Below the pieces are notes generated by a model. It was not told the origin of the DNA. It saw nothing but the letters and a program-made list of their open reading frames with translations, and searched no databases. 64,000 nt of DNA from assembly GCA_965221955.1 (NCBI GenBank), contig CBDCTA010000022.1, positions 96,001 to 160,000 of the forward strand, written 5' to 3'. Both the position numbers and the translations under genes were made by a program. This document shows, one piece after another, positions 1-64,000 of this stretch. The DNA is from Gammaproteobacteria bacterium. Lineage in GTDB: Bacteria > Pseudomonadota > Gammaproteobacteria > UBA4575. Each line of letters starts with the position of its first letter. Positions within the stretch are counted from its first letter, which is position 1.

Positions 1-84
1 ACGCGCAGCATCTTGGTAGTTGATCCATTCCATTGGCATACCGGACACATCCGTGCGTAGTACTTGTAGACCGAGATCAATCAC
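1..84 (-). CDS. HNH endonuclease family protein, N-terminus (truncated by window edge)
   Basis: Manual translation from GTG at 84: MIDLGLQVLRTDVSGMPMEWINYQDAAR, resembling the 'LRTDxxGMPxEW' N-terminus of proteobacterial HNH proteins; only 28 codons visible. Confidence 0.55.
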   Translation of the reverse strand, partial: MIDLGLQVLRTDVSGMPMEWINYQDAAR

Positions 85-222
85 TACGTTTATTCCAACG
101 ATAATCCTAGGTTGCTGACTTTATAGGTAAACCCCAAGACATTGCAATTAGAGATTTGACCATAGCAATGCTACAAAATTCTTAAAACCCTTGGAATACT
201 GTGCAATTAGGGAAGTGGTTGC

Positions 223-1197
223 TTAATGTGAAGTTTGATTACCACCTTCGCTGATAGCTCGATCGAGTGCTGCTTGAGTGCGAGCAATTAATAAATCTGC
301 ATAATCCTCTTCTGCCATTTCAGCAATACCTATGGAAATCGTAAACGTTTCATTCAATTTTTGATCCCCAAGCACTAATTTACTTACTGCTTCATGCAAG
401 CGTTTTGCAACAATTTCAGCCTGTGTTTCATCTGTGCCGATCAGGATTAGAGCAATACAATTTTCATTGAACTTTACCGCCATATCCATACCACGCAGCC
501 CAATTTGCACTGCATTGGCAACCGCTTGATATATTTTCTCTGCCGAGTAGTCACCATACGATTGAACGAAATTATCATAGCGATCGATCTTTAAAATCAT
601 AATGGATAAAGCACGATTGCGCATTGCGCAACGTGTCATTTCATATGGAAGCGTTTCTTTCATCCATTGCTGGTTATACAAACCTGTGGCTTGATCTTTC
701 TCAGCCTTAATTTTGCTACGAGCTTCTTCATGCAAACGTTGGTAAAGCATACGGTTTAAATCCAACATGCGTTTAACAAAAAGATTCATTAAATTTTTTG
801 CAAAATTTACATCGCTAGAGACAAACTCCCACAAGAGCTCTTCGGGAATCTCTAATACTTTGCATTTTGATTGTGCAATCACAAAAGCGCTGGTGGGCTG
901 ACCACTAATGACAGACATCTCACCAACCGTGTCACCAGGATTTAGGGTTACTACCGCAGAGACATCTTCTTGCAAATGCATGCCTAAGTGCCCATCAACA
1001 ATGACATACATGGAATGGTTGTCCTGGTCCTTATAGAGAAGCATCTCACCAGGGTTTAAGGTTTTACTTGTGCATTGAACCAACAGGCCAGAACATTGCT
1101 CTAGGTCCACAGAGCCAAACAAACCAAGGCGTGAAAGGGTTGATAATTGACGTGTATCGCCAGGTGCTATCGTCATAAAGCAAATTGCGCAGGTCAA
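223..1197 (-). CDS. cNMP-binding domain + degenerate GGDEF domain protein
   Basis: N-terminal cNMP fold (LNPGDTVGEMSVISGQPTSA); C-terminal DQATGLYN...RGMD-MAVKF-NENCI...TISIGIAE...ALDRAISEGGN; ATG at 1176 is an alternative start. Confidence 0.85.
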   Translation of the reverse strand: MTCAICFMTIAPGDTRQLSTLSRLGLFGSVDLEQCSGLLVQCTSKTLNPGEMLLYKDQDNHSMYVIVDGHLGMHLQEDVSAVVTLNPGDTVGEMSVISGQPTSAFVIAQSKCKVLEIPEELLWEFVSSDVNFAKNLMNLFVKRMLDLNRMLYQRLHEEARSKIKAEKDQATGLYNQQWMKETLPYEMTRCAMRNRALSIMILKIDRYDNFVQSYGDYSAEKIYQAVANAVQIGLRGMDMAVKFNENCIALILIGTDETQAEIVAKRLHEAVSKLVLGDQKLNETFTISIGIAEMAEEDYADLLIARTQAALDRAISEGGNQTSH

Positions 1198-1323
1198 AAA
1201 TATACTTTATCCCAATGTCATGAAATATAAAACTCAAATTTACATTGAGTCTCAATTTGATATCGAAACCTGGCTCTCAACTGACAGATCATCGGTTTAA
1301 CAATGAATTAAACAGTTATGGGT

Positions 1324-1818
1324 TTATTGGTCCTTGTGCCAGTTATTATTTTTCTTTTTCCGCTTATGCTTGAATTTATCCTTATTCTTTTTACGAAATT
1401 CTTTACGTTCTTCCGGGGACATGCTTTGCCATTTTTCGCGTAATTTTTGACGCTTTTCAGGAGGTAAATCTTTAAACCATTTATAGCGCTCACGAATTTT
1501 TTTTTGCTTTTCCGGTGGCAACTGTTCAAATTTGTGGAAACGTTCGCGAACTTTTTGTTTTTCGCTTTCATCAAGAGATTTCCATCTCTCCATACGGTGC
1601 TTAGCTTTTTCCCGTTGCGAAGGCGTCATGTTTTGCCAACGTTCAGCACCACGTGAAAGCTTCTTTTGTTGTTGTGGAGATAATTCCTGCCAACGATTCT
1701 CATATTTCTTTAATACTCGTTGTTGTTCTGAATTCAAATTCTCCCACTCAATACCTTCTTGTGCTTGCACAGACACACAAAGCAAAAGTAAAAATAAGAA
1801 AGTGAAATATTTATTCAT
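1324..1818 (-). CDS. DUF3106-type periplasmic helical-repeat protein
   Basis: Signal peptide, repeated W/F-xx-L-(S/P)-P-E-(Q/K)-(R/Q) helices; last gene of the ECF operon. Confidence 0.8.
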   Translation of the reverse strand: MNKYFTFLFLLLLCVSVQAQEGIEWENLNSEQQRVLKKYENRWQELSPQQQKKLSRGAERWQNMTPSQREKAKHRMERWKSLDESEKQKVRERFHKFEQLPPEKQKKIRERYKWFKDLPPEKRQKLREKWQSMSPEERKEFRKKNKDKFKHKRKKKNNNWHKDQ

Positions 1819-2035
1819 ATTCTGTATCAGTTACATATTTTTCATCAGCTTCATCAATTGTAGAAAGAAAAATATCAAACCATTCATCTTCATCAGCTTC
1901 TATAGAACCTAAAACTTCTAAAAACTCTTCATCAACGTCATCATCAATACTCTCAGATGTCTCATCCGTTTCAGCATAGACATGCTGCAACATCAATATT
2001 AAACACAAACTGCTCGCACATTTAGCCAGTGACAT
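1811..2035 (-). CDS. small acidic exported protein of the ECF operon
   Basis: Signal peptide (VYA-E), highly acidic DEEFLEVLG segment; overlaps both neighbours. Confidence 0.65.
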   Translation of the reverse strand: MSLAKCASSLCLILMLQHVYAETDETSESIDDDVDEEFLEVLGSIEADEDEWFDIFLSTIDEADEKYVTDTEYE

Positions 2036-2375
2036 CTTCTTCTACTAACCAAGTGTAGAATTCTAGTTCTTCATATAACTCTAAGGTGTCTTGTACAGCA
2101 ATCAGCTCCATCGCCTCAACACTTTCACTTTCTAACGGTTGGTTAAGTTGTGTATTAACTATAATGACCGCAAGCAATATCGAAAAAGCAGTTGCTGCTG
2201 CAACTATGAATTTAGGAAATGCGAATTTTTTAGGTGCTTTTGCAAGTGCTTGCTGTCGAGCAGCAATAATGCGCTGACTGGTTTCAGCATCGATCCGTTT
2301 CACAGAATCATCTAAAGCTTCACAAACTTTTGAAACCAGTTCCTCATCTTTCACATTTTGTTCATCTGTACTCAT
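2022..2375 (-). CDS. putative anti-sigma factor (DUF3619-like)
   Basis: LDDS...RIIAARQQALA N-terminus, single TM, C-terminal LYEELEFYTWL; overlaps the sigma stop codon. Confidence 0.75.
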   Translation of the reverse strand: MSTDEQNVKDEELVSKVCEALDDSVKRIDAETSQRIIAARQQALAKAPKKFAFPKFIVAAATAFSILLAVIIVNTQLNQPLESESVEAMELIAVQDTLELYEELEFYTWLVEEDVTG

Positions 2376-2914
2376 AAGCTTTCCTGTAATTGTTCACGTA
2401 AAAAATGCACTGCTCTTGAATAATGTGTTTTCACGCTACCTTGCGAACAGTTCATGACCTTCGCGGTTTCCGCTACATCCATACCTTCCCAAGCACGCAA
2501 TAAAAAAGCCTGCCTTTGTCGTGGTGATAACTGCTGAATAAAATGGTCGGTTTTTTCAACAGAATCTTGTAAATCTGCTACAGCACTCGGACTTAGCCCA
2601 TCACTGGCTGCATGTTGTATTGGATCATAAGGTTCTTCTTCATCGCCTTTGTTAGTAAACCAAACTCGCCATCGGCTTTGCGTGGTGTTTTTACGATGAA
2701 AATCCATAATGCGATTATTCAAAATACGATAAAACAACGGCGCCCATTGGTCCGCAGATTTTTTTGCATATTTGCTAGCTAATTGCATCATTGCATCCTG
2801 CACTATGTCTAAAGCATCCTCTCTATTTCTCGTAGATAGTTCCGCCATGCGAAAAGCACGGCGTTCCACCTTAATGAGGAACTCTTCAAGCTGCTGTGGC
2901 TGTGTCGAATTCAA
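2372..2914 (-). CDS. ECF RNA polymerase sigma factor
   Basis: Region 2 DALDIVQDAM...FYRILNNRIMDFHRK; region 4 LSPRQRQAFLLRAWEG...GSVKTHYSRA; TTG start with GAGGG SD. Confidence 0.93.
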   Translation of the reverse strand: MNSTQPQQLEEFLIKVERRAFRMAELSTRNREDALDIVQDAMMQLASKYAKKSADQWAPLFYRILNNRIMDFHRKNTTQSRWRVWFTNKGDEEEPYDPIQHAASDGLSPSAVADLQDSVEKTDHFIQQLSPRQRQAFLLRAWEGMDVAETAKVMNCSQGSVKTHYSRAVHFLREQLQESL

Positions 2915-2978
2915 ACTTCCCTCACTTGTTCAGCAACTTTTCATTAACCCCTTGGCATAATGCCCTTACAATACTAAT

Positions 2979-3004
2979 AACGTAAAAGTACCTATTTGGT
3001 TGAC
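2979..3004 (-). promoter_or_regulatory. putative autoregulatory ECF promoter (GTCAAC-N16-CGTT)
   Basis: Minus strand GTCAACCAAATAGGTACTTTTACGTT fits the generic ECF AAC-N16-CGT pattern, ~65 bp upstream of the sigma gene. Confidence 0.5.
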
Positions 3005-3217
3005 ACTGCCTATACCGCAATAAACACCAGATAGTTAACAATGTTAATGTAATTTATTCACATTATCCGTTAATTTGAAAACTTCTCAGCAAGAGATGGC
3101 TATATCCAAATAAGTACAAAATTTAACCATATTTATCAGTAACTTAAATAAAGATTACCTGAGAAATGTTCCTCAAGTAGCCTATTAAATCATCAATTTT
3201 CCCGTTTTCATGCAGTT

Positions 3218-3238
3218 TTATCCACAGAGTTATCCACA
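3218..3238 (+). promoter_or_regulatory. two tandem perfect DnaA boxes
   Basis: TTATCCACA-GAG-TTATCCACA ending 3 nt before the priA ATG. Confidence 0.75.
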
Positions 3239-3241
3239 TTC

Positions 3242-5443
3242 ATGAGTCCTTCTCACATTATCGTGGTCGCTCTGCCAGTACCGCTATATCAACAATTTGA
3301 TTATCTCCCGGTAAAAACCCAAGTTAGGACTGATTACAAAGTCGGCACTCGTGTGCGAGTTCAATTCGGTCAACGCAAGCTGATCGGCTTGATCGTTGGA
3401 AAATCAGCCAAAAGTGCTATACCTAGAAGCAAGCTAAAACACATTATTGAAGTCTTAGATGATCAGCCCGTATTTGATTCCCAATTATTAGATTTATTGT
3501 TTTGGGCCGCTGAGTATTATCAGCAGCCCATAGGTGAGGTTTTATTCACCGCACTGCCCTCAGTTTTGCGCAAAGGTAAATACATCACACCTGTAACGAA
3601 TACACTATATCGATTAATTGCAGATCAAAACATTGATGAACAATTAAATCGTGCGCCTAAGCAACGTCAAATTGTTGAGTTATTAATATCGACTCAACAC
3701 GGCCTTACAGCAGATGATATTGATAAGTCTATAACAGCTTGGCACAGTGCAATGAAAGCGCTTATCAATAAAAACTTAGTGCAAAAAGTGCAACAAGAGA
3801 ATATTGAGGAAGTTAATCACAAGCCGATAAAGACCCTAAAACTAAACACAGAGCAACAACAAGCTTTTGATGATTTAAAAAACAAGTTAAATATATTTAA
3901 TTGTTGTCTTTTAGATGGTGTTACTGGAAGTGGAAAGACCGAAGTCTATGTATCACTGGCAAAAGAGGTTTTAGAAAATAACAAACAAATCCTATTTTTA
4001 GTTCCTGAAATTGGTCTTACTCCACAGCTCGTGCAACGAATTGAAACACGCTTAGGCAGTAAAGTGTATTTAATGCATTCAGGGTTAAATGATACGCAAC
4101 GTGCACAAACCTGGCTAGCCACAAAAACTACAAAAGCAAAAATTATTGTAGGAACACGCTCCGCAATATTTTTACCTTTCACTGAATTAGGTTTAATCAT
4201 TATTGATGAAGAACATGATTTATCCTTCAAACAACATGAAGGATTTCTTTACAATGCACGCGATATTGCAATTTATCGTGCTAAACAACTCTCCATTCCT
4301 ATTATTCTAGGTTCTGCAACCCCTTCATTTGAAACTCAACTAAATGTTGAAAAAAATCGCTATCAAAAACTAGTGCTGACAGAACGTGCTACAGAATCAA
4401 ATGTTCCAGATATAAAATTAATTGATATGCGCTCCAAGGCATCTGTCGATGGACTCTCGAATGAATTGATTCAAGCCATGCAAACAGAGCTTGGTAACAA
4501 CCATCAAATATTATTATTTTTAAACCGACGAGGTTATGCACCAACAATACTTTGTCAAGACTGCGCATGGGTAGCAGAATGTTCACGCTGCGATGCGCGA
4601 ATGACTTTTTATAAGCAGAGAAATATCCTTAAATGTCATCATTGCCTAAAAGAACAAAAACTACCAGAGCAATGTCCTCAATGTAGTGCGAGCAACTTGT
4701 TATGGTTAGGTGAAGGCACACAACGTATTGAGAATAAATTACAGGAAATTTTTCCAGATGTTGCGATTACACGCATTGATCGTGATAGCACACGCAAAAA
4801 AGATGCCTTGACCGAAAGATTGACTGAAGTCCACGAAGGCAAGTATCAGATTATTATTGGTACTCAAATGCTTTCAAAAGGACATGATTTTCCCAACGTA
4901 ACTTTAGTTGGGATCTTAAATGTTGATCATGGCTTATTTAGTACAGATTTTCGTGCCACGGAACGTTTAGCACAATTATTAGTTCAAGTAGCGGGTCGAG
5001 CCGGACGAAGTAGTAAAAAAGGTAGAGTCTTGTTGCAGACCTATTTACCCGAACACCCCTTACTAAATTGTCTGTTATCACAGGGCTATACAGCATTTAG
5101 CAAAGAGGCTTTGAAAATCCGCCAGGAATGTGCACTCCCCCCTTATACCTCCATGCTGATGGTTCGCGCACGCGCGAATAAGCAAAATCTAACAGATAAT
5201 TTTTTACAAAAAGTGAAAACTATAATTACGAAAGAAAGTATCCAAAATTTAACCGTATATGGACCTATCCCTGCAATGATGGAACGCAAAGCCGGAATGT
5301 ACCAAAGTCAATTGATTTTATTTGCTAAACATAGAAAAACCCTGCAACAGAACTTGAATAACTGGACTGAAAAAATCAGTCTTCAACCTTCCGCAAAACG
5401 AGTGCGATGGGATATTGAAGTCGATCCCCTAGAAATGAACTAG
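3242..5443 (+). CDS. priA: primosomal protein N' (replication restart helicase)
   Basis: GVTGSGKTEVY, DEEHD, CxxC zinc motifs, QVAGRAGR, C-terminal DVDP-like EVDP. Confidence 0.98.
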   Translation: MSPSHIIVVALPVPLYQQFDYLPVKTQVRTDYKVGTRVRVQFGQRKLIGLIVGKSAKSAIPRSKLKHIIEVLDDQPVFDSQLLDLLFWAAEYYQQPIGEVLFTALPSVLRKGKYITPVTNTLYRLIADQNIDEQLNRAPKQRQIVELLISTQHGLTADDIDKSITAWHSAMKALINKNLVQKVQQENIEEVNHKPIKTLKLNTEQQQAFDDLKNKLNIFNCCLLDGVTGSGKTEVYVSLAKEVLENNKQILFLVPEIGLTPQLVQRIETRLGSKVYLMHSGLNDTQRAQTWLATKTTKAKIIVGTRSAIFLPFTELGLIIIDEEHDLSFKQHEGFLYNARDIAIYRAKQLSIPIILGSATPSFETQLNVEKNRYQKLVLTERATESNVPDIKLIDMRSKASVDGLSNELIQAMQTELGNNHQILLFLNRRGYAPTILCQDCAWVAECSRCDARMTFYKQRNILKCHHCLKEQKLPEQCPQCSASNLLWLGEGTQRIENKLQEIFPDVAITRIDRDSTRKKDALTERLTEVHEGKYQIIIGTQMLSKGHDFPNVTLVGILNVDHGLFSTDFRATERLAQLLVQVAGRAGRSSKKGRVLLQTYLPEHPLLNCLLSQGYTAFSKEALKIRQECALPPYTSMLMVRARANKQNLTDNFLQKVKTIITKESIQNLTVYGPIPAMMERKAGMYQSQLILFAKHRKTLQQNLNNWTEKISLQPSAKRVRWDIEVDPLEMN

Positions 5444-5541
5444 AAGGGAATGAAACAAGGAAATCTATTTCATTTCAGACCAGGTAAAAAAGAAAAAATT
5501 TCAGTACAATGCTACGCCTTTTAGGCCTCATACATATCTAA

Positions 5542-7302
5542 ATGCAAGAACAAATAGCAAATTTGGTAAGTGCTGCAATTAATAACTTGCAGGGATCTGG
5601 AGAAATTCCTCAAGACTTGAATGTTGACGTTCGTATAGCACGCAGCAAAGATAAAGCGCATGGGGATTTTGCTTGTAACATTGCGATGCAATTAGCTAAA
5701 CCAGCAAATTTACTACCTAGGCAGTTAGCCGAGATGCTGGTCGCTAATCTTCCTGAAGATGCAATCATCACCAAAGTCGAAATAGCAGGCCCTGGATTCC
5801 TCAACTTTTATGTCAATGAAAACGTACATGCCGAAGTTTTAGATAGCATTCTGCAACAAGATCAAAACTATGGACTGTCACAGAAATATAAAAATGAAAA
5901 AGTTCAAATTGAATTTGTATCAGCCAACCCAACGGGGCCTTTACATGTCGGGCATGGTCGTGGCGCTGCGTATGGTGCAACCATTGCTAACTTACTGGCC
6001 GCGGTGGGCTATGAAGTGCAACGTGAATACTATGTAAACGATGCAGGCCGTCAAATTGATATCTTGACCACATCTGTTTGGTTACGCTATTTAGAACTTT
6101 GTGACGAAAAATTTAGTTTCCCTGTTAACGCTTATCAAGGTGATTATATTTGGGATATTGCAGCCACATTACATCGTCAACATGCGGATAAATTTCTTCA
6201 TGCTACTCAAAAATGGATGAATGACTTGCCTGCCGACGAACCACAAGGTGGCGATAAAGAAATCTATATTGATGCCATTATCAGCAAAGCAAAATCTTTA
6301 CTTGGGGATGATGGCTACGATGTGTTTTCTAGATGTGCATTAGACACCATCACTAATGACATTAAAGATGATCTAGAACTATTTGGTGTGCACTATGACA
6401 ATTGGTACTCAGAAAAATCATTAGTCAGTAACAACAAGGTGCATGAAGCACTCAATATGCTAGATAAAAACAGGCACACCTATCATAAAGATGGTGCGCT
6501 TTGGTTTCGTAGCACAGAATTTGGTGATGAAAAAGATAGAGTGTTAGTACGAGAAAATGGCACCCACACTTACTTTGCGTCAGACATCGCCTATCACTTG
6601 GATAAATATAATCGTGGTTTTGATCGACTCATTAATATTTGGGGTGCTGACCATCATGGCTATATCAAACGCATTAAAGCCGCAGTTGAAGCGCTTGGTA
6701 AAGATGCAAGGTGTTTAGATATACCGCTAGTACAATTTGCCAATTTATATAAAGGTGGTGAAAAACTTGCTATGTCTACACGTTCAGGTGAATTTATCAC
6801 CTTGCGTGAACTGCGCAAGCAAGTAGGCAAAGATGCGGCCCGCTTTTTCTACGTAATGCGCAAACACGAACAGCACTTGGACTTTGATTTAGATTTGGCT
6901 ACTTCGCAATCGAAAGACAATCCTGTTTATTATGTGCAATACGCGCATGCAAGAATATGCAGTATTTTTGAGCAAGCAGGTATTGATATGTCAGACCAGT
7001 CCATTTTAGATGCTGACAATTCGCTGTTATCAAATGAATACGAAAAAAATATTTTGAAACTATTAAGCCAATTTACTGAAAACATTTTATCCTCTGCAGA
7101 AAAACTTTCTCCACATATTTTGGTAAATTATTTACGTGATGTGGCAAACGCATTTCATAGTTTTTATAATGAGAAAGAGAATCAAGTGTTGGTCGACGAC
7201 GTTTCCTTACGTAATGCTAGATTAAAATTAATCTATGCTACTAAGATAGTGCTCTATAATGGACTAAAGCTGCTTGATGTTAGCGCACCACAGAAAATGT
7301 AA
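5542..7302 (+). CDS. argS: arginine--tRNA ligase
   Basis: EFVSANPTGPLHVGHGRGA, WGADHHGY, MSTRSG, YYVQYAHARICS. Confidence 0.98.
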   Translation: MQEQIANLVSAAINNLQGSGEIPQDLNVDVRIARSKDKAHGDFACNIAMQLAKPANLLPRQLAEMLVANLPEDAIITKVEIAGPGFLNFYVNENVHAEVLDSILQQDQNYGLSQKYKNEKVQIEFVSANPTGPLHVGHGRGAAYGATIANLLAAVGYEVQREYYVNDAGRQIDILTTSVWLRYLELCDEKFSFPVNAYQGDYIWDIAATLHRQHADKFLHATQKWMNDLPADEPQGGDKEIYIDAIISKAKSLLGDDGYDVFSRCALDTITNDIKDDLELFGVHYDNWYSEKSLVSNNKVHEALNMLDKNRHTYHKDGALWFRSTEFGDEKDRVLVRENGTHTYFASDIAYHLDKYNRGFDRLINIWGADHHGYIKRIKAAVEALGKDARCLDIPLVQFANLYKGGEKLAMSTRSGEFITLRELRKQVGKDAARFFYVMRKHEQHLDFDLDLATSQSKDNPVYYVQYAHARICSIFEQAGIDMSDQSILDADNSLLSNEYEKNILKLLSQFTENILSSAEKLSPHILVNYLRDVANAFHSFYNEKENQVLVDDVSLRNARLKLIYATKIVLYNGLKLLDVSAPQKM

Positions 7303-7325
7303 ATAAGTAGATATAGTAATAACGA

Positions 7326-7868
7326 ATGGCTCGTAGAAAAAAACGCTCTTCAGCAAAATCATCCAGCATTATTCCAGCTTGGATATGGTTAACACTGGGT
7401 ATTTTAATTGGTCTAGGTATTGCAATGTTTACCCGATCAAATGGGCGACATGCTATAGATCCGCATGCGACCTCACCAAACCAATCTTCAGTCACAACTG
7501 AACCTACTACTAAACAAAAGTTTGATTTCTATACCTTGTTACCCGAACTTGAGATAGTCATCCCGCAAGAAGAAACTCAGCCGCCAAAACAAAAACCCAA
7601 CACCATCACTGCTCAACAACAGTCAGAGTACAAAGGTGGATATTTACTGCAAGCGGGTTCGTTCCAACAATTCAATGAAGCGGATAGTTTAAAAGCTCGT
7701 TTAGCCTTGATTGGAGTAGAAGCTAATATTCAGTCAGTAGAAGTTAACAAGACTAAATGGCATCGCGTGCAAATTGGGCCCTCTAATGATCGCACTTCAC
7801 TAGAAGCATTACGTAAACGCTTAAAAGCAAGTCAGATCGATACTATTTTATTACAAGCGAAGAAGTAA
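7326..7868 (+). CDS. SPOR domain cell-division protein (FtsN-like)
   Basis: N-terminal TM, FDFYTLLP motif, C-terminal SPOR (YLLQAGSF...WHRVQIGP); follows argS. Confidence 0.9.
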   Translation: MARRKKRSSAKSSSIIPAWIWLTLGILIGLGIAMFTRSNGRHAIDPHATSPNQSSVTTEPTTKQKFDFYTLLPELEIVIPQEETQPPKQKPNTITAQQQSEYKGGYLLQAGSFQQFNEADSLKARLALIGVEANIQSVEVNKTKWHRVQIGPSNDRTSLEALRKRLKASQIDTILLQAKK

Positions 7869-7872
7869 ACGC

Positions 7873-8370
7873 CTATTGCTCTTTTTGTTGTTCAATAATT
7901 TGATACGCAACATTTGTTTCTTCTTTATCAGGCAACTCTGGTCCCGATACGCCTAAGATTTCAAAACTATTGTAGTTTTCGGCCTGAACTACTATACGAG
8001 CTAACAACTCGTTCGCAGCTAAGCGTAGTTCATTGATTTTATCGTACTCAACACTGAATACTGGCTGATATTTTTTAACTCTCCACTCAGAAAAATATAT
8101 TGTTTTATCTGTGCAGATAAAAACACCCTTACGTGATTTCTTTCCTGCTGGTAAAAATTTAAAGCCATTTTTATTTGGATACCAGATTGCTCTACTGTAA
8201 AAAATAACCTCTTGTTGATTATCTGTGATGCTTTCCAAAAAAGTATTTTGAAAGTTTTCATCTCGCACAGGACCATACGTTGGATTATTTGTGCCTACAC
8301 ATGCAAATAAAAATATTATAAGTATTAGAATGAACGGCCCTATGAAATAAGGTTGATAATTTTTTAGCAT
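7873..8370 (-). CDS. hypothetical lipoprotein
   Basis: Hydrophobic signal with LFAC lipobox-like site; 165 aa. Confidence 0.65.
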   Translation of the reverse strand: MLKNYQPYFIGPFILILIIFLFACVGTNNPTYGPVRDENFQNTFLESITDNQQEVIFYSRAIWYPNKNGFKFLPAGKKSRKGVFICTDKTIYFSEWRVKKYQPVFSVEYDKINELRLAANELLARIVVQAENYNSFEILGVSGPELPDKEETNVAYQIIEQQKEQ

Positions 8371-8391
8371 TTTACTGTTCTGGTTATACTT

Positions 8392-10203
8392 TTATGTCAG
8401 TGACTCATACATAGACTCGATATCCTCTGCAAAAGTCTTTAGCAGTTGTGGGCGTTTAGTTTTAAGCGTTGGAGTAAGCAGTCCATTTTCTATGCTCCAT
8501 GGTTCTAAGTATAAACTCACACGACGTACTTGTGCATATCCTGGAAATTCGTTTAGGCATTTAGATATACGCTTGATGATGTACTTATGTACGGCAGACT
8601 CTTTCAAACCTTCGCTGTTATTCCTATCTAACTCAAGCTTTTTTGCTAAGTTCTTCCACTCAACTTCACTCAACACTAATAGAGCAGATAAAAAAGGTTT
8701 AGCCTCACCCACAATCATAGCTTGATCAAACAAAGGGTCCGCACAAATAGCGGTTTCCATATCTTGCGGAGATACTTTTTCAGCGTTAGCCAGTACAATG
8801 ATGTCTTTAATACGACCCGTAATATATAAATAGCCTTCATCACTAATAGATACAAGATCACCTGTGTGTAACCAACCCTCTGCATCGATTACTTCATTAG
8901 TAGCTCGTTGATTATTAAAGTAACCTAACATTACGCAGTCGCTTTTAGTACATAACTCACCTTGATCAGTAATTTTAATTTCAATGCCTGGTAGCGGTTT
9001 ACCAATACTGAATGGATCATTATCTTCTTGCCGTCCAACACTAATTGTCGGGCTACTTTCTGTCATGCCATATCCTTGATAAACAGGTATGCCTAAACTG
9101 ATAAAGAATTGTGCAATCGATTTATTTAGTGCGGCACCTCCTGCAATGGCGTAACGAAGCCTTCCGCCTAAACGTTGTTTGATTTTCCCAGCAACTAAGT
9201 AATCAAGCACAGGCCAAAATAATAAACTCCAATGCCAAGTAGCAGCTTTAGTCTGGTATTGAAACCGCCTCCAACCAATCTTTTGTGCTAATTCAAATAT
9301 TTTTTTCTTAATAGGTGATTCTTTTTCTAATGATGCCTGCACTTTTGCATAAATCATTTCATAGATACGCGGGACAGAAATAAAGCTTGTCGGCTTTACT
9401 GCTTGAATATCGTCTGCAAGGGTTTGTATAGAGCGAGCAAAGCATACTTTTGAACCCGCCATCATGGGCAAGTAACAACCTCCCGTGCGTTCCAGGGTGT
9501 GCGACAAAGGCAAAAAAGACAAAAACACATCTTCTATGAAAAACTCACCACATTGCAGTGCAGCGTAAGCATTAGACAGAATATTTTTATGGCTGAGCAT
9601 TACACCTTTGGGTTTTCCAGTTGTACCTGAGGTATACACAATGGTTGCCAGATCATTACTATCGATATCCTCAATTGTAAAATTTGTAGGACTTTCGTTA
9701 GCACCCAACCATTGTCGAAAATTTATTATTTTTTCATTATTTTTATCATAGCTCTCATTTACATCAACATGAATCACGCGTTGCAATGAATCAGAAATAC
9801 TGTGCGCATTAGATAACTCTCGCCATTGATGTTGGTTTTGTAAAAGTAAAATTTTTACCCCAGCATCTTGAACAACATAGGCTACATTTTCAGCACGATC
9901 ATTGGTATACAGAGGTACTGTGACTAAACCACATGCCATAGCGGCAAGATCGAACATAATCCACTCGGGGCAATTACGCAGCATGATCGCTACACGATCA
10001 CCCTTTTTCAGTTGCTCGCATTTTATAGCTTGTTGAATACGTGCAACTTGATCTGCAACATCCCGCCAACTTAGATCACACCATCCTTGCGACTCATCAT
10101 GATAACCATAAGCTATTGCAGTAGAAGAACGAGAAACGCGTTGCAGCAGCAAGCCCGGTAAAGTGTTAGCAAGTTCGGGGGATATGTAATCTGTTTTAGC
10201 CAT
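8392..10203 (-). CDS. long-chain fatty acid--CoA ligase
   Basis: YTSGTTGKPKG, QGYGMTE, GWLHTGD, LLTPTLK motifs. Confidence 0.93.
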   Translation of the reverse strand: MAKTDYISPELANTLPGLLLQRVSRSSTAIAYGYHDESQGWCDLSWRDVADQVARIQQAIKCEQLKKGDRVAIMLRNCPEWIMFDLAAMACGLVTVPLYTNDRAENVAYVVQDAGVKILLLQNQHQWRELSNAHSISDSLQRVIHVDVNESYDKNNEKIINFRQWLGANESPTNFTIEDIDSNDLATIVYTSGTTGKPKGVMLSHKNILSNAYAALQCGEFFIEDVFLSFLPLSHTLERTGGCYLPMMAGSKVCFARSIQTLADDIQAVKPTSFISVPRIYEMIYAKVQASLEKESPIKKKIFELAQKIGWRRFQYQTKAATWHWSLLFWPVLDYLVAGKIKQRLGGRLRYAIAGGAALNKSIAQFFISLGIPVYQGYGMTESSPTISVGRQEDNDPFSIGKPLPGIEIKITDQGELCTKSDCVMLGYFNNQRATNEVIDAEGWLHTGDLVSISDEGYLYITGRIKDIIVLANAEKVSPQDMETAICADPLFDQAMIVGEAKPFLSALLVLSEVEWKNLAKKLELDRNNSEGLKESAVHKYIIKRISKCLNEFPGYAQVRRVSLYLEPWSIENGLLTPTLKTKRPQLLKTFAEDIESMYESLT

Positions 10204-10356
10204 TTTGGTCGTTTGTCATCGCATACCGCTAATAATTTGGGTTAATTAAGCAACAATTACTATGATTAATACCTAATTACCCTTATGGTTGTAGGTTGAA
10301 TTCACACCCTATCGCCCATATATACTAAATAATACCCATAATTGTGGTTTTACAAC

Positions 10357-11418
10357 ATGCCTGAAAACTCCCTAGAAAAATCTACTGAGTTCGCTGTGCC
10401 GTTACATGGCATACCCGAAACAGCTGTCATTCAATCTAATTTACCCGTTTATTCTGCAAAAGAACGTGAAGAAAAAATTGCCAACATAAAGCGATTATTG
10501 AAACGTGAAAATGCAGTATTAGTTGCTCATTATTACACCAACGAAGATTTACAAATGATTGCTGAAGAAACAGGTGGTTATGTTTCTGATTCACTCGAAA
10601 TGGCACGCTTTGGTAATCGTCATCCTGCAACAACTTTAATTGTTGCGGGTGTGCGTTTTATGGGAGAAACCGCAAAAATTTTAAATCCTGAAAAACGCGT
10701 ATTGATGCCAACCCTAGAAGCAACTTGTTCACTTGATTTAGGTTGCCCTGCAAAAGAGTTTGGAGAATTTTGCGATCAGTATCCCGATCACGAAGTAGTG
10801 GTTTACGCAAATACCAGTGCTGAAGTTAAAGCACGTGCAGATTGGGTAGTCACTTCAAGTATTGCATTGAAAGTTGTTTCACACTTAATGGATCAAGGTA
10901 AAAAAATCTTATGGGCACCAGACAAACATCTTGGTCATTACATAGAAAAAGTAACCGGTGCTGATATGGTGTTGTGGCAAGGCGCTTGCGTTGTGCACGA
11001 AGAATTTAAAGCGCGAGGCTTAGGCGAGCTGATTGAAAAACATCCTGATGCCGGAATTCTTGTGCATCCAGAATCACCCGCAGCCGTAATTGAAGTTGCA
11101 GATGTTGTCGGTTCTACCACTGCATTAATCAAAGCAGCAAAAGAACTTCCACATAAAGAATTTATCGTAGCTACCGATAACCGTATTTTCTATAAGATGA
11201 AACAAGAAGCACCAGACAAAACATTCATCGAAGCCCCCACCGCAGGAGAAGGAGCAACCTGTAAAAGTTGTGCACATTGTCCTTGGATGGCCATGAATGG
11301 TTTACATAATCTGGAAGCGGTGCTGGAATCTGGTGAAAACGAAATATTTGTCGATGAAGACATTCGCCAGAAAGCCTTTAGATCAACGAGCCGTATGCTA
11401 GATTTTGTCGCTCATTAA
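10357..11418 (+). CDS. nadA: quinolinate synthase
   Basis: [38 protein letters not shown]; ATG at 10357 chosen. Confidence 0.97.
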
Positions 11419-11578
11419 TTACCTTAAAACTACCCTCTATACCTTATATACCCACGAATAATTGAGTTCGTCGCCCGTTCGTACCTTTTGTGCACTAGAC
11501 CCTAAACATTTAGCCAAAATTCACGCAATATCAGGCACTAATCGCTATTTAGAGCCTTGTGTGCTCAATATAAAATTA

Positions 11579-12775
11579 ATGACTGCTCAAGCAACTGTAG
11601 ATATTCAAAACCCTTTATCCCTTCAGCAATTTATTAAATTGTTGCAGAAGCTTCCGCCTGCGCGCATTGCCGAGTTACCCATAGAAAAACTACCCAATAA
11701 TATTCCTGCGGATATTAGTGAAAAGATCCCGATGGCATCAAGAAGTGCTGTGGATGATCTGATCATGACAGCGAATTCTTTTCATCTTAAGCGTCGTATG
11801 CGTGATCAAGAATCTTATGGCAATCATGTGGTATCCGCTTTAGATAAAGCTAAAACCGCAACAGGATCTGCCAATTTACGTGTATTTAAAAACAAAATTT
11901 TATTATTAGTTGAAATGCTGCAATCTGCACAACGTGGCACTAAGAAAATAGGCAATGACACCTTTGTGAAACACATTACTGCGATTAACAACTTATTAAT
12001 CGATGTACGTAGTGAAACGATAGATTTACATGACAGTTTAAATGTTTTAAGCAAGGCAAAGCCTGTCAATGATGAAGATAAGAAAAGATTTGATACTTCG
12101 ATTCGCACACTGAAAAAAGAAACGCTTTCTGTTGGAAAAATTCTTTCCGAGTATTACATCCTGCGTTTGAAAGTTTTAGCACGTGCTATTCATCAAAAAC
12201 GCAAACTGATCGAAACTCGTGAAGAAACCACCCAGCTTAAACAACAAGAGCTTGAACAACTACAAGCCGATCTTCGTGAAGCGCAAACTTTATGGAAGCG
12301 CACCATGAAGCGCAAAAAAACCAAAGATGAGACCAAAGAGGTTCAACAACGTATTTATGATTTAGTTAACGAAATTAAATCCAGCGAAGTAGTTATTGCT
12401 GAAAGTGATTTGATTTTATGGTTAGACGCAATTGTGGAAGCTAGTTTGAACGAAGATTCTAAACAGCGAGTCACTAAATCATTACGTCAAGCGAGAATTT
12501 CTTTATTCTACTTACTGAATAAATTCTGTGCTTCGCAAGAAGCTTCGGCAATTCAGATTGCTAAAAACCCTTTCATTCAAGTCGACCCTGAAAAAGCGAT
12601 TAAATTTGTATTAATGTCTGAGCAATTCATTTTGAATTACTTCACTAAAAAGAAAAATACCGCTACTGCTTGGTTAAGCGGTGCCGCTGAAAATAAGATC
12701 GCAGAACTCGACCAATTACAAAAAGATATTCTTACTGAGCTAAGAAGAGCTAGTAAGACAATGTTTAAGCTTTGA
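11579..12775 (+). CDS. hypothetical coiled-coil protein
   Basis: Long open frame (ORF track from 11462; first ATG at 11579), helical K/E/Q/L-rich, no recognised domain. Confidence 0.75.
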   Translation: MTAQATVDIQNPLSLQQFIKLLQKLPPARIAELPIEKLPNNIPADISEKIPMASRSAVDDLIMTANSFHLKRRMRDQESYGNHVVSALDKAKTATGSANLRVFKNKILLLVEMLQSAQRGTKKIGNDTFVKHITAINNLLIDVRSETIDLHDSLNVLSKAKPVNDEDKKRFDTSIRTLKKETLSVGKILSEYYILRLKVLARAIHQKRKLIETREETTQLKQQELEQLQADLREAQTLWKRTMKRKKTKDETKEVQQRIYDLVNEIKSSEVVIAESDLILWLDAIVEASLNEDSKQRVTKSLRQARISLFYLLNKFCASQEASAIQIAKNPFIQVDPEKAIKFVLMSEQFILNYFTKKKNTATAWLSGAAENKIAELDQLQKDILTELRRASKTMFKL

Positions 12776-12857
12776 TTTAAACTTACTCAAATCAAACTAA
12801 TACGGTTTAAGTTCCTTATTTTATAAAGCGAACACATTTAGCCAGTAGTAGACCTAA

Positions 12858-13022
12858 TTACTTATGCTCCTTTGCTAGGAATCTTCTATATGATTCCAGC
12901 AAGGCTAATAACACTCCTAATATAACTATCACAGGAATATAGCTATCTCTTGGATCTAAAAACCAAGCAACTACTAATATTAACTCAATACATAATAGTC
13001 CCAAATTAATTATTGCAAACAA
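12858..13022 (-). CDS. small two-TM membrane protein (54 aa, not in ORF track)
   Basis: AGAAAGGA SD then TTG; MFAIINLGLLCIELILVVAWFLDPRDSYIPVIVILGVLLALLESYRRFLAKEHK. Confidence 0.55.
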   Translation of the reverse strand: MFAIINLGLLCIELILVVAWFLDPRDSYIPVIVILGVLLALLESYRRFLAKEHK

Positions 13023-13119
13023 TTAAGTATCCTTTCTGATGCCGAATTCAGAAAATTATTTCGGACATATTAACCTATAACGATAATTTTATTTTTACTT
13101 TATATGGTGTGCATTGAGG

Positions 13120-13533
13120 TCACTCAGGTAACTCATCACCCTCTTCAGAAAGACTCAGCGTTTCAATTTCATTTGAAGACTCAGAACTTTGTTCAGTCTG
13201 AGCATCAGCTTCAGGTATTTGCTCTTTTTTAATAGCTTCTTCTTCGAGTAATTTCTGATGCTCTTGCGAAATGTATAACAAGGAAATTATGGATACCGCT
13301 GCAATAGCAACAGCGAGAACTTGCGCGATTACCCAAGCTTTGGTTTTCAACTTATGCACAAACCAATAAAACAACCAGCTAAAAAGAATAAAAACTAAGA
13401 TAGTGAACCAATAGGTTGCAACCGTAATGGAGTCAACATTATAGCCACTGTCATCTAGCCGCATGTATAACCACCAACCAATGGTTAGCAGAACAATCGT
13501 GATAACAACGTGCAATATAAAACGTGCTGGCAT
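13120..13533 (-). CDS. hypothetical three-TM membrane protein with acidic tail
   Basis: Three hydrophobic segments, acidic C-terminus; directly downstream of ycgL. Confidence 0.7.
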   Translation of the reverse strand: MPARFILHVVITIVLLTIGWWLYMRLDDSGYNVDSITVATYWFTILVFILFSWLFYWFVHKLKTKAWVIAQVLAVAIAAVSIISLLYISQEHQKLLEEEAIKKEQIPEADAQTEQSSESSNEIETLSLSEEGDELPE

Positions 13534-13545
13534 GGTATTTTGAGG

Positions 13546-13791
13546 TTAAATAGGTAGATTATTTTTAGCTGGCATTTGCAAATAATAGCCTTGTTCGCTA
13601 ATGCTATGTATTACTTGTTTGGCATCTGCTAAGGCAAGTTTTCGGCTTTCAGTTAACTCAAATTCGAGTGTAAACTCAGGTATGCCAAATAATAACAATA
13701 ATTGTTGTGGAAGTTTTTCAAAGTCGCCTTTACGATCTAAATAAAGATAGCTATCCGGCTTTTTAGTGCTTTTATATACATAACATTTCAT
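13546..13791 (-). CDS. ycgL: YcgL domain protein
   Basis: CYVYKSTKKPDSYLY...LPQQLLLLFG...QGYYLQMP. Confidence 0.9.
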   Translation of the reverse strand: MKCYVYKSTKKPDSYLYLDRKGDFEKLPQQLLLLFGIPEFTLEFELTESRKLALADAKQVIHSISEQGYYLQMPAKNNLPI

Positions 13792-13907
13792 TTATATATA
13801 AAAACTTAGGTGGCTAACAAAGTCAATATAGGCCATTACCTAGATACTGAACATCCAGGTCATAATTGACATATTTATTGCAGAAAAAGTTTTGATAACT
13901 TAAGCAA

Positions 13908-14255
13908 GCATAGGGATATGCGAATATGGTATCCATCAGGGATGATGCAACAAATGAAGTCATTGCGAGCAGCCATTAGGTTGCGATGCAATCCAGTATT
14001 CATAAGATACAATGTTGTTTTTTGCTCTCTCTGTTAAGTATTTATTCTTTTTTTGATTTAATTCCTTAGAGAGCAAGGTACTTTTTTGTTTAGCCAATAA
14101 CGAGTACAGGATGTATGAGTAAGAGAATGCATCATGGATGATGCATATAAACTCTAATTTCTTCCCCCAAAAGCATTGCTCTAATAGCACTTAATTCTTC
14201 AAATGCTCGATATCGAGAGAGACCATGCGAATATGAGGTGCTTGGATAGCGCGGA
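13908..14255 (+). ncRNA. candidate CsrB/RsmZ-like CsrA-titrating sRNA region
   Basis: Five hairpins with GGA in the loop (13908-13921, 13934-13947, 14105-14115, 14127-14146, 14238-14252); ends uncertain, no clear terminator. Confidence 0.5.
13959..13996. repeat. REP-like palindromic element remnant
   Basis: GTCATTGCGAG-CAGCCATTAGGTTG-CGATGCAATCCAG resembles the widespread GTCATTGCGAG...CGAAGCAATC intergenic repeats; single copy in window. Confidence 0.45.
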
Positions 14256-14278
14256 CAAATTAAAGTTAGAGTTATCAG

Positions 14279-15007
14279 TTACTCTGTGCTCTCTACGGTT
14301 GGTGTAACTATTGGAGCCTCAAGAATTTTCTTAGGTTTTGTGTATCGAACCACCGATTGTATTTGTTCGAATGTATACTCGTATGAAATCGTTCCACCAC
14401 CTGCTTGCTGTTCAACGGTGATTGAATCCTCAGACGTTTTTACCAAAGTCCCTGCTTGCTTAGTGCCATCGTTAAACGTGACTTCTATATTCGCGCCGAT
14501 TGATGCACTTACATTTTCTATTGGTACATGCACAGCCCGCGGCTTCGCTTGACTAACTTTAACGGTCTCATCTTCTTTGGGCGCTAATGGCTCAATTTCC
14601 TTAGAAGTAAATCGATCTTTATCTGTACTCAATACCGGATCATAATCATCCTCGTCTTCTAACTCGACTTGAGCTGCAGCTTCTTCATTTGGTAACGGCT
14701 CATCGGCAGGTGTAGCCGTAGGGATATTACTTACGATTTCATTGTCACTCAGCATAGGGATCGTTTGCAATGCTCCACCATAAACACCTATTCCTGCCAT
14801 CACAAGACCAACCAAGGACATTGCAAAACCATTACGAGCTTGGCTGTTTGCCCATTTCACAAAACTGTAAACAGGCACAAAAAGCGGTGGCACAATCATT
14901 ACTAATAAGCCCCACACAACACTTTCTTTGAAAGCATCTAGCAGTACCATGATCATACCCACTAAAAGAAGCAGTAACGCAAGAATTAAAACAATTTGAG
15001 CTAACAT
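14279..15007 (-). CDS. hypothetical membrane protein with C-terminal beta-rich domain
   Basis: Three N-terminal TMs (AFKESVVWGLL), acidic linker, C-terminal Sm-like pattern. Confidence 0.75.
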   Translation of the reverse strand: MLAQIVLILALLLLLVGMIMVLLDAFKESVVWGLLVMIVPPLFVPVYSFVKWANSQARNGFAMSLVGLVMAGIGVYGGALQTIPMLSDNEIVSNIPTATPADEPLPNEEAAAQVELEDEDDYDPVLSTDKDRFTSKEIEPLAPKEDETVKVSQAKPRAVHVPIENVSASIGANIEVTFNDGTKQAGTLVKTSEDSITVEQQAGGGTISYEYTFEQIQSVVRYTKPKKILEAPIVTPTVESTE

Positions 15008-15043
15008 CGTATGTACATTTCCCTAAATTGATCGGCGACTATT

Positions 15044-16951
15044 TTAAACCAGATAGCTATTTGCTTGTAATGAGGACTCAAGTTCTTTCAAAACACATTG
15101 TTTAATCTTTTCAGACATATTGTTATGTGAGAGCTTATCCTGCCAAAGCTTACGCATACTATGCGTATTTATATGCAAATAAGATAGTATTTCCGCTACG
15201 GTATCTCCAGGCTCTTTGTCACATATTTGATAAGACCCATCCTCGTTTATCGCTATATTTACCGCGTTTGTATCACCAAACAAATTATGCATATCTCCAA
15301 GAATTTCCTGATAGGCACCTACCAGAAATATACCTAATATATAGTCTTGCCCAGGCGAACATTCATGCAATGATAAATAGGGTTGAATTCCACCATCCTG
15401 TGCATAGTGATCAATGCGCCCATCTGAATCACAGGTTAAATCATAGATACGTGATTTAATTGTTGGTCGTTCGTCAAGCCTATGCAAAGGCATGATTGGG
15501 AATATTTGCTGTAAACCCCAAACATCAGGTGTGGATTGAAACAATGAAAAATTACAAAAATATTTAGCAACTAATTTATCTTCTATAACAAGTCTCTGCT
15601 CTTCGCCCAACCCTCCATCACTATTTAGAAATATTAGATAGCTATAAACAGTAAGCTTTTCTGCTATAGCTTTATCTGTCAACGTTAACTTACCAAAAGA
15701 AAACTCCAACTCGATATTTTCTATCAACTTTTCTAAATTAAGATAGTGCTCACCAAACTGTTTCGGATTTTCACAGTTCTGCAAGCGTACTTTAAGTTCT
15801 TCAACTGTATTAATTAGCGCATTTAAGTTGGCATTAGAAGTTTCTGAGCCTAACAACGTTTCATATTCACTCTCTGAATTTACATGTTGGCCCTCAACAT
15901 CGATTACATCTGTTAATAACACCGCATGATATGCAGTCATCGCGCGACCATTTTCACTGAAGATATCTGGCATTTTTAAGGAATGCTTTTCACAACACTC
16001 TTTAACAGTATTTACAATTACATCAGCATACTCTTGTATTGAGTAGTCCATGGAAAAATATCGATCAGATTTACTACCTTCATAATCCACAGCTAAACCA
16101 CCACCAATATTAAGCTGTTGAAACTCAACTCCATGTTGCAATAACTGTTGAAAATAATGCATTGCCTCTGTCATGCCGGATTGAATATCGCTCAAACATG
16201 GAATTTGCGAACCCATATGAAAATGCAACATTTTCATCCAACTAAGCATGTTTTTTTCTCGTAATGCACTTACTAATTCCAGCACTTCATTTGAGGTCAA
16301 ACCAAATTTTGAATGTTCACCGCCCGTATTTTGCCAATTCCCTTTCGCGATCGATGATAAACGTACTCGCATGCCTAAACGTGCTTGCACTTCTAGTTGT
16401 GCGCAATGCTCTACTACATATTTATATTCAGTCAGACTTTCCAATACAATAATAACTTCATGCCCTAACAAACCACCTAACAACGCCAAGCGAATATATG
16501 ATTCGTCTTTATAGCCATTACAGATAATGGTTTGTGATTTTTGTGCTGTTCCATAACAAGCCATTAATTCAGCTTTACTACCCACCTCAAAGGCTATTGG
16601 CCATTGAGTCTGTTGCTGAAAATGTTGGATAACAGTGGCTTGCTGGTTAACCTTAATCGGATATGCAGCAATATATTTCCCAATGTAACAGTTTGCTTGA
16701 AATGCCTGTTCAAAAGCTGAACTTAAATCATGCAAAGATTGTTGCAAAACCTGTGGAAAACGCACCAGTGTTGGTAAAGATATACCTTGCTGTTTAAGCG
16801 CCTTACTTAAAGCATACAGATCCAACCCAGCACTCGGGATTTTTACGATCACATTACCTTGGTCATTGATATCAAAGTACTCCATCCCCCAGCTATCAAC
16901 ACGATAGTGCTTCTTTGCAGCTTCAATATCCCACAATTTTTGACTACTCAT
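15044..16951 (-). CDS. speA: biosynthetic arginine decarboxylase
   Basis: YPIKVNQQ, EVGSKAEL, CNGYKD, HFHMGSQI, TCDSDG, GAYQEILG. Confidence 0.97.
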   Translation of the reverse strand: MSSQKLWDIEAAKKHYRVDSWGMEYFDINDQGNVIVKIPSAGLDLYALSKALKQQGISLPTLVRFPQVLQQSLHDLSSAFEQAFQANCYIGKYIAAYPIKVNQQATVIQHFQQQTQWPIAFEVGSKAELMACYGTAQKSQTIICNGYKDESYIRLALLGGLLGHEVIIVLESLTEYKYVVEHCAQLEVQARLGMRVRLSSIAKGNWQNTGGEHSKFGLTSNEVLELVSALREKNMLSWMKMLHFHMGSQIPCLSDIQSGMTEAMHYFQQLLQHGVEFQQLNIGGGLAVDYEGSKSDRYFSMDYSIQEYADVIVNTVKECCEKHSLKMPDIFSENGRAMTAYHAVLLTDVIDVEGQHVNSESEYETLLGSETSNANLNALINTVEELKVRLQNCENPKQFGEHYLNLEKLIENIELEFSFGKLTLTDKAIAEKLTVYSYLIFLNSDGGLGEEQRLVIEDKLVAKYFCNFSLFQSTPDVWGLQQIFPIMPLHRLDERPTIKSRIYDLTCDSDGRIDHYAQDGGIQPYLSLHECSPGQDYILGIFLVGAYQEILGDMHNLFGDTNAVNIAINEDGSYQICDKEPGDTVAEILSYLHINTHSMRKLWQDKLSHNNMSEKIKQCVLKELESSLQANSYLV

Positions 16952-17028
16952 TAAGATTAGACTTTTTTGTATATTTTTATTTACAGTACGCGACTGACAA
17001 ACAACTCTGAAATTTCTAGGGCTATAAA

Positions 17029-17889
17029 ATGCAGAATAATAACTGGTTTACTGAAGAATGTAGTGAATGTGGCACAGCATTTTCACTAGAGATCGAGAAA
17101 AAACTGCACGAGGAACAATCTGCATTTCAAAAAATAGAAATTTACGCAACCAAAAATTTTGGCAATCTTATGGTAATAGACGGTTTTGTTATGTTAACGG
17201 AACGTGACAATTTTATATACCACGAGATGCTGTCTCACCCCGCCTTATTCAGTCACCCTCAACCAGCAGATGTGCTCATCGTTGGTGGTGGTGACTGTGG
17301 CACACTTCGCGAAGTGGCTAAACATCAGTGCGTAAAAAATATCACTCAAGTCGAAATTGATCGGCGTGTGACTGAGCTTTCTAAACAATATTTTTCCCAG
17401 CTTTGTGATACAAACTATGATCCTCGTGTGCAATTAGTATTCGATGATGCTATTCAATGGGTAAAAAATGCAGCTGCTAATTCACTCGATTTGATTATTG
17501 TAGATAGCACTGACCCTATTGGCCCTGCAAAAGGCTTATTTTCTACCCCATTTTACAAAGATTGTGTACGTGTACTAAAAGATAACGGCTTGATCGTTCA
17601 ACAAAGTGAATCACCCTTAGTTCATCTTGAGAGTATTATTCAACCGATGCATCAATGCATGCGTACGGCCGGTTTTAATCAAGTGCAATTAATGCATTTC
17701 CCTATCGCCACCTATCCCACAGGTTGGTGGACTGCAACTCTCGCAAGTAAAGAACCCATCATTAACTTTACGCGTGAAGCGGAAGTACGTGAGCTACAAT
17801 TCTCAACTCAGTATTACAATCACGCTATACATCATGCTTGCTTTGCAGCGCCAGAGTTTATTAGGAACAAATTAAGCGCCTCGTTATGA
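17029..17889 (+). CDS. speE: polyamine aminopropyltransferase (spermidine synthase)
   Basis: YHEMLSHP, VLIVGGGDCGTLRE, IVDSTDPIGPA. Confidence 0.95.
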   Translation: MQNNNWFTEECSECGTAFSLEIEKKLHEEQSAFQKIEIYATKNFGNLMVIDGFVMLTERDNFIYHEMLSHPALFSHPQPADVLIVGGGDCGTLREVAKHQCVKNITQVEIDRRVTELSKQYFSQLCDTNYDPRVQLVFDDAIQWVKNAAANSLDLIIVDSTDPIGPAKGLFSTPFYKDCVRVLKDNGLIVQQSESPLVHLESIIQPMHQCMRTAGFNQVQLMHFPIATYPTGWWTATLASKEPIINFTREAEVRELQFSTQYYNHAIHHACFAAPEFIRNKLSASL

Positions 17890-17898
17890 GGCGCTTAA
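17872..17898. terminator. hairpin between convergent speE and amtB
   Basis: TTAAGCGCCTC-GTTAT-GAGGCGCTTAA perfect 11-bp stem. Confidence 0.7.
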
Positions 17899-17929
17899 CT
17901 ATTGTCCCTCAAGTATTTAGGAGGAGTAT

Positions 17930-19171
17930 CTACTTAATTACAAACTCTGGATAAGCTTCCATCCCACACTCAGAAAGATCCACCCCATCATATTCGTCCT
18001 CATCACTTACACGGATACCGATAATCATTTTTATAATCATCCATACGATGAAACTTACAACGAATACCCATATAAAGATGGTCGCCGCACCTATTAATTG
18101 ACCAGAGAATGAAGAACCATCATTCGTTACAGGTACAAGTAATAACCCAAACAAACCTACAACACCGTGAACGGATATAGCACCGACCGGATCATCAATT
18201 TTCATTTTGTCTAAACTGATGATACTAAACACAACCAATAGTCCGCCTAGACCACCAAATATAGTTGCCATGAGTGGTGTTGGAGTAGAAGGCTCAGCCG
18301 TGATTGCAACTAGACCTGCTAATGCTCCATTTAATGCCATGGTTAAATCTGCTTTACCAAACATAATTCGCGCAATTATCAGTGCCGCGATCAATCCACC
18401 TGCTGCAGCGGCATTGGTGTTCATAAACACCACTGCGACAGAATTCGCACTTTCAACACTTGCTGTGGCTAAAACCGAACCACCATTAAAACCAAACCAG
18501 CCCAGCCAAAGAATAAAGGTTCCCAAAGTTGCTAACGGTAAGTTCGCACCTGGAATAGCAACAACTTTACCTTCACTGTCATATTTACCTTTACGTGCGC
18601 CGAGCAAAATAACACCTGCTAATGCTGCTGCTGCACCCGCCATATGCACAATTCCCGAACCTGCAAAATCTGAAAATCCGAGGTCACCAAGTGTGTACAT
18701 TCCAAATACTGCTGAGCCGCCCCAAGTCCATGCTCCTTCCATTGGATATATAAATCCTGTCATCACAACAGCAAAAAATAGAAATGCCCAAAGCTTCATA
18801 CGCTCAGCTACTGCGCCCGAAACAATCGACATTGCCGTAGCCACAAATACAACTTGGAAAAAGAAGTCCGCTGATGGTGCATAGGTTGCAGGTTCTTCTG
18901 CACCTGCAACACCATCACCTACTATGCCACTTAAAAACATCGTGAAGTCGCCACCCCCATACATGATGGAATAACCACATACCATATACATGGTGCAAGC
19001 AACTGCATAAAGAGCAATGTTCTTGGTTAAAATTTCTGTTGTGTTTTTGGAACGAACTAAACCTGCTTCTAACATCGCGAAGCCTGCAGCCATCCACATA
19101 ACTAATGCACCACACACTAAAAAATAAAAAGTGTCTAATGCATATTGCAATTCAAATATATTGTTTTCCAC
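17930..19171 (-). CDS. amtB: ammonium transporter
   Basis: DFAGSGIVH, WFGFNGGS, DDPVGAISVHG; follows glnK. Confidence 0.96.
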   Translation of the reverse strand: MENNIFELQYALDTFYFLVCGALVMWMAAGFAMLEAGLVRSKNTTEILTKNIALYAVACTMYMVCGYSIMYGGGDFTMFLSGIVGDGVAGAEEPATYAPSADFFFQVVFVATAMSIVSGAVAERMKLWAFLFFAVVMTGFIYPMEGAWTWGGSAVFGMYTLGDLGFSDFAGSGIVHMAGAAAALAGVILLGARKGKYDSEGKVVAIPGANLPLATLGTFILWLGWFGFNGGSVLATASVESANSVAVVFMNTNAAAAGGLIAALIIARIMFGKADLTMALNGALAGLVAITAEPSTPTPLMATIFGGLGGLLVVFSIISLDKMKIDDPVGAISVHGVVGLFGLLLVPVTNDGSSFSGQLIGAATIFIWVFVVSFIVWMIIKMIIGIRVSDEDEYDGVDLSECGMEAYPEFVIK

Positions 19172-19212
19172 AATTCCCTCCTCAGGAATTTAATTTTTTA
19201 TTTCCAAAGTTT

Positions 19213-19563
<351 letters not shown>

Positions 19564-19635
19564 TTATATAATTTTTAATAATTTTCTATGTTCATAACCG
19601 TGCTAAACCAAATAACACGGCTATGCTCAAGTTGT

Positions 19636-20343
19636 TTAACTGCCACTGCCCCACTTCATGATGTCAAAACTTCGGTGAATACCAACATAAGCTTGAGTTT
19701 CATCTTCATCACCACCGCTAGTTGCAGCACCATCAAGAATATCCGCATCGGTATACACAACTGCAGCCGTCATATCGAAACCAGCTACCTCAAACCCATA
19801 ACCAAATTCGAAATAACTACCTAGATCATCCTCAGCATCATCGTCGAATCGACCATAGGTGAGATAAACACCATTCCAGCCGACTGTTGCTGCATAGAAG
19901 TCATAGTTGTCTCCATCTGAAAACTCACCGTTGTATTCCCCTGGTGAAAATTCAAAGTCAACAGACCAAACATCATTCGACCAACCTGCATACACATTTA
20001 CCTCGTTGTATTCCGCATCAAAATTGTCTGAATACTGATATGTGGTATAACCCGCGCCTAAATACATGCCATTGGCAAACTCATGCACATAGCCACCATA
20101 AACGTCATATTCAACCCCTGAATCAACATCGGCGATCCAGGTACCTAAATAAAATCCACCAACTTCTAAATCCACACCGCCATTGCCGGATGAGTCATTT
20201 TGTGGAATACCACGATAAATATAGTCAGACAGGATCCCTGCATTACCCGAAAGAGTGGTTTCTGCAGAAGCAGTAGTTGCAAACACTGCGGTGCTTGTAG
20301 CTAAAACAGCTGCTAGAGACAGTGTCTGTAATTTCTTATTCAT
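19636..20343 (-). CDS. TorF/Gcw_chp (TIGR02001-like) putative outer-membrane porin
   Basis: Signal peptide, SDYIYRGIPQ, GFYLGTW, EYDVYGGY beta-strand motifs; first gene of the glnK-amtB operon. Confidence 0.85.
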   Translation of the reverse strand: MNKKLQTLSLAAVLATSTAVFATTASAETTLSGNAGILSDYIYRGIPQNDSSGNGGVDLEVGGFYLGTWIADVDSGVEYDVYGGYVHEFANGMYLGAGYTTYQYSDNFDAEYNEVNVYAGWSNDVWSVDFEFSPGEYNGEFSDGDNYDFYAATVGWNGVYLTYGRFDDDAEDDLGSYFEFGYGFEVAGFDMTAAVVYTDADILDGAATSGGDEDETQAYVGIHRSFDIMKWGSGS

Positions 20344-20393
20344 TTAATTTTCCTCCCTTATAAAAAGGCGTTGTTTTACGTCAGCGTTGTTAT

Positions 20394-20410
20394 TGCATGT
20401 GCCGTGCCAA
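20394..20410 (-). promoter_or_regulatory. sigma54 promoter
   Basis: Minus strand TTGGCACGGCACATGCA = GG-N10-GC -24/-12 consensus. Confidence 0.88.
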
Positions 20411-20456
20411 TTTTTTATTTCATGCAAAACAATGACTTATAAATTTAAATAAAAGA

Positions 20457-20507
20457 TGTACTAAAATATTGCACCGAGATATCACTATCATGCGCTTTAA
20501 TGGTGCA
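20457..20507. promoter_or_regulatory. paired NtrC enhancer sites
   Basis: TGTACTAAAATATTGCA (20457-20473) and TGCGCTTTAATGGTGCA (20491-20507), 17-bp TGCAC-N7-GTGCA type, 34 bp apart; IHF-like AAACAATGACTTA lies between them and the promoter. Confidence 0.75.
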
Positions 20508-20562
20508 CTGAATTTACGCAGGATTCCGTTACACTAGGAAGCTGTATTTAAGGAGTTATAGG

Positions 20563-20832
20563 ATGAAAATAAATACTGAAGCTTTGGATCAAGCAGTAAC
20601 TGAAATTGTGAGTAAAATAAGTGCTGCAATTCCTGAAGATTTGAAAAGTGCAAAACAGGGACTGGAAAAAAATGCACGCGCAACGGTTGAGGGGGCATTC
20701 CAACGGTTAGATCTTGTTACTCGTGAAGAATTTGATGTGCAAGTGATGTTGTTATCAAAAAGCCAACAACGAGTAAAAGAACTAGAACAACGTCTCAGTC
20801 AACTAGAAGAAAAAATTAAAAACACATCATAG
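20563..20832 (+). CDS. ubiK: ubiquinone biosynthesis accessory factor UbiK (BMFP/YqiC)
   Basis: LDLVTREEFDVQ motif plus C-terminal coiled coil; glnK/ubiK/comM synteny. Confidence 0.92.
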   Translation: MKINTEALDQAVTEIVSKISAAIPEDLKSAKQGLEKNARATVEGAFQRLDLVTREEFDVQVMLLSKSQQRVKELEQRLSQLEEKIKNTS

Positions 20833-20846
20833 AAAAATAACGACAA

Positions 20847-22361
20847 ATGAGTCTTGCTACTGTCTATTCCCGTGCACAAACGGGCATGGAAGCACCTTTA
20901 GTTACAGTGGAAGTAGACCTTTCCAATGGTTTACCAGGTTTGTCTATCGTTGGTTTACCCGAAGCCGCAGTTAAAGAAAGTAAAGATCGCGTACGTGCAG
21001 CATTACTAAATTCTGGATTTGAATTTCCAAGTCGACGAATTACAGTAAATCTTGCACCAGCCGACTTACCCAAAGAAGGCGGCCGATTCGATTTACCGAT
21101 TGCTTTAGGCGTTCTTGCAGCATCTAAACAACTACCACAAGACGCTTTAGCATCTAATGAATTTATTGGCGAACTAAGTTTAAGTGGCAAGTTACGTGCT
21201 GTGCACGGTGTGTTACCTGCTGCAGTCGCCAGTCATAAGCAAAAACGTTCTATTGTCGTTCCAATTGAAAATGGTAGTGAAGCACTTTTAGCAAAACAGA
21301 CTACCGTGTTCGCTACAAAAAATTTACTAGAGCTCTGTGCACATCTTTCTACACAAGAATTAATATCTCCTTACGCAAACGGCATCGAAACTAAAAATAG
21401 AACTGAGGTGTTAGATCTTCGTGATGTAAGAGGACAGCATCATGCTAAGCGTGCCTTAGAAGTTGCTGCAGCGGGATTTCATAATATGTTAATGGTAGGT
21501 TCTCCGGGTAGCGGTAAAACTATGCTAGCCAGTCGCTTACCGGGTATTTTGCCGCCTCTCACTGAAGAAGAAGCCATCGAGTCCGCAACCATTTATTCTA
21601 TCAGTCATGCGGGCTTCAGCCATGAGCAATGGGGCACAAGACCCTTTCGTGCACCACATCATACCGCCTCGGGTGTAGCACTGGTGGGTGGAGGTTCTTT
21701 TCCTATGCCTGGTGAAATTTCTTTAGCACATTATGGTGTATTGTTTTTAGATGAATTAACGGAGTTTGATCGACGTGTATTAGAAGTGCTTCGCGAACCA
21801 TTAGAAACGGGAAACATTGCAATTTCACGTGCTGCAAGACAAGTACAATTCCCAGCACGATTCCAAATGATTGCTGCAATGAATCCCTGCCCACAAGGAT
21901 GTGACATTGACATTAATGGCAACTGTGCATGTACCCCAGAACAGATTCGCCGTTATCGTGGACGCATTTCTGCTCCCTTACTCGATCGCATTGATATTCA
22001 TATCGATGTGCCACGTGTGGCTAAAGAACAGTTACGACAAAAAACATCTAACAACAGTGAATCCAGCGCAGAAGTACAACAAAGAGTGTGTGCAGCACGT
22101 GAGTTGCAATTGCAACGTCAGCAAAAACCTAATGCATATATGACAAACAAAGAAATTGAAAAATTTTGTTTGCTTACAGAGGACTGCGAGAAACTTATGG
22201 ATAAAGCGTTTGAGCAGTTAGGTCTATCTGCACGTGGTTATCACCGCACACTGAAACTTGCACGCACGATTGCAGATTTAGAACAGGTAGAAAATATTCA
22301 AACCAATCACCTCAGTGAGGCGATTGGTTATCGGCAGTATGATCGGCTATTAAACAAATAG
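20847..22361 (+). CDS. comM: YifB/ComM Mg-chelatase-like AAA+ ATPase
   Basis: ITVNLAPADLPKEGGRFDLPIA, GSPGSGKT, PHHTAS, LFLDE, LLDRID. Confidence 0.95.
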   Translation: MSLATVYSRAQTGMEAPLVTVEVDLSNGLPGLSIVGLPEAAVKESKDRVRAALLNSGFEFPSRRITVNLAPADLPKEGGRFDLPIALGVLAASKQLPQDALASNEFIGELSLSGKLRAVHGVLPAAVASHKQKRSIVVPIENGSEALLAKQTTVFATKNLLELCAHLSTQELISPYANGIETKNRTEVLDLRDVRGQHHAKRALEVAAAGFHNMLMVGSPGSGKTMLASRLPGILPPLTEEEAIESATIYSISHAGFSHEQWGTRPFRAPHHTASGVALVGGGSFPMPGEISLAHYGVLFLDELTEFDRRVLEVLREPLETGNIAISRAARQVQFPARFQMIAAMNPCPQGCDIDINGNCACTPEQIRRYRGRISAPLLDRIDIHIDVPRVAKEQLRQKTSNNSESSAEVQQRVCAARELQLQRQQKPNAYMTNKEIEKFCLLTEDCEKLMDKAFEQLGLSARGYHRTLKLARTIADLEQVENIQTNHLSEAIGYRQYDRLLNK

Positions 22362-22374
22362 GTCAGCGATAATA

Positions 22375-22863
22375 TTACTTAACAGACTCCAGCATATAAT
22401 CAACGACCTTCTTGATGTCGTCATCAGAATAGTCCGCTCGACCACCTTTAGCTGGCATTGCGCCAATACCATTTATCGCACTTGCATAAAGTGCATCTGC
22501 ATCTTTTGATAATCTCGCTCCCCAACTCGCTTTATCGCCAACTTTAGGAGCATTGAGTACACCTGCGTCATGGCACGCAGCACACGCAGTATAAAGTTCC
22601 TCAGCGCTCTTAGCCGCACCGACATCATTCGCTGCTACCGTGTCGGTATCTCCGTCTTCACTTGCGTTAACCGGTGTAACGCCATTGATCGCTAAAGTAC
22701 CAATAGGTTTGACTCGATCCTTAATATTGCCTTGTACTAAATTATCATCAGAATAATCTGCACTTGGCAAAAGAACATTAGCGACTACCATAATAACTAC
22801 TGTAAACGCGACTAGCACTCCCAGTATCATCATCATTGTCGTTGCAAACTGATTGTCCTTCAC
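22375..22863 (-). CDS. cytochrome c5
   Basis: N-terminal TM, RVKPIG, CAACH, AMPAKGG. Confidence 0.92.
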   Translation of the reverse strand: MKDNQFATTMMMILGVLVAFTVVIMVVANVLLPSADYSDDNLVQGNIKDRVKPIGTLAINGVTPVNASEDGDTDTVAANDVGAAKSAEELYTACAACHDAGVLNAPKVGDKASWGARLSKDADALYASAINGIGAMPAKGGRADYSDDDIKKVVDYMLESVK

Positions 22864-22960
22864 ACAAACTCCTAATATGTTGTTGGTTCCTGTCTTAAAC
22901 GCTGCGGATTATAGTGAATGAGTGATACGAAACCAATTACCTATAGCAGTTATATTTAGG

Positions 22961-22987
22961 TCAATTTCTAGATAGAAGGGCCGATAC
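22961..22987 (+). promoter_or_regulatory. putative sigma28 (FliA)-type promoter
   Basis: TCAATTTC-N11-GCCGATAC versus consensus TAAAGTTT-N11-GCCGATAA. Confidence 0.45.
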
Positions 22988-23029
22988 CTTTGCCATAAAC
23001 CCTAACAATTCAATCAATCCGGACAGAAT

Positions 23030-24859
23030 ATGCCTTTCCCAGCCAACCCTGATCCCCATGCTATTGGTATTTTGGTATTAACCATAATCGCTCTAGTCTT
23101 ATTTACACGGGAGAACATACCCCTAGAAACCTCTAGCTTATTAGTGATCGCAATTTTGGCGGTAGGATTTGAGTTGTTCCCCTATCAGTATGATGGGCGT
23201 GAACTTCACTCCATTGATCTATTCTCTGGCTTTGGCCACGAAGCCCTGATCGCAGTCTGTGCATTGATGATTGCAGGTCAAGCTTTGGTGCGTACTGGAG
23301 CACTGGAACCAATCGGAAGATCACTCGCCAAGCTTTGGCGAATTAGCCCAATGATTTCTTTGTTGATTACACTACTGATAGGTGCCGTGCTAAGTGCATT
23401 CGTCAACAACACACCGGTTGTAGTGTTATTACTACCGATTTTAATTAGCGTTTCTTTGCGTACCAATCGCTCACCTTCGAGTGTATTAATGCCAATGGGA
23501 TTTGCCACACTCGTTGGCGGTATGTGCACCACGATTGGCACTTCAACTAATTTATTAGTGGTTTCGGTTGCAGCAGACATGGGTGTGGAAAAATTTTCCA
23601 TGTTTGATTTCTTACTTCCTGCAAGCATCGCTTCTGTAATCGGCATTACCTACTTATGGTTGATCGCACCACTATTGGTTTCTGAACGAGAAACACCATT
23701 AGACGATAGTTCCCCTCGTGTCTTTCTTGCACAACTACACATTTCCGAAGACAGCCGCTCAGTTGGAAAAACACTTGCACAATTGATCAAAAAAACCAAC
23801 GGAGTAATGAAAATCGAAAAAATACAACGTGGTGAAGATACTTATCTTTCTTTATTGCCAGATGTAGAAATTAAAGCCGGTGATCGTTTATTCGTTAGTG
23901 ATACACCGAAAGAACTCAAAGAGTATGAAGAAGTGCTTGATGCAACTTTGTATTCCGACAATGAACCCATCGATGGTGAAAATCTTGCTTCTACCTCACA
24001 ACAACAACTCGCAGAAATTGTTGTTTCACAAGGAACACCTTTAGAAGGTACAACGCTGTCACGTTTACGCTTTAATGATCGCTATCAACTTATACCCTTA
24101 GCGATTCATCATGCGGGCAAAACTATCGACACACTGCATTCTGGCTTGCGCGAAGTATGGTTACATACTGGCGATATTATTTTGGTGCAAGGCAAAGCGG
24201 ACGCTTTAAAAAAACTCAAACAAAGTGGTGAACTATTAGTATTAGATTCAACTGAAAATCTTCCTCACTCAGAAAAAGCTCCTCTGGCTTTACTCATCAT
24301 GATTGGCATCGTTGTTACAGCTGCGCTTGGTATTCTACCCATCGCAATTAGTGCAGTATGTGGAGTGTTATTACTCGTTGCTACGGGTTGTTTAAATTGG
24401 CGCGAATCTACACAAGCGTTAAGCCCGCCTATTGTTCTCATTGTAGTGGCAAGTTTAGCGATGGGTTCTGCATTATTAATCACCGGAGGTACTGAATACT
24501 TAGCAAGTGTTTTCCTTTACCTTACTGCCGGCGCAAGTGCCCCTATAGTATTAAGTGGTCTAATGTTACTCATGGCATTACTTACCAACATTGTATCGAA
24601 CAACGCAGCCGCGGTAATCGGTACGCCGGTGGCCGTCAGTATTGCGCAACAACTTGATCAACCTGCAGCGCCTTTTATTTTAGCTGTGCTATTTGGCGCC
24701 AATATGAGTTACATCACGCCCATGGCATATAAAACCAATCTGTTAGTTATGAATGCAGGGGGATATAAATTTATGGACTTTGTAAAAGTGGGCACGCCAC
24801 TCACGATTATTATGTGGCTGAGTTATTCATGGTTATTACCATGGATTTATGAGTTGTAA
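23030..24859 (+). CDS. SLC13/DASS family permease with two TrkA-C domains
   Basis: SAFVNNTPVV, GTSTNLLV, central TrkA-C repeats, SNNAAA, GGYKFMDFVKVG. Confidence 0.9.
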   Translation: MPFPANPDPHAIGILVLTIIALVLFTRENIPLETSSLLVIAILAVGFELFPYQYDGRELHSIDLFSGFGHEALIAVCALMIAGQALVRTGALEPIGRSLAKLWRISPMISLLITLLIGAVLSAFVNNTPVVVLLLPILISVSLRTNRSPSSVLMPMGFATLVGGMCTTIGTSTNLLVVSVAADMGVEKFSMFDFLLPASIASVIGITYLWLIAPLLVSERETPLDDSSPRVFLAQLHISEDSRSVGKTLAQLIKKTNGVMKIEKIQRGEDTYLSLLPDVEIKAGDRLFVSDTPKELKEYEEVLDATLYSDNEPIDGENLASTSQQQLAEIVVSQGTPLEGTTLSRLRFNDRYQLIPLAIHHAGKTIDTLHSGLREVWLHTGDIILVQGKADALKKLKQSGELLVLDSTENLPHSEKAPLALLIMIGIVVTAALGILPIAISAVCGVLLLVATGCLNWRESTQALSPPIVLIVVASLAMGSALLITGGTEYLASVFLYLTAGASAPIVLSGLMLLMALLTNIVSNNAAAVIGTPVAVSIAQQLDQPAAPFILAVLFGANMSYITPMAYKTNLLVMNAGGYKFMDFVKVGTPLTIIMWLSYSWLLPWIYEL

Positions 24860-24990
24860 CTCACTCTGTTTATCATTCACCGTGTCACTCATCCAGTTTA
24901 ATAAATCTCTTATACCTTTAAATATGCCTATCAGCAGTCTGCTGGAATAAAATTGAATTTTGATTAATATGGCTACAAGGAATTACCCAT

Positions 24991-25485
24991 ATGTTTTCGC
25001 TGCTACGCACAATTATTTTAATTCTACTCTGTTCATACTTACTACTTGCCTGTGCGCATTCCTCTAAACATCATGAAAGATCTGTCGAAAAAGCTACCCA
25101 AACTTCAAAACCAATAAGTCAGGGACAACAAATTGCTGATTTAGCACAATCTTTATTAGGCAGTCCATATAAATATGGTGGCACAACACCAAATGGATTT
25201 GATTGCAGTGGCTTGGTGCATTACACACATAGGAAATTTGGTATTCACACACCACGCACTTCATTACAGCAATTTAAGCACGCGAGAAGTATTAGGCTAA
25301 GCGAATTAGACTCAGGTGATGTGGTGTTTTTTAAGTTAAGTAGAAATAATGTTTCTCATGTAGGAATTTACGTAGGTAATGGCCGTTTTGTTCACGCACC
25401 CAAAAGTGGGAAACGTGTCGCAATTAATCATTTAAACGATGACTATTGGCGACCACGCATTGTTAGCGGGGGACGCTTCTATTAG
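24991..25485 (+). CDS. NlpC/P60 (C40) lipoprotein peptidase
   Basis: LLAC lipobox, GSPYKYGG, FDCSGLV, HVGIY, FVHAP. Confidence 0.94.
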   Translation: MFSLLRTIILILLCSYLLLACAHSSKHHERSVEKATQTSKPISQGQQIADLAQSLLGSPYKYGGTTPNGFDCSGLVHYTHRKFGIHTPRTSLQQFKHARSIRLSELDSGDVVFFKLSRNNVSHVGIYVGNGRFVHAPKSGKRVAINHLNDDYWRPRIVSGGRFY

Positions 25486-25614
25486 TAGAAATTTACAATA
25501 GTTACCCCACCTATCCTTTTAGCAGTTCCTCCTATCTCAATCGACGAAATTTCTAGCTAATTTGGCCGATACACTATTTGAACCTTTTTCATGGATGTAA
25601 CAAGGTAAAATAAC

Positions 25615-25761
25615 TTGGACACGGAAGTAAGACATACTGTTCGTAAAATTTTCGAACATTTAAGAAAGCAACAACCAAAAATGCGGCCACGCGAAAGCGA
25701 CCGTATTAATGTTGACCAAATGCTTAAAGATCATCGCGAGCGCGAAAACCGATCAGACTAA
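25615..25761 (+). CDS. small charged protein (48 aa, not in ORF track)
   Basis: AAGGT SD, TTG start; MDTEVRHTVRKIFEHLRKQQPKMRPRESDRINVDQMLKDHRERENRSD; sigma28-like GAAATTTC-N11-GCCGATAC at 25546-25572. Confidence 0.5.
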   Translation: MDTEVRHTVRKIFEHLRKQQPKMRPRESDRINVDQMLKDHRERENRSD

Positions 25762-25774
25762 AAAATTCTCAATT

Positions 25775-26485
25775 CTATTCAGCAGCGGCTTCTGCTGTAG
25801 AGGCTTGCGCAGCAGAACTCGATTCTTGCTCGACCAACATATCTACCACGCGTAACAAATTTTCGTAACTACCGGCATCACTTGCTGAGGTACGATACTT
25901 TCCATTGATGATGACTTGCGGCACGGAACTCACCCCATACTGTCGCACTACTTGATCTGCACGCTTAATCTTAGTTTCTACATACATAGAATTGTAAGCA
26001 CTTTTAAATTTTTCTACATCGACTTCATGCTGAGATAAAAATCTTGCCATAGATTCAACATCTCGAAGGCGTCTTCCTTGTGTATGAATTGCTTCGAAAA
26101 ATACAGGATGAATCCTTTCTAGCTCGCCCATGGTTTCAAGCGCATAAAATGCTCTAGCGTGTGTAACCCATCCTCGATTTAACACTGCGGGCACACGCAT
26201 AAAGCTAACATCTTCAGACATGGTTTCTTTCCAGCTAACTATATGTGGCTCAAAATCAAAACAGTGAGGACATCCGTACCAAAAGATTTCCAATACTTCG
26301 ACTTTGCCTTCTTCAACATTAGTCGGTACCGCAGGAGTAATTCTGTGGTAATGCTTACCTTCTAGAAGATTCGTTACTGGAGCATGGTTATGGCCATCTT
26401 TTGCATTGACGGTGAATAACGACAGCAACAATGACGACAAAAAAATCAGGGTCAAAAAAATACCAAGTGATTTAAGCATATTCAT
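25775..26485 (-). CDS. dsbA: thiol:disulfide interchange protein DsbA
   Basis: EIFWYGCPHC, cis-Pro VP in SSVPQVIINGKY, signal peptide; c4-dsbA synteny. Confidence 0.93.
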   Translation of the reverse strand: MNMLKSLGIFLTLIFLSSLLLSLFTVNAKDGHNHAPVTNLLEGKHYHRITPAVPTNVEEGKVEVLEIFWYGCPHCFDFEPHIVSWKETMSEDVSFMRVPAVLNRGWVTHARAFYALETMGELERIHPVFFEAIHTQGRRLRDVESMARFLSQHEVDVEKFKSAYNSMYVETKIKRADQVVRQYGVSSVPQVIINGKYRTSASDAGSYENLLRVVDMLVEQESSSAAQASTAEAAAE

Positions 26486-26516
26486 ATTCTTGTTATGTAG
26501 AGTATTGGTTACCTAG

Positions 26517-26543
26517 TTTGACACCCTATATGAACACGAGTTC
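26517..26543 (-). promoter_or_regulatory. sigmaE/AlgU-type promoter for dsbA
   Basis: Minus strand GAACTC-N16-TCAAA. Confidence 0.6.
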
Positions 26544-26611
26544 TATCAGATCTAGTTCAAATTAAAGGCATGTACAAAGCTTATTTACCGTTTATCCCTT
26601 AAAAATCTAAA

Positions 26612-27253
26612 TTAATGCAGTCCAGCAATATATTCTGCAACGGCATCAATTTCAGTATCGCTGAGATAAGTTGCAATTTCTTTCATCATGTTCAAATTAT
26701 CATCAGGTTGATAACGAGCACCACTACGATAAGCCCTTAGTTGTGCTGCGGTATATACAGCGTGCTGACCTGCAAGCTGTGGAAATTTTGCTGGGCCGTT
26801 ACCGGTACCATCGGGCGCATGACATGACATACATGCAGGTACACCGGTTTCAAGATTGCCGCCACGATAAATTCTTTCGCCAATGGCATACAACTTTTCA
26901 CCCTGGAATTCTTTATCTGGATCTGCACTGCCTACGTTTGCCTGCTGACTAGAATAATAAGCGGCTAAATCATGCATATCTTGTTCTGATAAATTTTCAG
27001 CTTGAGGATTCATTAATGTGTTAATACGAATTTTCTCTTTGAATAATTGCAGTTGGTCGATTAGGTACTTCTCGCCTTGAGCAGCCAAATTAGGCCAAGC
27101 TGGATTCACACTAACTCCAGCTACGCCATGACATGCAGCACAGGGTGCTGATTTTTGTTTACCTGCTTCTGGATCGCCCGCAGCATGGGCCGTTGCGAAA
27201 ACTCCTGCGACATAAATTAGTGCCACAATATGCAAACAATAGAATCTCTTCAT
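26612..27253 (-). CDS. diheme cytochrome c4
   Basis: Signal peptide, CAACH and CMSCH, PNLAAQ/PQLAGQ; divergent from engB. Confidence 0.94.
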   Translation of the reverse strand: MKRFYCLHIVALIYVAGVFATAHAAGDPEAGKQKSAPCAACHGVAGVSVNPAWPNLAAQGEKYLIDQLQLFKEKIRINTLMNPQAENLSEQDMHDLAAYYSSQQANVGSADPDKEFQGEKLYAIGERIYRGGNLETGVPACMSCHAPDGTGNGPAKFPQLAGQHAVYTAAQLRAYRSGARYQPDDNLNMMKEIATYLSDTEIDAVAEYIAGLH

Positions 27254-27548
27254 GTATAGAATCCTTACTACAGATATTAATAATTTTGGTGAATTAAGCT
27301 TTGTTCTTTATCCACAATTTGGCCTGATTATACTGTCCATTTCTACAGCTCTTCTTCTACATCGATAATCTAGATGTTAAAGCTTAATCGAAGCGAAACA
27401 TGGTATAGCATAAAGCCCTAAAGGCCGCAAAATAGCTACTCCCTTTAGTGGGCATAATTGTTCAGCTCAATCACGTTAAAATCTATCTTACTTACTGAAT
27501 ACCCAAGCAAAAATCTACCATTCAAATCCTCTATTCAACAGAAGCATC

Positions 27549-28163
27549 ATGAGCACATCTCTTTCCAAAGCCCAATTTCTACGCAGTGCTTCTGCAGAAA
27601 AAGACTTTCCAAATGACATCAGAGCTGAAATAGCGTTTTGCGGACGCTCCAATGCGGGTAAATCCAGTGCCATCAATGCCTTGTGCAGACAAAACAATCT
27701 TGCACGTACCAGCAAAACTCCAGGCCGAACCCAGTTAATCAATTTTTTCAAATTAGATGGAGATTCTTGCTTGGTCGATCTTCCCGGCTATGGCTATGCC
27801 AAAGCACCCGCTAAAGTTCAGCAAAAATGGCAACGACTAATGGAAACCTACCTCACTCACCGGCAAGCGCTATGTGGCTTAGTCTTACTTATGGACATCC
27901 GTCATCCACTTACAGAAATTGACTGGACCATGATTCGCTGGAGCGATTATTACCAACTTCCGATGTACATCTTGCTCACTAAAGCAGATAAGGTAAATCG
28001 CAACCATACAGTCAAAACCATGACATTAGTGACTTCAAAGCTTGAACAGAAAGGGTTTGATTGTGGAGTTCAGACTTTCTCAGCCACTAAACAAATTGGC
28101 CTCAGCCAGGCTCAGAACAAGATTGTTGATTGGCTAAACTCAGCGCTGACTAACGAAAATTAG
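27549..28163 (+). CDS. engB: ribosome biogenesis GTPase YihA/YsxC
   Basis: GRSNAGKSS, SKTPGRTQLINFF, DLPGYG, TKAD. Confidence 0.97.
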   Translation: MSTSLSKAQFLRSASAEKDFPNDIRAEIAFCGRSNAGKSSAINALCRQNNLARTSKTPGRTQLINFFKLDGDSCLVDLPGYGYAKAPAKVQQKWQRLMETYLTHRQALCGLVLLMDIRHPLTEIDWTMIRWSDYYQLPMYILLTKADKVNRNHTVKTMTLVTSKLEQKGFDCGVQTFSATKQIGLSQAQNKIVDWLNSALTNEN

Positions 28164-28176
28164 CCCTCATATCTCC

Positions 28177-28300
28177 TATACGCTGAGATTTTGCTTTCAG
28201 CTGAGGCAAAAATGCACACAGGCATGGGGAAGTTTACTAGTTGTAAATGACCGACCGAGCACATTTTTAACGCTGTATGAAAGTAAAAGATCAGGCCTAT
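28177..28300. repeat. ERIC-like palindromic miniature element
   Basis: Nested inverted arms TTTTGCTTTCA/TGAAAGTAAAA and AAAAATG/CATTTTT around a core TTTAC-TAGTT-GTAAATGAC like the ERIC core CTTACATAAGTAAGTGAC; TA-rich ends. Confidence 0.5.
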
Positions 28301-28305
28301 GTTAG

Positions 28306-28415
28306 AAAAAAGCGCCCCGGTTTTTTTAACCGGGGCCAAGAATGACTCGGTTGGGGAGCCCGAGCCTTTTTAATCCCGCTAAGGGAGGGAAGCGGGTGAC
28401 GCTATTTGCGTCACT
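28306..28415 (-). ncRNA. ~110-nt sRNA with C-rich loops at the polA-engB locus (sX13/ErsA/Spot42 position)
   Basis: Stems GUGACGC/GCGUCAC, CCCGCU/AGCGGG (loop UCCCUCCCUU), GGCUCGG/CCGAGUC (loop GCUCCCCAA), then terminator GCCCCGGUU/AACCGGGGC + U6; sigmaE promoter directly upstream. Confidence 0.85.
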
Positions 28416-28418
28416 AAA

Positions 28419-28445
28419 TTAGAGGATGATTAGCAATAAAAGTTC
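28419..28445 (-). promoter_or_regulatory. sigmaE/AlgU promoter of the sRNA
   Basis: Minus strand GAACTT-N16-TCTAA, consensus match. Confidence 0.8.
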
Positions 28446-28512
28446 GCCAGAAATGGCTAAAAAATAAACAGCTCGTTTATTGACAAATCTACTTTAAAAA
28501 CCGTAAACCAGA

Positions 28513-28911
28513 CTAAAAGCGCTGCTTTACTGAAATCCCATACGCACTCGTGTCTTCATCTGGGAGGGTAATATTATTATGGTGCTTGGATTGCTGACGA
28601 AGATCATCTAAGCCATCACCTTGATAAATCTCAAAAGATAATAAACGCTGCTCAGAATTAGTTGGCTCAGTTAGGTCTGTGCTACCAATTGAATTAGGCA
28701 AAATTATACGTTCATGTAGGTCAATCACTTTCTTTTGCTGTTCAACATCAGGGGACCACGCAAAAGGATGATTAGAATTGGCTAAGTTATTTTCAAAAGC
28801 TGAACTTTCTTTACTCAGTTCTGGCTCAACTGCATTCGCAACTTGAGCGACTGATACCATAGATACCAAAGTGGCAAGTAAAATAGCAGTAGTAATGATG
28901 TTCCTTATCAT
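28513..28911 (-). CDS. hypothetical exported protein
   Basis: Signal peptide (ANA-V), AGGA SD, C-terminal AYGISVKQRF. Confidence 0.65.
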   Translation of the reverse strand: MIRNIITTAILLATLVSMVSVAQVANAVEPELSKESSAFENNLANSNHPFAWSPDVEQQKKVIDLHERIILPNSIGSTDLTEPTNSEQRLLSFEIYQGDGLDDLRQQSKHHNNITLPDEDTSAYGISVKQRF

Positions 28912-29122
28912 TATCAGTCCTATAAGTAAAAAGGGTCTTCACTTATAAAGCGTTCCAACTCCAAGTGAATTAGGAATGATTATATTTCTGCTTATAACGA
29001 CTGTTTACATAGCAAGATAAGTGGTGAAACCAAAATGATAAATGGATTCACTTAACTACAAAATCCAATCATCTCGGTTGTAACTAACTGATTTATTATT
29101 TCACATCAAAATCGAAATGTTT

Positions 29123-31939
29123 CTAATGGGCTTCATCCCAATTATCGCCCACAGCCGCATCTACCACCAAAGGCACTGAAAGCTCTGCTGCCGCTTCCAT
29201 CTGTTCAATCACATTTTGCTTTGTCGATTCGATGGCCTTATTTTTAACTTCAAATACCAATTCATCGTGTACTTGCATAATCATTTTGCATTCAGCTTGC
29301 TTATCACAAAGGTAGTCGTCAATTTTAATCATCGCGCGTTTAATAATATCGGCCGCAGTACCTTGCATCGGTGCATTAATTGCAGTGCGTTCAGCATACT
29401 GGCGTCGTTGCACATTTTTATTATTAATATCGGGCAAATAAAGTCTTCTACCAAATAATGTTTCCACATATCCCTGTTCACGCGCTTGCTCACGTATATT
29501 GTCCATATATTTTTTTACACCAGGATAGCGTTCAAAATACAAACTCACATATTGCTGTGCTTCTGTACGAGTAATTCCAAGTTGCTTGGCTAAACCAAAT
29601 GCTGACATACCATAAATTAAACCAAAGTTAATCGCTTTAGCCGCACGACGCTGTTCCGCTTCAACTTTATCAAGGCTCAAACCAAAAACTTCTGCTGCCG
29701 TCGCACGGTGAATATCTTCACCTTTAGCAAAAGCATCCGTTAGCCTTTCATCGCTTGATAAATGTGCCATGATACGTAACTCAATCTGGGAATAGTCTGC
29801 TGCTAAAACTTGAAATCCTTTTGGCGCTACAAACGCTTGGCGCACTCGTCTTCCTTCTTCTGTGCGAATCGGAATGTTTTGTAAATTTGGGTCAGAGGAA
29901 GATAACCTGCCTGTAATTGCTACAGCCTGATGATACGAAGTATGAATACGATTAGTTTTAGAATTAATTAAGGATGGTAATTTATCGACATAGGTAGATT
30001 TAAGTTTACTTAGTGTACGATGTTCAAGCAGTAACTTTGGCAATGGGTAATCGATCGCAAGTTCTTGCAGCACATCTTCTGCAGTAGAAGGTTGCCCTTT
30101 AGGTGTTTTACGAATTACAGGAATACCTTGTTTTTCAAATAAAATTTCTTGAATCTGTTTAGGTGAACTTAAATTAAATTTTTCTCCTGCAAGCTCAAAG
30201 GCCTCTTTTTCAACTTCTACAATTCGCTTACTAAGTTGTTTGCCTTGTTTCTCTAATTGTTTATCATCAAGCAGCACACCATTGCGTTCTATATTTGAAA
30301 GCACCTTTAAGCATAGGTAATTCAATGGTTTCATAAAGTTCTTTTTGCTTAACTTTTTTCTTTTGCTGCAATTCTTTCCAAAAAACTTGATGTAACCGCA
30401 ATACCATATCGGCATCCTCAGCTGCATAATCCAAAGCTGTATCAAGCTCTACTTGATCAAAAGTGATTTGTTTTGCCCCCTTGCCGGCAACCTCTTCAAA
30501 ATGAATATTTGTGTGATCTAAATATTTTTCACACAAAGTATCTAAATCATGTCGGCTAGCTACCGAGTTACACACATACGACTCCAACATCGTATCGTGT
30601 TGTATGCCATTTAATTCAACACCATGATTTAACAATACACTTCGATCATATTTCAGGTTATGACCAATAATCTTTGCATGCTTATCATTTAGAATCGGTT
30701 CAAGCAGTTTGAGTACTTCTTCTCTATTCAACTGTTTAGACACACCGGAATAAGTATGTGCGAGAGGCACATAGGCCGCCTCTCCAGCTTTAACTGAAAA
30801 AGATAATCCCACCACATTGGCTTGCATGTAATCCAAGCTATCCGTCTCGGTATCAAAGGCAACTAAATCTGGCAGCTTTGAGTTTTTTTACCCAAGCATT
30901 GAAATCTTTTTTTGTCGTAGGACTGAGTTGGTAATTAGCTTCTTAACTAGGTAGCCTTCAGCATCTATAGTATCTTGTAGTTCTTCCGATTCATCACCTT
31001 CATTTAGAATCAATCAGTCACCTTCTTCTTCATTTACCCATGGCCTTCAACCAAGATTTAAACTCTAATTCTGTGTATACAAGCTTTCGTAGTGTAGAGC
31101 GTTTCCTCTTGCTTGAATGAGCTAAATCATCAATCTTGATTGACAATTCCAAGTCACAACGAATCGTGGTTAATTCTTTTGATAGAGGTATTTGGTCTAA
31201 ATGTGCACGAAATTTTTCACCCACTTTGCCTTTAATAGCATCGGCGTTTTTAATTAACTCATCCAGAGTTTCATATTCATTTAACCACTTAGCAGCCGTC
31301 TTAGGCCCTACACTGGGTACACCAGGAATATTGTCAGACTTGTCACCCGTCAGTGCGAGATATTCAATAATTTGATGTGGTGCTACACCAAATTTTTCCA
31401 TCACACCATCTGCATCCATTTTAGTATCCGTCATCGTATTCACTAAGCGTAACTTTTTCATTCACTAGTTGAGCCATATCTTTGTCACCAGTTGATATTA
31501 GTACTTCATGACCCTGTTCAGCCGCTTGCCTTGCCAGCGTGCCGATCACATCATCAGCTTCTACACCAGATTCAGAAATTAGCGGTAATCCCAAAGTGCG
31601 CACCATTTCGTAAAGTGGTTCAATCTGGATTTGCATATCTTCAGGCATCGGTGGACGCGTCGCTTTATAGTCTTCATACATATCATGCCGAAACGTTTTA
31701 CCTTTGGCATCGAACACAACTCCAATATGGCTTGGCTCAACCTCTGCCTGAAGTCTTTTCAGCATACTAACTACTCCACGAATAACACCTGTAGGCATAC
31801 CTTCGCTGTTATGTAATTCTTGTAAATTACGTATGTGATATGCGCGGTACAAATATGAAGAACCATCGACAAGTACAATAGGTGGCGTAGAGTCTGTTTT
31901 AGCCTTAGATGTCGCTTTGTTTTTTGTTTTTTTAGGCAT
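29123..31939 (-). CDS. polA: DNA polymerase I (split by several frameshifts, probably sequencing errors)
   Basis: 5'-exo [12 protein letters not shown] and [10 protein letters not shown]; 3'-exo AFDTET and GHNLKYD; polymerase [25 protein letters not shown]; spread over four ORFs with indels between ~30310 and ~31450. Confidence 0.95.
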
Positions 31940-32128
31940 GTAAAAGAACTTATCGCTAGTGATCAATCAAGTTGAACGTTATCATGTCGCTAAAATTGAA
32001 GCATGTAAGCGACTAAATATATTCCACATCTTGAGTCTGGGATCTTAGTTTAAAAGTTGAGCAAATTTATACTCCTCATATGAGAGCTCTGATTTTCTAA
32101 TAGTAAAAATAAGAATAAATCTCCAAAT

Positions 32129-33067
32129 ATGTCTGTCTATACAAACATCGAGCACAACGAACTCGAAGTTTTTCTAAGTAATTATTCTTTAGGTGCACTT
32201 ATCGGTTACCAGGGCATTAATGCAGGCATCGAGAATACAAATTATTTTGTTACTACAGAGAATGGCGAATTTGTGCTCACTATTTTTGAAGAAATTGGCT
32301 TTGATGTTTTACCTTATTACCTAAATCTAATGGCACATTTATCTGATCACGGTATGCCCACGGCGCATCCCATCGCAGATTTAGACAACGACTATGTTCG
32401 TACATTAAAAGGTAAACCTGCTGCAATCGTGCGACGCTTAGAAGGTAAAAACGAACTTCAACCTGGCAGTTCACATTGTGCCGCTGTGGGTCATGCTCTT
32501 GCACAAATGCATACCGTAGGAAAATCATTCGAAGGTGTGCATGAAAATCCACGCGGTATTACTTGGGTAGAAAAAACTGCTGTGCGTGTGTTCAACAAGC
32601 TTTCAAACGAAGAGAAAACTATTCTCGAACAAGAAATAAATTTTCGGAAACAAACTTTACCTGATGATTTGCCTAAGGGTGTAATTCATGCAGATTTATT
32701 TCGCGACAACGTTATGTTTATGGGTCGAGCCCTCACTGGTATTATCGATTTCTATTATGCATGTAATGATTTCCTGCTATATGACTTAGCTATTACCGTA
32801 AACGACTGGTGTAGCAATGAAAATGGTGAATTAAATATGGATTGCTACCAGGCGTTAATTCATGCATACCAAGCAGAGCGTAAACTTCATCCTCAAGAAG
32901 TAGAAACTTGGCAGTATATGTTACGTGCTGCAGCATTACGTTTTTGGCTATCACGCTTACAAGACAAGATCTTTCCCAAAGATGGTGAAATTACCCATAT
33001 CAAAAACCCCGATGTATTTAAAAATATTTTATTAGCGCGTATTGGCTACGTACCCAGCCTAGTTTAA
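32129..33067 (+). CDS. thrB: homoserine kinase, type II (Pseudomonas-type)
   Basis: MSVYT, GIENTNYF, IHADLFRDN, IDFYYAC, RFWLSRL. Confidence 0.94.
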   Translation: MSVYTNIEHNELEVFLSNYSLGALIGYQGINAGIENTNYFVTTENGEFVLTIFEEIGFDVLPYYLNLMAHLSDHGMPTAHPIADLDNDYVRTLKGKPAAIVRRLEGKNELQPGSSHCAAVGHALAQMHTVGKSFEGVHENPRGITWVEKTAVRVFNKLSNEEKTILEQEINFRKQTLPDDLPKGVIHADLFRDNVMFMGRALTGIIDFYYACNDFLLYDLAITVNDWCSNENGELNMDCYQALIHAYQAERKLHPQEVETWQYMLRAAALRFWLSRLQDKIFPKDGEITHIKNPDVFKNILLARIGYVPSLV

Positions 33068-33077
33068 ATAAGTTTAG

Positions 33078-33578
33078 TTGATGGAAAGCCTGTGTAACAA
33101 AATTGATGCGTTTAACGAACGTGTCGGTCAATACATTGCATGGTTTGTTCTTGCTATGGTTTGTGTAACCTTTTTAGTTGTTGTAATGCGTTATGGCTTT
33201 AACTTTGGTCGCATTGCAATGCAAGAATCAATAACCTACATGCATGCATTAGTCTTCATGCTCGCAGGTGCATATACCTTAAAACACAACGAACATGTGC
33301 GTGTTGATATTTTTTATCAAGACATGTCGCCGCATAATAAAGCCAAAGTAGATTTTTTTGGTACTCTATTTTTGTTGCTACCTTTCACATGTTTCATTGT
33401 TTGGGTTAGTTTTAATTATGTGAGCAACTCATGGAAATTACTGGAAGGTTCACGTGAAGCTGGGGGCTTACCTTTAGTTTATCTTTTAAAAACGCTAATC
33501 CCATTAATGGCGATTTTGTTATTTCTGCAAGCCGTTTCTTTAGCAGGACGGGCTTGGATAACGCTGAGAAAACAATAA
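33078..33578 (+). CDS. TRAP transporter small permease (DctQ family)
   Basis: YTLKHNEHVRVDIFY, four TMs; ATG at 33081 probable start. Confidence 0.92.
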   Translation: MMESLCNKIDAFNERVGQYIAWFVLAMVCVTFLVVVMRYGFNFGRIAMQESITYMHALVFMLAGAYTLKHNEHVRVDIFYQDMSPHNKAKVDFFGTLFLLLPFTCFIVWVSFNYVSNSWKLLEGSREAGGLPLVYLLKTLIPLMAILLFLQAVSLAGRAWITLRKQ

Positions 33579-33590
33579 CAGCATACATAA

Positions 33591-34964
33591 ATGGAAATTA
33601 TTGCTTTTATATTATTCCTAGCTGTTATTGGTGTATTGCTATTTGGCTTCCCAGTGGCTTTTACACTCGCAGGGGTCTCGCTGATGTTTGCTTTTGTGGG
33701 AATACTTACAGGTCACTTTGATCTCGCGCTATTGCATGCTTTCCCAAGTCGTTTGTTCGGCATCATGACAAATGAAACATTAATTGCTGTTCCACTTTTT
33801 GTCTTCATGGGCGTAATGCTAGAACGCTCTAATATCGCCGAAGAACTACTCGATTCGATGGCATCACTTTTTGGCGCTTTGCGAGGAGGGTTGGGAATCT
33901 CAGTGGTGTTAGTGGGTATGTTATTAGCTGCAAGTACAGGCATCGTTGGTGCTACGGTAGTGACCTTGGGACTATTATCCTTACCTACTATGTTAAATCG
34001 AGGTTATCGAAGCGATGTTTCTACTGGTTTAATTTGCGCATCAGGCACCTTAGGACAAATCATTCCACCTTCGATTATTCTAGTTCTGCTCGGAGATATT
34101 CTTTCTTCTGCTTATCAACAGGCGCAACTTAAACAAGGCATATTCTCTCCAGAAACAGTATCCGTAGGTGATTTATTTTTAGGCGCTGTCTTTCCAGGTT
34201 TACTACTCGTTGCTTTGTATCTCTTTTATCTAATTTTCATCGCCTGGACAAAACCTGATGCGATGCCTGCCATTCCACAACAAAATGATATCGATTTTAC
34301 AACTTGGTTAAAACGTATTTTGCGTGCACTTTTACCACCAATCATTTTAATTGTTGCTGTACTAGGCTCTATATTTAAAGGCATTGCCACACCTACAGAA
34401 GCAGCATCTGTAGGTGCAGTCGGCGCAATTTTATTAGCACTGTTTAATCGTCGTTTAGATATACAATGTTTAAAAGATGTCATGCAACGTTCGGCACGTG
34501 TTACTTGTATGGTATTTATGATTTTTATAGGTGCTTCTATTTTCTCTTTGGTGTTTCGTGGCTATGGGGGCGATGTTGCAGTACATGAATTGCTTACTCA
34601 ATTACCAGGCGGTGTTTTTTCAGCAGTTTTTATTGTCATGTTATTAATGTTCTTGCTTGGTTTTATTTTAGACTTCATTGAAATTACTTTTGTAGTGGTG
34701 CCCATTGTTGGGCCCGTATTGCTCACCTTGGGAGTAGATCCGGTTTGGTTAGGTGTGATGATTGCGATTAATTTACAAACTTCTTTTTTAACCCCGCCAT
34801 TTGGCTTTGCATTGTTTTATTTGCGCGGTGTTGCGCCGAAAGAGATTCAAACCAAACAAATTTACAAAGGTGTTGCACCTTTTATTGCCATTCAAGTGTT
34901 TGCATTGATGTTGATCGCATACTTTCCCGAGCTCGCAACTTGGTTGCCGCAAAAAGTTTACTAG
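33591..34964 (+). CDS. TRAP transporter large permease (DctM family)
   Basis: GTLGQIIPPS, ATPTEAA, QTSFLTPPFG. Confidence 0.94.
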   Translation: MEIIAFILFLAVIGVLLFGFPVAFTLAGVSLMFAFVGILTGHFDLALLHAFPSRLFGIMTNETLIAVPLFVFMGVMLERSNIAEELLDSMASLFGALRGGLGISVVLVGMLLAASTGIVGATVVTLGLLSLPTMLNRGYRSDVSTGLICASGTLGQIIPPSIILVLLGDILSSAYQQAQLKQGIFSPETVSVGDLFLGAVFPGLLLVALYLFYLIFIAWTKPDAMPAIPQQNDIDFTTWLKRILRALLPPIILIVAVLGSIFKGIATPTEAASVGAVGAILLALFNRRLDIQCLKDVMQRSARVTCMVFMIFIGASIFSLVFRGYGGDVAVHELLTQLPGGVFSAVFIVMLLMFLLGFILDFIEITFVVVPIVGPVLLTLGVDPVWLGVMIAINLQTSFLTPPFGFALFYLRGVAPKEIQTKQIYKGVAPFIAIQVFALMLIAYFPELATWLPQKVY

Positions 34965-34989
34965 AAGTTTTAAAAAAACTATTCAGGCA

Positions 34990-35030
34990 TAAAAAACGGC
35001 GCCAATAAAATATTATCTGGAGCCGTTGTT
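34990..35030 (-). terminator. intrinsic terminator between convergent genes
   Basis: AACGGC-GCCA...TGGA-GCCGTT stem preceded by an A-run (U-tail on the minus strand). Confidence 0.55.
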
Positions 35031-35069
35031 CTAAGATAATTTATGGGAAAATTTATCGAAAAAGTTTCT

Positions 35070-35309
35070 TTAACCGTATGGTGAGAAAGTAGGTACTAAT
35101 TGGAAATAGGCAAAAATAATTAAAATTGCATAACTAATTCCAAATACCAACATAATAGCTTTATTTGTGGCTGTTATTTCTTTCCCCGTAGAACGTATCG
35201 GCAAGGATGCAATATAAAGCGCTATAAGTAAGTTAGCTAAGAAAAATAATTGTGTGGTGTATTCCTTGGCATCCCACATGGTGCGCCATTTGACAAAAAG
35301 GTCTTCCAC
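35070..35309 (-). CDS. small two-TM membrane protein
   Basis: Strong AGGAGG SD before GTG; two hydrophobic segments. Confidence 0.7.
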   Translation of the reverse strand: MEDLFVKWRTMWDAKEYTTQLFFLANLLIALYIASLPIRSTGKEITATNKAIMLVFGISYAILIIFAYFQLVPTFSPYG

Positions 35310-35380
35310 AATATTGCCTCCTTTCCTGTATTTTTATTATGGTTATTATGTTGTGATTAAATTCAATGGTGTGTTGTAGT

Positions 35381-36496
35381 CTATCCAGTGCGTAAGTTCA
35401 AGTAGGCACGTTCTGAAATATCTAGCCAGGCACGAGATTTATTGAAGAAATTTGTATAAGAATCATAGATCTCGCGCGCCAATGGGTCAGTATAGCCCAA
35501 TTCAGCTGTCACCTCTTTTGATAGCGCAGCAAGCTTACTAATCACATCATCTGGCAATTTACGTACATCAACATTGTGTTCATTCACTAAGGTATCCAGT
35601 GCATCGTTATTACGCGCGATATATTCCAAAGCCATATCCTGATTTGCCACTCGACATGCATTCATTACGATAGCTTGTAAGTCAGCAGGCAGCTCTGCAA
35701 AGGCTTCTTGGTTAATAAAGCACTCAAGCGTTGTACCAGGCTCATGCCAACCAGGGTAATAATAATATTTCGCAATTTTATGAAACCCAAAGGCAAGATC
35801 ATTGTAGGGTCCCACCCACTCTGTGGCATCTATATTTCCGGATTGCAATGAAGTAAACAATTCACCTCCAGGCAAATTCACCGGTGTGCCTCCAGCACGT
35901 TTTAGTACTTCACCCCCTAGACCAGGAATGCGCATTTTTAAACCTTTCAAGTCTTCAAGCGTATTTATTTCTTTATTAAACCAACCTGCCATTTGCACAT
36001 TTGTATTACCCGCAGCAGCAGGCACTAAACCAAATTGTTTATACGCTTCTTGCCAAAGTTCCATGCCACCCCCATGGTACAACCAAGCATTCATCTCCAT
36101 CGCTGTCATACCAAAAGGAGTTGTAGAGAAAAACTGTAATGCAGAATTTTTACCTTTCCAGTAATACGCAGAACCATGGCCCATTTGTGCCGAGCCATTC
36201 GATACGGCATCAAATATTTCAAATGCAGGTACCAACTCACCTGCACCATAAACGGTTACGTGAATGCGTCCATTCGACATTTCATTAATTTGTTTAGCCA
36301 AAAACTCTGCACCAGTTCCTAAACCTGGAAAATTTTTCGGCCAGGTAGTCACCATTTTCCATTGCCAAGTTTTAGCTGGAGATGTACTTGCTTGCTGTGC
36401 ACTCGCATCACTTTTCTCCTCACCTTTGCAACCGGCTAATCCAGCACCTGTAAATGCACTCACTCCTGCGTACTGTAAAAATTTTCTTCTTTGCAT
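35381..36496 (-). CDS. TRAP substrate-binding protein (DctP/TakP-like, Tat lipoprotein)
   Basis: QRRKFL Tat motif, LAGC lipobox, WKMVTTWP, KMRIPGLGG, EWVGPYND, YYPGWHEP. Confidence 0.93.
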   Translation of the reverse strand: MQRRKFLQYAGVSAFTGAGLAGCKGEEKSDASAQQASTSPAKTWQWKMVTTWPKNFPGLGTGAEFLAKQINEMSNGRIHVTVYGAGELVPAFEIFDAVSNGSAQMGHGSAYYWKGKNSALQFFSTTPFGMTAMEMNAWLYHGGGMELWQEAYKQFGLVPAAAGNTNVQMAGWFNKEINTLEDLKGLKMRIPGLGGEVLKRAGGTPVNLPGGELFTSLQSGNIDATEWVGPYNDLAFGFHKIAKYYYYPGWHEPGTTLECFINQEAFAELPADLQAIVMNACRVANQDMALEYIARNNDALDTLVNEHNVDVRKLPDDVISKLAALSKEVTAELGYTDPLAREIYDSYTNFFNKSRAWLDISERAYLNLRTG

Positions 36497-36532
36497 AATG
36501 ATTATTTTTAAAAGTTGATTAAATTAAAATAA

Positions 36533-38722
36533 TTAGGCAATTACATTTAAATTCGCGTACGCAAGCACTAGCCATTTGCTCCCCGCATCTTCAAAATGAA
36601 CTTGCACTCTTGCACTACTGCCTTTGCCTTCACAGTCTAACACTACACCTTCACCAAATTTTGCATGCGATACACGCCCACCAATTTTAATTCCTGTGTC
36701 TGCAAGTGCATCCGCTTTAGTACTCATACCATTAACCATGGTTGAAGGCTTACGCATCGGTTGCGTCACCATGGCACGCGGGCGTACTTCTGCAATTAAA
36801 TCCGACGGAATTTCACTAATGAATCGTGATGGAGGGTTGTAGTTATCAGAGCCATATTGACGTCTTGACTCAGCATAGGTCATAACTAATTGCTTTCGAG
36901 CTCGCGTAATACCTACATAACAAAGCCTACGCTCTTCTTCTAACTTGCCGTGCTCCTCCATCGACATATTGGATGGAAACAAACCATCTTCCATACCTAC
37001 TAAAAACACCAATGGAAATTCTAACCCTTTCGCTGCATGCAAAGTCATTAACTGCACACAATCATCCCACTGCGCACCTTGACCTTCGCCAGCCTCTAAA
37101 GCAGCATGCGTTAAAAATGCATCTAACGGGGTCATGCCCTCATACAGTTCGTTATCCATATGAAAACCGCGCGCCGCAACCACTAGCTCTTCCAAGTTCT
37201 CTACACGTGACTTGGCTTTCTCGCTGCCATCTTTCCCATGATGCACCATCAAGCCTGACATCTGCACAACATGATCCACTTGCTCACTAAGTTCTAACTC
37301 AGCAATATCTTGAGATAGTTTCGCCATTAAATTCATAAATTGTGCCACGACATTCGAGGCACGCGCAGCTAACAAACTAGATTGCAAAACTTTCTCTGCA
37401 GCTTGCCACATAGTTAATTGATGTTGTTTAGCAAAATCACGAATCAATGCAACGGTGCGTTGCCCAATGCCACGAGTAGGTACATTGATAATGCGCTCAA
37501 AAGATGGATCATCATCTGTATTTTTTGCTAAACGTAAATAAGCCAGTGCGTCTTTAATTTCTGCACGTTCAAAGAAACGTAAACCGCCATATACACGGTA
37601 CGGAATACTTTGTGAGATAAAAACTTCTTCAAACATGCGTGATTGCGCATTAGAGCGATATAAAATGGCTACTTCTTCGCGCCTGCCATTACAGGTATCG
37701 ATCCAGTGTTTAATTTTATCCGCGACAAAACGCGCTTCATCTTGCTCATTAAAAGAGGCATATAAATAAATCGGATCGCCATCATCTCCTTCAGTCCATA
37801 ATTTTTTACCCATACGACCTTGATTATTATCGATCAAGGAATTTGCCGCAGATAAAATAGTGTTGGTTGAACGATAGTTTTGTTCTAAACGAAATAATTG
37901 CGAGCCGGTAAAGTCTTTTTCAAAACTTTGAATATTTTCAATACGTGCCCCTCGCCAACCATATATAGATTGATCATCATCGCCTACCGCAAAAATTGGA
38001 TTTTGATCCCCTGCTAATAACCTCAGCCAAAAATATTGAATGGAATTCGTATCTTGAAATTCATCTACCAAAATATGACGAAACTTGGTTTGATAATGAG
38101 CCAGCAACTCTGGATTTTGTTTTAACAATTCCAAGCTACGCAGCAACAATTCAGCAAAATCCACCAGGCCGGTTTGCTCACAGGCCTCTTGGTAGGCGGT
38201 GTAAATTCGAATCAGTTGGCGCTGTGTGATATCACCATTGTCATGTAAATCTTTAGGCCTATGACCTTCTTCTTTTTGAGAGTTGATAAACCAACATGCG
38301 TGTTTATGTGGCCATTTGTCATCATCTAAACCTAAACCTTGGATTACACGCTTTACTAAACGCAGTTGATCGCCACTGTCTAATATTTGAAAACTTTGTT
38401 TGAGATTGGCTTCTTGCCAATGCGCACGTAACATTCGATGTGAAATGCCATGAAAGGTGCCCATCCACATGCCAGCTAGATGATGATTGAGCAATTCTTC
38501 CACTCTAGCACGCATTTCTGCTGCAGCTTTATTAGTAAACGTTACTGCTAGAATACTGAAGGGCGAAACGCCTTCCACTTCGCATAGCCAGGCAATACGG
38601 TGTACTAATACGCGTGTTTTCCCACTGCCAGCCCCAGCAATGACTAATGAAGGTGCTGGAGGAGCACTAACCGCCTCGCGTTGTGCCTCGTTTAGAGGAT
38701 CCAAAATAGGTGTTACATCCAT
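36533..38722 (-). CDS. uvrD: DNA helicase II
   Basis: AGAGSGKTRVL, VDEFQDTN, LEQNYRST, TLHAAKGLEF, EEERRLCYVGITRA; ATG at 38722. Confidence 0.97.
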   Translation of the reverse strand: MDVTPILDPLNEAQREAVSAPPAPSLVIAGAGSGKTRVLVHRIAWLCEVEGVSPFSILAVTFTNKAAAEMRARVEELLNHHLAGMWMGTFHGISHRMLRAHWQEANLKQSFQILDSGDQLRLVKRVIQGLGLDDDKWPHKHACWFINSQKEEGHRPKDLHDNGDITQRQLIRIYTAYQEACEQTGLVDFAELLLRSLELLKQNPELLAHYQTKFRHILVDEFQDTNSIQYFWLRLLAGDQNPIFAVGDDDQSIYGWRGARIENIQSFEKDFTGSQLFRLEQNYRSTNTILSAANSLIDNNQGRMGKKLWTEGDDGDPIYLYASFNEQDEARFVADKIKHWIDTCNGRREEVAILYRSNAQSRMFEEVFISQSIPYRVYGGLRFFERAEIKDALAYLRLAKNTDDDPSFERIINVPTRGIGQRTVALIRDFAKQHQLTMWQAAEKVLQSSLLAARASNVVAQFMNLMAKLSQDIAELELSEQVDHVVQMSGLMVHHGKDGSEKAKSRVENLEELVVAARGFHMDNELYEGMTPLDAFLTHAALEAGEGQGAQWDDCVQLMTLHAAKGLEFPLVFLVGMEDGLFPSNMSMEEHGKLEEERRLCYVGITRARKQLVMTYAESRRQYGSDNYNPPSRFISEIPSDLIAEVRPRAMVTQPMRKPSTMVNGMSTKADALADTGIKIGGRVSHAKFGEGVVLDCEGKGSSARVQVHFEDAGSKWLVLAYANLNVIA

Positions 38723-38724
38723 AC

Positions 38725-40287
38725 CTAAAAAAACCACAAGGCAGCAACCACACCAGCAAACCCTAGTGCCAGTGCATACAACAAGTTTCGGTTAGATTTT
38801 TTAATTTCTTTCCGCAGTTCAATAAGCTCTTGGCTATGCATTTCAAGTTTAGTTTGTCCCTTTTCGAAAGTTTTCATAGTGGAATACACTAGATCCGGAA
38901 TTTCTGGTAAGCGTTCTGCTAAACGAGGAAGTTGTTTACGAATTCCAGAAGCAAGTGCGCGAACACCTACCTGCTCACTCATCCATCGATCTAAAAATGG
39001 CTTAGCCGTTTTCCAAAGATCTAAATCAGGGTCTAAGGTTCGGCCTAAGCCTTCGATGTTCAACAGTGTTTTTTGTAGTAATACAAGTTGCGGTTGCACT
39101 TCCATATCAAAGCGTCGCGCGGTTTGGAATAAACGCAACAATAAACTACCAAATGAAATTTCACTTAATGGTCGTTGGAAAATAGGTTCACAAACGGTTC
39201 GAATCGCAGATTCAAATTGATCCACCCTTGTATAGGATGGCACCCAACCTGACTCTAAGTGCAATTCTGCAACACGGCGATAATCACGATTCAGAAACGC
39301 TAAAAGATTCTCTGCAAGGTAGCGTTGGTCTGAAGGCGATAAAGTGCCCATGATGCCAAAATCAACACCCACATATTTAGGATCTTCCGGGTTTTCAAAA
39401 GACACAAATATATTTCCCGGATGCATGTCTGCATGAAAAAAATTATGGCTAAACACTTGAGTGAAAAAGATATGACTGCCACGATCTGACAGTTTCTTTA
39501 AATTCACGCCATGTTTACGCAATGCATCAATATCATTGACCGGAATACCATAAATACGTTCTTGCACCATGACATTGCGTGTGCATAAATCAAAATACAC
39601 TTCCGGCACATACAAGTCAGTAGAGTTTTCAAAATTCCTGCGCAGCTGGCTCGCGTTAGAAGCTTCACGCATCAAATCCAATTCATCCATGATGATTTGT
39701 TCGTACTCATCTACGACTTCTTTAGGACGCAAACGTCGACCGTCTTCCCAATAACGATGCGCAATGGATGCCAAAGCATGCATGAGCTCTAAGTCTTTAC
39801 GTACTTGCTTTTGCACACCTGGTCGCAAGACTTTCACCACCACATCGGTACCGTCATGTAATTTGGCAGTGTGTACTTGAGCAATAGAGGCCGAAGCCAA
39901 TGGCTCCACACTAAATTCAGCAAAGGTTTCGCTTACCGGCTCTTTAAATGCTTTTTCGATGATCTCGCGTGCAACTTCACCAGAGAAAGGTGGAACACGA
40001 TCTTGTAACAAGGCTAATTCATTGGCGATATCCTCAGGTAATAAATCACGCCGTGTAGAAAGTGCCTGCCCAAACTTTACAAAGATGGGGCCTAAGTCTT
40101 CAAGTGCGCGACGAATGCGCGCTCCGTGGCTAGTTTCAAGCTTTCTAAACCAGTGCCAGGGTAATAAATACAATAAGAAACGAATCGGACGGAAAAACGG
40201 GACTGCAAGTAATACCTCTTCCAATCCATGCCGAAACAGCACGACATTAATATGCAAGATACGAAATAATAAACGTATATAACGCAT
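38725..40287 (-). CDS. ubiB: ubiquinone biosynthesis kinase-like protein UbiB
   Basis: LGPIFVKFGQ, ASASIAQVH, FFHADMHPGN, DFGIMG. Confidence 0.96.
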   Translation of the reverse strand: MRYIRLLFRILHINVVLFRHGLEEVLLAVPFFRPIRFLLYLLPWHWFRKLETSHGARIRRALEDLGPIFVKFGQALSTRRDLLPEDIANELALLQDRVPPFSGEVAREIIEKAFKEPVSETFAEFSVEPLASASIAQVHTAKLHDGTDVVVKVLRPGVQKQVRKDLELMHALASIAHRYWEDGRRLRPKEVVDEYEQIIMDELDLMREASNASQLRRNFENSTDLYVPEVYFDLCTRNVMVQERIYGIPVNDIDALRKHGVNLKKLSDRGSHIFFTQVFSHNFFHADMHPGNIFVSFENPEDPKYVGVDFGIMGTLSPSDQRYLAENLLAFLNRDYRRVAELHLESGWVPSYTRVDQFESAIRTVCEPIFQRPLSEISFGSLLLRLFQTARRFDMEVQPQLVLLQKTLLNIEGLGRTLDPDLDLWKTAKPFLDRWMSEQVGVRALASGIRKQLPRLAERLPEIPDLVYSTMKTFEKGQTKLEMHSQELIELRKEIKKSNRNLLYALALGFAGVVAALWFF

Positions 40288-40905
40288 TTAAGGTTTTGAG
40301 CTATTTTCTAAGCGTTGAATACGTGCTTCTAAGCGTTGCACATGCGCATCAAAATCATCGACATCACTCATAAAGCGATTGATTTCAACTTTAGTCGGCA
40401 AAATGCGGGATTCTTCTTGTAAGTATTCACTCACATCCATGCGAAAATTATCTACCGAACGTTTTCTATAGCTTCCAAAACGTTTTGCAAACACACCTAA
40501 CTGATAAGCGACCGAGTCTCCAACATATTTTGATGCGACTTCTTCCCAATCAATATCCACTTCTTTAAAAATACGACGTAGCTGATTGGCAAACTCTACA
40601 TCACCTTCAATTTTTAAAGAGCCATTATTTAACATCGTTTGGTAATCTGTACCTAAGCCCATTCTTACTAAGCTGATGATGCTGGATTGTATTGTTGTAG
40701 TGAATGTTTGTGTAGTCTCATCTTCATCCACTTCATGTTCACTCACCACAATGCTAGATGGCCCAGGCGTCACCACAAACTCTTTATCAATATCAGCTAA
40801 GTGTACTAATAAACATTGACCCTCATATTGATCCAATTTTGCTGCAATCTCCGGATCACTATCCAAATATTTTTGCACTGCATTATTGATGAGCTTAAGT
40901 AACAT
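40288..40905 (-). CDS. ubiJ: ubiquinone biosynthesis accessory factor UbiJ (SCP2 domain)
   Basis: IEGDVE, IDWEE, EYLQEE; between ubiE and ubiB. Confidence 0.92.
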   Translation of the reverse strand: MLLKLINNAVQKYLDSDPEIAAKLDQYEGQCLLVHLADIDKEFVVTPGPSSIVVSEHEVDEDETTQTFTTTIQSSIISLVRMGLGTDYQTMLNNGSLKIEGDVEFANQLRRIFKEVDIDWEEVASKYVGDSVAYQLGVFAKRFGSYRKRSVDNFRMDVSEYLQEESRILPTKVEINRFMSDVDDFDAHVQRLEARIQRLENSSKP

Positions 40906-40917
40906 GTTTGAATAATT

Positions 40918-41667
40918 TTAAATAGATAACTTATGGCCGCGATGAATACTAACGATGCCACCGCTTAAATTTAAATAGTCACTCTTTTCAAAACCTGCTG
41001 CCTCAAACATCGACTTTAAAGTTTCTTGGTCAGGGTGTTTGCGTATTGATTCTGCTAAGTACTGATAACTGTCTGCATCTTTAGCAATGATCTCACCTAT
41101 TTTGGGCAAAAATTTAAATGAGTAGGCATCATAGGCACTTTGCATCCATTTCTGTGGTTTGGAAAACTCCAACACCAATAACTGCCCACCTGGTTTTAGC
41201 AAATTAAAGATGGTACGCAGCGCTTTATCTTTATCAGTAAAGTTGCGTAATCCAAAAGCAATAGTGACACGATCAAAATGATTTTCTGGAAATGGCAGGT
41301 CCTCACCCATTGCTTGCACATAATGAACGTTTTTCAACAAGCCTTTATCCACCATCCGTTGGCGTCCTTCTTCTAACATCACACCGTTTGGGTCACATAA
41401 GGTCACCGAACCCTTCTCACCTAACTTGGGTACAAACAAAGCTGAGATATCTCCTGTACCTGCGGCCAAATCAAGAATTTGGAAATGAGGTCGAATATTC
41501 GCCAAATGTACAAACTGGTGCTTCCATAAACGATGTAACCCAAATGACATCACATCATTCATCACATCATAGTTGCTGGCGACCGATTCAAAGACCGCAG
41601 TAACCTTTTCCGTCTTTTCCTCAGGGCTTACATCTTGATAGCCAAAATGTGTAGATTTATTGGGCAT
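40918..41667 (-). CDS. ubiE: ubiquinone/menaquinone C-methyltransferase
   Basis: [41 protein letters not shown]. Confidence 0.97.
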
Positions 41668-41861
41668 ATGCGCTTAATTCTTATGGGTATTTTCTAATTT
41701 TCTTCTAAGTGCCAGTTTAAACAAAATAAGTGGCCTATGGGGATAAGATTTGATGCTGCTGGTATTAGATTGAATTTGCTAGAGTTAGGTTAAAGAAGCT
41801 CTGATTTATCCTGATATTTCGTTAAAAAATATCTGGTTGGTTTTTGAGTAAATCAATAAAT

Positions 41862-42050
41862 ATGTTTGACCTATCGAAAATTCCTGCTCTACTGATGTTG
41901 ATATGTTTCATCGGCATTGTGATGTCCATCTGGATCGCACTTGATCCCATTCGGCAAAAACAAAGAAAACCGAAATATTTTCTTTTAACGCTGATTTTTT
42001 TTGCTGCGTTTCTTCTTGCTGGATACTGGGATATGAATAATGGACTTTGA
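41862..42050 (+). CDS. small two-TM membrane protein
   Basis: ATG at 41862; two hydrophobic helices around a basic loop; start of accessory insertion. Confidence 0.55.
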   Translation: MFDLSKIPALLMLICFIGIVMSIWIALDPIRQKQRKPKYFLLTLIFFAAFLLAGYWDMNNGL

Positions 42051-42373
42051 AGCGATATTAAACCGCAAGATTAATTCTCTTTTCCCGGACATCACTATTC
42101 AACAAGAAGTTATCCAAACACTTAATACTTATGGTGTTGAAAAATACGAACAAGAACCTATTCGAGTTCGCCTCGCCATTCTAAAACTTGCTGGAGATGA
42201 TCTTGAACAAGTTAAGATCAATACCAATTATGCCAAACAAGATTTTCGTGATGTATTGTTGTGGGCCGAATATTCGCGGCAATAGAAAAAATGGTCAATA
42301 TCAGAGAGGCCAAAAAAAACAACAATTAAGAGATACCGATAGAGCTGAATATGAAGAATGGTTAAAACAATAA
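42040..42373 (+). pseudogene. disrupted hypothetical gene (DFRDVLLWAEY family)
   Basis: In-frame TAG at 42283 followed by KKWSISE, then a frameshift in an A-run (~42312) joining KKQQLRDTDRAEYEEWLKQ. Confidence 0.55.
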
Positions 42374-42474
42374 GTAGAAATCAAACAATTCTAACTTTTG
42401 CTTCGATTTGGATTCCAGCAATTATAGTTGCACTGATTGGTTACTACATCACATGGACAACTTACTTGCCTTAA
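42358..42474 (+). CDS. possible 38-aa single-TM protein
   Basis: MVKTISRNQTILTFASIWIPAIIVALIGYYITWTTYLP; overlaps the upstream gene end, weak SD. Confidence 0.3.
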   Translation: MVKTISRNQTILTFASIWIPAIIVALIGYYITWTTYLP

Positions 42475-42560
42475 TAGACTACATAATGTCGGTTGTTACC
42501 TTAGCCCAAAAACGAGGCGTTGGCTCTACTAATTAATTATAAGGTATCTAGCATGGGATC

Positions 42561-42574
42561 TTGATGCGGATCAA
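42561..42574. promoter_or_regulatory. FNR/Anr-type box
   Basis: TTGAT-GCGG-ATCAA exact consensus; left half doubles as -35 of TTGATG-N17-TACAGT. Confidence 0.75.
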
Positions 42575-42612
42575 AATCAAGAGTACAGTTTTTTATGCTT
42601 TACGGGAGAAGT

Positions 42613-42900
42613 ATGATTCAGTCCTTCACAAAAATAGTCAGTTTAATAATCTTGCTAGTAGGTATTACGGCAAGCCAAACGACTGCATTTGCTGAAACAG
42701 AATCCAATTCCCTATGTGAGTATATCAGTCTAGCAGATGCTAATAGTGATACTGATGACTCTGAATCTTTACAATCTTCGATACTTGCAACTGTCAGCGC
42801 ACGTGTCCATGCTCATCAAAACAGCACCGTTCAAATCATTACGTATTTAGTTATAAATACAGCTTTTTCCATTAGAGCACCTCCTTACCTCTATCTCTAA
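42613..42900 (+). CDS. putative RAPP-type translational arrest leader peptide with Sec signal peptide (95 aa)
   Basis: GGGAG SD, ATG 42613; signal peptide MIQSFTKIVSLIILLVGITASQTTAFA; C-terminus TAFSIRAPPYLYL. Confidence 0.78.
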   Translation: MIQSFTKIVSLIILLVGITASQTTAFAETESNSLCEYISLADANSDTDDSESLQSSILATVSARVHAHQNSTVQIITYLVINTAFSIRAPPYLYL

Positions 42901-42995
42901 AACTTCTGGTCACCTCTGGCCAAACTTGGTTTTTTATTACTTGGGTAATTACCCAAACTAAATGCTGTTATGGCATTTGGAATAATGGAGAAAGC
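42862..42995 (+). promoter_or_regulatory. SD-sequestering mRNA helix (translational attenuator)
   Basis: GCUUUUUCCAUUA (42862-42874, codons A-F-S-I-r) pairs with UAAUGGAGAAAGC (42983-42995, SD of next gene): 12 Watson-Crick pairs + 1 G.U. Confidence 0.75.
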
Positions 42996-42997
42996 AT

Positions 42998-43396
42998 ATG
43001 GAAACAAATAAATCAGAAAAACATCAACACGATATTGACTATTTCCAGTTTTTACGTGGGATATCTTCATCACCCTACTATGGTCTTGCATTAGCATTTT
43101 CAAATGTTCCTACACCTGAGAAAGATCGCCTAAAACCTGAAAATATTAAAATGATCTTTTTTGGGATATTCAGTGCGGCACTGTACTTACTTTTATTTAA
43201 ATTCCAAGCTGAGATTATTCATTTTGCAGAACTCACTCGTGAAGGAGTAAAGATAGATTTTTTAATCCCAATTGGTATTGCGTTTATATTTTCTTTTGTA
43301 CACGGAGGATTCGCGACCTACTTATGGCAATCACTCGGAATTAAAGCGAAAAATGATTTAGGTAAGGAGCAAGCATGGACGCCATACATTTCATAG
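42998..43396 (+). CDS. small two-TM membrane protein associated with TSUP transporter
   Basis: C-terminal PIGIAFIFSFVHGGFATYLWQSLGIKA; GGAG SD; overlaps the TSUP start. Confidence 0.75.
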   Translation: METNKSEKHQHDIDYFQFLRGISSSPYYGLALAFSNVPTPEKDRLKPENIKMIFFGIFSAALYLLLFKFQAEIIHFAELTREGVKIDFLIPIGIAFIFSFVHGGFATYLWQSLGIKAKNDLGKEQAWTPYIS

Positions 43397-44447
43397 ACCT
43401 CACCGCTACGAGCAGCTTTACACTTTTATTGATTGGTTTTGTAGGCGGCTTGGTAAGTGGTTTCATTGGCTCAGGTGGTGCATTTGTATTAACTCCCGCA
43501 ATGATGACCTTAGGTGCCCCAGGTATTGTCGCCGTTGCCAGCAACATGGCTCATAAGTTTCCTAAGGCTCTTGTCGCTTCCATTAAGCGTGCCAAGCTTG
43601 GTCAAGTCGATGTCAAGCTTGGATTAATAATGGGAGCTTTTGCTGAAATTGGGGTTTATGTAGGTAAAGAAATAATGACACATATTCGTGAGCAATATGG
43701 AGATATTGGTACGGATTTTTATGTTTCCATCATCTTTGTAATTACGCTTGCGATTATTGGTGGAATGATACTTCGAGATGCAAGACGCACGACAGATAGT
43801 TCTTGTACTGAACATGAAGCTACTGATAAACAAACATTAGCGAAATGGATTCAATCCATACACATACCTGGCACCATGATCTACCTGCGATCAATAGACG
43901 CAAAAGTTTCCGTTCTGATTATTGCGCCCTTAGGGTTTGCAACAGGTTTATTAGCAGCTTTTATTGCAGTAGGAGGATTCATAGGGGTCCCCGCAATGAT
44001 GTTTGTATTAGGTGTTCCAGCAATAATAGCGACTGCCACAGAATTAGTTGTAGCGTTCGTGATGGGGTTAGGTGGGAGTATGTTGTACGCGTGGGAAGGG
44101 TATGTAGACATACGACTTTCAATGTTGATTCTCGCTGGTTCTCTTTTGGCGTTCAAGTGGGTGTGATTGCTACGACCTATGTACAGGAAAGCTTTGTTAA
44201 AAAAGTGATGGCTAGCATCATGTTAATTGTCTTAGTTAGCAGACTATTAGTTATCCCTGATTATCTTTCAAGCTTAAATTTGATTAACCAACTTCCTAGC
44301 AGTTGGTCTGTTGTTTTAAATCAATTAAGCGACATTACTCTGGTATTAGCTTTGCTTGTAGGCGCAATTGCAATCATCTTCGCATCAATCTTTGGTGCGA
44401 TTGGAGTGCTACGGAAACAAAAAAGAAATAATGAATTAACTTACTGA
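43375..44447 (+). CDS. sulfite exporter TauE/SafE (TSUP) family protein, one frameshift
   Basis: GFVGGLVSGFIGSGGAFVLTP, AVASNMAHKFPKA, second repeat AVGGFIGVP; one T missing in run 44144-44147, adding it restores GSLFGVQVG and joins the 43845..44447 frame. Confidence 0.88.
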
Positions 44448-44469
44448 ATAAGTTAGAAGGATAAATAAA

Positions 44470-44544
44470 ATGCACTGGCGCAATGTATTACTTATGACAA
44501 TAATATTAGTTGCAACCCTAGTTATATTAAATTGGTTGCTATAG
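44470..44544 (+). CDS. 24-aa single-TM microprotein
   Basis: AGAAGGA SD 8 nt upstream; MHWRNVLLMTIILVATLVILNWLL. Confidence 0.5.
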   Translation: MHWRNVLLMTIILVATLVILNWLL

Positions 44545-44597
44545 GAATTAGAGGTAATTTGGAAAACTTATCATATTGATATTTGCGTAAGTGACTT

Positions 44598-44960
44598 TTA
44601 CACATTCTTGCGCTCATGCCCTGCTTCTTTTAAGCGCTCTAAATACCTCTGCCACTTTTCTTCTTGTTCGCTTCCCAACTCATATAAATAATCCCAAGAA
44701 AAAATTCCAGAATCATGATTATCGTCAAACACTAACTGCACCGCATAATTCCCAACCGGATTGATCGCATTAATATTCACATCTTCTTTACCCACTTGCA
44801 GCACTTCTTGGCCTGGGCCGTGGCCTTGCACTTCAGCAGAAGGTGAATGAGTACGCAAATATTCACAAGATAACTTGAAGTGCTTACCATTTTCATAGGT
44901 AAGTTCAAGAATACGCGTTTTTTGGTTGAGATTTATTTCTCTTGGTATGTGTTCAGCCAA
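44598..44960 (-). CDS. DUF971 / gamma-butyrobetaine hydroxylase-like N-terminal domain protein
   Basis: EYLRTHSPSAEVQGHG, PVGNYAV, FDDNHDSGIFSW; downstream of hslU. Confidence 0.92.
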   Translation of the reverse strand: MAEHIPREINLNQKTRILELTYENGKHFKLSCEYLRTHSPSAEVQGHGPGQEVLQVGKEDVNINAINPVGNYAVQLVFDDNHDSGIFSWDYLYELGSEQEEKWQRYLERLKEAGHERKNV

Positions 44961-44972
44961 AATAATTACCTT

Positions 44973-46298
44973 TTAGAGTATATATTTACTAAGGTCTTCA
45001 TCTTTCACAAGTTCACCAATATTCTTTTCCACATAGTCCGCATCAACGGTGAAGGTTTTTCCACTTTCATCCGGCGCAGTGTAAGAAATATTTTCTAACA
45101 ATCTCTCCATTACTGTATGTAAACGACGTGCACCAATATTTTCGGTCGATTCATTTACATCGTGTGCAACTTGAGCAATTTTACGTACACCATCTTCAGC
45201 AAAAGTGAGGTTTACTCCTTCAGTATCTAACAATGCGGTGTATTGTTCCGTTAAGGATGCATCGGGTTCAGTAAGAATGCGCACAAAATCATCGGTTGAA
45301 AGTGCTTTAAGCTCAACACGAATCGGTAAACGGCCCTGAAGCTCGGGAATGAGATCGGATGGTTTGGAAACATGAAACGCACCAGAAGCGATAAACAAAA
45401 TATGATCGGTTTTAACGATGCCGTATTTTGTATTTACCGTACAACCTTCCACAAGTGGGAGTAAATCGCGTTGCACGCCTTCACGTGACACATCAGCCCC
45501 ACTGGTTTGCCCGCTTTTGGCCACTTTATCGATTTCGTCTAAAAATACGATGCCGTTTTGCTCTACATTTTCGAGCGCATTCGCTTTTAGCTCTTCTTCA
45601 TTCACCAATTTATGCGCTTCTTCATCGGTCAGCGCTTTTATGGCATCTGCAATGCGCATTTTGCGAGTTTTCTTTTTACCGGTGTTTAGGTTTTGAAACA
45701 TTCCCGTTAACTGACTAGCCATTTCTTCCATTCCTGGCGGTGTCATAATTTCTACACCTACCGGTGTGGCCGCTAAATCAATTTCGATTTCGGTATCGTC
45801 TAAATCACCTTCACGTAATTTTTTACGGAATTTTTGGCGAGTTTCTTGATTGTAATCTGGTCTATCCTCTGATGGATCTACGCGGGAAGGTACAAGAATA
45901 TCTAAAATTCGTTCTTCGGCCGCTTCTTCTGCGCGAAAGCGAACTTTTTCCATTTCTGTTTCACGTGTCATTTTTACAGCAGTATCCACTAAGTCTCGAA
46001 TAATGGAATCAACTTCTTTGCCCACATAACCCACTTCAGTGAATTTAGTCGCTTCAACTTTAATAAAAGGAGCATTAGCAAGTTTAGCTAATCGCCGTGC
46101 AATTTCCGTTTTACCTACACCGGTTGGCCCTATCATGAGAATATTTTTTGGGGTTACTTCAACGCGTAATTCTTCTGGCAACTGCTGACGACGCCAACGA
46201 TTACGCAATGCAATCGCCACTGCACGTTTAGCTTCGTCTTGCCCAACAATATGTTTATCTAACTCTTGAACGATTTCTCGCGGTGTCATGTTTGACAT
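44973..46298 (-). CDS. hslU: ATP-dependent protease ATPase subunit HslU
   Basis: [39 protein letters not shown]. Confidence 0.98.
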
Positions 46299-46340
46299 AT
46301 AAAAAACTACTTCCTAAATGTTTTTATACTTCTGGATAAT

Positions 46341-46874
46341 TTATAACTCTTCGATACTGATATTTGAATTAGTATAAATACAAATATTCGCAGCAATATT
46401 TAATGACTTCTCTACAATTTCTTTGGCACTAAGTTCTGTATTTTCAAACAGGGCTCTTGCGGCTGCTTGCGCAAAGGGCCCACCAGAGCCAATTGCAACC
46501 AGTGAATCTTCTGGTTCGATAACATCTCCATTACCGGAAATAATCAGCGAAGTTTCTTTATCAGCCACTGCAAGTAAAGCTTCTAAACGGCGTAACATAC
46601 GGTCGGTGCGCCAATCTTTAGCGAGCTCCACTGCGGCACGGGTCAGTTGTCCATTGTGTTGTTCGAGTTTAGTTTCAAAGCGTTCAAACAATGTGAATGC
46701 ATCCGCAGTACCGCCCGCAAAACCTGCGATGACTTTGTCGTTATAAAGTCGTCGAATTTTACGTGCGTTGCCCTTCATGATGGTGTTACCAAGTGAAACT
46801 TGGCCATCGCCACCGAGTGCTACATTGCCATTGCGACGCATCGAGACAATCGTAGTGCCTTTGAATTGTTCCAT
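46341..46874 (-). CDS. hslV: ATP-dependent protease peptidase subunit HslV
   Basis: [28 protein letters not shown]. Confidence 0.98.
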
Positions 46875-46920
46875 AGATTAAATTTGATGAATTAGAGGAG
46901 AGATATTTTCATGTATTTAA

Positions 46921-46950
46921 CATTAGGACGCTATAACCCTTTTTCAAGGG
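46921..46950 (-). promoter_or_regulatory. putative sigma32 promoter for hslVU
   Basis: Minus strand CCCTTGAA-N14-TCCTAAT; good -35, degenerate -10. Confidence 0.5.
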
Positions 46951-46990
46951 CAGAGACTCAATCTAAGCAAAACAGGAACGAATGTGCGGT

Positions 46991-47971
46991 TTATTCGTCT
47001 TTGGTGAAACTGGAATCAATAAAGTCTGTTTGTGGTTCTGACGGTTGGGTTTTTTTCGCTCGAGGATGAGCTTGATCATAGACTTGTGCGAGATGTTGAA
47101 AATCAAGGTGGGTATACACTTGCGTGGTACTAATATCTGCATGACCTAACATTTCTTGTACCGCACGCAAATCACCACTAGATTCCAGTAAATGGCTGGC
47201 AAAGGAATGCCTCAACATATGTGGATGCACGTGTTTGTCGATACCTTGCTCTCTTCCAAGCTGCGCCATACGTTGTTGTACCGCACGTGGAGACAAGCGC
47301 TTACCACGGTTGTTTACAAACACGGCTAATTCATCTTCCGTTGCAATATTGGGGCGCGCTTCCAGCCATCTCTTGAGCGCTTTGCATGCATTGGTGCCAA
47401 TAGGTAAATAACGCATCTTATTGCCTTTACCTAACACTTGAACTTGTGCCTGATGAAGATCGATTGCGTCAAGATTCAAATTCACTAACTCAGCTAATCG
47501 CAATCCGGATGAGTACATTAACTCTGTCATGGCAACATCACGCAGCTTAAGTGGGTTTTGTGGGCCTTCATTAAGTAGGCGATTAATTTCATCGACATCT
47601 AATAAATTTGGTAATTTCTTTTCAATGCTAGGCCCACTTACATCCGCTACCGGATTGTTTTCAACTAATTGTTCACGTTGTAGATAAGTATAAAAACCAC
47701 GAATCGCACTCAGGGAACGATGCAAGCTTCTTGCAGATACTCCACGACGTCGACGTGAACCTGCAAAATTGCGCACATGCAAACTATCTACATAACAGCA
47801 ATCATGCACGTTAACGGCATTAATAAATTCAAAAAATTGTTGGAGGTCTCTTTGGTAGCTATCTAAAGTAGCGGGAGAGTACCAGCGCTCATCTTTGAGA
47901 TAGCGCAAGTAACGCTGAAAAAGTTGTTGTGTAGCTTGTTGTCCTGCTTCTGGACTAGTTACTACTGCCAT
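46991..47971 (-). CDS. xerC: tyrosine recombinase XerC
   Basis: GLRLAEL, GKGNK, HMLRHSFASH, LGHADISTTQVYTH; dapF-DUF484-xerC synteny. Confidence 0.95.
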   Translation of the reverse strand: MAVVTSPEAGQQATQQLFQRYLRYLKDERWYSPATLDSYQRDLQQFFEFINAVNVHDCCYVDSLHVRNFAGSRRRRGVSARSLHRSLSAIRGFYTYLQREQLVENNPVADVSGPSIEKKLPNLLDVDEINRLLNEGPQNPLKLRDVAMTELMYSSGLRLAELVNLNLDAIDLHQAQVQVLGKGNKMRYLPIGTNACKALKRWLEARPNIATEDELAVFVNNRGKRLSPRAVQQRMAQLGREQGIDKHVHPHMLRHSFASHLLESSGDLRAVQEMLGHADISTTQVYTHLDFQHLAQVYDQAHPRAKKTQPSEPQTDFIDSSFTKDE

Positions 47972-48127
47972 AGGCTAACCTAAGGTTACAGAATTGGTTG
48001 CTAACTTAGCATTAATTCACTGTATTTGCATAACTTTAACCTTTATTTAACGGATAAAGTTAATGTATTAAGAGGTTATCGGTATTTCTTTTTAAAAAAA
48101 TATAATAAAAGCACTACCTTAATTGTT

Positions 48128-48877
48128 TTAAACTGCTGTAGGAACAAATTGCTGTAACTTAGCACCTACTATTTCACCCAAGTTGCCTAAAAACAGTGTA
48201 CCCATGCCACTTTGAAAACGATTGGCATCGGTACTACCCAAGAACAACACACCTAATTGATGTTTTTTCTTTAATGCTACTGCGGCTGCGGAACGAATTG
48301 GCTTTTTCGTATTTGCATTATCAAATACATTGTCAATTTGACGCTTGGTAAGAAAAGCAACTCCACGACGACGGCTAGAAAATAAGTCCTGTACCAGCTT
48401 GGATTTTTGCAAAGACTTTTCAATCTCTGTGCAGTCTTTAACAGTTGTCTCAGGAAGAATTTCGAATAGACGTAGATTGACTTTAGTACCTGGGAAATCT
48501 GTATGCAGGAGATCGCTTATGCCTGCAAGAGTTTCATCAAATCCTCTGATGGACACCAAACCTAGTGTGAGTGCGTGCAGACGACGACTGACTTTTTCAT
48601 TATCTTTTGCAACCGTTATCAGTTGGTGCAACTTCTGATCAAGCTCTTTATTTTTATTGCGTAGAAGCTCTACTTGGCGTTCAACCAATGATATTGCCTC
48701 ACCTGTTTCATGTGGAATAGCGAGTGTTTCGATCAACTCACCATGGTGCATAAAAAAATCACTATGCGTACGCAAATAACGCGCAACATGTTCACGTGTG
48801 ATTTTCGCCTTTGGTACATTTGCAGATTCACTGCTTGCTACCTTAGCCGATAGTTTGGGCTTGGTCTGAGTCGTCAT
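48128..48877 (-). CDS. DUF484 family protein (YigA)
   Basis: VARYLRTHSDFF, SLVERQVELLR, RFQSGMGTLFL. Confidence 0.92.
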   Translation of the reverse strand: MTTQTKPKLSAKVASSESANVPKAKITREHVARYLRTHSDFFMHHGELIETLAIPHETGEAISLVERQVELLRNKNKELDQKLHQLITVAKDNEKVSRRLHALTLGLVSIRGFDETLAGISDLLHTDFPGTKVNLRLFEILPETTVKDCTEIEKSLQKSKLVQDLFSSRRRGVAFLTKRQIDNVFDNANTKKPIRSAAAVALKKKHQLGVLFLGSTDANRFQSGMGTLFLGNLGEIVGAKLQQFVPTAV

Positions 48878-49704
48878 AAGTTAAGGCTCCCCTCAAAACT
48901 AAATTGCGCAGGTCCAGTCATCATTACTGGTGCTGCTTGGTTTTCACACTCAATATGTAAACTTCCGCCAAGTAGATCTACGGTTACATGCTTATCTAAC
49001 AGACCTTGTGCCTGTCCGACCGCAACTGCAGCGCATGCTCCAGTACCACATGCACTGGTTTCGCCAACATGTCTTTCAAAAACACGCAAAGCGATATGCT
49101 CCGGGCTGATGATTTGCATAAACCCTACATTGGCTTTATTTGGAAACATCGAGTGCTTCTCTAGTTTGGGGCCTAAATTTTCAACGGGTGCTTTATCAAT
49201 ATCATCTACCTGTAGTACTGCATGTGGGTTGCCCATTGAAACTGCTCCAATTTTCACTTGTTCGCCATCCACATCAAGCTGATAGCTTGTTGCTTGTGCG
49301 TCTGCTGAAAATGGAATTTTTTCAGGTTCAAATATGGCTGCACCCATGTTTACAGTAACCATATCGTCTTCACGCAGGTAAATTTGATATACACCACTAA
49401 TTGTTTTGATGTTTATAGAAGTTTGGTTCGTTAATCCATTCAATGCTAGAAACTTTCCAATGCACCGTGCACCATTTCCACATTGCTCAACTTCCTCTCC
49501 ATTGCTGTTGTAGATTTGATAGTTGAAATCAATTTCCGCATCTGTTGCAGGACGAATGACTAAAACTTGATCGCAGCCTACACCTAATTTTCGATCTGCA
49601 ATCCAACGAATTTTTTCGCTAGAAAGTTGCACATCTTGATTCACAGCATCGAAGACGACGAAATCATTACCTAATCCGTGCATTTTTGCAAATCGAACTT
49701 GCAT
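48874..49704 (-). CDS. dapF: diaminopimelate epimerase
   Basis: KMHGLGNDF, EQCGNGARC, SMGNPH, ETSACGTGA. Confidence 0.97.
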   Translation of the reverse strand: MQVRFAKMHGLGNDFVVFDAVNQDVQLSSEKIRWIADRKLGVGCDQVLVIRPATDAEIDFNYQIYNSNGEEVEQCGNGARCIGKFLALNGLTNQTSINIKTISGVYQIYLREDDMVTVNMGAAIFEPEKIPFSADAQATSYQLDVDGEQVKIGAVSMGNPHAVLQVDDIDKAPVENLGPKLEKHSMFPNKANVGFMQIISPEHIALRVFERHVGETSACGTGACAAVAVGQAQGLLDKHVTVDLLGGSLHIECENQAAPVMMTGPAQFSFEGSLNL

Positions 49705-49783
49705 AACTACTAATTATCTATGGTAGTAAAAAAATATTAATTAAACCGATTCATTAAGAATATTCTTTAGAGTATTACAAACT

Positions 49784-50230
49784 CTACTTCATTAAACGAA
49801 CATACTCTTTGTAAATACACTTATCCATTACTGTAAAAATGTTTTCTTGGTAGGCACGATTTGCGCTCTCCATATCGACAACACCTTCTTGTAACCATAA
49901 TGCACTGATTTTTTTGTCTATACATTGCTCAGTTATTTCTGCTACATACTTAGACGCACGAAATACATCCACTAAATCAATTTCAAAAGGAATGTCTAGC
50001 AACGAAGTATAGGCCTTAGCGCCTAAAACTTCTGTTATTGCAGGTCGCACTGGAATGATCTCAAATCCAAACGCTTGCATATGTTTTGCCACTCGATGGC
50101 TGGGACGATTTTCTTTTGGTGATAATCCAATCACTGCAATGCTTTTAACACGCTTAAATAAATCAATTAATGCTGCATCACTGGGAAGTGCATAAGTATC
50201 TTGCATCGCTAGCTCACTGTACGTATCCAT
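49784..50230 (-). CDS. CoA-binding protein (YccU-like)
   Basis: IAVIGLSPKENRPS, DLVDVFR, LWLQEGV, VMDKC; ATG at 50206 may be the true start. Confidence 0.9.
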   Translation of the reverse strand: MDTYSELAMQDTYALPSDAALIDLFKRVKSIAVIGLSPKENRPSHRVAKHMQAFGFEIIPVRPAITEVLGAKAYTSLLDIPFEIDLVDVFRASKYVAEITEQCIDKKISALWLQEGVVDMESANRAYQENIFTVMDKCIYKEYVRLMK

Positions 50231-50879
50231 AGATAAGCATGTGCCGGTCGCTTACTTTATCTATAAGCAAACTATCTAATTTTGCGATATTAATCTGTGC
50301 GTGCACCTCATCAGGCGTGAAGGCCGCTAATAAGGAGTTATAAAAATCTTTACGCAAAACTTCAGGTTCATTGCCTGCATATTGATCAACTAATTGTTGC
50401 GCAATCTCTGTCGAGTCGGGTCGGTACAAATCACATATGTAGATTACGGTATCCGATGTGGCGAACTGATTAATCATTGACCACAAATGTTGCGGCTCAT
50501 GTAAATGATGTAACAAGCTGTTGGAAATAATTGCATCGAATATTGTATTTTCAAAAGTGCAATTTGGTAATTGTTGTAGATGCAAAGTAATACGTTGTGT
50601 GAGTGAATGCTCTTTAATCAAACGTTCTGCTTGCTTAAGCATTTCTTCTGCCCCATCAACCGCATCGATGTGACAGTCTGTATAACGTTGTGCAAAACGC
50701 ACGGTAACATCTCCTGAGCCACAACCCAGATCAAGTACCTGCTGTAGTGGACCGATGTTAGGAAATATTTGAGAAAAATTTTCAATTACAGATTGATGCG
50801 CTTCTTCAAAGTCAGCATTGGAATACGCCAGTACTTGTTCAGGGTCATTCATTAATTCTGGCTCAACAACGCGTTCCAT
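50214..50879 (-). CDS. class I SAM-dependent methyltransferase
   Basis: RVVEPELM, VLDLGCGSG, SNSLLHHL, FYNSLLAAF. Confidence 0.9.
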   Translation of the reverse strand: MERVVEPELMNDPEQVLAYSNADFEEAHQSVIENFSQIFPNIGPLQQVLDLGCGSGDVTVRFAQRYTDCHIDAVDGAEEMLKQAERLIKEHSLTQRITLHLQQLPNCTFENTIFDAIISNSLLHHLHEPQHLWSMINQFATSDTVIYICDLYRPDSTEIAQQLVDQYAGNEPEVLRKDFYNSLLAAFTPDEVHAQINIAKLDSLLIDKVSDRHMLIYGYVQ

Positions 50880-50884
50880 TGAAC

Positions 50885-52135
50885 CTACTCATCTGGAATA
50901 ATTTCGTTCGCTAACAACTGATCGAATGTTTCACGCATTCGAATTAGATGCGCTTGATCTCCATCTACTAAAACTTCTGCAGCACGTAAACGTGAATTGT
51001 AATTACTCGACATCACCGCTCCGTATGCGCCTGCTGCATAAACAGCGAGAAAACTACCTTCTTGAATTGAGAGCGCGCGTTGCTTACCTAGAAAGTCTCC
51101 AGTTTCACATACAGGTCCTACAACATCATAAACTACAGCATGATCTGTCGTGTATTCTACAGGTGATATGCCATGCCAGGCCGAATACAAAGCAGGACGC
51201 ATAAAATCATTCATTGCTGCATCTACTAGAGCAAAACTCTTATCACGAGTATTTTTAATATGCTCAACGCGCGTTAATAGTAACCCTGCGTCGCCCACAA
51301 TAGAGCGACCTGGTTCAATAAATATTTCGATGTTTCTACCTTGCATAAAAGGCGTAAGCACTTCGGCATAATCTGTAGGACTTGGTGGTTGATCATCATC
51401 TTCATATCGGATACCTAAGCCACCTCCCACATCCACATGCGTTAAGTTAATTCCTGCCTCTGCAAGCTGATCCACTAGCTGAAAAACTTTTTCAAAACTG
51501 GATTGAAATGGACTCAAACTCAAGAGTTGCGAACCAATATGGCAATCCACACCTACGGCTTGTAAATGACTACATGCCTTAATTTGCTTATAGATGTCCA
51601 AAGCTAAATTAATATCGACGCCAAACTTATTTTCTTTTAAACCGGTCGAAATATAAGGATGCGTTGCCGCATCGACATCAGGATTCACGCGTAAGGAAAC
51701 TTTTGCCTGGAGATCCATCTCACGAGTAATTGCATCAAGTCGTACAAGCTCGGCAGTCGATTCTATATTGAAGCAATCAATATCCATGATAAGTGCACGA
51801 CGAATTTCATCAGATCGCTTGGCCACACCTGAAAAAACCACTTTGCTAGCATCACCACCAGCACGTAGTACGCGCTCTAACTCACCAATGGAAACGATAT
51901 CAAAGCCTGAGCCTAACTTTGCTAACAAGTTTAAAATTGCAAGATTCGAATTGGCTTTCACTGCATAACAAATTCGCGACGGCCATTTGCTTAAAGCCGT
52001 TTCAAAAGCTCGATAATTATTTTCGATTGCTGTCCTAGAATACACATAGCATGGAGTGCCGTAAGCATTTGCAAGTTCTTGCAAATTGACCTCTTCAGCA
52101 TGCAATACATTATTTCGATATTCAAATACACTCAT
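50885..52135 (-). CDS. lysA: diaminopimelate decarboxylase
   Basis: YAVKANSN, HIGSQL, EPGRSIVG, GPVCETGD, MSSNYN. Confidence 0.97.
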   Translation of the reverse strand: MSVFEYRNNVLHAEEVNLQELANAYGTPCYVYSRTAIENNYRAFETALSKWPSRICYAVKANSNLAILNLLAKLGSGFDIVSIGELERVLRAGGDASKVVFSGVAKRSDEIRRALIMDIDCFNIESTAELVRLDAITREMDLQAKVSLRVNPDVDAATHPYISTGLKENKFGVDINLALDIYKQIKACSHLQAVGVDCHIGSQLLSLSPFQSSFEKVFQLVDQLAEAGINLTHVDVGGGLGIRYEDDDQPPSPTDYAEVLTPFMQGRNIEIFIEPGRSIVGDAGLLLTRVEHIKNTRDKSFALVDAAMNDFMRPALYSAWHGISPVEYTTDHAVVYDVVGPVCETGDFLGKQRALSIQEGSFLAVYAAGAYGAVMSSNYNSRLRAAEVLVDGDQAHLIRMRETFDQLLANEIIPDE

Positions 52136-52227
52136 GGCTGCGTATAGCAATAAAATTTAATCGACTATGGATATGAGTTGGCGAAAAAAGTTTCAAAAAT
52201 CCCTATTTCTTGGCTTAACCTATGGAA

Positions 52228-52371
52228 TTAATTTTTTGATTTTTCTTTTTTTGATTCGGCTTCTTGAGTTTCGTTTTCTGGCAGGTACAAATCGCCCGTT
52301 TGCCCACAAGCTGCAAGATAGACTGTGGCAAAGATAAAAAATATCAGGAGATAGGGTCTGAAACACATCAT
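52228..52371 (-). CDS. lptM: LptM/YifL/LppL lipoprotein (47 aa, not in ORF track)
   Basis: MMCFRPYLLIFFIFATVYLAACGQTGDLYLP..., matching CGxKGPLYLP; immediately upstream of lysA. Confidence 0.88.
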   Translation of the reverse strand: MMCFRPYLLIFFIFATVYLAACGQTGDLYLPENETQEAESKKEKSKN

Positions 52372-52461
52372 GGCTTTACTCTTTAAAATTGGCCGCTATT
52401 GTATAGGCCATTGAAGCCACAAGAAACCATAGCTGAAAAATAGTCACAGGAGGTTAAAAGC

Positions 52462-53123
52462 ATGTCTCTTGAAAGGATACAAATCGATACTCAGAATGAT
52501 CCTGATTGTGCTGTGATTTGGTTACACGGCTTAGGCGCAAATGGTCATGATTTTGAGCCCATTGTCCCAGAATTAAATTTACCTGACTCAATTCGCGCAC
52601 GCTTTATCTTCCCCCACGCTCCAGTGCAAGCCGTAAGCTTAAACAATGGAATGCAGATGCCTGCTTGGTATGACATTTACAGCTTGGAGATGAATAGCAA
52701 AGAAGATGAGGCAGGAATCAAAAAAATGACCACTGAAATCCACGCCTTAATAGACCAACAAATCAAAGCAGGTATCGCGGCAGACAAAATTGTTTTAGCT
52801 GGTTTTTCCCAAGGGGGCGCATTGAGTTTACGTACCGTCTTTACATACTCACAGAACCTAGCTGGATTGATGGCATTGTCCTGTTACTTGCCATTGAAAG
52901 AACAAATTGACGACGATGCTAAACATGCATCACGAGAATTGCCGATTTTTTCGCGCATGGGCGTTATGATGATGTGGTATCTATGGCTTACGCGCAACTT
53001 GCAAAACAAATTTTAGAAGATCAAGGTTTTCGCATTCAATGGCATGAATACTCTTGCGCACACACTGTTTGCGCGGAAGAGATTCAGGATATACGAAAAT
53101 TTTTATTAGCTTGCTGGCAATAA
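52462..53123 (+). CDS. carboxylesterase/phospholipase (alpha/beta hydrolase), one frameshift
   Basis: WLHGLGANG, MPAWYDI, GFSQGG; adding one T to run 52946-52951 restores IFFAHGRYDDVV...AHTVCAEE. Confidence 0.88.
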
Positions 53124-53125
53124 AA

Positions 53126-54520
53126 TCAAGCAAACTCATTCATGCGTTGCTTGGCGAGTTCAATTTGCTCTCTCACTCTAACGGGAGCAGTTCCACCATA
53201 AGTATTTTTCGAGGCGACAGATCCTTCCACAGATAGAACATTAAACACATCATTCGAAATTGAAGGGCTGAATTTTTGCAATTCATCCAAGCTAAGCTCA
53301 TCCAGTTTTTTATTTTGCTCAATCGCATACTTGACCGTTTTACCTACCACTTCATGTGCGTCTCGGAATGGCACTTTCTTTTGCACTAAGTAATCCGCTA
53401 GATCGGTTGCGGTGGCATAACCTTGTTGTGCAGCTTGCAATAGTACCTCTCGATTTACTTTTATGTGCGGCACCATATTGGCAAACGCCACCACACAATC
53501 ATGCACAGTATCCACACTATCAAACAAAGGCTCCTTATCTTCTTGATTGTCTTTGTTATAGGCTAATGGCTGACTTTTCATCAGTGTTAATAAAGCAAAC
53601 AAATTTGCATACACGCGTGCTGACTTACCACGCACCAATTCAGGGACATCGGGATTTTTTTTCTGCGGCATGATTGATGAACCCGTACAAAAGCGATCGG
53701 GTAATTCAATAAAATTAAACTGTGTGGAAGTCCACAATACTAATTCTTCTGCAAAGCGTGACAAATGCGCAAACAAAATTGCACCAAAAGCACAAAACTC
53801 AATGGCGAAGTCGCGGTCGCTTACTGCATCTAGACTGTTATGACTTGCGGATGCAAAATTTAATTTTTCCACAACGAATTCTCGATCCAGTGCAAAACTG
53901 CTACCAGCAAGTGCGGCAGAGCCTAAGGGCATGACATTTGTACTCACTCTACATTGTTGCAGACGCATTCGGTCACGCTGAATCATTTCAAACCATGCCA
54001 ACATATGATGTCCAAAGGTAATTACTTGCGCAACTTGCAAATGCGTAAACCCAGGCATGATGGTATCGCTCTCCTGTTCAGCAATACTAAGAATCGCTAG
54101 TTGCAATGCTTCAAGACGCGCGTCAATGTCATCAATTGCATCGCGTAGATATAAACGCACATCCGTTGCAACTTGATCGTTACGCGATCGCCCGGTGTGA
54201 ATTCTCTTGCCAGCTTCGCCGACCAATTCTGTAAGGCGTGCTTCGATGTTCATATGCACATCTTCTAGATTGGTTTTCCATTCAAATTCACCCGCTTCGA
54301 TTTCGATCTCTATCTTATCCAGCGCTTTCAGCAATTCATCACAATCTTTATTACTCAGCACACCAATATGTGCAAGCATTTGAGCATGTGCTCGCGAACC
54401 AAGAATATCTTGTTTAAAAAGTCGTTTATCAAACCGCACAGATGCGTTAAATTGTTCAACAAATTCATCTGTGGCTTCGGTAAAACGACCTCCCCAAAGC
54501 TTTGTATCCTTATCACTCAT
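53126..54520 (-). CDS. argH: argininosuccinate lyase
   Basis: [28 protein letters not shown]. Confidence 0.98.
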
Positions 54521-54622
54521 CTTTTTGGTTCATTGCTATAGCTAATAAATCAGGCCCGAAGTATAGCACTAGCTTAGCGCTCTACAGCGAAGCTAGATGA
54601 ATACAGTTGTTATAGAATAGTC

Positions 54623-55741
54623 ATGGTGGATAAATCACAAACAGATTCAAACAAGAATTCCAAAAGCGAAAGTAATGCTGGTGAACGCACTTTTCTACCA
54701 GACTTTTGTAATGCGCGAATTATTTTTCTAGCGATATTAATTGCGCAGTTATTATCATTCGTTTTAACCCTCGCAGGTGGAATCTCAAGACCAGACTTTT
54801 GGGTCTATCTTTCTCTAGTTTCATTATTCATAACTTTCATCGCCATCGGCAATATCTTGGTTTTATGTGTCAGCCGGCGGTTTTTACAAAATCTACACCC
54901 TGCAGTGGCTGCGATTAGCTATTACGCACTGAGCTTAAGCATCACTCTAGTGGTATCGGTAGTAGGCATATTAGTCACTCCTTCTGAAGCGCTGTGGGCC
55001 GCTTCGCCTGAAAATGTACAAAGCCTGAGCCTACTGCATATTCTCAGCAGCGACATTTTGATCCGTAATATGGCGATCAGCGCCATCGTTTCAGCTGTGG
55101 CACTACGCTATTTTTATGTGCTCCACCAGTGGAAGGCAAATATACAAGTAGAAGCACGCTCAAGGATTCAAGCTCTGCAAGCACGGATTCGACCACATTT
55201 CTTATTTAATAGTATGAACACCATTGCCAGCTTAACGCACTCAAACCCTGAAATGGCTGAAAAAGCGGTGGAAGATTTAGCCGATTTATTTCGTGCTTCA
55301 TTAGGCCATCAGGACAAGGTGACACTTCAAGAAGAACTTAATTTCACGCGTCGCTACATAAATATGGAAAAACTACGGCTAGGAGACCGCCTTACTATTG
55401 AATTAAAAATAGAAGAAGGTATAAGCTTAAAGACACAGGTACCAGCCCTAATTCTTCAACCTATAGTAGAAAATGCTATATACCATGGAGTGGAACCCCT
55501 CACTAAAGGTGGCACAGTTAATATCGACATTACTTCCACTCAGCACGATTTACACTTTACAATTAGCAACCCAGTTGGAGATATAAATATTGACCAAAAA
55601 CGTCCTGGCAATAAAATGGCGCAAGAAAACATCAGACAGAGGCTACAATTGGCCTATGGTGATTTCAGTAGAATGGATATCCGCCATGAGCAAGGCTTTT
55701 ATAAGGTTTCATTTAACATTCCTATCGAGGCAGATGTATGA
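54623..55741 (+). CDS. algZ: LytS-type sensor kinase AlgZ/FimS
   Basis: LPDFC, four TMs, ALQARIRPHFLFNSMNTIA, LQPIVENAIYHG; argH-algZ-algR-hemC synteny. Confidence 0.88.
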   Translation: MVDKSQTDSNKNSKSESNAGERTFLPDFCNARIIFLAILIAQLLSFVLTLAGGISRPDFWVYLSLVSLFITFIAIGNILVLCVSRRFLQNLHPAVAAISYYALSLSITLVVSVVGILVTPSEALWAASPENVQSLSLLHILSSDILIRNMAISAIVSAVALRYFYVLHQWKANIQVEARSRIQALQARIRPHFLFNSMNTIASLTHSNPEMAEKAVEDLADLFRASLGHQDKVTLQEELNFTRRYINMEKLRLGDRLTIELKIEEGISLKTQVPALILQPIVENAIYHGVEPLTKGGTVNIDITSTQHDLHFTISNPVGDINIDQKRPGNKMAQENIRQRLQLAYGDFSRMDIRHEQGFYKVSFNIPIEADV

Positions 55742-56469
55742 AAATTTTGATCGTAGATGACGAAGCTCCCGCACGTGATCGTCTAGCACACATGCTAGGC
55801 AGTATTGATGATGTACAAAGTACTGGGGAGGCTACCAATGGCATTGAAGCTGTTGAGATGGTGCAGTCTACTCGCCCAGATGTGGTGTTAATGGATATTC
55901 GTATGCCCGGCATGGATGGTTTAGAAGCCGCAAGGCATCTAACTGAAATGGATGAGCCTCCTGCGATTATTTTCACCACTGCTTACAGTGAGCATGCCCT
56001 AGAAGCCTTCGACACCTCAGCTGTGGGCTATCTGGTTAAACCAGTACGACAAGAAAAACTAGAAACTTCGATTGCACGTGCGAAGAAACTCACTAAAGCA
56101 CAAATTGCAACGCTGAATACCGAAACAGATAGCCAAGGTCGTAGTCACATATGTGCACGTATTCGTGGCAACCTTGAACTCATTCCTGTCGATGAAATTC
56201 TTTATTTCCAAGCGGATCAAAAATACATCACGGTACGTCACCTTGGTGGTGAAGTACTCATTGAAGATGCACTGAAGAATCTTGAAAATGAGTTTGAAGG
56301 CAAACTGATTCGAATTCACCGTAATGCCTTGGTGAGCACGCACTACATTAGTGGCATGGAGAAAAACCAGGATGGCCGTTTTGTAGTCACTTTCCGTGAA
56401 ATTGATGACCGACTTGAAATTAGTCGTAGACACGTTGCGGAAGTACGTAAATTCCTAAAGTCTAGGTAG
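55738..56469 (+). CDS. algR: LytTR response regulator AlgR
   Basis: VDDE...DIRMPG...FTTAY, LytTR ADQKY...RIHRNALV...SRRH. Confidence 0.9.
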   Translation: MKILIVDDEAPARDRLAHMLGSIDDVQSTGEATNGIEAVEMVQSTRPDVVLMDIRMPGMDGLEAARHLTEMDEPPAIIFTTAYSEHALEAFDTSAVGYLVKPVRQEKLETSIARAKKLTKAQIATLNTETDSQGRSHICARIRGNLELIPVDEILYFQADQKYITVRHLGGEVLIEDALKNLENEFEGKLIRIHRNALVSTHYISGMEKNQDGRFVVTFREIDDRLEISRRHVAEVRKFLKSR

Positions 56470-56675
56470 CTGGAAGCTCTGATTTGATCTGCCATAACAA
56501 TTTAAATGGTCGTTAAAGAATTTTTTTAAAGCGCTCACTTACGAGCTTGTAAACTCCTCATTTAAAAAATTCCTTTGCCTCGTTTCAGACACTGACGCTA
56601 ATCAAATCAAAACTTCTTTAATATCTGTTTAGTGCACAATTTCCTTATCTTTTTAAGGCTTCTTTAGCATTTCCA

Positions 56676-57593
56676 ATGAAATTAAGAATCGCAACTCGCA
56701 AAAGTGCTCTTGCACTCTGGCAGGCTGAAGAAGTATCACGTTTATTACGTGAAGCACACGGTAGTGGTCTTGAAATTGAGCTGATCAAAATGACCACCAC
56801 TGGCGATCAATTGTTACAAGAGTCACTCGCAACTCAAGGAGGAAAAGGATTATTTGTAAAAGAATTAGAACGTGGCTTACTAGAACATAGTGCGGATATT
56901 GCGGTGCACTCTATGAAAGATGTGCCGATTGAACTTCCTGATTCATTACATTTGCCTGTCATTTTGGAGCGCGCGAACCCATGTGATGCTTTTGTTTCTA
57001 ACACTTATGATGATTTAGATGCTTTACCTGATAAAGCTATTGTCGGCACTTCTAGCTCACGGCGTGCATGCCAAATTATGGCTTCACACCCACATTTAGA
57101 AATCAAACTTTTACGCGGTAATGTCAACACACGTTTAGCAAAATTAGATGAGGGGCAGTACGATGCCATAATTCTTGCCGTAGCAGGTTTGCAACGACTT
57201 GGATTTAATGAACGAATTCGCAAGCAAATTCCTACGGAGATCTCGCTACCGGCTATAGGTCAAGGTGCAATTGGTATTGAATGTCGTGAGAATGATGCAG
57301 AAATAGAAAAGTTAATTGCACCGCTGAATCACGTTGAAACGAATACTTGTGTAACTGCTGAACGTGCTATTAGCACAAGCTTAGAAGGGGGCTGCCAGCT
57401 CCCTATTGCAGGTTTTGCACAATTTAATAATGATGAACTGTATTTACGCTCTCTAGTAGGTATGCCTGATGGTAGTAAACTAGTACGTAGTGAGTCAAAA
57501 GGTCCTGCATCTCAACCCTTAGAACTAGGTCAGCGTGTTGCAACGGAGTTGAAGAAGTTAGGCGCGGACACAATCCTAGCAGCCTGTTCTTAA
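56676..57593 (+). CDS. hemC: porphobilinogen deaminase
   Basis: IATRKSALALWQA, GKGLFVKELE, VHSMKD, RGNVNTRL, GGCQLP. Confidence 0.98.
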   Translation: MKLRIATRKSALALWQAEEVSRLLREAHGSGLEIELIKMTTTGDQLLQESLATQGGKGLFVKELERGLLEHSADIAVHSMKDVPIELPDSLHLPVILERANPCDAFVSNTYDDLDALPDKAIVGTSSSRRACQIMASHPHLEIKLLRGNVNTRLAKLDEGQYDAIILAVAGLQRLGFNERIRKQIPTEISLPAIGQGAIGIECRENDAEIEKLIAPLNHVETNTCVTAERAISTSLEGGCQLPIAGFAQFNNDELYLRSLVGMPDGSKLVRSESKGPASQPLELGQRVATELKKLGADTILAACS

Positions 57594-57675
57594 TATTCTC
57601 ATAATAAATCTATTTAACTATTTTTTCGGTAAGATTAGTCAGCTGTATTGATTCTGCCGAGGTATCCTTTCTTTC

Positions 57676-58455
57676 ATGTCCTCAAATCCTACTCTTGCTG
57701 GCAAAACAATTGTCGTTACAAGACCATTGGCTCAAGCACAGCAACTCATGGAAACATTAGAAGCACAGCTAGCAAAAACTATCCACTTCCCTGTCATTAG
57801 GATTTGTGAGGCTGAAGACATGGATTCAGCCAAGCACCAGTTTAAAAACTTATCCAAATTTCAAACCATTATTTTTATTAGTGCGAATGCAGTCCACTAT
57901 GCGGTTCCTTTAATAAAAGAATCAGATGTGAAGCTTGAAAACTGTAATTTGGCTGCGGTAGGACCCGCAACGAAACTGGCACTAGAAAGTTACGGCTACC
58001 AGGTGGGTATCGTTCCAGAAACAGGATTTAGCAGCGAAGCATTATTAGCAGATTCCAGTCTAGAAAAAATCTCCGCACGAAATATTCTTATTGTACGAGG
58101 ACAAGGTGGGCGCGAACATTTACGTCAAACCCTAGAATCACGTGATGCTTATGTGGAGTATGCAGAGGTCTATCAGCGCCAGTTACCTGAAAACCGTAAT
58201 CCAATGGATTTAAGCCAATTAGCTGCTCGCGAATGTGCAGTTCTTTTATATAGTATAGAGTCTGCACAAAATTTATGGTCACTTTGCACACAAGACGAAC
58301 AACAATGGTTGCAAAACGTTACATTTATTATCGCGAGTGAACGTATTGCTGAAGCTTGTACTAGGGCTGGGTATACAAATAATCCTATAATAGCGGAAAA
58401 CCCAAGTGATCAAGCAATGCTGGGTGCACTGATGAACTGGTCTATAAGCCAGTAA
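57676..58455 (+). CDS. hemD: uroporphyrinogen-III synthase
   Basis: VTRP, FISANAV, AVGPAT, RGQGGRE, EVYQR. Confidence 0.94.
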   Translation: MSSNPTLAGKTIVVTRPLAQAQQLMETLEAQLAKTIHFPVIRICEAEDMDSAKHQFKNLSKFQTIIFISANAVHYAVPLIKESDVKLENCNLAAVGPATKLALESYGYQVGIVPETGFSSEALLADSSLEKISARNILIVRGQGGREHLRQTLESRDAYVEYAEVYQRQLPENRNPMDLSQLAARECAVLLYSIESAQNLWSLCTQDEQQWLQNVTFIIASERIAEACTRAGYTNNPIIAENPSDQAMLGALMNWSISQ

Positions 58456-58513
58456 ACATTCCAGTACGTCTCTCAGGGGATGCAACAATTATAAGTAATT
58501 TGAGAAATCGACT

Positions 58514-59602
58514 ATGTCAAACAAACAACAAAACACGGAATCTACAGCAAAAAGCACTTCACAAAAAAGTTCTGGAGGGTTTGGTCGTTTTTTTATTGCC
58601 CTGCTTGCCTTACTCGCATTTCTACTTTCAGGAGCTGGAATCGCACTAGGTTATAAAGCTTGGTTAGATATGAATAAGCGTATCGATCAAGCTGGAGTTG
58701 ATCGCCAATCGATTGCTCATGAAGTCGCAACAATAGATGAAAGCATCAAATTACAAAATTTTAAACAACAAGTTGAAAGTAACGTTAGCGAAATCAAACA
58801 GCAAGTTAGTAGTTTAGAGGAAAAAATTCAACAGCAAGCAGATGCACAACAAGACATCAGCTTAACTTCTCAAGAAACACTAGCAATTGTTAACCGCAGC
58901 CAACTTGGCTGGGGATTAAAAGAAGTTGAACATATATTGCGTATGGCCAATCACCGTTTACGCATTGAAAGAGACGTTGCCGGTAGTATTACAGCATTGA
59001 ATGCTGCTGATAAACGTTTACATGAGTTAAAAGATCCTCGCTTACTTCCAGTGAGAGAATCCATCTCTAAACAAATTGGTAAATTAAAAAACTTTCCTTA
59101 TCCAGACTGGGTGGGAATTAGCTTACAGCTCGACAACATGCTTGCTGGACTCAAACAAAATGTCATCAAAAAAGCGAAGCAGTCACAAGATAGCATGTCT
59201 GAAAAAGATACTGAAAAAACCAGTGCTAAAGATATTAGCGGCTGGGGAAAGCTAGTAGAAGGCGTTAAAAACACAATCAATGACTCAATTAAAGTTACTA
59301 AAGAAGAACAGAAATTAAAATTGTTTATTAGCCAACAAGAAAGTGAGCACGCCTATGAGTTTTTGCGAGGTAAATTGCTCAGTGCTAAATATGCTGTTGC
59401 TAGTCGTGATGACGAATCCTTCCACCGCGAGTTAGAAGCTGCACTCTCATGGTTGGAGTCTGACGATACTCTAAGAGGTAAAAAAGAAATAATAGATGAT
59501 ATTACTGAGCTAAATGACATTAATTTAGAGCCAGAATTACCTAACATCACCGAAGCCAATACATTGTTACAAGAAATTTCAACAAGTATTGGTAATAGTT
59601 AA
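58514..59602 (+). CDS. hemX: HemX family membrane protein
   Basis: N-terminal TM, coiled coil, WGLKEVEHILRMANHRL, DPRLLPVR; hemCD-X-Y synteny. Confidence 0.88.
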   Translation: MSNKQQNTESTAKSTSQKSSGGFGRFFIALLALLAFLLSGAGIALGYKAWLDMNKRIDQAGVDRQSIAHEVATIDESIKLQNFKQQVESNVSEIKQQVSSLEEKIQQQADAQQDISLTSQETLAIVNRSQLGWGLKEVEHILRMANHRLRIERDVAGSITALNAADKRLHELKDPRLLPVRESISKQIGKLKNFPYPDWVGISLQLDNMLAGLKQNVIKKAKQSQDSMSEKDTEKTSAKDISGWGKLVEGVKNTINDSIKVTKEEQKLKLFISQQESEHAYEFLRGKLLSAKYAVASRDDESFHRELEAALSWLESDDTLRGKKEIIDDITELNDINLEPELPNITEANTLLQEISTSIGNS

Positions 59603-59616
59603 GTAGAGATACAAAA

Positions 59617-60792
59617 ATGATACGCACTTTATTAGTTTTTATTTTTTTCCTTGTAGTATTTACGCTCGCTGTTTTCCTTGCAATGAAGGAACCTGGGTTT
59701 GCAAGTTTTAGCTATGGTGATTCGGAGTACACAATTCGTTTAGTTGATTTTGTAATTGGTTTATTCATTCTTATTCCAATTTTATATATTTTCTACAAGC
59801 TAATTAGTCTTTTATTTAATGCTCCAAAATTTATTCATAACAAAGTGGATAAACGGCGCCAAGCAAAAGCTCTACATGATACTCAACAGGGTTTAACAAA
59901 ATATATACAAGGTGATTGGGAACAATCTGAAAAACTATTGTTACGTAGTGCAGAAAATTCTGAATCTGCAATGGTTAATTACATTTGGGCTGCACGGGCA
60001 GCACACAAACGCGGTGATTTTTCCGAACGTGATATGCACCTCGCAGCCGCGAAAAAAATTAATCCTGATGAAACTTCAGCACTAGAAGTTTTACAAGCCG
60101 AATTTTCTTTAGAGCAACAAATGCCTGAACAAGCTTTGGCGAGTTTAAGTAAACACAGTAATGCGATTCGCTCCAATTCTAAAATTGCAGCTTTGTTTGC
60201 TAATGCTTATGAACAACTTAAAGACTGGGATAAGTTAGCTGGAATTATCCCGGAATTAAAAAATAGCAAAAACTTAGATCGACAAAGCTACAGCCATATT
60301 GAAAAACAAGCACTCAAGGGCTTGCTTAGAAATGATCAAAATAGCGCTGAAGAGCTCGGAATGAAATTTAAAGATTCAATTCTTGCCGATAAGCAATTAA
60401 CTGTAGATTATGTTTCTGCATTACGTCGACAAGCTAAACACGAACTAGCCGAAAGCGTAGCTGCCAATAGTTTAAATGAAAACTGGTGTTCAGAATTGGT
60501 GCATGAATATGGATTGATTGAATTTAAAGACCCAGCTGCTGCCTTAACTAAAGCCGAAAAATGGGCTGAAAAACATACTGATGATGCAAATCTCTATCTA
60601 AGTTTAGGGCGTATTTGTAAAAAAGCCCAACTTTGGGGTAAAGCTAAGGCTTATTTTGAGTCTAGCTTGAGCCGTAAACCCCTTGCAGAAACATATGCTG
60701 AACTTGCCGCTTTACATGAACAACTTGATGAAATAGAAGATGCTCATCGTTGCACAAAAAAAGGGCTAAAAATCGCCACACACCGCGTTTAG
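59617..60792 (+). CDS. hemY: HemY (HemY_N + TPR) protein
   Basis: EPGF, QGDWEQSEK, LSLGRICKKAQLWGKAKAYFE. Confidence 0.9.
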   Translation: MIRTLLVFIFFLVVFTLAVFLAMKEPGFASFSYGDSEYTIRLVDFVIGLFILIPILYIFYKLISLLFNAPKFIHNKVDKRRQAKALHDTQQGLTKYIQGDWEQSEKLLLRSAENSESAMVNYIWAARAAHKRGDFSERDMHLAAAKKINPDETSALEVLQAEFSLEQQMPEQALASLSKHSNAIRSNSKIAALFANAYEQLKDWDKLAGIIPELKNSKNLDRQSYSHIEKQALKGLLRNDQNSAEELGMKFKDSILADKQLTVDYVSALRRQAKHELAESVAANSLNENWCSELVHEYGLIEFKDPAAALTKAEKWAEKHTDDANLYLSLGRICKKAQLWGKAKAYFESSLSRKPLAETYAELAALHEQLDEIEDAHRCTKKGLKIATHRV

Positions 60793-60961
60793 TTTTCTTA
60801 GCATTCTCTTTCCTATTTAAATGCAGTGACCAGAAATTGTCGCTGTGTGATTGTTATTATTTGTCTAGATTTACTTGAATAATTCGCTAAGCTTAAGTAT
60901 TTTGAGCTTATCAATTAAAAATTTACCTCTAGTAAAATAGTAAAAAATTTTCACGCCAATC

Positions 60962-61450
60962 ATGTCATTACGCATTCTATCAGCATTCATCGTATTGTTT
61001 TGTTTGTGGCTACTTTTATCAGGGCACTATGGGCCTTTGCTATTATCATTAGGTGCAGTAAGTTGTTTATTTATTGCGTGGGTGTCGGATAAATTTGGTT
61101 TATTCAGCAGTGACTTTTCGACATTAAAATTGAATCTTAAGCTTCCTACCTTTTTGCCGTGGTTCTTTGTAGAAATCGTTAAATCAAACATTGATGTTAG
61201 CTGGAGAATTTTGCACCCAAAACTTCCTATTGAACCTAATTTTATAACTATTGACGCATCGAAACACAGCGACCTTGCAACTGCAGTATATGCAAATTGC
61301 ATCACGCTTACCCCTGGGACATATAGTTTTGATGTTGACGATAATATTATTGAAGCTCACGCATTGACCAATCAAATTGCACAAGATTTGCAATCAGGCA
61401 AAATGGGCAAACGCATCTCCGCGTTAGAATCGACCCCCCTTAATAAATAA
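60962..61450 (+). CDS. mrpE: Mrp/Mnh Na+/H+ antiporter subunit E
   Basis: WLLLSG, EIVKSNIDV, ANCITLTPGT. Confidence 0.92.
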   Translation: MSLRILSAFIVLFCLWLLLSGHYGPLLLSLGAVSCLFIAWVSDKFGLFSSDFSTLKLNLKLPTFLPWFFVEIVKSNIDVSWRILHPKLPIEPNFITIDASKHSDLATAVYANCITLTPGTYSFDVDDNIIEAHALTNQIAQDLQSGKMGKRISALESTPLNK

Positions 61451-61460
61451 GTAACAATAA

Positions 61461-61730
61461 ATGTTTATTGCGGCAACTATTGCAATGATTATAGTCATGC
61501 TTTTAGTCCTCTTGCGTGCCTCTCTTGGACCTACTGTTTTTGATCGTATCTTGGCGATTAATACTTTTGGCACTGCCACAGTATTATTAATTGCAATATT
61601 TGGTTTTTTGACTGAGCGTCCAGATTTTATGGATATCGCACTTACTTATGCACTGATTAATTTTATTGCAACCATAGCGGTATTAAAGCTTTTCCGTTAT
61701 GGTCATTTAGGTGAAAGTTTTGACGAGTAG
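61461..61730 (+). CDS. mrpF: Mrp/Mnh antiporter subunit F
   Basis: GPTVFDRILA, DIALTYALINF. Confidence 0.92.
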   Translation: MFIAATIAMIIVMLLVLLRASLGPTVFDRILAINTFGTATVLLIAIFGFLTERPDFMDIALTYALINFIATIAVLKLFRYGHLGESFDE

Positions 61731-61733
61731 CTT

Positions 61734-62030
61734 ATGTTGATTACATCATTAGGCTGGCTTTTTCTATCACTTGGCTGTTTTTTTTGTCTAGTTGGCTCAA
61801 TTGGTTTAATACGCTTACCCGATTTTTATTCCAGAGTCCATGCAGCGGGGGTTGTGGATAGTCTAGGCGCTATCCTCATCTTAATTGGTTTAATAACTCA
61901 AACCCAAGACTTCTTTGTTATCGTAAAGCTGTTATTTATTCTCTTGTTTATGATGTTAACGGGCCCAACTGCTGTGCATGCTCTTGCTCGTGCAGCAAAC
62001 TTAAGGGACAAAGAAATTAAAACAGAATGA
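61734..62030 (+). CDS. mrpG: Mrp/Mnh antiporter subunit G
   Basis: GLIRLPDFYSRVHAA, TGPTAVHALARA. Confidence 0.92.
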   Translation: MLITSLGWLFLSLGCFFCLVGSIGLIRLPDFYSRVHAAGVVDSLGAILILIGLITQTQDFFVIVKLLFILLFMMLTGPTAVHALARAANLRDKEIKTE

Positions 62031-62057
62031 ATAATTTTTTGGTGTTTATTTAATTCT

Positions 62058-62615
62058 ATGGATATTCAAACAATTGTTGATATTTCATTATTAACACTAC
62101 TAGCAGTTACTGCAATTATCTTATTGCGTTTACATAATTTGCTCGCCGCTATACTTCTAAGTGGAATATACAGTCTTTTATCAGCGGGTTTGTTCGTAAG
62201 CTTAGATGCTGTTGACGTCGCTTTTACTGAGGCAGCTGTTGGTGCTGGGTTAACTACTGTTTTATTGCTAGGTGCAGTTGCTATTACTGGCAGAGATCAA
62301 TCAGTAAAACGTCATAGTAGAGTTTTACCAATCGCGGTAACAGTGGTCACTGCAGCAGCGCTAATCTATGGAACACTTGATATGCCAAAATTTGGTGACC
62401 CGGAAGCACCAATACATACACATGTAGCACCACGCTATATCAATATGAGCGGTGAAGAGATTGGTATACCAAATATTGTTACTTCGGTACTCGCAAGCTA
62501 TCGCGGTTACGATACTCTAGGGGAGGTAACCGTAGTATTCACTGCTGCAATTGGTGTGATGTTATTACTGAGCGGTATAAGAAAACAAAAAATTAAGCCG
62601 GATAAAAATGAATAA
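62058..62615 (+). CDS. Mrp antiporter subunit B-related (DUF4040) protein
   Basis: DAVDVAFTEAAVGAG, PNIVTSVLASYRGYDTLGE. Confidence 0.9.
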   Translation: MDIQTIVDISLLTLLAVTAIILLRLHNLLAAILLSGIYSLLSAGLFVSLDAVDVAFTEAAVGAGLTTVLLLGAVAITGRDQSVKRHSRVLPIAVTVVTAAALIYGTLDMPKFGDPEAPIHTHVAPRYINMSGEEIGIPNIVTSVLASYRGYDTLGEVTVVFTAAIGVMLLLSGIRKQKIKPDKNE

Positions 62616-63036
62616 TAAAAGAAGCTTAATTCTTCGCGAAGCATGCAATTTACTCATCCCTGCAGTTTTATTGTTTGCATTATACGTTCAATTCCATGGC
62701 GACTATGGACCTGGAGGCGGTTTTCAAGCCGGTGTTATTTTTGCTGCAGGTGTTATTCTATATGCACTGGTACATGGAAGAAAAAAAGCTCAAAAAATTT
62801 TTCCCTCAAGCGTAGTACGTTATTTTATTTCCATTGGATTACTGCTTTATGCAGGAGTTGGTATTGTTTCAATATTCATGGGTGGAAACTATCTTGATTA
62901 CGATGTTCTTTCACATGATCCACTCCATGGTCAACATCTTGGAATATTTCTTATAGAACTGGGCGTGGGTATTACTGTTGCCGCAGTGATGATCATGATT
63001 TTTTATATGCTAGATGAATATGCTGAAAAATCATGA
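62608..63036 (+). CDS. mrpB: Mrp/Mnh antiporter subunit B
   Basis: HGDYGPGGGFQAG, IELGVGITV. Confidence 0.9.
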   Translation: MNNKRSLILREACNLLIPAVLLFALYVQFHGDYGPGGGFQAGVIFAAGVILYALVHGRKKAQKIFPSSVVRYFISIGLLLYAGVGIVSIFMGGNYLDYDVLSHDPLHGQHLGIFLIELGVGITVAAVMIMIFYMLDEYAEKS

Positions 63037-63410
63037 TTGCTGATTTTTATAATTATTGGGTCGCTATCATCTTAATGATGATTGGGTTTTATATCGTCAT
63101 TTCTGATGCAAACCTAATTAAAAAGATAATTGGGCTGAGCATCTTCCAAACTTCAGTATTTATCTTATTCATTTCAATGAGCAAAGTAGAAGGTGGGACA
63201 GCTCCTATACTTGCAGAAGGCATAACCCTTTACTCAAATCCTCTACCACATGTGTTAATACTGACTGCTATTGTTGTTGGCGTAGCCACAACGGCTCTGG
63301 GTCTTGCCATCATTGCACGCATATATCGTGAATATGGCACCATCGATGAAAATATTATTCATGAGAAAGATGAAGAACACTATGAAGATAATGATGAGGC
63401 TGCTTTATAG
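63033..63410 (+). CDS. mrpC: Mrp/Mnh antiporter subunit C
   Basis: NLIKKIIGL, NPLPHVLILTAIVVG. Confidence 0.92.
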   Translation: MIADFYNYWVAIILMMIGFYIVISDANLIKKIIGLSIFQTSVFILFISMSKVEGGTAPILAEGITLYSNPLPHVLILTAIVVGVATTALGLAIIARIYREYGTIDENIIHEKDEEHYEDNDEAAL

Positions 63411-64000
63411 TGCTATCTCAACATCTTGCAGTTTTACAGGTTGTAGTGCCATTAATCTCAGCACCATTATGTGCATTCCTGCCCTCAAGCAAGTTAGGAA
63501 GCAAAATGGCCTGGCTCTTTACAACCTTGGCGAGCCTTGCGACTTTTATCATTTCATTACTACTTGTAAATGAAGTCTCAAGAAACGGGGTTATAAGCTA
63601 TGCGCTAGGGGGTTGGGCACCACCTTGGGGGATTGAATATCGCATTGATCATCTAAGTGCTTATGTACTTCTTATCGTTTCAGCCATTGCAAGTATTACC
63701 ATGCTTGCTGCACGAAAAAGTGTAGAGAAAGAAATTGCGCATGAAAAAATCAGTTTATTCTATTCCGCATTTTTACTTTGTCTAACCGGTTTATTAGGCA
63801 TTGTAGCAACGGGTGATGCGTTTAATATATTTGTATTTTTAGAAATAAGTTCACTGTCTTCTTATGTACTGATAGCGTTAGGCAGCAACCGCAAAGCGCT
63901 AACTGCCTCATATCAATATTTAATCATGGGCACCATTGGTGCAACCTTCATCTTAATCGGTGTCGGGTTGCTGTATATGTTGACCGGAACATTAAATATT
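63410..64000 (+). CDS. mrpD: Mrp/Mnh antiporter subunit D (truncated by window edge)
   Basis: GTG overlapping mrpC stop; MLSQHLAVLQVVVPLISAP...GGWAPPWGIEYRID...TGDAFNIFVFLEISSL...YLIMGTIGATF. Confidence 0.9.
   Translation, partial: MLSQHLAVLQVVVPLISAPLCAFLPSSKLGSKMAWLFTTLASLATFIISLLLVNEVSRNGVISYALGGWAPPWGIEYRIDHLSAYVLLIVSAIASITMLAARKSVEKEIAHEKISLFYSAFLLCLTGLLGIVATGDAFNIFVFLEISSLSSYVLIALGSNRKALTASYQYLIMGTIGATFILIGVGLLYMLTGTLNI

Follow-up and report, generated by a model that had tools for sequence, protein, structure and literature searches.

A short exported leader with a C-terminal RAPP motif most likely switches on a transporter operon in a few uncultured marine bacteria

A signal-peptide leader upstream of a membrane-protein gene pair

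The window, by which we mean the whole 64,000-nt stretch of DNA that was analyzed, carries a short leader ORF on its forward strand, preceded by promoter-like sequences and followed by two overlapping genes for membrane proteins. The features of the leader and of the operon are listed below by position in the window.

42545–42551, + strand: conserved box 5′ of the −35 element, TATCTAG in the window and TATCCAG in the other six loci
42561–42589, + strand: promoter-like element, TTGATG, a 17-nt spacer and TACAGT; TTG and TAnnnT are invariant in 7/7 loci and the spacing is fixed
42604–42608, + strand: Shine-Dalgarno (SD) sequence of the leader, GGGAG, read directly from the sequence
42613–42900, + strand: leader ORF, a candidate RAPP-type arrest peptide of 95 aa plus stop (ATG at 42613, TAA at 42898–42900)
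42613–42693, + strand: signal peptide, residues 1–27, with cleavage A-F-A/E placed by eye; the n-h-c layout is kept in 17 sequences
42736–42765, + strand: acidic cluster D42...D46-T-D48-D49-S-E51, with D48 exactly 40 residues before the Arg of RAPP
42871–42885, + strand: Ile-Arg-Ala-Pro-Pro codons, the predicted stall site; I, R, P and P are invariant and A nearly so (n = 17)
42998–43396, + strand: gene for a 132-aa two-TM protein with two hydrophobic segments and an FSFVHG motif
43375–44447, + strand: TauE/SafE (TSUP) transporter gene (PF01925, E 3.9e-33), overlapping the 132-aa gene by 22 nt

The leader ends in A-F-S-I-R-A-P-P-Y-L-Y-L-TAA, with RAPP at residues 88–91 and the Pro codons at 42880–42885, and 97 nt separate its stop from the ATG at 42998. 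The 95-aa ORF, its FSIRAPPYLYL-stop tail, the gap and all coordinates given in the original prediction, which was made from the DNA letters alone, match the sequence. Its N terminus reads by eye as an n-region to K7, a hydrophobic stretch at residues 8–20 and A-F-A at positions 25–27. An AF2 model computed from the 17-row alignment makes residues 1–20 a confident helix (pLDDT 80–88), in agreement with the Sec signal peptide that had been proposed, and gives the mature part no confident fold (pLDDT 52–63).

The promoter-like element sits ∼25–70 nt 5′ of the leader start in 7/7 loci and scores under the threshold of a consensus scan. It would put the RNA start near 42595, which makes use of an upstream ATG at 42595 unlikely. 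When the 250 nt 5′ of the leader were aligned across the seven loci, the columns of the upstream box proved invariant despite differing flanking genes, and the box is a possible regulator site.

The 132-aa protein has orthologues 69–86% identical to it and has no family match in Pfam, NCBIfam or the protein atlas. The next gene matches PF01925 at 115.5 bits (gathering cut-off 32.6), as expected from the TauE/SafE operon that had been predicted after the leader. In the window, this TSUP gene is split over two frames, with the switch at a T-run at 44144–44147; orthologues at four loci are single ORFs of 357–361 aa, and a tblastn search on the window gene aligned residues 1–261 at 90% identity in one frame and residues 258–357 at 83% in another. 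The public contigs of two sequencing runs stop at 44144–44147, at a depth of ∼2, and none spans the T-run. The operon may therefore be defective in this window, its transporter being read in two frames.

Homologous operons carried the leader as predicted, and no covariation was found in the conserved helix described below. The leader lies 95–110 nt 5′ of the 132-aa gene in 5/5 family genomes with an intact operon and on one metagenome contig, and the flanking genes differ at each locus (SoxYZ-like, Fae-like, a two-component system, ATPase-like, and UbiE in the window; names read from translations). G013, a sixth genome, retains an intact leader, but what comes after it is a deletion remnant in which the 132-aa gene breaks off after 40 codons and runs into the final ∼85 of the transporter. 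Scans with an alignment of the 132-aa protein returned three loci on genome contigs, all already in the set, and one new short contig among metagenome contigs. Beyond the family, 15/400 other sampled genomes of the class encode a shortened form of the small protein, in every case with a long TSUP gene behind it, which brings genomes with small-protein relatives to 16/401 when this one is counted. At 16 more distant loci, one of them with only 87 nt of upstream sequence, no RAPP-like motif was found in same-strand stop-to-stop segments of at least 60 aa. Present in the family operons and found at none of the distant loci, the leader is thus an addition confined to the operon of one lineage.

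Conservation of the leader peptide and its stall motif

We aligned 17 distinct leaders, seven of which are represented by DNA loci, including one metagenome contig. A homologue is encoded in 6/61 related genomes and in 7/56 genomes of the same family, one of these seven being marginal. A word-based search of 5.8 billion proteins yielded four further homologues, and in a profile search of 1.84 billion representatives, 13 leader clusters scored E<1e-10, alongside one long protein that is spurious. Each of the 17 leaders starts with a signal peptide, continues through an acidic and then a variable stretch, and closes with a conserved tail, which reads IRAPPxxY[L/I/F]-stop in 15/17, IRSPPNLYL in 1/17 and IRASPPYIYL in 1/17. 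IRAPP, four codons from the stop, is the only invariant feature of the mature part (A nearly invariant). Every one of the five IRAPP codons shows synonymous variation among the seven DNA loci, which argues that selection acts on the peptide, and the length differences among homologues are all in frame. Altogether, these comparisons support the leader as a conserved, translated signal-peptide ORF.

Two variants in this alignment run against RAPP arrest: one homologue carries RSPP, which is partly permissive in ApdA/ApdP, and another carries RASPP.

We also counted the motif in the genome that carries the window (2.69 Mb, GC 38.6%). RAPP occurs twice and RGPP not at all in its 3,445 stop-to-stop segments of at least 100 aa, and this leader is the only such segment with RAPP near its C terminus. 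This scarcity in long ORFs is in line with the proteome-wide avoidance reported in the available text of PMC12992588. RAPP-like matches also occur in short frames, 26 of them in 36,420 stop-to-stop segments of 30–99 aa, a count that would suit a spurious ORF in which the RAPP tail and the 13-bp helix described below are chance features. Such a coincidence is extremely improbable given the 17 homologues, the in-frame length variation, the signal peptide, the synonymous motif codons, the synteny and the promoter-like element; the spurious-ORF reading is already refuted by these comparative data.

The second constant of the mature part is a distance. All the length variation of the 17 leaders lies N-terminal to the motif D-D-[P/S]-x, and the first Asp of that motif occupies position R−40, counted from the Arg of RAPP, in 16/17 leaders and is shifted by one in the remaining leader. 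The 14 residues from R−50 to R−37 hold 4–8 acidic and 0–1 basic residues in the 17 leaders, and the linker between the acidic motif and IRAPP spans 36 residues of variable sequence. We suggest that it is probably this acidic cluster that does the sensing in the leader.

A conserved signal peptide, conserved acidic residues and a gene that travels with those of the transporter would equally be expected of an ordinary secreted or periplasmic partner of that transporter, with IRAPPxxYL serving as a binding or processing motif and the RNA helix providing translational coupling. The mature part of such a protein, however, would hardly be mostly variable and devoid of a confident AF2 fold, and a linker of fixed length and free sequence fits a ribosome/translocon ruler rather than a folded domain. 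Moreover, the one invariant element causes ribosome arrest in several contexts and is avoided in bacterial proteomes (PMC12992588, available text), and G013 keeps its leader intact though its operon is a deletion remnant. We consider it quite improbable that the leader is simply a partner protein.

RNA pairing around the downstream Shine-Dalgarno sequence

The RNA elements between the stall site and the downstream gene are the following.

42862–42874, + strand: anti-SD strand of a window-specific 13-bp helix (A-F-S-I codons), in the minimum free energy (MFE) fold; not conserved across loci
42891–42899, + strand: family-conserved anti-SD strand, C-TAT-CTC-TA, made of the Tyr and Leu codons with the C that ends the preceding codon and the opening two bases of the stop
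42907–42922, + strand: hairpin 1, terminator-like, just after the leader stop, with a T-run a few bases later
42941–42980, + strand: hairpins 2 and 3, inside the long-range helix in the window MFE
42983–42995, + strand: downstream SD strand, with GGAG at 42987–42990; partner of both helices

In the window, GCTTTTTCCATTA (42862–42874) is complementary to TAATGGAGAAAGC (42983–42995) through 12 Watson-Crick pairs and one G-U. This 13-bp pairing over the GGAG SD, which the original prediction had described, is present in both the MFE and the centroid folds of 42840–43010 (−46.9 kcal/mol, z −4.89, 0/200 shuffles as stable). Among 20,000 random pairs of 51-nt and 27-nt segments taken 70 nt apart from the same genome, an ungapped stem of at least 13 occurred at a frequency of 0.0019. 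We then asked how the pairing fares in an alignment of the seven loci that runs from 60 nt before the leader stop to 15 nt into the next gene. The A-F-S-I helix pairs in 54.4% of cells, which is no improvement on the 32–52% seen when its partner is slid by 1–3 columns; it was rejected as a family helix and is specific to the window.

A different strand pairs with the same SD across the family. C-UAU-CUC-UA, at the very end of the leader, pairs with UGGAGAUAG, the SD-containing 3′ strand, in 90.5% of cells vs 35–54% for slid partners (seven loci), and the same pairing was found independently as the closing helix of an RNAalifold consensus. The anti-SD strand shows zero synonymous variation in the seven loci: Tyr is always TAT, Leu is always CTC, and the preceding codon, which encodes L, H, T, I, F, R or F, yet ends in C every time. 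Genome-wide, 6.3% of Leu codons are CTC and 14.6% of third positions are C, and the invariance of the Tyr-Leu-stop strand despite a rare Leu codon points to conservation at the RNA level. No pair of this helix changed on both sides (0 pairs, seven loci), so that its support comes from conservation and the register control, not from covariation.

The extent of the family helix varies between loci. Its contiguous stem measures 9, 9 and 12 bp in three loci and 6 bp in the window and in G028, and G015 has no stem of 5 or more, so that the helix is weak or missing at 3/6 intact loci. In the window, a single base change in the SD strand interrupts the family helix and at the same time completes the 13-bp pairing with the A-F-S-I codons; there, the role of anti-SD partner seems to have shifted from just 3′ to just 5′ of the stall site. 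Predicted SD pairing as such is only weakly unusual, being reached by 7/200 shuffles of the window and by 7–14/100 shuffles of the orthologues, and the case as a whole consequently rests mainly on comparative anatomy. We consider an SD-sequestering long-range helix to be moderately supported as a feature of the family. The original prediction is partly supported overall: strongly for the leader plus stall motif, moderately for the principle of SD sequestration, and within this window only for the A-F-S-I helix.

A further complementarity was noticed in the stall site itself, where the Ala-Pro-Pro codons (GCA CCT CCT T) have 9 bases in common with the tail of the genome's own 16S rRNA. They form a third, short anti-SD, which is paired with the SD in the G028 fold.

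Between the two strands of the long-range helix lie the three small hairpins. Local hairpins appear in the orthologue MFE folds at positions equivalent to hairpins 2 and 3, and hairpin 1 is the sole local stem with compensatory changes (3/6 pairs among the seven loci). No Rfam family came close to its gathering score in this region. The intergenic stretch has no second copy in the genome, which led us to reject the idea that the hairpins are a copy of dispersed palindromic repeats.

Given the terminator-like hairpin between leader and SD, control of transcription is possible instead of, or as well as, control of translation. The leader could stall and its output be transcriptional, as in CruR, through Rho or through a terminator at hairpin 1, with SD pairing playing a secondary role. 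The terminator-like shape of hairpin 1, its compensatory changes and the occurrence of its T-run in orthologues all speak for this scheme, which we nonetheless judge unlikely. The T-run begins 5–9 nt past the stem, which makes a poor intrinsic terminator, and three terminator-like sites were found in 2.4 kb vs 1.5 expected. A ribosome stalled on RAPP would end ∼10 nt before hairpin 1 without blocking it, giving the opposite polarity. Finally, transcriptional control leaves both the nucleotide conservation of the Tyr-Leu-stop strand and its complementarity to the SD unexplained.

A stalling model, its precedents and the acidic spacer

We propose that the leader is probably a Sec-targeted RAPP-type arrest peptide that gates translation of the two downstream membrane-protein genes. 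The ORF and its conservation, the motif, the helix, the synteny and the fixed spacing are seen in the sequences; the arrest, its release during export, the sense in which the operon is regulated and the signal are inferred. In the free mRNA, the long-range helix would close over the three small hairpins and bury the downstream SD, the anti-SD strand being provided by the Tyr-Leu-stop codons in most family members and by the Ala-Phe-Ser-Ile codons in the window. Once Arg-Ala-Pro is reached and the second Pro codon enters the A site, peptide-bond formation would be blocked as in ApdA, ApdP and SecM. By analogy with ApdA/ApdP, the ribosome is predicted to stall with 42880–42882 in the P site and 42883–42885 in the A site (PMC10951233). 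The parked ribosome would then cover or abut the anti-SD strand, the helix would fall apart and the SD would be freed; because the 132-aa and TSUP genes overlap, one opened SD would serve both. Pulling on the nascent chain during export through SecYEG would end the stall and close the switch, so that stall length, and hence output, would be set by the strength of pulling on the exported part. SecM is freed from its stall by the pull of export, and this precedent, together with the signal peptide of the leader, suggests relief by Sec export here.

We modeled the footprint of the stalled ribosome as positions −12 to +15 relative to the P site. On this scale, the family anti-SD strand lies at +12 to +20 and the window strand at −18 to −6, each partly inside the footprint. 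Forcing the footprint to be single-stranded raised the probability that the SD is unpaired from 0.00 to 0.57 in the window and from 0.01 to 0.54 in G005, and to a lesser extent in G022 (0.08 to 0.28) and on the metagenome contig (0.00 to 0.28). It hardly moved in G028 (0.00 to 0.03) and G015 (0.40 to 0.47). The modeled stall thus opens the SD in 4/6 intact loci.

For a long time, monitoring of the protein-export machinery was regarded as the sole role of arrest peptides. Studies published between 2022 and 2025 then described copper-sensing ones and predicted many more before unrelated genes, few of them with a defined anatomy. The premise of the original prediction, that targets are either Sec/YidC machinery or copper genes, is accordingly out of date, as many gene classes appear in the available text of PMC12992588. 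There, Fujiwara et al. (2025) describe RAPP/RGPP motifs as concentrated near the C termini of small secretory proteins upstream of diverse genes, with seven arrest cases proved in Streptomyces. The same text reports that these motifs are avoided proteome-wide and cause an arrest refractory to EF-P, and that RAPP alone is insufficient, the preceding region also mattering (PMC12992588). The leader studied here has both traits of this class, a C-terminal RAPP and an N-terminal signal sequence (the latter by eye and AF2).

Among characterized systems, SecM-secA of E. coli resembles the design proposed for this locus in its exported leader, C-terminal stall and stem masking the ribosome-binding site. 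SecM is 170 aa long with RAGP, whereas this leader has 95 aa and RAPP, and its downstream genes encode a transporter pair rather than its own export machinery, so that there is no obvious feedback loop, unlike in SecM-secA. In Rhodobacter capsulatus, the exported DUF2946 leader CutF, upstream of cutO, likewise has a C-terminal proline-rich stall site, and stalling there opens a stem-loop that otherwise hides the ribosome-binding site of the next gene; according to the available part of that report, CutF reads copper through Cys, whereas this leader has no conserved Cys or His (bioRxiv 10.1101/2025.02.05.636593). CruR (Bp2923) of Bordetella pertussis, also of DUF2946, is likewise exported with RAPP three or four residues before its C terminus; Rho-dependent termination, a TonB-dependent transporter operon as target and a GC-rich 162-bp intergenic region are particular to CruR (PMC9426467). 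ApdA and ApdP, found before secDF, and the seven Streptomyces lividans RAPP/RGPP peptides resemble this leader in their small size, their signal sequence and a RAPP core adjoined on its N-terminal side by a variable region, as far as the available texts describe them (PMC10951233; PMC12992588). Whereas those peptides target SecDF, copper proteins, thioredoxin-like proteins and sigma factors, the target here would be a TSUP pair, and no homology between the leader and any of these peptides was detected.

The relation to the DUF2946 leaders was also addressed by profile. An hmmscan of the leader against Pfam-A at E up to 1 gave no match to DUF2946 (PF11162) or to any SecM model, its sole match being TubZ_C_3 at E 0.047, below the cut-off of that model. 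The single Cys and the VHAH pointed out in the window leader are there, but neither is conserved across homologues. With no CxxC, unconserved Cys positions and no DUF2946 match, the leader lies, as had been proposed, outside the CxxC type of CruR and CutF. Judged by these sequence comparisons, it is a new family within an already known type of regulator, belonging neither to SecM nor to DUF2946. A literature search for "arrest peptide" together with "TauE" found nothing, and arrest peptides alongside "sulfite exporter" or "TSUP" were not found among the matches listed. The main text of PMC12992588, in its available part, mentions neither TauE nor sulfite, and describes a survey that dropped cases in which the downstream gene has no known function. 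Since the immediate downstream gene here encodes a hypothetical protein, the class excluded by that survey, annotation-based surveys would miss such leaders.

In the few uncultured marine bacteria that carry it, the leader most likely switches the operon on by stalling. The family would then offer a compact case, with a 95-codon leader, a 97-nt switch and a transporter as output, that joins a clear stall motif, a conserved helix over the SD, with a partner strand that changed place in one lineage, and an acidic cluster at a strictly kept distance. It also raises the question of what signal a Cys-free, acidic exported nascent chain can read.

Some precedent bears on that signal. A segment 40–50 residues from the peptidyl-transferase centre is located at the SecYEG translocon (PMC7886326, available text), and for acidic stretches placed there the membrane potential pulls enough to release SecM arrest (Ismail 2015, as reviewed in the available text of PMC6028853). 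The 40-residue spacer and this charge-pulling precedent together suggest that the acidic cluster may do the sensing and that the signal may be electrical or a cation. More speculatively, and in our view improbably as a complete account, the leader could be a natural force sensor for charge-driven translocation, with the operon set by the energetic state of the membrane. When the ribosome parks on RAPP, the 40-residue ruler would put the acidic cluster at the SecYEG channel, and either the membrane potential or a periplasmic cation that neutralizes the cluster would set the speed at which the chain is pulled and the stall released. If so, control would be exerted by membrane energy, by neither Sec capacity nor a metal-Cys interaction, and the leader would parallel, in vivo, the experiments with engineered SecM in which the membrane potential exerted a pull on acidic stretches. 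A sensing motif held at a conserved distance from RAPP has a parallel in CruR, where CxxC lies at 45 residues, compared with 40 for the acidic motif of this leader (PMC9426467).

Putative upstream control region and coding of the predicted arrest motif

Upstream of the leader, at 42545-42589 of the window, a TATCCAG-like box lies directly 5' of a promoter-like element of the form TTG-N20-TAnnnT, and both are conserved at all seven aligned loci. The operon is probably under an additional transcriptional regulator. Within the leader itself, the Ala-Pro-Pro codons of the RAPP motif and the base that follows them (42877-42887) provide 9 bases that match the 3' tail of the genome's own 16S rRNA, the anti-SD, which we located at G000:C29:618279. 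Coding of RAPP as GCN-CCU-CCN is inherently complementary to SD sequences.

Integrity of the operon behind the leader

The TSUP transporter gene of the window (43375-44447) reads in two frames, changing from one to the other at four consecutive T residues (44144-44147), while its orthologues are single ORFs of 357-361 aa. The frame switch may be an assembly error or a real frameshift; contigs from two public runs, at a depth of about 2, end exactly at this T-run, so they do not distinguish the two readings.

At one related locus (L019, contig C3 of genome G013, ~3540-4700 in leader orientation), an intact leader and an intact promoter-like region precede a deletion remnant of the operon. About 40 first codons of the 132-aa protein gene are fused there to about 85 last codons of the transporter gene, the two parts being in different frames. 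The Leu codon of this leader has become ATC, with the loss of one pair of the conserved helix.

Leader-like ORF in G063 and genes around distant homologues

Another, distantly leader-like ORF is found in genome G063 (L025, contig C14, 1468-1770; E 0.0098 against the leader profile). Its start resembles a signal peptide, its C-terminal end reads PIRASPIALS, and the CTATCTC string is found again directly 3' of its stop. An anion permease carrying CitMHS and TrkA_C domains (Pfam E 4e-45 and 8e-16) follows after 90 nt, from 1861 onward. In ApdP, Ser in place of Pro at the matching position does not permit arrest (PMC12992588), and this ORF may or may not stall.

Among the distant small-protein homologues, only that at L026 (G038:C133; 153 aa) has a long N-terminal region; its contig ends 87 nt away, placing any preceding leader beyond view.

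In one genome (L015, G028:C9), the module has SoxY-like, SoxZ-like and cytochrome c genes next to it, upstream of the leader and on the opposite strand. The TSUP gene is followed by a SulP-type permease at the distant locus L039, and is fused with a universal-stress-protein-like domain at three distant loci. These neighbours and fusions, all assigned from translations alone, hint at sulfur-anion transport.
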